Source: an archaeon (GTDB taxonomy: Archaea; Iainarchaeota; Iainarchaeia; Iainarchaeales; Iainarchaeaceae). Taken from it: a stretch of 21,323 nucleotides of DNA. The translations under genes were made by a program, and so were the position numbers. Shown here in pieces: positions 1 through 21,323 of this stretch (positions within the stretch are counted from its first letter, which is position 1; the number at the start of each line of letters is the position of its first letter). Location: the NCBI GenBank assembly GCA_038046625.1, contig JBBSVV010000041.1:1-21323 (forward strand). The letters are read 5' to 3'. The notes beneath the pieces were generated by a model that saw nothing but the letters and a program-made list of their open reading frames with translations, was not told the origin of the DNA and made no database searches.

Positions 1-519
1 AAAGTAACCATGAAATACCCCGCAATATACCTGATGGAAGAAGGGGCAAGGGGGGAAGTATTAAGCATTGCCCTCTCGGGAAAAGGGCAGCACCAGGATG
101 CGGGGGCAAAGGCGGTGCACCTTGCAAGCAACACCACAAGCAAGATTACAAGCAAAAGCATCAGCAAGGATGGGGGAAGAAGCAGCTACCGCGGCCTCGT
201 TAAGGTAATGAAAGGCTGCAGGAACGTGAAAAGCAACGTGACCTGCGACGCACTCATACTGGACAAGGATTCGAGGAGCGACACTTACCCCTACATGGAA
301 ATAGACGAGCCAACCGCCACAATAGCGCATGAGGCAACAGTCGGCAAAATCGGCGATGACCAGATATTCTACCTCACTTCGCGCGGCCTGTCACAAGCGG
401 AAGCGCTGACGCTTATCGTGCTCGGCTTCATACAGCCGTTCACCAAAACCCTGCCGCTTGAATACTCCGTTGAATTGAACAGGCTCATTGAAATGGAAAT
501 GGAAAACTCCGTGGGGTGA
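1..519 (+). CDS. sufB: Fe-S cluster assembly protein SufB, C-terminal part (5' end outside window)
   Basis: Frame open from base 1. Motifs MKYP, QHQDAGAK, SYRGLV, CDALI, SDTYPY, HEATVGKI, FYLTSRG, LPLEYSVELNRL. Confidence 0.95.
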   Translation, partial: KVTMKYPAIYLMEEGARGEVLSIALSGKGQHQDAGAKAVHLASNTTSKITSKSISKDGGRSSYRGLVKVMKGCRNVKSNVTCDALILDKDSRSDTYPYMEIDEPTATIAHEATVGKIGDDQIFYLTSRGLSQAEALTLIVLGFIQPFTKTLPLEYSVELNRLIEMEMENSVG

Positions 520-1637
520 AGGCTCTAATGCAGAAAACAGCTGCGCTCACAGGAGCAACCGGCAGCGCAAAGCTGCTCGAGGAATACAGGAAAAAAAACC
601 TTGAAATCTTTGCCGCGAAGCCCATAAAAAAAAGCAAGTACTCCAGCATAGCGAGGCTTGATGAAAGCCTGGAAAAAAGCAACGGAAATGTGAAAGTCAA
701 AGTCCTGGGAGCGAAACTGCAAAGTCTCCGGGAATTCACGGAAAAAAACCAGGAAATGATTGGGAAAATCCTTTCAATGGAGGAAGCCCCTAAAGACCAG
801 TTCGAGGCATTCGTCAACGCAAACTTCTCGGATTCTTTCGTAATAACTGTAAGCGGGAAAACGAACGCGGAAATAACTCTTGAAGCTGACGAAGAAGCGT
901 GCATAAAGTACTTCATAATTGCCGAACAAAACTGCGAAGTGCAAATAATGCAGGCGCTCAAAGGCGAGGCAAAATTGCTCTGCAACTGCACCCTGCTTGT
1001 GCGCGAGGGCGCGAGGGTTACGCTCGCGACACTGCATCTGAACACCGCGGACAAATTTTTCCACCAGCAAAGCATACTCGAAAAGGACGCTTCTTTCACG
1101 AACAACGCGAGCTGGTTTGACGGCTCATACGTGAGGGCAAAAGCAACCGCAATCCTTGCCGGAGAAGGCTCGACAGCACTCGATTACAGCATTCTTTTCG
1201 GAAAAGGCAAAAAGCATTATGATTTGAACTACGTGGCCCTGCACAAAACAACCAACAGCAAAAGCCACGCTGTATTCAAGGCCGCATTGAAAGACGAGTG
1301 CACAAACGTTTTTGACGGAATGATACGGATAAAGCCCAAGGCCGATGGAACGAACGCGCTGCTTGAATGCAACAGCATGATTCTCGGGGAAAAGGCGAGG
1401 AGCAACCAGATTCCCGGCCTCGAAATCGAAACAGACGAGGTCAAGGCAACACATTCCGCAACCGTTGAGAGGATAGAGGACGAGCAGCTTTATTACCTGC
1501 AATCCCGCGGCATTGGAAAGGAAGACGCCAAGGACATAATAGTTGAAAGTTTCCTGGAAAGCGTGGTTTTCCTGCTCCCTGAAGGCGTGAGGAAACCAAT
1601 AAAAGAAGAAATAGGGAAACAATTGTCCGGAAAATGA
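516..1637 (+). CDS. sufD: Fe-S cluster assembly protein SufD
   Basis: C-terminal VFDGMIRI, IPGLEIETDEVKATHSATV, LYYLQSRGI. GTGA overlap with the sufB stop. Confidence 0.9.
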   Translation: MKALMQKTAALTGATGSAKLLEEYRKKNLEIFAAKPIKKSKYSSIARLDESLEKSNGNVKVKVLGAKLQSLREFTEKNQEMIGKILSMEEAPKDQFEAFVNANFSDSFVITVSGKTNAEITLEADEEACIKYFIIAEQNCEVQIMQALKGEAKLLCNCTLLVREGARVTLATLHLNTADKFFHQQSILEKDASFTNNASWFDGSYVRAKATAILAGEGSTALDYSILFGKGKKHYDLNYVALHKTTNSKSHAVFKAALKDECTNVFDGMIRIKPKADGTNALLECNSMILGEKARSNQIPGLEIETDEVKATHSATVERIEDEQLYYLQSRGIGKEDAKDIIVESFLESVVFLLPEGVRKPIKEEIGKQLSGK

Positions 1638-1641
1638 CACC

Positions 1642-2859
1642 ATGGATGCACAAAAAATCAGGCAGGATTTCCCGATTCTCAGGATAAGGCACAACGGAAA
1701 GCAAATTGCCTACCTGGACAATGCGGCAACCACGCAAAAGCCACGCAGCGTAATAAACGCGGTGAAGGAATACTACGAAAATTACAATGCGAATGTCCAT
1801 CGTGGACTCAATTTCCTGAGCCAGAAGGCAACGGACAAGTATGAGGAGGCCCACGAAAAAACCGCGCGCCTCATAAACGCAAAAAGTCCGGGGGAAATAG
1901 TGTTCACGAAGAATGCTACGGAGAGCCTGAACCTCCTTGCCTACTCGCTTGAAGGAAAAGTTTCCGAAGGCGACGAGATACTGCTCACGAAAATGGAGCA
2001 CCACGCGAACCTTGTTCCGTGGCAGGAGCTCGCGAAAAGAAAAAAAGCCAAACTGGTTTTTGCAGGAATAACGCGCGAAGGAAAGCTGGACCTCGAGGAT
2101 TTTGCCCTGAAAATCGGCAACAGGACAAAAATAGTTTCTGTCACGCAGGCCTCGAACATACTCGGCACAATAAATCCTGTAAAGAGGCTGGCAAAAGAAG
2201 CCAAAAAAAACGGCGCGATTTTCATAATCGATGCGGCACAGTCCGCACCGCACATTAAAATAGACGCAAGGGGAATCGGCGCGGATTTCATGGCGTTTTC
2301 CGCACACAAAATGCTCGGGCCGACAGGAATTGGCGTGCTCTGGGGAAAGGAAGAAATGCTCGGGGAAATGCCGCCTTTTTTGACTGGCGGAGACATGATT
2401 TCTGAAGTGACGTTCGAAAAAAGCACGTGGAATAAATTGCCGTGGAAATTCGAGGCCGGAACGCCTAACATTGCCGGGGCAATAGGCTTTGGCGCGGCAA
2501 TCGATTACCTCAAAAAAACCGGGTTTGCCGGGATACGCGCGCAGGAACAAAGGCTCCTGAAATACGGGCTGAGGAGGCTCTCTGAAATCAACGGCGTAAA
2601 GCTCTACGGCCCGAAAGCCGGCGAAAGGACCGGAATCATTGCGTTCAACCTGAATAATGTGCATCCGCATGACGTTGCGGGCATACTTGACGAAAATGCT
2701 GTCGCAATACGTTCCGGCAATCACTGCGCACAGCCGTTAATGAATGAAATGGGCATACAGGGCGTTGCGAGGGCGTCATTCTACATTTACAACACCCCTG
2801 AAGAAATTGACAGGCTCGTGGACGGAATAATCCGCGCGAAAAAAGTTTTCGGTGTCTGA
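1642..2859 (+). CDS. sufS: Cysteine desulfurase SufS (group II)
   Basis: YLDNAATTQKP, EHHAN, DAAQS, SAHKMLGPTG (PLP lysine), RSGNHCA (catalytic Cys). Confidence 0.96.
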   Translation: MDAQKIRQDFPILRIRHNGKQIAYLDNAATTQKPRSVINAVKEYYENYNANVHRGLNFLSQKATDKYEEAHEKTARLINAKSPGEIVFTKNATESLNLLAYSLEGKVSEGDEILLTKMEHHANLVPWQELAKRKKAKLVFAGITREGKLDLEDFALKIGNRTKIVSVTQASNILGTINPVKRLAKEAKKNGAIFIIDAAQSAPHIKIDARGIGADFMAFSAHKMLGPTGIGVLWGKEEMLGEMPPFLTGGDMISEVTFEKSTWNKLPWKFEAGTPNIAGAIGFGAAIDYLKKTGFAGIRAQEQRLLKYGLRRLSEINGVKLYGPKAGERTGIIAFNLNNVHPHDVAGILDENAVAIRSGNHCAQPLMNEMGIQGVARASFYIYNTPEEIDRLVDGIIRAKKVFGV

Positions 2860-3270
2860 ATGAAAAAAGAGATTTACACGGAAATAATACTTGACCTGTA
2901 CAGGAACCCCGTGAACAGGGGAAAGCTCGAGGGCGCGGATGTCGAGGCACAGGGCGGGAACCCCACATGCGGCGACAACGTTTACTTCACAATGAAAATC
3001 GGCGAAGGCAAAATACAGGACATAAAATTCTTGGGCAGCGGCTGCGCAATAAGCACAGCAGCTGAATCCCTTTTGACGGAAATGGTAAAAGGGAAAAGCA
3101 TTAAGCACGCGAAAAAAATTTCCGGTGAGCAGCTCCTGGGCGAACTTGGCGGCATAATACAGACTCGGATGAAATGCGCTTTGCTCGGCCTGAATGTGCT
3201 TAAGAAAGGCCTTGAGGCTTACGAGAAAAGCGGTGGAAAAAAAACCATTGTAAAGGGCATAATCATTTGA
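2860..3270 (+). CDS. sufU: SufU/IscU-family Fe-S scaffold or sulfur-transfer protein
   Basis: NPTCGD, GCAISTA, RMKCALL. Starts directly after sufS. Confidence 0.88.
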   Translation: MKKEIYTEIILDLYRNPVNRGKLEGADVEAQGGNPTCGDNVYFTMKIGEGKIQDIKFLGSGCAISTAAESLLTEMVKGKSIKHAKKISGEQLLGELGGIIQTRMKCALLGLNVLKKGLEAYEKSGGKKTIVKGIII

Positions 3271-3274
3271 ACTT

Positions 3275-3937
3275 TTAGTGAAAGCCTTTCATCAGTTCCC
3301 TGGCCGCGTTTTTTTGGTTTTCGGCCTTGACTATTCCCGAGGCAACGAAAACGCCTTTAGTGCCCAGCTCCAAAGCTTTTCTCACGTCTCCGGAATTTTT
3401 TATTCCCGCGCCGGTGATGACAATTATTTTTTTGTCCACGGAATGAATGGCCTCAACCGAATCCGAGATTAGCTCGGGCCTGGCGGTGCTGACGCTTATG
3501 TCGCCGCCAATGAGTTCCGGGGGTTCGACGGCAATGAAATCCGGCGAAAACCCGGCTAATTCCCTTGCGCGCTGAATTGATTCCGCGCAGAGCATTACTT
3601 TCAAACCCGCATCCCTGCATCTGCGAACCGCCTTTTCAATGAATTCATTTGGGCGCTTGTTTTCCGCGTGGTTCAGGATTGTTCCGTATGCGCCCGCGCT
3701 TTTCAGGGCTTCTGGAAGAACCGCGCCGGTATTCGAGCCGAACGAAACAGGATCGGCATGCTGGGCAAAAACATTCAACGGCACTTTCGAAGCGACCTCT
3801 TTGAGGTCAAGAGCCTGAACAACGGGAATTATCTTGGCTCTTCCCTTCAAAGAAGCGAGCGCCCTTGCGAGAGAAACCGCATTCTTCCCCGTGCCCTCTC
3901 TATAAGTCTTGAAATTCACGAACAAGTAATTAACCAT
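3275..3937 (-). CDS. tpiA: Triosephosphate isomerase, short archaeal type
   Basis: NFKTY, AQH, LNHAE, AVEPPELIG, GAGI, VASG; 220 aa. Confidence 0.95.
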   Translation of the reverse strand: MVNYLFVNFKTYREGTGKNAVSLARALASLKGRAKIIPVVQALDLKEVASKVPLNVFAQHADPVSFGSNTGAVLPEALKSAGAYGTILNHAENKRPNEFIEKAVRRCRDAGLKVMLCAESIQRARELAGFSPDFIAVEPPELIGGDISVSTARPELISDSVEAIHSVDKKIIVITGAGIKNSGDVRKALELGTKGVFVASGIVKAENQKNAARELMKGFH

Positions 3938-4903
3938 TTACAACCACTTTTTCCGCCTGAAATAAATTATCATTGCAACCGTAACAATTGCCATCACAAC
4001 CAAAATGACATAGTAGAAGTTCACTCCAAGGGACTGGACCTCTGGAAAAACAATATTCATTCCGTAAAAACCCACGATAAGCGTCAGGGGCAGAATTATG
4101 GTGGAAATGACAGTGAGCAGCTTTATGATTTCGTTGAGCTTGTTTGACTGCACAGAAATGTACGCATCAAGCAGGTTGGTCATCAAATCCCGGTAAGAGT
4201 CCAGCATTTCATCCACTCTTATCATGTGGTCGTAAATATCGCGGAAATAAATTCCGATCGAAGGGTCAACCATCTTCGAGTCATGCCTCGATAGCATGGA
4301 AAGGGATTCGCGTTGCGGAACAACTTTTTTCCTGAGCTCAAGCACTTGCCTCTTCAGCAAAAAAATTTTTTCGAGGGCCTTTTCGTCATGATGCACGAGT
4401 ACATTGTCCTCGGCCTCAGCAAATTTTGCCTCCAAAGAATCAATGACGGGGAAATAATTGTCGACAAGGAGGTCAAGGATGAGGTAAGCGACGGCAGACG
4501 GGGTTTTTTTAAGCAGGGAGAAATTAGCATCCATGTTCTGCATTACTGAGTCTATGCAGCGGAGGCTCTTCCTGTGCACGGTCACCAAAAAATTTTTGCC
4601 CAGAAAAATGCCGAGCCTTGAAAAGGAAATTGATTTGCTTTCCAAAACGGGCTCGTGAAAAACCATTAGCAAGTGGCTCTCGAACTCTATGAGTTTCGGC
4701 CTGGCGTAAGAGTCCTGAATCGAGCCCCAGGCAAGCGGGTGCAGGGGCAAAACATCTTTGAGGCGGTCATAGTCCTCCTGCTCCGGATCCTCTATGTCAA
4801 CCCACACAAAGCCCTTTTGTGCCGGTATTGAAAGCTGTTCCGGCGCAACGTTGCGCATTTTTCCGGAATCGAACACTATCGCGGATTTTATCATCTGAAC
4901 CAA
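3938..4903 (-). CDS. corA: CorA Mg2+/Co2+ transporter (start may be ATG at 4894)
   Basis: WVDI, LHPLA, RPKL, YFRDIYDH, GFYGMN signature and two C-terminal hydrophobic helices. Confidence 0.95.
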   Translation of the reverse strand: MVQMIKSAIVFDSGKMRNVAPEQLSIPAQKGFVWVDIEDPEQEDYDRLKDVLPLHPLAWGSIQDSYARPKLIEFESHLLMVFHEPVLESKSISFSRLGIFLGKNFLVTVHRKSLRCIDSVMQNMDANFSLLKKTPSAVAYLILDLLVDNYFPVIDSLEAKFAEAEDNVLVHHDEKALEKIFLLKRQVLELRKKVVPQRESLSMLSRHDSKMVDPSIGIYFRDIYDHMIRVDEMLDSYRDLMTNLLDAYISVQSNKLNEIIKLLTVISTIILPLTLIVGFYGMNIVFPEVQSLGVNFYYVILVVMAIVTVAMIIYFRRKKWL

Positions 4904-4922
4904 GTATAGGAAAGTGTCGAAC

Positions 4923-4930
4923 TTTATAAA
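4923..4930. promoter_or_regulatory. Palindromic TATA box TTTATAAA between divergent corA and rel
   Basis: About 30 nt upstream of the corA ATG at 4894. Confidence 0.5.
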
Positions 4931-4981
4931 CGTTTGCGGGATGATAAGGGCTATAATACTGTTTTCCCAAAAGTTAATTAC

Positions 4982-6838
4982 ATGGCAGAAACCGGGATTG
5001 CCGCGGAATTCATGGAAAAATTTGGCAGGAGTTTTGGGGATGCCGCAGCACTGGAAAAGGCTTTCGCGCTAATCAGTAAAATGTGCAAGGCAAGCGGCCT
5101 GAACGAGGAGCTTTACTATGCGCACAACATAGGCGTGGCGGAAATACTCCTTGAAATGGGCATGGAAAAAGGGGTTGTGATAGCAGGGCTTATCCACAAC
5201 ATAGTGGAGCACGGCATACCGGAAAAGGATGTGGAGCAGGCGTTCGGCGGGAAAACGCTTGCAATGGTTCAGGAGAAAACGAGGCTGGAGAAGGCGCTTT
5301 TGTTCAAACCCCTGGACAAGGAAAACTCGAGAAAAAAACTCGTAATCGTGCTTTCAGCGAACCAGGATGTTGTAATGCTGGAACTGGCTGAAAGGCTCGA
5401 CATACTGAGGAAAATAGACAGGCTGCCGAAAGAAAAAAAGCAGGAATTCCTGAACGAAACAAAGGACATTTTCGCGAACCTCGCGCACAAAATAGGGGTT
5501 TATTACATCTCCACAGAAATGAACGACCTGATTTTCAGGCACCGGGAACCGGAGAAGTATGCGCTCATAGAGAAGGAAGTGCAGAAAATAGTGGAAAAGG
5601 GAAGGCATGACGTGCAGAATGTGAAAGCGAGGCTTGAAGCCGAAATGGAGAAAGCCGGAATAAAGGTCTCGGTTGTGGGGAGGACAAAAACGGTTTACAG
5701 CACGTTCGAGAAAATGCAGAGAAAAAAAAATCCTTTACAGAAAGTAATGGACATAAACGCGCTGAGGGGGATTGTGGAATCCGAAAAGGACTGCTACGAA
5801 GTCCTCGGGATAATCCACAGCAACTGGAAAGCAATCCCGGGGGAGTTCGACGATTACATTGCAAAGCCAAAGGCTAACGGCTACAGATCGCTGCACACAA
5901 CCGTGACGACTGAAAACGGGAACGCAGTGGAAATACAGGTGAGGACAAGGGAAATGGATGATTTCGCGGAATTCGGGGGGCAATCACACTGGATGTACAA
6001 GGGTGAGGAAGCGGACTCGAAATACGACAGGAAAATAGAGTGGATGAAGCAAGTCCTCGAATGGAAGAAAGAGGAAAACCAGAGCACGGAAATGGATCTG
6101 TTCGGGGAGCAGGTGTTCGCCATGACCCCCAAAGGGCAGGTTATCGAGCTCCCGAAAGGTGCAACAGTCATTGATTTTGCTTACGCAGTGCACACGGAAA
6201 TAGGCAACAGGTGCCAGAGCGCAAAAATAAACGGGAACATGGCATCACTGAACACGCAGATAAAAAACGGGGATGTGGTTGAAATAACCACTTCGCAGAG
6301 CCAAACCCCGAAAGTCTCGTGGCTGAACTTCGCAAAAACCGCCAAAGCGAAAAGCAAGATAAGGGTAAGGCTGAACATCAAAAAAACGCCGGAAAATGCG
6401 GCCATGCGGAGAAGCATGAGCCACGCAATAAAAACAGACTCGACAAAAGTAAGGCTTGCAAAATGCTGCTCGCCGGTTCCCGGGGACAACATAATAGGAT
6501 TCAAGACCAAAAAAAGAAAAATTTCCGTGCACCGCGCGGACTGCCAGGAAGCCACAAAGCTCGGGCTCGAAAAACTTGATGTGGAATGGCACAACGAGGC
6601 ACAAAACTACGAAGTGAACCTTTCAGTGAAGGCAAACGACAGGATAACGATACTCAAGGACCTCCTGGAAACTTTTTCAAAGAACAACGTAAAAGTAAAT
6701 TACGTGAACGCGAAAAAAGGCCAGGCAAACACCACGGTCTGCAGCTTCAGGATAAACGTGCGCAACAGGGCGCAGCTAGAGGCGCTCGCGGAAAAAATTG
6801 AAAATACCAGGGATGTCCTTGAAGTAATAAGGGAATAA
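4982..6838 (+). CDS. relA: Long RelA/SpoT homologue: degenerate HD domain, synthetase, TGS, ZFD, ACT
   Basis: Synthetase GRTK..ST..KM, DINALR, EFDDYIAKPKANGYRSLH, EIQVRT, SHWMYK; TGS TPKG..LPKGATVIDFAYAVHTEIG; ZFD LAKCCSPVPGD..HRADC; ACT-like C-terminus. ATG 4982 preferred to TTG 4934. Confidence 0.93.
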   Translation: MAETGIAAEFMEKFGRSFGDAAALEKAFALISKMCKASGLNEELYYAHNIGVAEILLEMGMEKGVVIAGLIHNIVEHGIPEKDVEQAFGGKTLAMVQEKTRLEKALLFKPLDKENSRKKLVIVLSANQDVVMLELAERLDILRKIDRLPKEKKQEFLNETKDIFANLAHKIGVYYISTEMNDLIFRHREPEKYALIEKEVQKIVEKGRHDVQNVKARLEAEMEKAGIKVSVVGRTKTVYSTFEKMQRKKNPLQKVMDINALRGIVESEKDCYEVLGIIHSNWKAIPGEFDDYIAKPKANGYRSLHTTVTTENGNAVEIQVRTREMDDFAEFGGQSHWMYKGEEADSKYDRKIEWMKQVLEWKKEENQSTEMDLFGEQVFAMTPKGQVIELPKGATVIDFAYAVHTEIGNRCQSAKINGNMASLNTQIKNGDVVEITTSQSQTPKVSWLNFAKTAKAKSKIRVRLNIKKTPENAAMRRSMSHAIKTDSTKVRLAKCCSPVPGDNIIGFKTKKRKISVHRADCQEATKLGLEKLDVEWHNEAQNYEVNLSVKANDRITILKDLLETFSKNNVKVNYVNAKKGQANTTVCSFRINVRNRAQLEALAEKIENTRDVLEVIRE

Positions 6839-7102
6839 TCACTCAGAACGGAGAGCCTCAATCGGGTCCATGCGCGAGGCAATGAATGCCGGGTAAAGGC
6901 CGCCAATGAGGCCAACGATGATTGCGCCGAAAAAAGAGCCTACTGCCAATTGAAGGGAAACTTTTGTGACAAGGCCGAAAGAGGCTATTATCTGTGCCGC
7001 ACCGAAGCCGAGCGCTATTCCGAAAATGCCGCCGAGTATGCCGATGAAAAGAGATTCGTAAAGAACCATTTTGAGCGCGGCTCCGCATGGTTTTAAGAAC
7101 AT
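6839..7102 (-). pseudogene. Orphan C-terminal fragment of a MacB/FtsX-family ABC permease
   Basis: ESLFIGILGG...GLYPAFIASRMDPIEALRSE is the typical MacB C-terminus. The N-terminal majority is absent, as is any ATPase partner nearby. Confidence 0.75.
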
Positions 7103-7143
7103 ATAAATACAAGTTCAAATTCAAACTATAAAGTGCGGAAAAA

Positions 7144-7893
7144 ATGGACACAATCAAAAGAATCCCTACAGGAATAACAGGTTTGGACGAGCTGCTTGAA
7201 GGCGGGTTTCCACAGTACAGGAGCGTGCTAGTTTCGGGCGGGTGCGGAACCGGAAAAACAATTTTCTCCGCACAGTACATTTACATTGGCGCAAGCAAGT
7301 ACAACGACCCGGGAATTTACGTGACACTTGACGAAAGGCCGGATTTGATAAGGCAGGACATGCAGCGCTTCGGGTGGGACTTCAGAAAGCTCGAAGACCA
7401 GAACATGCTCCAAATCATTGACGGCAGCATAGCAAAACTAGGCATCCCAAGCGAGGAAGAATTCTCGATGCCCAACACGGGCTTTGACATAGACAAACTC
7501 CTGCTGGAAATAATACGCGCAACAAAAAGAATCGGCGCTAAACGCGTTGTGATAGATTCCATTCCGGCACTCGGATTCAATTTCGAAAAAGAGAATGAAG
7601 TGAGAAATGCCGTGCTCAAGCTCTCATACATGCTAATGCGTATAGGCGTGACGACGATAATGACCTCCGAAATCGGGGAACAGGAAAACACGTACGGAAA
7701 ATTCGGCATAGAAGAATACGTGGTTGACGGCGTAATTGTGCTTCACTACATGGGAATAGGAACGCAGAGCAACAGGACGCTGCACATAAGGAAAATGCGC
7801 GCAACAAAGCACTCAGAAGATTTGCACCCGCTCGAGATAGGCACAAAAGGAATAAAGATAAGCAAGGTAGAGGAAGGCTACGAGGACGTTTAA
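7144..7893 (+). CDS. Single-domain KaiC/RAD55-like ATPase
   Basis: IPTGITGLDELLEGG, Walker A GGCGTGKT, Walker B VVIDS, IEEYVVDGVI, IRKMRATKH. Confidence 0.92.
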   Translation: MDTIKRIPTGITGLDELLEGGFPQYRSVLVSGGCGTGKTIFSAQYIYIGASKYNDPGIYVTLDERPDLIRQDMQRFGWDFRKLEDQNMLQIIDGSIAKLGIPSEEEFSMPNTGFDIDKLLLEIIRATKRIGAKRVVIDSIPALGFNFEKENEVRNAVLKLSYMLMRIGVTTIMTSEIGEQENTYGKFGIEEYVVDGVIVLHYMGIGTQSNRTLHIRKMRATKHSEDLHPLEIGTKGIKISKVEEGYEDV

Positions 7894-8945
7894 ACTTCCC
7901 GCTCAATGAGATAGCCCGCAAATTCCTTAAGCAATTTTTTTGAATCCGAATCCTTGAGAACCCCGTCAAGCTTTGACCAGCTTTTCAAAACGAGCTTTTT
8001 CGCAACCGAACTCGCGTAATCCATCGCACCGCACTCGGACAAAATAGAAATCGCCTCCTGTATTTCAGAAACGGAAGTTGTTTTCGAGTCAAGCAGTTTT
8101 ATGAGGCGCCGCTTTTTCTTTTTCTGGAGAACCGAAAAGGCGCGAATCACAATCAAGGTCCTTTTCCCTTCCGAAATGTCATCCCCCGTTTCCTTGCCCC
8201 ACCCCTCCGAAGGAACAAGATTAAGAATATCGTCCTGAATCTGGAAAGCAACGCCGATGCTTGTCGCAAAATCGGCGAATGCCCCGACCTGTTTTTCCGA
8301 GGCACCGCCGAGAATCGCGCCAAGCTGCGCAGCAAACCTCGACAACGAACCCGTCTTGAAGGAGCACATCTGAAGATACTCGGATTCTGAAACTTTGTTG
8401 CTGTAGCCGTGGTGCCAATGGATGTCAGTGGCCTGGCCAAAGGAAAGGAAAACCATTTCGCGGACATACAAATCATAAATTTTCGACTTTGTTTTCGCGT
8501 CAAGCGAAGGGCCCGAAAAAAGTTTCAGCAGCGGCAAAAAATACATTGCATTGCCCGCATTCACGGCCACATCAACGCCGAACAGAAGATGGGTTGAGGG
8601 CTTGCCGCGCCTCAAGGTAGAGGAATCTTGGACATCATCAATCATTATTGTTCCGTTGTGCACCAGCTCGGGGAGCACAGTGAACGAAACAGCCTTTTTC
8701 CTGTTACCGCCGACAGCCTCGCAGGCAAGAAGCAAAAGCCCGGGACGCCACCTCTTGCCACCCCTGTCAAGAAAATCCCAGATTGGGTCGGCAACGGATT
8801 TCTGCAAGGCAGACTCGTCAATCCTGAAAGATGGCTTGCCGAAATAACGCGCGAACCACTTCGAAGAAAATTTTTTGGGAAAAAAACGGAGCAGGGCTTC
8901 GTTGGTTTCCTTTGAAGATTTTGCTAGATAAGACTGCAGGTTCAT
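7890..8945 (-). CDS. Trans-isoprenyl diphosphate synthase (IdsA/GGPPS-like family)
   Basis: GGKRWRP, FARM DDVQD, RRGKP, GQATDI, KTG, FQIQDDILN, GDDISEGKRT. Confidence 0.93.
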   Translation of the reverse strand: MNLQSYLAKSSKETNEALLRFFPKKFSSKWFARYFGKPSFRIDESALQKSVADPIWDFLDRGGKRWRPGLLLLACEAVGGNRKKAVSFTVLPELVHNGTIMIDDVQDSSTLRRGKPSTHLLFGVDVAVNAGNAMYFLPLLKLFSGPSLDAKTKSKIYDLYVREMVFLSFGQATDIHWHHGYSNKVSESEYLQMCSFKTGSLSRFAAQLGAILGGASEKQVGAFADFATSIGVAFQIQDDILNLVPSEGWGKETGDDISEGKRTLIVIRAFSVLQKKKKRRLIKLLDSKTTSVSEIQEAISILSECGAMDYASSVAKKLVLKSWSKLDGVLKDSDSKKLLKEFAGYLIEREV

Positions 8946-8946
8946 T

Positions 8947-11157
8947 TCACAGGCCCTTCTTCCTTATGAAAAAATAATAAACCGCAAAGACAAGAGCAAT
9001 CAGTATCAGGAACACTATGCCCAAAACAAGCAGAACCGCAATGCCCACAATGACGAGGTTGGTTGTGTTCCACTCTATCGGCGGCAAAGAGGAAACCAGT
9101 TTGCTGAAGTCGAGCAGCGAAGAGAACGCCAGCACGGAGGTGTCGGTGGTTCCCTTCAGGACTATCGGAGGCGAAATGTAATAGTTCAGCACATTGGATG
9201 AAAGCAATAAGTCCGCCTGTTCCTTAGAGAGCTTCTCGCTTATAGAGTAAACGATTTTTTTGCCTGAAGAACCGGAAATCTGGAACGGGCCGAAAACCAG
9301 TATTGGATCGTTCTGGAGAACCCTGAAATCTTCCGCGGAAGCGAGAAGCGCGCCATTGTCCACAAACTTTTTCGGGACCACTTCGAGTACCTGCAACAAA
9401 GCATTTTCATCGCCCGCAGCTGAAAGCGCAATTTCAATCGTGGCTTTGTAGTAAGTTTCGTTGCCGCTTTTAACCTGAAGCAATACGAGCTTCCTCGAGG
9501 GCTGCGTCTCCTGAATCAGCTGCTTTGCCTCTTCGGAAAGGCCTGAGCCTATTCCGGAGGCCCTGAGGAAAACATCCAGCTGGTCCTGGTTGTAGACATA
9601 AACCTTCTCGCTGTACTTTGAGAAAGAGATTCCGCTCCTGAACGAGGCGTAGGCATCCTTTGCCTTCTTTGCATACTGCTGCGCCATGTCATAATAATAG
9701 CCCTTCTCAAAAAGACCCTTCGAATAGGCAAGGTTCGAATCAGCATTCGCAATGGATTCCCGCGCATATCCGACCGCGATGCCGTTCAATTCAAGCGAAC
9801 TAAGGTATTCTGTTGAAGCGGCACGCTCGCTCTCAGCAGCGGAAATCGCACTTGAGGCATTTGTGCGCGCAAAAAAAGTGTTCTGCAGGCTGTAAACGCC
9901 CGAATCCTCTGCAACATTTCCCGCGCCATCGGAAGCCAACACAATTACGGTAAAGCGCCCGTTGTCATAATTCAAAGTATTCCAATCGAAAACATACCGC
10001 CCGGATTCCAATGTCGCTTCACCCAAAACTTTTTTGGCGGCGCCGTCATCAAGCAGGAGCTCAAGTTTTCTGATTCCAGAAGCGTTTTCCCCTGGATCTG
10101 AGCCGTCAATTTCGAACCGAGCCATTTCCGTCAAAACAACCGAAGAGGAAGGCGCGAGTATCCTCACTTGAGGCGAAAACTCGTCAAAAATAAAATGCGA
10201 CTCCGCGGTGCACTCGACAAAATCATCGTCTATCGCGGAAAAGAAAATGTTATAATCGCCGTTAGATTTTCCGGAAAGAGGATAACCAACAGCAAGGGAA
10301 TCCGAACGCTCGGTTCCGTCAACCAGCGCATATTCTGTTCCGCCGGGTGCGGTTACAACAAGGCGGCCCTTCTTGAAAAAGCCATTTGATTCAATCCCGA
10401 TGCTAAGGTTTCCGTCAGTCTTTTTCGTGTTTATGGAAAACTCGATGCCGCAAAAAGAAGCCGTCAGGACAGAGGCCGCTGAACTCACAACACCGAGGTT
10501 CCCCGCATTGTCAACAGGCTGGACCTTGTAATGGAACCGGTAACCCTCGCCAATCGCAAAATTCGTGTCTGTAAATGAAGTGCCTTCCAATTTGGCGCCG
10601 ATTTTTTTGGCAACCGCATCCCTGACGCTGAACTCCCTGTTGTAACCCAGCAAGGGATCGTAAACGAAACGGAGCGTGCTTCTATAAAGATTATAATAGG
10701 CTACTCCCGAAAGCGAATCTTCCGAAGCGCCCCACTGGACCAAAACACCGCCATCATCAAGGGAAGTCACAGTAATATTTTTAGGCCTTGAAGGACCGGA
10801 ACTGTCAACCTTAAGCTCATAATGCGTGGTGTCGCTCCAAGTATTGCCTGCCTTGGCGCGCACGTGCAGCCAGTAAATCCCGTCAAGCCTGGAACCCAAA
10901 GCAATCCTGGAGCCGTCATCGGTAACCTTTACGCCTTCATCGCCTATGTTCGGAACGGTGTCGGGGCTCTGGTCAATAAGATAAAGGAACTGCGAAGCCC
11001 CGGAATAGTCAAATTCGACAAAAATGTACTGGCTGTTCCCCCATTCGCCATCTGGATACGTGTTGCTTGCAACCTTTGGGCCTGCGGCAAAAACAAGCGA
11101 AGACAACAAAAGGAAAAAGCACGCAACCAAAAGCTTTTTTGAAGTAATCCGCAACAA
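8947..11157 (-). CDS. Membrane-anchored surface protein with fibronectin-III/Ig-like domains
   Basis: N-terminal signal peptide; FN3-like W..S.D..SGV..YNLYR and Y.V..VDNAGN; Ig-like WNT...NG.F...V.ASDGAGN; C-terminal hydrophobic stretch then RKKGL. Confidence 0.75.
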   Translation of the reverse strand: MLRITSKKLLVACFFLLLSSLVFAAGPKVASNTYPDGEWGNSQYIFVEFDYSGASQFLYLIDQSPDTVPNIGDEGVKVTDDGSRIALGSRLDGIYWLHVRAKAGNTWSDTTHYELKVDSSGPSRPKNITVTSLDDGGVLVQWGASEDSLSGVAYYNLYRSTLRFVYDPLLGYNREFSVRDAVAKKIGAKLEGTSFTDTNFAIGEGYRFHYKVQPVDNAGNLGVVSSAASVLTASFCGIEFSINTKKTDGNLSIGIESNGFFKKGRLVVTAPGGTEYALVDGTERSDSLAVGYPLSGKSNGDYNIFFSAIDDDFVECTAESHFIFDEFSPQVRILAPSSSVVLTEMARFEIDGSDPGENASGIRKLELLLDDGAAKKVLGEATLESGRYVFDWNTLNYDNGRFTVIVLASDGAGNVAEDSGVYSLQNTFFARTNASSAISAAESERAASTEYLSSLELNGIAVGYARESIANADSNLAYSKGLFEKGYYYDMAQQYAKKAKDAYASFRSGISFSKYSEKVYVYNQDQLDVFLRASGIGSGLSEEAKQLIQETQPSRKLVLLQVKSGNETYYKATIEIALSAAGDENALLQVLEVVPKKFVDNGALLASAEDFRVLQNDPILVFGPFQISGSSGKKIVYSISEKLSKEQADLLLSSNVLNYYISPPIVLKGTTDTSVLAFSSLLDFSKLVSSLPPIEWNTTNLVIVGIAVLLVLGIVFLILIALVFAVYYFFIRKKGL

Positions 11158-11261
11158 AACACCTTAGAATATCAGGAGGAAAACAAATAAAAGCAAATGC
11201 AAAAAATCGGAAAAAGCCCTTCCAAAAGAGTTGACACTACGAACCGATGAAAAAATCGGTA

Positions 11262-11375
11262 TGGGGTCGGCGGGATTTGAACCCGCGACACACCGGTCTT
11301 CAGCCGATTGCTCTCCTAAGCCTGCAGCAAGTAGCCTTTGCAGCCCTTAACCGCATCAGGCTGAGCTACGACCCC
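11262..11375 (-). tRNA. tRNA-Phe(GAA) with a 40-nt intron in the D-loop (11317-11356)
   Basis: GGGGTCG/CGACCCC acceptor stem, GCTC/GAGC D-stem, ATCGG-CTGAAGA-CCGGT anticodon arm, GCGGG-TTCAAAT-CCCGC T-arm. Removing the intron restores D-loop AGCCTGGGA. Confidence 0.93.
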
Positions 11376-11400
11376 ATAACAATAAGTCATTAGGCAAATA

Positions 11401-11408
11401 CTTTTAAA
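11401..11408 (-). promoter_or_regulatory. TATA box for tRNA-Phe
   Basis: TTTAAAAG on the minus strand, 26 nt upstream of the tRNA 5' end. Confidence 0.55.
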
Positions 11409-11507
11409 GTCTTGGCAGGGCGTTTAAGCCTTTCAACCGTTTTGCCCAAACGCCTTTTTTTGATTGGATGGGTAAAAAAATTGCTCTCTGAGAGCTTGAT
11501 TATATCA

Positions 11508-11523
11508 CATTGCCGGTGCGAAA
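11508..11523. repeat. 16-bp direct repeat, copy 1 (CATTGCCGGTGCGAAA)
   Basis: Exact match to 12898-12913. Confidence 0.9.
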
Positions 11524-11525
11524 AC

Positions 11526-11837
11526 CTAATTAGATTTTTTTAAACCCAGGTTTCCTGCAATAAATATTATCACAAATGCAGCAGGAACTATCAAAACATA
11601 ATTAGTTTTTTCAAGGTTCAAGAAATAAATAATAGAGATTAATACAGAGCTAACGACCAAGCACAAGCCAACGATTCGTGAAAAACGCAAAGCCTTTTCT
11701 TTATCATAGACATCAACAACTTTAGGGCCGCCATGGGGATTAGTTCTGAGATACGGCAACAAAATAGCAGGCTTAACAAGAAAAAATAATCCCGCTAAAA
11801 AAGCGAAGAGAAAAGCTACATACGTTAAATCAAGCAT
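11526..11837 (-). CDS. Small hypothetical membrane protein
   Basis: 103 aa with about three hydrophobic segments; AT-rich; no family recognised. Confidence 0.65.
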   Translation of the reverse strand: MLDLTYVAFLFAFLAGLFFLVKPAILLPYLRTNPHGGPKVVDVYDKEKALRFSRIVGLCLVVSSVLISIIYFLNLEKTNYVLIVPAAFVIIFIAGNLGLKKSN

Positions 11838-11870
11838 AAAAAAAGCCAGTTTACAAACAAAATAAAAAGG

Positions 11871-11969
11871 CGAGCCCGGAGGGATTTGAACCCTCGATCC
11901 CCTGGTTGCTCCAATTAACTTGTATTAATTCTAAGAGCCAGATGCTTTACCAAGCTAAGCTACGGGCCC
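11871..11969 (-). tRNA. tRNA-Lys(CUU) with a 25-nt canonical 37/38 intron (11907-11931)
   Basis: GGGCCCG/CGGGCTC acceptor; TCTGG-CTCTTA[intron]A-CCAGG; BHB helix CTCT/GGAG with TAG and CAA bulges; intron stem AATTAAT/GTTAATT. Confidence 0.95.
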
Positions 11970-11978
11970 GTGGTGTAG

Positions 11979-12851
11979 TTAGCCTTTTATGCCATTAAAT
12001 TTCTCTACTAAGACATGTTTTTTATGCTTTCCTATGTTGTGCCCTTTCGTGATAATTCCATGCTCAAAATTGACTTTTTCAATAAACTCGCGAAAATTGG
12101 TTTTATTCCTTTTTACCACCAGATGGAAAATATCACCATAAACAGGATTTGTCTTTATTCTCTTAACACATTTTATGTCTAGTTGGCCATGAAGCCTAAT
12201 CAAGTCATCAATCATCCTCTCACTTTTTGAGGTTCCGGAAAGTTCCCCGTCATCCGCTATGCACCCCTCGTCATCCCAGAAAGCCCTCAAAAAAGCAGCC
12301 TTGACTAAATAAGATGAACAGAGAATTTGTTCTGGTATTCCGACATTGTTGGAGGTGCTAAACGTCGGTGAAATTGATACAAGGTAATCGTAAACGCGTT
12401 TTGAATACGCCTCAACCTGATACCAGTCAACATTCACCCCTTTGAAGCATTGAATTGCCCCACACTCAATCCCGAAACAAATCTCGACATTTTCAATAAA
12501 TTTGTTCACGGCGGCCAAAGAAGCGTTGGTGTAGGAAATAGTGTATTTCCCATGAAAGGCATTGACGGAGCCGTCAAAAAACAGCCGGCCCAAAAGATTA
12601 GCAAAATTCTCGTCAACAATAGGATATTTTATTTGCTTTTGCACAGCAAAAGAAGCGGCAAATTTACTTCTAGTGCGCGATTCCACTTCTTCAATAGCAC
12701 GCATAGCTTCATCTGAAAGAATAAAGTTTCTGGAATACTTGAAAACAGTGGCAGGACTTAAAGCCAGTTCCCTTGCAATGCGCTTATAGCCAAAGCCATT
12801 GCTTCGCAACAAATTAATATTTTCAACTTCAAGAGGAGAGAGGGCTTGCAT
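11979..12851 (-). CDS. Free-standing LAGLIDADG endonuclease-like protein with N-terminal HTH
   Basis: HTH-like GFGYKRIARELALSPATVFKY; motifs ANLLGRLFFDGSV and AAFLRAFWDDEGCI; no intein splicing termini. Confidence 0.85.
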   Translation of the reverse strand: MQALSPLEVENINLLRSNGFGYKRIARELALSPATVFKYSRNFILSDEAMRAIEEVESRTRSKFAASFAVQKQIKYPIVDENFANLLGRLFFDGSVNAFHGKYTISYTNASLAAVNKFIENVEICFGIECGAIQCFKGVNVDWYQVEAYSKRVYDYLVSISPTFSTSNNVGIPEQILCSSYLVKAAFLRAFWDDEGCIADDGELSGTSKSERMIDDLIRLHGQLDIKCVKRIKTNPVYGDIFHLVVKRNKTNFREFIEKVNFEHGIITKGHNIGKHKKHVLVEKFNGIKG

Positions 12852-12897
12852 AACAAAGAAATGATTAACGCGAATAAGCCGCTTTCGAAAGACGGCG

Positions 12898-12913
12898 CAT
12901 TGCCGGTGCGAAA
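12898..12913. repeat. 16-bp direct repeat, copy 2 (CATTGCCGGTGCGAAA)
   Basis: Exact match to 11508-11523. Confidence 0.9.
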
Positions 12914-12980
12914 TCTATAGCGCAATCAATAGAATACTCGGAAGTTCACACGACAAACACTTTTGCTTCCGACCCAAAAA

Positions 12981-14474
12981 TCACTTTTTCTCAGGCTTCA
13001 TCTGCGGGAAAAAAATCACATCCTTAATAGTAGGCTGGCCTGTGAGCAACATAGCCATTCTATCAATGCCAATTCCCAATCCGCCAGTCGGAGGCATGCC
13101 ATACTTCAAGGCCTCGACAAAGTCCTCATCAGGCGGATGTGTTTCACCCTTGGCTCTTCCTTGATCAGCCTGCTCCGCGAAAAATTTCTCCTGCAAATCA
13201 GGGTCATTTAATTCAGAGTAAGCATTGGAAAGCTCCCAACCGTTAACAAAAACCTCAAATCGCTCAATGAGCTCAGGATTGCCCCTCTTCAACTTGCACA
13301 AAGGAGTCGTTTCCTTCGGGTGGTCAATGACAAAAGTCGGCTGAATCAAATGATGCTCACACAAATGCCCAAACAATTCGGCAATCGCAAGGCCGCGCTT
13401 GAAAGGCTCTACACCCAATTCGCTCTGCTTCAACAATTTTTTCAAATCCGCATCAGAAAGCTTTGCAACATCAAGCTGGGCATACTTCTTCAAAGCATCA
13501 GCCAATGTAATGCGCGGCCACGGAGCCTTGAAATCAATCTCCTTACCCTCGTAAGTTACCTTGGCTGTGCCATTTATTTGCTTTGCAACAAACTCAAACA
13601 AATTTTCAGTTAGTTTCATTACATCATTGTAATCCCAATATGAAGCATAACACTCCATCATCGTAAACTCGGGATTATGGGTTTTGTCAACATCCTCATT
13701 CCTAAAATTCTTACAAATAGTGAAAACCCTGTCAAAGCCGCCGACAATAAGACGCTTCAAATAAAGCTCCGGAGAAATAGAAAGGTAAAAATCAGATTTC
13801 CAGGCGTGGCTCTTGGTGACAAAAGGCCTGGCATTTGCACCGCCATAAGTCGGCTGCAGCAAAGGAATCTCAACTTCCAAAAAATTCTCCCTAACCAAAA
13901 ACTCGCGCACCATTGAAATTATTTTAGCGCGCTTCACGAACACACTTTTGATTTCAGGGTTCGCAATCAAATCCAAATAACGCTTCCGGTAACGGACCTC
14001 AATATCCGCGAGGCCATGCCACTTCTCAGGCATCGGGAGAACGGACTTCGAGAGGAAAGTTATTTTCTTGGCTAAAACAGAAAGCTCACCCTTCTTCGTC
14101 TTGATGACAACACCATCAACACCGATGAAATCGCCGGCATCAACATGATTCAACATTTCAAAGGATTTTTTATCGATTTCCGCCTCGGAAGCGGCAACCT
14201 GAATCAAACCTTTAGAATCCTGCAAGGAAATAAAATACAGCTTTCCAAAGCCGCGCTTAATCATCACACGCCCAGCAATTCTTGCTTCCTCTTTTGTGTG
14301 ATCACCGGCTTTAAGCTTTGAATCAAACTTTTCCTTCAAGCCTACAGAAAAATGCGCAGGATTGTAAGAATATGGATAAGGCTCAATACCCATCTTCTTC
14401 AAAGCGGCAAGATTATTCCTCTTGCTCTCAATCAACTCATCAATTCCGATGGACATCCAAAAACAATACTCCAT
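12981..14474 (-). CDS. lysS: Lysyl-tRNA synthetase, class II (start may be ATG at 14456)
   Basis: OB fold (AGRVM..R.FGK, GDFIGVDG..TKKGELS), RYRKRYLDL, GGANARPF, ISPELYLKRL, FRNE..D.THNPEFT, YGMPPTGGLGIGIDR. Confidence 0.97.
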   Translation of the reverse strand: MEYCFWMSIGIDELIESKRNNLAALKKMGIEPYPYSYNPAHFSVGLKEKFDSKLKAGDHTKEEARIAGRVMIKRGFGKLYFISLQDSKGLIQVAASEAEIDKKSFEMLNHVDAGDFIGVDGVVIKTKKGELSVLAKKITFLSKSVLPMPEKWHGLADIEVRYRKRYLDLIANPEIKSVFVKRAKIISMVREFLVRENFLEVEIPLLQPTYGGANARPFVTKSHAWKSDFYLSISPELYLKRLIVGGFDRVFTICKNFRNEDVDKTHNPEFTMMECYASYWDYNDVMKLTENLFEFVAKQINGTAKVTYEGKEIDFKAPWPRITLADALKKYAQLDVAKLSDADLKKLLKQSELGVEPFKRGLAIAELFGHLCEHHLIQPTFVIDHPKETTPLCKLKRGNPELIERFEVFVNGWELSNAYSELNDPDLQEKFFAEQADQGRAKGETHPPDEDFVEALKYGMPPTGGLGIGIDRMAMLLTGQPTIKDVIFFPQMKPEKK

Positions 14475-14498
14475 TCACCAATTTAGACATTTGCTCAG

Positions 14499-14572
14499 CG
14501 AGCCCGAGGGGATTTGAACCCCCGACACACGGATTAAAAGTCCGTTGCTCTACCAAGCTGAGCTACGGGCCC
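14499..14572 (-). tRNA. tRNA-Lys(UUU), no intron
   Basis: GGGCCCG TA GCTC AGCTTGGTA GAGC A ACGGA CTTTTAA TCCGT GTGTC GGGGG TTCAAAT CCCCT CGGGCTC G. Confidence 0.97.
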
Positions 14573-14642
14573 TGGAATCTAAATATTCGCCTAGAACAGC
14601 TTTTTTAAGGTTACTAATGGCAAAGCCTGTTCTTCGGGGGCG

Positions 14643-15983
14643 TTAGTTCTCGGGCAGGATTTCCTTTGCCCCATTCATGTAAGGCTGCAAAGCCTTCGGG
14701 ATTTTGATTGCCCCGTCCTCATAATGCGTTTCAACTATAGCGCGCAAGGCCCTCGAAGTGGCAACAGCAGTGCTGTTCAAAGTATGAACATACTCTTTCG
14801 AGCCGTCCTTGAGCCGGAACTTTATGTTGGAGCGCACAGCCTGATAGGATGTGCAGTTGCTGCATGAAACAACCTCCCTGTATTCTGACTCGCGGGGCAT
14901 CCAGACCTCAAGGTCATACTTTTTTGCCGCAACAATGCCTATGTCACCGGTGCAAATGTTCACAACGCGGCAAGCCAAGCCCAAATCGGAAAAAATTTCC
15001 TCCGCATTCTTCAAAAGCTCCTCGTGGAATTTCCAGGAATCTTGAGGCTTGCAGAAAATGAACTGCTCAATCTTGTTGAACTGGTGAACGCGGAAAATGC
15101 CGCGCGTGTCAATGCCGTGCTTACCTATTTCGCGCCTGAAACAAGGGCTCAGGCCCGCAAACTTTATGGGCAATTTTTCCTCAGGGAGGATTTCGTCACG
15201 AAACATCGCAGCCATCGGGTGCTCCGAAGTCGCAATCAAATAAAGGTCTTCGGAATCAATTTTGTACATCACGTTCTCGAAATCAGCGAGATCGGTTACG
15301 CCGGAGTAAGCCTCCCTGTTCATCAGGAACGGAGGCTCAATGAGAGTGTAGCCCTTTGAAATGAGCCTGTCCAAAGCGAAGCGCTGCAGCGCAATATCAA
15401 GCAAAGCAAACCTGCCTTTCAAAAAATAAAAGCCGGCACCGGCAACTTTTGCGGCGCGCGTAAAATCGGCCCAGCCATTCTTTTCCAAAATCTCGCCATG
15501 CGGCGCGAGTTCGGGGCGAGAAACCTTTTTCCCGGATTCACGAACAACCACATTTTCGGAAGAATCCTTGCCTGCCGGAACGGAGTCATGCAGAACATTT
15601 GGGAGGCGCATCAAAAACCAATCTATTTTTTCCTTCAACGGAGCAGCCTCGTTCTCGGCATTTTTGATTTTTTCCGTTATTTTTTTACTTTCAGTAATTA
15701 AATCTAGTTGTTTTGGGGAGGAGCGGGATTTCTTATAATTCCCACCTCCAATATTAGAGTTTTTTACAATAGTTGTTTTCTTTTGAGCTATGAGTTTGGT
15801 CATTTGCTCAGTAAGTTCATTCCTTTTCGCGCGCAGGGATTCGGCTTCCTGCAAAGCTTCGCGGTAATCCTTATCCATTTTCAGGAGTTCGTCGACCCAA
15901 CCGAGCTTCTCGGAATCCCGACGCTTCTTTAAGTCTTTTTTTACGAGCGCAGAGTTTTCGCGCACAAAGCGTATGTCAAGCAT
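14643..15983 (-). CDS. serS: Seryl-tRNA synthetase, standard (non-methanogen) type
   Basis: MLDIRFVREN start, coiled coil, LIATSEHP, CFRREIG, GIFRVHQFNKIEQF, EVVSCSNC, HTLNSTA. The ORF-track start at 16112 overlaps trm56. Confidence 0.96.
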   Translation of the reverse strand: MLDIRFVRENSALVKKDLKKRRDSEKLGWVDELLKMDKDYREALQEAESLRAKRNELTEQMTKLIAQKKTTIVKNSNIGGGNYKKSRSSPKQLDLITESKKITEKIKNAENEAAPLKEKIDWFLMRLPNVLHDSVPAGKDSSENVVVRESGKKVSRPELAPHGEILEKNGWADFTRAAKVAGAGFYFLKGRFALLDIALQRFALDRLISKGYTLIEPPFLMNREAYSGVTDLADFENVMYKIDSEDLYLIATSEHPMAAMFRDEILPEEKLPIKFAGLSPCFRREIGKHGIDTRGIFRVHQFNKIEQFIFCKPQDSWKFHEELLKNAEEIFSDLGLACRVVNICTGDIGIVAAKKYDLEVWMPRESEYREVVSCSNCTSYQAVRSNIKFRLKDGSKEYVHTLNSTAVATSRALRAIVETHYEDGAIKIPKALQPYMNGAKEILPEN

Positions 15984-16043
15984 AAAAGCACAATAAATCC
16001 AAGGAGAAGAAACAATAAAAAGTGCTCTAAGGCAAGAATTTTT

Positions 16044-16577
16044 ATGGCAAAAGAAGTCGTCGTGCTCCGTTACGGGCATAGGCATGTCCGCGATTATAGG
16101 GTTACGAGCCACTGCTGCCTCGTGGCAAGGGCATTCGGTGCCCGCAAAATAGAAATCGTCGGGGACAAGGACGAGAACATAGAAAAGACATTAAACGAAA
16201 TGAACGCGCATTGGGGCAAAGGCGCAGAAATAGAATTCGTTGACAGCTGGAGAAAAAGAATGGAACATTACCACTCCAAAGGATTCACAAGTGTGCACCT
16301 GACAATGTACGGGATTCCGGTTGAAAAAGCCGAAAAGGAGCTGAGGAAAAAAGAAAAGCTGCTGGTAATCATTGGCTCGCAAAAAGTCGAAAAGGAAGTT
16401 TATGAAAAAGCGCATTACAACATTTCGGTTACGCTGCAGCCGCACTCGGAAATAGCGGCGCTTGCGGTTTTCCTTGACCGCGTCCTCGAAGGAAAGGAAC
16501 TCGCAACAGTTTTTCCGGAGGCAAAAATAAATGTTGTTCCGAACGAGCGCGGAAAAAGCGTGAAAAAAACAGATTAA
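16044..16577 (+). CDS. trm56: tRNA (cytidine56-2'-O)-methyltransferase, SPOUT family
   Basis: LRYGHRHVRDYRVTSH..LVARAFGA, VHLTMYG, IGSQKV, QPHSEIAALAVFLD. Confidence 0.93.
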   Translation: MAKEVVVLRYGHRHVRDYRVTSHCCLVARAFGARKIEIVGDKDENIEKTLNEMNAHWGKGAEIEFVDSWRKRMEHYHSKGFTSVHLTMYGIPVEKAEKELRKKEKLLVIIGSQKVEKEVYEKAHYNISVTLQPHSEIAALAVFLDRVLEGKELATVFPEAKINVVPNERGKSVKKTD

Positions 16578-16587
16578 TGGTATGGCG

Positions 16588-16595
16588 TTTAAAAA
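16588..16595 (+). promoter_or_regulatory. TATA box for a probably leaderless tfe transcript
   Basis: TTTAAAAA ending 26 nt before the ATG at 16622; no SD visible. Confidence 0.5.
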
Positions 16596-16621
16596 GCAAT
16601 ATTCAATAGTAGAATTATAAT

Positions 16622-17164
16622 ATGCCAAGGGTCCCCAAGAAGCAAATTTACGAATTCGAGCTGGCAAAGGACTTCCTCAAGCAGATTGGCGGAGACTACG
16701 CGATTGAAGTTGTGAAAATATGCTCGGCCAAAAGAAACCCGGTTACCGATGAGGAAATAGGAAAGAAACTGCCCTTGAAAATCACTGAAATACGGACCAT
16801 ACTCAACAGGCTGCATTACCGCGGAATAGCATGTTACTACAAGACAAAAAACCCGAAAACGGGCTGGTGCTCCTACACCTGGGAAGTCAAAAACAGCAGG
16901 ATAGCCGAACTGCTGCTCGAGAAGCAGACAGAAGGCATATCCAAACTGGAAAAAGGCATGGAGTTCGAGGGAACGCACGCCTTCTTCAGCGCCGGAAAAG
17001 GCATGACTGAGTACCCCTTCGAAATAGCGGCAGAGTATGATTTCAAATGCCCCGAAACAGGGAAGTCATTGGAAGCGGTAAACATGCAAAAGAAGGTAAA
17101 GGAGCTGAAAAAGAAGATAGAAGTTATGAAAATAGAAGTTGAACAGCTCCAGAAATTCATATAA
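16622..17164 (+). CDS. tfe: Transcription factor E (TFE alpha)
   Basis: Winged helix TDEEIG..L..KITEIRTILNRL...GI..Y......TGW..YTW; remnant Zn ribbon FEIAAEYDFKCP.TG..L; C-terminal coiled coil. Confidence 0.9.
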   Translation: MPRVPKKQIYEFELAKDFLKQIGGDYAIEVVKICSAKRNPVTDEEIGKKLPLKITEIRTILNRLHYRGIACYYKTKNPKTGWCSYTWEVKNSRIAELLLEKQTEGISKLEKGMEFEGTHAFFSAGKGMTEYPFEIAAEYDFKCPETGKSLEAVNMQKKVKELKKKIEVMKIEVEQLQKFI

Positions 17165-17354
17165 AAACACAAATTCTTGGACAAGTTTCAAAACAACCGC
17201 AACCATTAAACTTAACCAAACTAAAGCAAATTACAACTTATAAAAGAAAAATAAAGCCAAATAAGACTTGAATTTAGTAAAACGACCCTAAAAATGCCAA
17301 TTAGTGAGCGGTACCTTTATTTAAAGCTTTTGCAAGAGCATTATTAGATTATAG

Positions 17355-17556
17355 AGCGGGGTAGGGCAGCCAGGAGTGCCCGTCGGGCTCATAGGAGATA
17401 TACTATGGCAAACATACAAAACCTCACGAACTCAGATTCAACTGTTCAAAGGAGAAGAAGGTACCGCCAGCTGGAAACTGAAGAAAACTTGGCAAATATA
17501 AGATAGTGTATTACTGAGATACCCGAAGGTCGAAGGTTCAAATCCTTCCCCCGCTA
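17355..17556 (+). tRNA. Initiator tRNA-Met(CAU) with a 127-nt 37/38 intron (17394-17520)
   Basis: AGCGGGG/CCCCGCT acceptor (A1-U72); anticodon stem TCGGG/CCCGA with three G-C pairs; CTCATA[intron]A; BHB helix CTCA/TGAG with TAG and ATA bulges; T-arm GAAGG-TTCAAAT-CCTTC. Confidence 0.95.
17405..17506 (+). CDS. Candidate 33-aa peptide inside the tRNA-iMet intron: MANIQNLTNSDSTVQRRRRYRQLETEENLANIR
   Basis: AGGAG SD 7 nt before ATG; open frame to TAG fills the intron loop. No homology or expression evidence. Confidence 0.45.
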   Translation: MANIQNLTNSDSTVQRRRRYRQLETEENLANIR

Positions 17557-18015
17557 TATTTCTCTTTTTAACCCGAACTAAACTACATAACAACAAGCCG
17601 AATTGCCATGAAATAACCCTACTCAAAAATGTGACCAGTTGGTAAAAGGCCGTGAAAAACCACTCTAAATTCAGGAAAAGTAGCCACCCAACGCCAAAAA
17701 GCGTTTACAAAAAATGTGGCTCTTTGAATCGACTGTAAAAAGCACGCACAATTCTACAAATTTGCCAAAAAACCATTAAAACACACCCACAAATAAATCG
17801 GGTTGCTAACTAATCAAAAAATAGCACTTAAAATAGACTCACTTTTAGTTGCAAATTCACAAAATTATACAAAAAATAGCCTGATTTAAGGTTGAATTCG
17901 TCAAAAGACTGAAAAATAGCAGTAATTACTATAAATATAACACATTACAACGATGAAGAAGCTTAATTACTCTCAAGAAGGTAATTATTTAAAGAGGAAG
18001 TTCGTAATCACTACA

Positions 18016-18444
18016 ATGTTTCTAATTGACTGGATCAGAAAACTTCTCCCGAAACAGGAACAAGAGGCAAAAAAGGGGATTGCCGAATCAAGCATATATG
18101 GTTTCGAAAATGAAGTTGAGGAGATCCACAGCATCTGGGATTACATCAAATTATCCGAGAACTCGCAGGCCGCGCATATTGCGGCAGTCCTCGGTTTTGA
18201 GGAGTGGATAACAATGGAGGAAATTCTCCGCAGGATAAAGGAAATTTTTGGCATGGGCTACCAGAATGACCGGAGCCTTTACCCATACATCAAAACGCTT
18301 GTTGATGTCGGTTTGGTGGAAACAGTCAATATAGGAGGAAAGAAAAAGTGGAGAAAGAAGGATGTGCTGATAAAGCTTAAAGGCAAGAAGGAAAGTGAGG
18401 GGCAGAAAGAGAAAAATAGGGAAAAGGAAAAAGCCGTGGCATGA
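18016..18444 (+). CDS. Hypothetical winged-helix-like protein (alternative start 17953)
   Basis: WITMEEIL..I...SLYPYIKTLVDVGLVET...GGKKKWR resembles a wHTH; TTTAAA lies 22 nt upstream of 18016. Confidence 0.65.
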   Translation: MFLIDWIRKLLPKQEQEAKKGIAESSIYGFENEVEEIHSIWDYIKLSENSQAAHIAAVLGFEEWITMEEILRRIKEIFGMGYQNDRSLYPYIKTLVDVGLVETVNIGGKKKWRKKDVLIKLKGKKESEGQKEKNREKEKAVA

Positions 18445-18450
18445 ACCCAC

Positions 18451-19035
18451 TCAGGGCAGGCCTTTGAGGGTTTTATAGTCGGAAAAGAATTTTTTGAGCT
18501 CGTTATCGTTCGCATAACTGTCCTTGAACCAGGGCGAGGAAACTATTTTTTCGGCCTCGAAAACAGCCGCGGCCGCTATTTCTTTTGAGTGACCTCCCTT
18601 GCCTGTTTTTTCAATTAATGAAGCAAGATCCTCCGTGGATTTGTAGTCTGTGGTGTGCTGGAAGGTCCTTGAAATCTGGCCTTTTATGGCTGAAATGATT
18701 TGGGTTTCCTCGAGATTTTTTTCATCCATGTAAAAAACCGCTTTCCAATCCCCTTTTGCACGCCAATAATGCGAAGGGTTTTTGCCGGTTTTGAAGAAAA
18801 CATCAAGCGAATTGAAAGATTTTGGGGGGATGATTACACAGTTTTTGCCCGGCCTGATATAAGGGAAATCCGAGAGGATGCCCTTTCTGAAGTAATGGTA
18901 GGTTTTGCCATTCGATTTGGTCACATTCTGTGTGTAGCCGTAAAGCGCGCGAAAAAGCTTCTGGTAAGTATAAGACGAGTGCTTCGTGGTTTCCGGAATT
19001 ATGAATTTATACTGGATAAAATAACCTTTATGCAG
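18451..19035 (-). CDS. Hypothetical protein, 194 aa if started at CTG 19035 (ORF track starts at GTG 18924)
   Basis: Frame is open 37 codons upstream of the GTG to a CTG preceded by GGGGGGT. Confidence 0.65.
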   Translation of the reverse strand: MHKGYFIQYKFIIPETTKHSSYTYQKLFRALYGYTQNVTKSNGKTYHYFRKGILSDFPYIRPGKNCVIIPPKSFNSLDVFFKTGKNPSHYWRAKGDWKAVFYMDEKNLEETQIISAIKGQISRTFQHTTDYKSTEDLASLIEKTGKGGHSKEIAAAAVFEAEKIVSSPWFKDSYANDNELKKFFSDYKTLKGLP

Positions 19036-19157
19036 AACTGACCCCCCACACTTCCACTAATATTGCCTTACTAATATAAAACAAATGCTTATGTATAATT
19101 TATAAACATAAGGTTCCGCAGCCTAGAAAGGCATACGGAAAAATGCAAAAAACGTTT

Positions 19158-19454
19158 TTAGCGTCTCCTGTATGTTGGCGAAGCCTTTGAATCACCAGCT
19201 TGCTGTGGTTCCGGCCTCGGGGTCCCGCCGACAATTATTATGTCCTTTACCGACCTAACCCTGTTGTATGGAACGCTTTTTTCGCTGATGATTTTTTTGG
19301 CTTCCTGCTTATTTCTCGCTTTGAGAGCTTCAGTGGTTATTGTCTCAATCCTGCCCTGCTCCAGGTTGATGACAAGATCAAAAACTTTACCCCTGTATCC
19401 AGCCTCAGTCGAGTAGATGTCCATTCCGAACAGCTTTGAAAGCCTGACCGTCAT
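19158..19454 (-). CDS. PRC-barrel domain protein
   Basis: LSKLFGMDIYSTEAGYRGKVFDLVI...VPYNRVRSVKDIIIV; GGAGG SD; TTTATATA at 19503-19510. Confidence 0.85.
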   Translation of the reverse strand: MTVRLSKLFGMDIYSTEAGYRGKVFDLVINLEQGRIETITTEALKARNKQEAKKIISEKSVPYNRVRSVKDIIIVGGTPRPEPQQAGDSKASPTYRRR

Positions 19455-19729
19455 ATATTTCCCTCCGAAAAAATGTTATTTGAAATAATAAATAACGGGT
19501 TGTATATAAAGCTTCTGTCGGGCTGAAAACCCTTTAAATTCAAGCCCTCTACATAATGGATTTTATTCTGCTTTTGCCCTGCCCAATAACGGAGCAGCCA
19601 AATAAGTATTCTACATAATATTTTTAGTGGTTTTTGCCGCTGCTTCCCGCATTTATTTGCATTACCGGAAGTAAGGGGGCGGTGCATCGAAACAACCGTT
19701 CCGGATCGATTTCCTTACCCCCCGACGAG

Positions 19730-20710
19730 TCAGAGTTTATCCAACGGGCTCTCCACCTTTTTCAATTGCTCTGTCGAAACGTGTGTGTAAATCTGTGTCG
19801 TGTTTAAATTGCTGTGCCCCAAAAGCTCCTGGATTTTCCTGATGTTTTCACCAGCCTCAAGCAGGTGCGTGGCAAAGGAATGGCGCAAACTATGCGGGGT
19901 GACGTGCTTCTGGATTCCAGCCCTTTTCGCGGCCCGCCTCACAATCCTTTGAACAGTATCGGAAGTAAGCGGCTTCCCGTTCTTTTTCGAGAACAGGAAA
20001 GGCGATTTCACTTTTTTCCTGTCGACATATTTTTTTGCGTGCCTGCACCAATTCTTTGAAAGTATTATGATGCGGTCTTTCGCGCCCTTTCCTGATTTCA
20101 CTTTGCCGATGCGCTCCTTGAAGTTGATGTCTTCGCCCTTCATTTTCACGGCTTCGCTTACCCTTACCCCTGAAGAATAAATGAACTGCAGCAGCAATCT
20201 ATTCCTGCCGAGCTTTGCCGCTTTCAAAAGCTCGCGCACCTCATCCTTCGTCAAAACAGTAGGCAGGTACTTTGCCTTTTTCGGGCTCTTGATTTCATCA
20301 AGGGCTCCCATTTTCAGGAACTTCTTGAAAAAAAACTTCAAGGCGGAGTAAACCAACGCGACGGTTGTATTGGAGGAATTTTTGTGCTCCTTCATATGCA
20401 CCATGAAGGAAACAACGTCGGGGCGCTGAACGGAGTGCGCATCCTTCTTCGTGAAATTAAGGAAAGCGTTGACGTAAAGCACGTACATTTTGATTGTGCG
20501 CGGGCTGTAACCGGCAATCACAAGCTCCCGGCGGAACTCCTCGACAACAGGCCTTTCCTGTTTCTTTGCTTCGGTAACTGCAGGTTTGGCTGCTCCGTTG
20601 CCGGGCGTAACTGTTCGGTGTGCTCCGTTCGGCCCTTCTTTGTTTGTGCCGCCTTTATCTGCTATGTTTTGCGGCTCCGCAATTCTGCCTGCTCCGTTTT
20701 CTTCAGCCAT
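19730..20710 (-). CDS. xerA: XerA-like tyrosine recombinase
   Basis: YSPRTI..Y N-terminal domain; LPTVLT, GVRVSE, GKGAKDR, HSLRHSFATHLL, LGH, TQIY catalytic set. ATG 20710 avoids overlap with the upstream ORF. Confidence 0.9.
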   Translation of the reverse strand: MAEENGAGRIAEPQNIADKGGTNKEGPNGAHRTVTPGNGAAKPAVTEAKKQERPVVEEFRRELVIAGYSPRTIKMYVLYVNAFLNFTKKDAHSVQRPDVVSFMVHMKEHKNSSNTTVALVYSALKFFFKKFLKMGALDEIKSPKKAKYLPTVLTKDEVRELLKAAKLGRNRLLLQFIYSSGVRVSEAVKMKGEDINFKERIGKVKSGKGAKDRIIILSKNWCRHAKKYVDRKKVKSPFLFSKKNGKPLTSDTVQRIVRRAAKRAGIQKHVTPHSLRHSFATHLLEAGENIRKIQELLGHSNLNTTQIYTHVSTEQLKKVESPLDKL

Positions 20711-20804
20711 ATACAGATACAAACAGTTTTTCAGAGAATAAATAAGTTGCCTAGCCGTGCCAATGCACAAAAAGAGTTTACAAAAGCATGAAACGGCATA
20801 TGAG

Positions 20805-21083
20805 TTAACTAACAATCCTTTTTGGTTGGTGTTTCCTCTGCCTCTGAAGTTTTGCCCGCAATTGCTCGGCCAAATAAGCATAATCTTTTTTTCCCCCATG
20901 TATGGCTGAATAAGGACTGGCCTTCCCAAAACTCTCCTTTGGTTCAGGCTGCGCCTTCTTTGCATACCTGCGAATTTTTCTCAGCCTGCTCTTTCTTTTA
21001 GGGTCCTCTCTGAGTTTTTTTAATTTCTCCAGTTTTTTCCCTGCTAACCAACCCGAAATCAAATTTCTTTGTCTTGGAGGCAT
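20805..21083 (-). CDS. Small basic hypothetical protein
   Basis: 92 aa, K/R-rich; TTTTATA about 25 nt upstream on the minus strand. Confidence 0.55.
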   Translation of the reverse strand: MPPRQRNLISGWLAGKKLEKLKKLREDPKRKSRLRKIRRYAKKAQPEPKESFGKASPYSAIHGGKKDYAYLAEQLRAKLQRQRKHQPKRIVS

Positions 21084-21190
21084 AACAAGTAAGACAACTG
21101 CTTTGCAATATAAAAAGATTCGTGAATTAAACTTGTTTTTGCCTTGCGTGTGTATTTAATATTTTTAAACTCTGCCCCCACACTTCATTT

Positions 21191-21323
21191 ATGGCTCTTA
21201 GAAAGCGCGAAGGGAAGCCCCTGCCCGAAACCTCGGATGTGAAGGTCTGGCGCGAGGAATTCAACGAAAACTTCAAGGGGAAAAAGCCGCTCTTAGGCAC
21301 TGAAACGGAGCAGGGCGATTTAG
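21191..21323 (+). CDS. 5' part of a hypothetical CDS running off the window (MALRKREGKPLPETSDVKVWREEF...)
   Basis: ATG 21191, 44 open codons to the window end; TTTTAAA about 22 nt upstream. Confidence 0.55.
   Translation, partial: MALRKREGKPLPETSDVKVWREEFNENFKGKKPLLGTETEQGDL

Follow-up and report, generated by a model that had tools for sequence, protein, structure and literature searches.

The window, that is, the whole stretch of 21,323 nucleotides that was analyzed, contains on its forward strand an initiator tRNA-Met (iMet) gene at 17355–17556 that is interrupted by an intron of 127 nt. The 5′ exon (17355–17393, tRNA positions 1–37) ends in CTCATA and has the anticodon CAT at 17390–17392, the intron (17394–17520) is of the bulge-helix-bulge (BHB) type at the canonical 37/38 site, and the 3′ exon (17521–17556, tRNA positions 38–73) was delimited from the sequence, from the ARAGORN prediction, and by comparison with the gene of a genome from the same genus (G001). 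Both exons match the uninterrupted iMet gene of that genome (L004, 75 nt) at 100% identity, and taking out 17394–17520 leaves exactly this gene, which places the insertion between tRNA positions 37 and 38. The defining marks of an archaeal initiator tRNA-Met are the anticodon CAU, A1 paired with U72, and an anticodon stem with three G:C pairs at its base; the window tRNA, read from its sequence, has CAU, A1:U72, and GGG/CCC in the anticodon stem. When introns are allowed, ARAGORN reports tRNA-Met(cat) at [17355,17556], i(40,127); neither ARAGORN at default settings nor Rfam at its gathering threshold detects the tRNA at 17355–17556. A TATA-box-like, A/T-rich candidate (TTTATTTAAA, 17316–17325, forward strand) was found by eye about 30 nt before the 5′ end of the tRNA.

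The junctions fit the strict hBHBh′ motif. The central helix, CUCA/UGAG, forms 4 of 4 pairs between 17388–17391 (C32 U33 C34 A35) and 17515–17518 and is flanked by two 3-nt bulges, UA/G and AU/A (slashes at the exon-intron boundaries); the first three bases of its 3′ strand would be the TGA stop codon of the ancestral endonuclease gene discussed below. Helix h′ consists of 1 bp, one mismatch, and then 10 bp, for which RNAfold and the motif check pair 17397–17406, the leader plus the AU of the start codon of the open reading frame (ORF) in the intron, with 17503–17512. In the RNAfold prediction, this stem includes 2 G.U pairs and contains all of the TAG and, of the start codon, the A and U, in keeping with an earlier proposal that the start region pairs with the stop codon. 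The intron is supported by ARAGORN, RNAfold, and the motif check, and the element is, as judged from its sequence, an ordinary BHB intron of an initiator tRNA gene with predicted splicing by protein. It is present with 0 differences in the public DNA runs X1 (in a contig of 3154 nt) and X5 (in a contig of 187 nt that spans 17364–17550), either of which may be the source of the assembly. The locus occurs in none of the RNA runs. Joints that skip exactly 17394–17520 occur in all four runs and were considered as intron-less alleles, but their shorter side is only 21–30 nt; they are attributed to exons common to the intron-less genes of other organisms in the metagenomes and are uninformative on the alleles of this organism.

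Most of the intron is taken up by an ORF that begins with ATG and runs for 33 codons to TAG (17405–17506, forward strand), with a Shine-Dalgarno (SD)-like GGAG at 17394–17397, 7 nt before the ATG, exactly as the original prediction had it. SD-like motifs precede long ORFs of this genome in 240 of 888 cases, as against 112 of 888 in a control window; the GGAG in question starts at −11 and those of the genome usually at −15 to −12, in an assembly that lacks the 16S 3′ end. The first 28–31 codons match the N terminus of a family of proteins of ∼88 residues. A family profile from which the window row had been left out matches the ORF frame over positions 1–31 with 35.9 bits (E 2.9e-13), and a search of the whole genome with the family profile returns the ORF at E 9.5e-11. 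In the family alignment (A1), codons 1–28 (17405–17488) retain all nine invariant N-terminal residues (N9, V14, Q15, R16, R18, R19, Y20, Q22, and E26), and of the four N-terminal positions that are almost invariant, three (M8, M23, and M25) are altered in the window copy only. The retained part has neither a stop nor a frameshift and agrees with the consensus at 17 of 23 positions, compared with 18–22 of 21–23 in the intact members, so that it is slightly more diverged than these. When codons 2–28 are compared with the full-length gene at locus L058, synonymous differences are saturated (pS 0.77) and pN is 0.29; from such N-terminal divergence, a very recent deletion and continued selection on a short peptide appear indistinguishable. 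The ORF ends at about family position 31, and nothing in any frame corresponds to positions 32–76, which include D48, E61, K63, and Q73. The catalytic Asp, the Glu-x-Lys, and the following Gln that mark VRR-NUC/Hjc nucleases are thereby absent, and only the arginine-rich N-terminal extension and the first Glu (E26) are left. Neither the 33-residue peptide nor the L058 protein taken alone matches Pfam, and NCBIfam yielded nothing useful. The sole match to the peptide among 1.84 billion representatives, P0001 (E 3.7e-4), gives no BLASTP alignment and was rejected as spurious.

The full-length form was found by scanning for the 3′ splice-junction pattern, which located an iMet intron of 285 nt (L058) in a metagenome-assembled genome of "Candidatus Forterrea sp." That intron is filled by one ORF, the N terminus of which matches the window peptide and which, like the presumed ancestral gene of the window, stops at the TGA of the BHB UGAG. 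In a collection of 5.8 billion proteins, it has 23 relatives of 81–109 residues (E 1.7e-51 to 6.3e-26). Inspection by eye showed that the gene-caller N-terminal extensions of 7 of these 23 are the translated iMet 5′ exon, and the genes encoding these seven are therefore also at 37/38. The family is encoded at this intron site in DPANN archaea other than the present one; at L058 and L060, the coding sequence is contained in an intron whose site and host gene are both conserved. Alignment A1 shows little or no variation at E26, D48, E61, K63, and Q73. Pfam VRR_NUC matches 15 of the 24 rows (best E 0.0021) and Hjc 8 of the 24, none reaching the curated cut-offs; a PDB profile match to the VRR-NUC structure 4qbo (E 0.0016) aligns D-R-I, E-x-K, and Q, and the Hjc motifs are matched at E 0.43. 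Of the 24 rows, 23 match the PHROG family phrog_93 ("endonuclease"; best 1.3e-7) and 18 match phrog_5702 ("Holliday junction resolvase"). An AF2 model of the full-length protein has a pLDDT of 88 and forms one long helix from residues 13–35; its best structural rows are VRR-NUC 4qbn and 4qbo (Z 4.5 and 4.4, rmsd ∼2 Å over 46–47 residues). For this model, Foldseek gave no match at E ≤ 0.001 and the VIA structural search none with Z ≥ 5. The ∼88-residue family thus looks like a VRR-NUC/Hjc-type PD-(D/E)xK nuclease, with sequence matches that are below threshold and low structural scores, and the intact relatives would have nuclease and homing activity. The minimum free energy fold of the 360-nt L058 pre-tRNA contains no cloverleaf.

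The C terminus of such a gene also appears to survive in the window. The last 11 ancestral codons and stop (R K L G K Y K I V Y Y TGA, 17482–17517) can be recognized in a frame other than that of the 33-codon ORF, ending at the TGA inside the BHB helix. Frame 1 aligns to family profile positions 81–88, and the C-terminal sub-profile scores 7.6 bits in the other frame, a score that is reached by 1 of 3000 shuffles, with the match ending exactly at the TGA of the BHB UGAG. The probable deletion junction, AGAAAA at 17482–17487, is present here as one copy; the full-length L058 intron has two, located at codons 26 and 77 and 151 nt from each other. Subtraction from 285 nt of these 151, of 1 for a shorter leader, and of 6 for a shorter tail gives 127. 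The last five residues and stop of the 33-residue ORF are old codons read out of frame, and the 3′ strand of helix h′ (17503–17512) would represent the ancestral codons I-V-Y-(Y), from which the TAG at 17504–17506 arises in the shifted frame. A single deletion of ∼151 nt between AGAAAA repeats would explain the window layout, a route deduced from one distant comparison, as the sole full-length intron DNA is that of L058, to which L060 is identical. A model with two deletions, in which TWQI in the third frame (2.3 bits) is a remnant of the GWEI motif, was set aside since a single deletion fits the lengths exactly. What had been taken for a complete mini-gene is in these terms the N-terminal third of a gene for a nuclease of ∼88 residues, with its core deleted and its C-terminal codons out of frame, and the idea of a decayed mobile-ORF remnant, originally offered only as a fallback, is borne out by the finding that each end is homologous to the family, in two different frames.

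The distribution of the intron is sporadic. Among 215 genomes of the phylum, 2 carry the intron family: the present genome (G000), in truncated form, and G139, at full length (E 1.4e-46), the intron of the latter being the same as that in L058. The iMet genes of 30 relatives were parsed, and 21, including that of the same-genus genome G001, have no intron, while 9 have unrelated introns of 12–412 nt. Sporadic presence, intron-less alleles, and a degenerate copy among relatives are what a homing-endonuclease gene leaves behind. The family profile matches 118 of the 215 genomes overall; in most of the other 116 the match is weak and falls in positions 48–85 of a cellular protein of ∼120–170 residues, which in the present genome is a PF10107 protein (E 5.6e-22). 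A search with the intron DNA found no second copy in its own genome, the assembly of which is 85% complete, and no homologue in 196 genomes of the order, where 17–36-nt A-rich matches (best E 5.6e-4 per genome) were taken as chance; G139, in which the relative at the protein level is found, likewise escaped this search. The 21-nt 5′ junction pattern had 0 matches in metagenome_contigs and 0 in genome_contigs. Homologues of the family with 30–47 residues were absent from the collection of 5.8 billion proteins, which counts for little, since ORFs of that size are seldom annotated by gene callers. The family profile matched 0 of 401 genomes (E ≤ 1e-8) of another phylum, to which L059 and L057 had led.

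A second, unrelated ORF family of ∼130 residues, which has 32 members, fills introns of 402 and 412 nt at the same site (L055 and L026/G043). Its best structural matches in the VIA-wide search are the LAGLIDADG-domain proteins WhiA (Z 7.3), an intein endonuclease (Z 7.2), and I-DmoI (Z 7.1), and it is predicted to have a LAGLIDADG fold. Comparison with Pfam and PDB gave nothing convincing (LAGLIDADG_3 in 2 of 33 rows, best E 0.064; HindIII, E 0.15). The top rows from Foldseek, which suggested an OmpA-like protein, have TM scores of only ∼0.4 and were rejected, the LAGLIDADG fold being seen only in the VIA-wide search. Two unrelated ORF families at one site are as expected for a homing hot spot.

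These results point to an origin of the ORF in the window as the fossil of an intron-borne homing-endonuclease gene that decayed by one deletion, to which we assign a probability of about 0.8. The ancestor would have been an ORF-carrying iMet intron of ∼285 nt encoding a VRR-NUC/Hjc-like PD-(D/E)xK nuclease of ∼88 residues, most likely a homing endonuclease that cut intron-less initiator tRNA genes and so spread the intron. One deletion of ∼151 nt between the two AGAAAA repeats would have removed codons ∼28–76 with the catalytic Asp, the Glu-x-Lys, and the Gln and, at the same time, shifted the frame, so that the old ribosome-binding site, ATG, and first 28 codons now run into a TAG that comes from the former ATA GTG in the shifted frame. 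The last codons and the TGA of the ancestor would persist only as the 3′ strand of the closing helix and of the BHB helix, and the product of 33 residues, if made at all, would no longer serve the element. The presence of the intact gene at the same intron site in a few other very small archaea suggests that tRNA introns of this kind are able to act as selfish, mobile elements. A broader proposal, which we hold at even odds, is that the BHB introns in DPANN iMet genes are mobile, driven by a minimal and so far undescribed VRR-NUC-type homing endonuclease of ∼88 residues that recognizes, in the intron-less gene, the nearly palindromic DNA of the anticodon stem-loop and, elsewhere at the site, by a single-domain LAGLIDADG enzyme.

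The strongest competitor is a functional micro-protein, an arginine-rich helix of 33 residues (VQRRRRY...) for which the pre-tRNA or the excised intron still serves as message and which acts, for example, in tRNA-gene or RNA binding or in coupling translation to maturation. In its favor, the SD-like GGAG, the 7-nt spacer, the ATG, and an intact frame have been retained, none of the nine invariant N-terminal residues has been lost, the sequence departs from the consensus only a little more than intact members do, and residues 13–35 are a single helix in the full-length AF2 model. It is nevertheless improbable: the short form occurs in no other genome searched, in no protein record, and in no entry of 30–47 residues in the 5.8-billion collection; the intron DNA has no homologue in the 196 genomes of the order, nor the 5′ junction pattern a match in either collection; the same-genus genome does without the intron altogether; the last five residues and the stop come from out-of-frame old codons; and the substitutions at M8, M23, and M25 are peculiar to this copy. 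Nothing in these data supports the earlier suggestion that ribosomes translating the peptide compete with BHB folding and so couple tRNA maturation to initiation.

Odds fall further for an RNA-level function of the intron, as a box C/D guide or other structured RNA in which the ORF is incidental, although a CUGA lies near the 3′ end (17514–17517), another iMet intron (L056) shows GUGAUGA...CUGA, and archaeal tRNA introns can carry C/D guides, as described in a review (PMC4090602). There is no C box (RUGAUGA) in 17394–17520, a search of 17300–17620 against Rfam at E ≤ 10 returned only noise (best E 1.7, with no snoRNA family better than E 4.4), the interior is predicted to be largely unpaired (z = −1.43 for the whole pre-tRNA), and the CUGA is itself part of the BHB helix and the old stop codon. 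A chance ORF in an A-rich intron has next to no probability. It gains something from the very many stretches of DNA covered by the first-stage scan and from the finding that, with both stem-embedded ends held fixed, the interior remains open in 31% of shuffles, but among 20,000 dinucleotide-preserving shuffles of the whole intron an ATG ORF of at least 33 codons on the same strand arose in 1.1%, and with an SD-like motif in 0.06%, and many of the conserved residues have been retained through synonymous changes. The ORF is not attributed to chance because it is homologous to an independent protein family, with the window row left out of the profile; on the sequence evidence it is neither a chance frame nor a complete gene, which leaves the fossil of a homing-endonuclease gene as the preferred reading.

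Archaeal rRNA genes contain BHB introns with genes for LAGLIDADG homing endonucleases, such as I-DmoI, I-Tsp061I, and I-Vdi141I, and ORF-less derivatives of these introns are also found. To our knowledge, the accepted mobile BHB introns with endonuclease genes are those in rRNA genes. The introns considered here resemble them in being protein-spliced (as predicted), in having a conserved stable-RNA gene as host and an ORF that fills the intron, and in their sporadic occurrence among relatives with degenerate copies, but the host is a tRNA, the ancestral ORF is VRR-NUC/Hjc-like with ∼88 residues rather than LAGLIDADG, and in the window its core has been lost. The occurrence of homing-endonuclease genes in archaeal BHB introns is described in an earlier publication (PMC6125680). 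A term search found "homing," "ORF," and "open reading frame" 0 times in a 2014 review of tRNA introns (PMC4090602). A search of the openly accessible literature found no paper on a protein-coding BHB intron in an archaeal tRNA gene.

The gene for I-Ssp6803I is located in a group I intron in the anticodon loop of cyanobacterial tRNA-fMet. The two systems share a gene for a small PD-(D/E)xK-type nuclease in an intron of the initiator-tRNA anticodon loop, but the cyanobacterial intron is a self-splicing group I ribozyme, whereas the archaeal intron is of the BHB type and leaves no space for a ribozyme. Foldseek, VIA, and PDB profile searches gave no sequence or structure match between I-Ssp6803I and the family, and the likeness may well be convergence rather than common descent. 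The assignment of I-Ssp6803I to the PD-(D/E)xK homing endonucleases is taken from the literature (PMC3943268). Stand-alone nucleases of the VRR-NUC (PF08774; 4qbo, 4qbn), archaeal Hjc (PF01870), and cellular Endonuc_Holl (PF10107) families appear to share with the full-length relatives the E...D...ExK...Q pattern and a β-β-β-α-β core, but differ from them in that the intron family has its own conserved arginine-rich N-terminal extension and resides in a tRNA intron. The box C/D guide of tRNA-Trp, the one classic functional module inside an archaeal tRNA intron according to the review cited above (PMC4090602), is similarly nested in a 37/38 intron; the present intron, unlike it, has no C box and no Rfam match, and its content would be protein-coding by descent.

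For annotation, the results indicate that short ORFs in long tRNA introns can be gene fossils and are not to be called genes. In different small archaea, the 37/38 site of iMet is occupied by an intact gene for a putative nuclease of ∼88 residues, by a gene for a protein of predicted LAGLIDADG fold, or by the probable deletion remnant in the window, which is well on the way to an ordinary ORF-less intron. These three states can be arranged into a scheme, open to test, in which such introns are gained by homing, decay, and are then lost, and they point to a candidate homing endonuclease of very small size whose target is defined and conserved universally. The gain of archaeal tRNA introns has long been debated. 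If the mobile-intron reading is true, the window would represent the decay stage in the life cycle of an archaeal element that corresponds to the I-Ssp6803I-bearing group I intron of cyanobacterial tRNA-fMet but has no ribozyme, and there would be a direct route by which archaeal tRNA genes gain introns that subsequently shrink to short, ORF-less forms.

The tRNA gene with anticodon CAT at 17355–17556 (+) is split by a 127-nt intron, 17394–17520 (+), that starts one base past the anticodon; the gene was read from the sequence and was returned by ARAGORN with introns allowed, as tRNA-Met with i(40,127), and it is absent from both the default ARAGORN output and an Rfam search at the gathering threshold. 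On the same reading, the exons have the A1:U72 pair and the GGG/CCC anticodon stem that are the criteria for an archaeal initiator tRNA (iMet), and they are 100% identical to the 75-nt unbroken iMet gene of a genome from the same genus. The splice sites lie within a strict bulge-helix-bulge (BHB) motif, in which the central helix, C32–A35 paired with UGAG at 17515–17518, is flanked by a 3-nt bulge on either side, and the helix next to the intron has 1 + 10 bp. It should be noted that the contigs of two DNA runs in which the intron was found with 0 differences are possibly the source of the assembly itself. The ORF that the original prediction placed in the intron is present as described (GGAG, 7 nt, ATG, 33 codons, and TAG, the ORF spanning 17405–17506, +), and the proposed pairing of the start region with the stop codon also stands, since the start-codon AU and the entire TAG are both within the 10-bp helix. 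An ATG ORF of such length arises in 1.1% of 20,000 dinucleotide shuffles, and in 0.06% when an SD-like motif is also present. SD-like motifs before long ORFs of the host genome are about 2-fold more frequent than in a control window (240 versus 112 of 888), in an assembly that lacks the 16S 3′ end.

In the search for iMet introns in relatives that had been suggested as a check, 30 genes were parsed, 21 being uninterrupted and 9 having introns of 12–412 nt, none of which resembles the 127-nt intron; a related intron of 285 nt was found at another locus, L058. No second copy of the 127-nt intron is present in the host genome, no homologue at the DNA level was detected in 196 genomes of the order, and a 21-nt pattern spanning the 5′ junction had 0 matches in the metagenome and genome collections. 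The 3′ junction pattern (UGAG, AU, and then the 3′ exon) matched six loci, including L058, in which the intron at the canonical position 37/38 is filled by one ORF, whose start is 12 nt inside the intron and whose stop codon is the TGA within the BHB UGAG. The L058 ORF and the 33-codon ORF have a common N terminus, NL.NS.S.VQRRRRY.Q.E.EEN. A genome of the same order as the host, G139, has an iMet intron identical to that of L058 and its duplicate L060. Two iMet genes seen in these searches have inserts of other kinds. The L021 gene (G044:C7) has a 40-nt insert at a non-canonical position, which seems to lie in the anticodon stem (5′ strand) and not at 37/38, and the 78-nt intron of L056 (Ga0315310_10000041), before the 3′ exon, has a box C/D-like layout, GTGATGA lying close to the 5′ end and CTGA marking the 3′ end, the Rfam match being to the tRNA alone.

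The L058 ORF has 23 relatives of 81–109 amino acids (E 1.7e-51 to 6.3e-26, 60–74% identity), which are annotated as hypothetical; one cluster member is named "Holliday junction resolvase," and one is from a Micrarchaeota MAG. As read by eye in the alignment, 7 of the 23 begin with translated iMet 5′ exon sequence (MPVGLI.., MLAGLI.., ..AWSARRAH..), an N-terminal extension introduced by the gene caller, and their genes are therefore also at iMet 37/38. Residues N9, V14, Q15, R16, R18, R19, Y20, Q22, and E26 are invariant, and G37, W38, S42, P43, T44, C47, D48, E61, F62, K63, K64, Q67, and Q73 nearly so; E26...D48...E61-x-K63...Q73 is the PD-(D/E)xK pattern seen in nucleases of the VRR-NUC and Hjc types. 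Pfam VRR_NUC matches 15 of the 24 rows of the alignment (best E 0.0021) and Hjc 8 of 24, and the PHROG profiles phrog_93 ("endonuclease") and phrog_5702 ("Holliday junction resolvase") match 23 (best 1.3e-7) and 18 of them, respectively. Among PDB profiles, VRR-NUC 4qbo (E 0.0016) aligns through D-R-I, E-x-K, and Q, and Hjc (E 0.43) places E26 on its first catalytic Glu. The AF2 model of the full-length protein (pLDDT 88) is structurally closest to VRR-NUC 4qbn (Z 4.5) and 4qbo (Z 4.4), with an rmsd of ∼2 Å over 46–47 residues, and FAN1 and tRNA-splicing endonucleases come next; 4qbo is also the top Foldseek rank (E 0.056), and among named ESM-Atlas clusters the closest are those of phage VRR-NUC/Hjc proteins. 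Every single test is sub-threshold, and these profile and model comparisons are consistent, if weakly, with a VRR-NUC/Hjc-type nuclease.

Across 215 genomes of the phylum, the only carriers of the family are G139 (full length, E 1.4e-46) and the host genome (positions 1–31, E 9.5e-11); in the 116 other matching genomes, the matches listed include weak ones of positions 48–85 to a cellular protein, which in the host is Pfam Endonuc_Holl. This cellular protein (G000:C3:36663–37112, +; PF10107, E 5.6e-22) has a hydrophobic N-terminal stretch, is present as one copy in most genomes of the phylum, and is the cellular protein most closely related to the core of the putative intron nuclease. Free-standing relatives are found on three viral contigs with 43–47% identity. 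One of them (L090:1387–1816, on a 265-kb contig, 45% identity) ends 2 nt upstream of a tRNA-Met(CAT) gene, and the other two contigs have no tRNA nearby.

A profile of the family built without the row for the 33-codon ORF matches its frame over positions 1–31 (35.9 bits, E 2.9e-13), but positions 32–76, including D48, E61, K63, and Q73, have no counterpart in any frame of the intron; the description of the ORF as a complete mini-gene is not supported. Comparison of codons 2–28 with L058 gives a pS of 0.77 (saturated) and a pN of 0.29, a sign that these codons evolved as protein. In another frame, the 36 nt that immediately precede the 3′ bulge translate as R K L G K Y K I V Y Y TGA, which fits the family C terminus K.LV.NY.VV.Y-stop and has the same TGA-in-UGAG end as L058; this segment is scored at 7.6 bits by a C-terminal sub-profile, a value reached by 1 of 3000 shuffles. 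The L058 intron has exactly two copies of AGAAAA, spaced by 151 nt, at codons 26 and 77; the 127-nt intron has one, which corresponds in position and phase to the first L058 copy but is followed by sequence resembling that downstream of the second. One deletion between the repeats would leave 285 − 151 = 134 nt, and a leader shorter by 1 nt and a tail shorter by 6 nt account for the 127 nt. Because 151 is not divisible by three, the frame is shifted, and the old codons ATA GTG are read as a-TAG-tg; this TAG is the stop codon that lies in the stem. That stem is the BHB-proximal helix, one strand of which comprises the leader and start codon, the other the final codons of the ancestral gene; as judged by eye in the single comparison available, CAAUG of L058, which includes the start codon, can likewise pair with CAUUG in its last codons. 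The intron is a canonical BHB intron in which the surviving coding sequence is the two ends of a putative nuclease gene, the middle being gone, as the fallback of a decayed mobile-ORF remnant had anticipated, and the GGAG, spacer, and ATG are signals that this fossil ORF inherited.

That the short peptide is itself kept under selection as a micro-protein is improbable. In its N-terminal part it is hardly more diverged than intact members are, agreeing with the consensus at 17 of 23 positions where those agree at 18–22 of 21–23, and M8, M23, and M25, out of four N-terminal positions that are nearly invariant, are altered in this copy alone; taken together, these observations do not separate selection on a short peptide from a recent deletion. 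Ordinary decay of a putative nuclease gene is the reading adopted here. The intact relatives would be homing endonucleases with intron-less iMet genes as their targets; the intron would have been gained by homing in this lineage, the endonuclease then being lost through slippage between short repeats, for which L058 is the sole full-length DNA comparison, and the intron may now be a neutral, spliced passenger. The iMet 37/38 introns at L055:626–1027 (−), 402 nt, and L026:602–1013 (−) (G043:C2), 412 nt, are filled by an ORF of ∼130 amino acids with the motif ..GL.LYWCEGDK.. and 34 relatives in the protein collection. LAGLIDADG-domain proteins give the top matches to its AF2 model (pLDDT 89.6), with Z 7.3 for WhiA, 7.2 for an intein endonuclease, 7.1 for I-DmoI, and 6.1 for I-Tsp061I; the ORF is predicted to represent a second endonuclease-type gene, unrelated to the VRR-NUC-like one. 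The occupation of the same iMet site by a second, unrelated ORF family strengthens the homing interpretation.

The host is a DPANN-type archaeon, and its assembly (0.99 Mb, 85% complete, 48% G+C) has 34 tRNA genes, 10 of them intron-bearing (ARAGORN). The iMet intron differs in kind from the remaining long introns (Tyr, 169 nt; one of 121 nt; Ser, 84; Pro, 69; Arg, 47), which contain no sense-strand ORF and have in common CTTTTC/GAAAAG hairpin modules (introns of 47–169 nt, on contigs C7, C21, and C23, outside the window); these look like one family of structured inserts. Elsewhere in the window, 11263–11373 (−) matches only positions 9–63 of the Rfam tRNA model, is missed by ARAGORN, and appears by eye to be tRNA-Phe(GAA) with a non-canonical intron, an insert of ∼40 nt in the D-loop region. 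A tRNA with a 25–27-nt intron beside the anticodon at 11869–11969 (−) is called Ala(agc) with an intron at 35 by ARAGORN and looks by eye like tRNA-Lys(CTT) with a canonical intron.

The familiar endonuclease genes of archaeal BHB introns are LAGLIDADG genes in rRNA introns, whereas here the host is a tRNA gene and the ORF is VRR-NUC-like. I-Ssp6803I is located in the group I intron of cyanobacterial tRNA-fMet. Archaeal BHB introns with homing-endonuclease genes are known (PMC6125680), and I-Ssp6803I provides a precedent for a PD-(D/E)xK homing endonuclease (PMC3943268). In a 2014 tRNA-intron review, the terms "homing," "ORF," and "open reading frame" occur 0 times, and the C/D guide of tRNA-Trp is termed a unique case of an archaeal tRNA intron containing a functional unit (PMC4090602). 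Among open-access papers and preprints, no account of an archaeal tRNA gene with a protein-coding BHB intron was found. Tracing the decayed copy in this archaeon has brought to light a small family of putative nuclease genes, apparently undescribed, living in the BHB introns of initiator tRNA genes.
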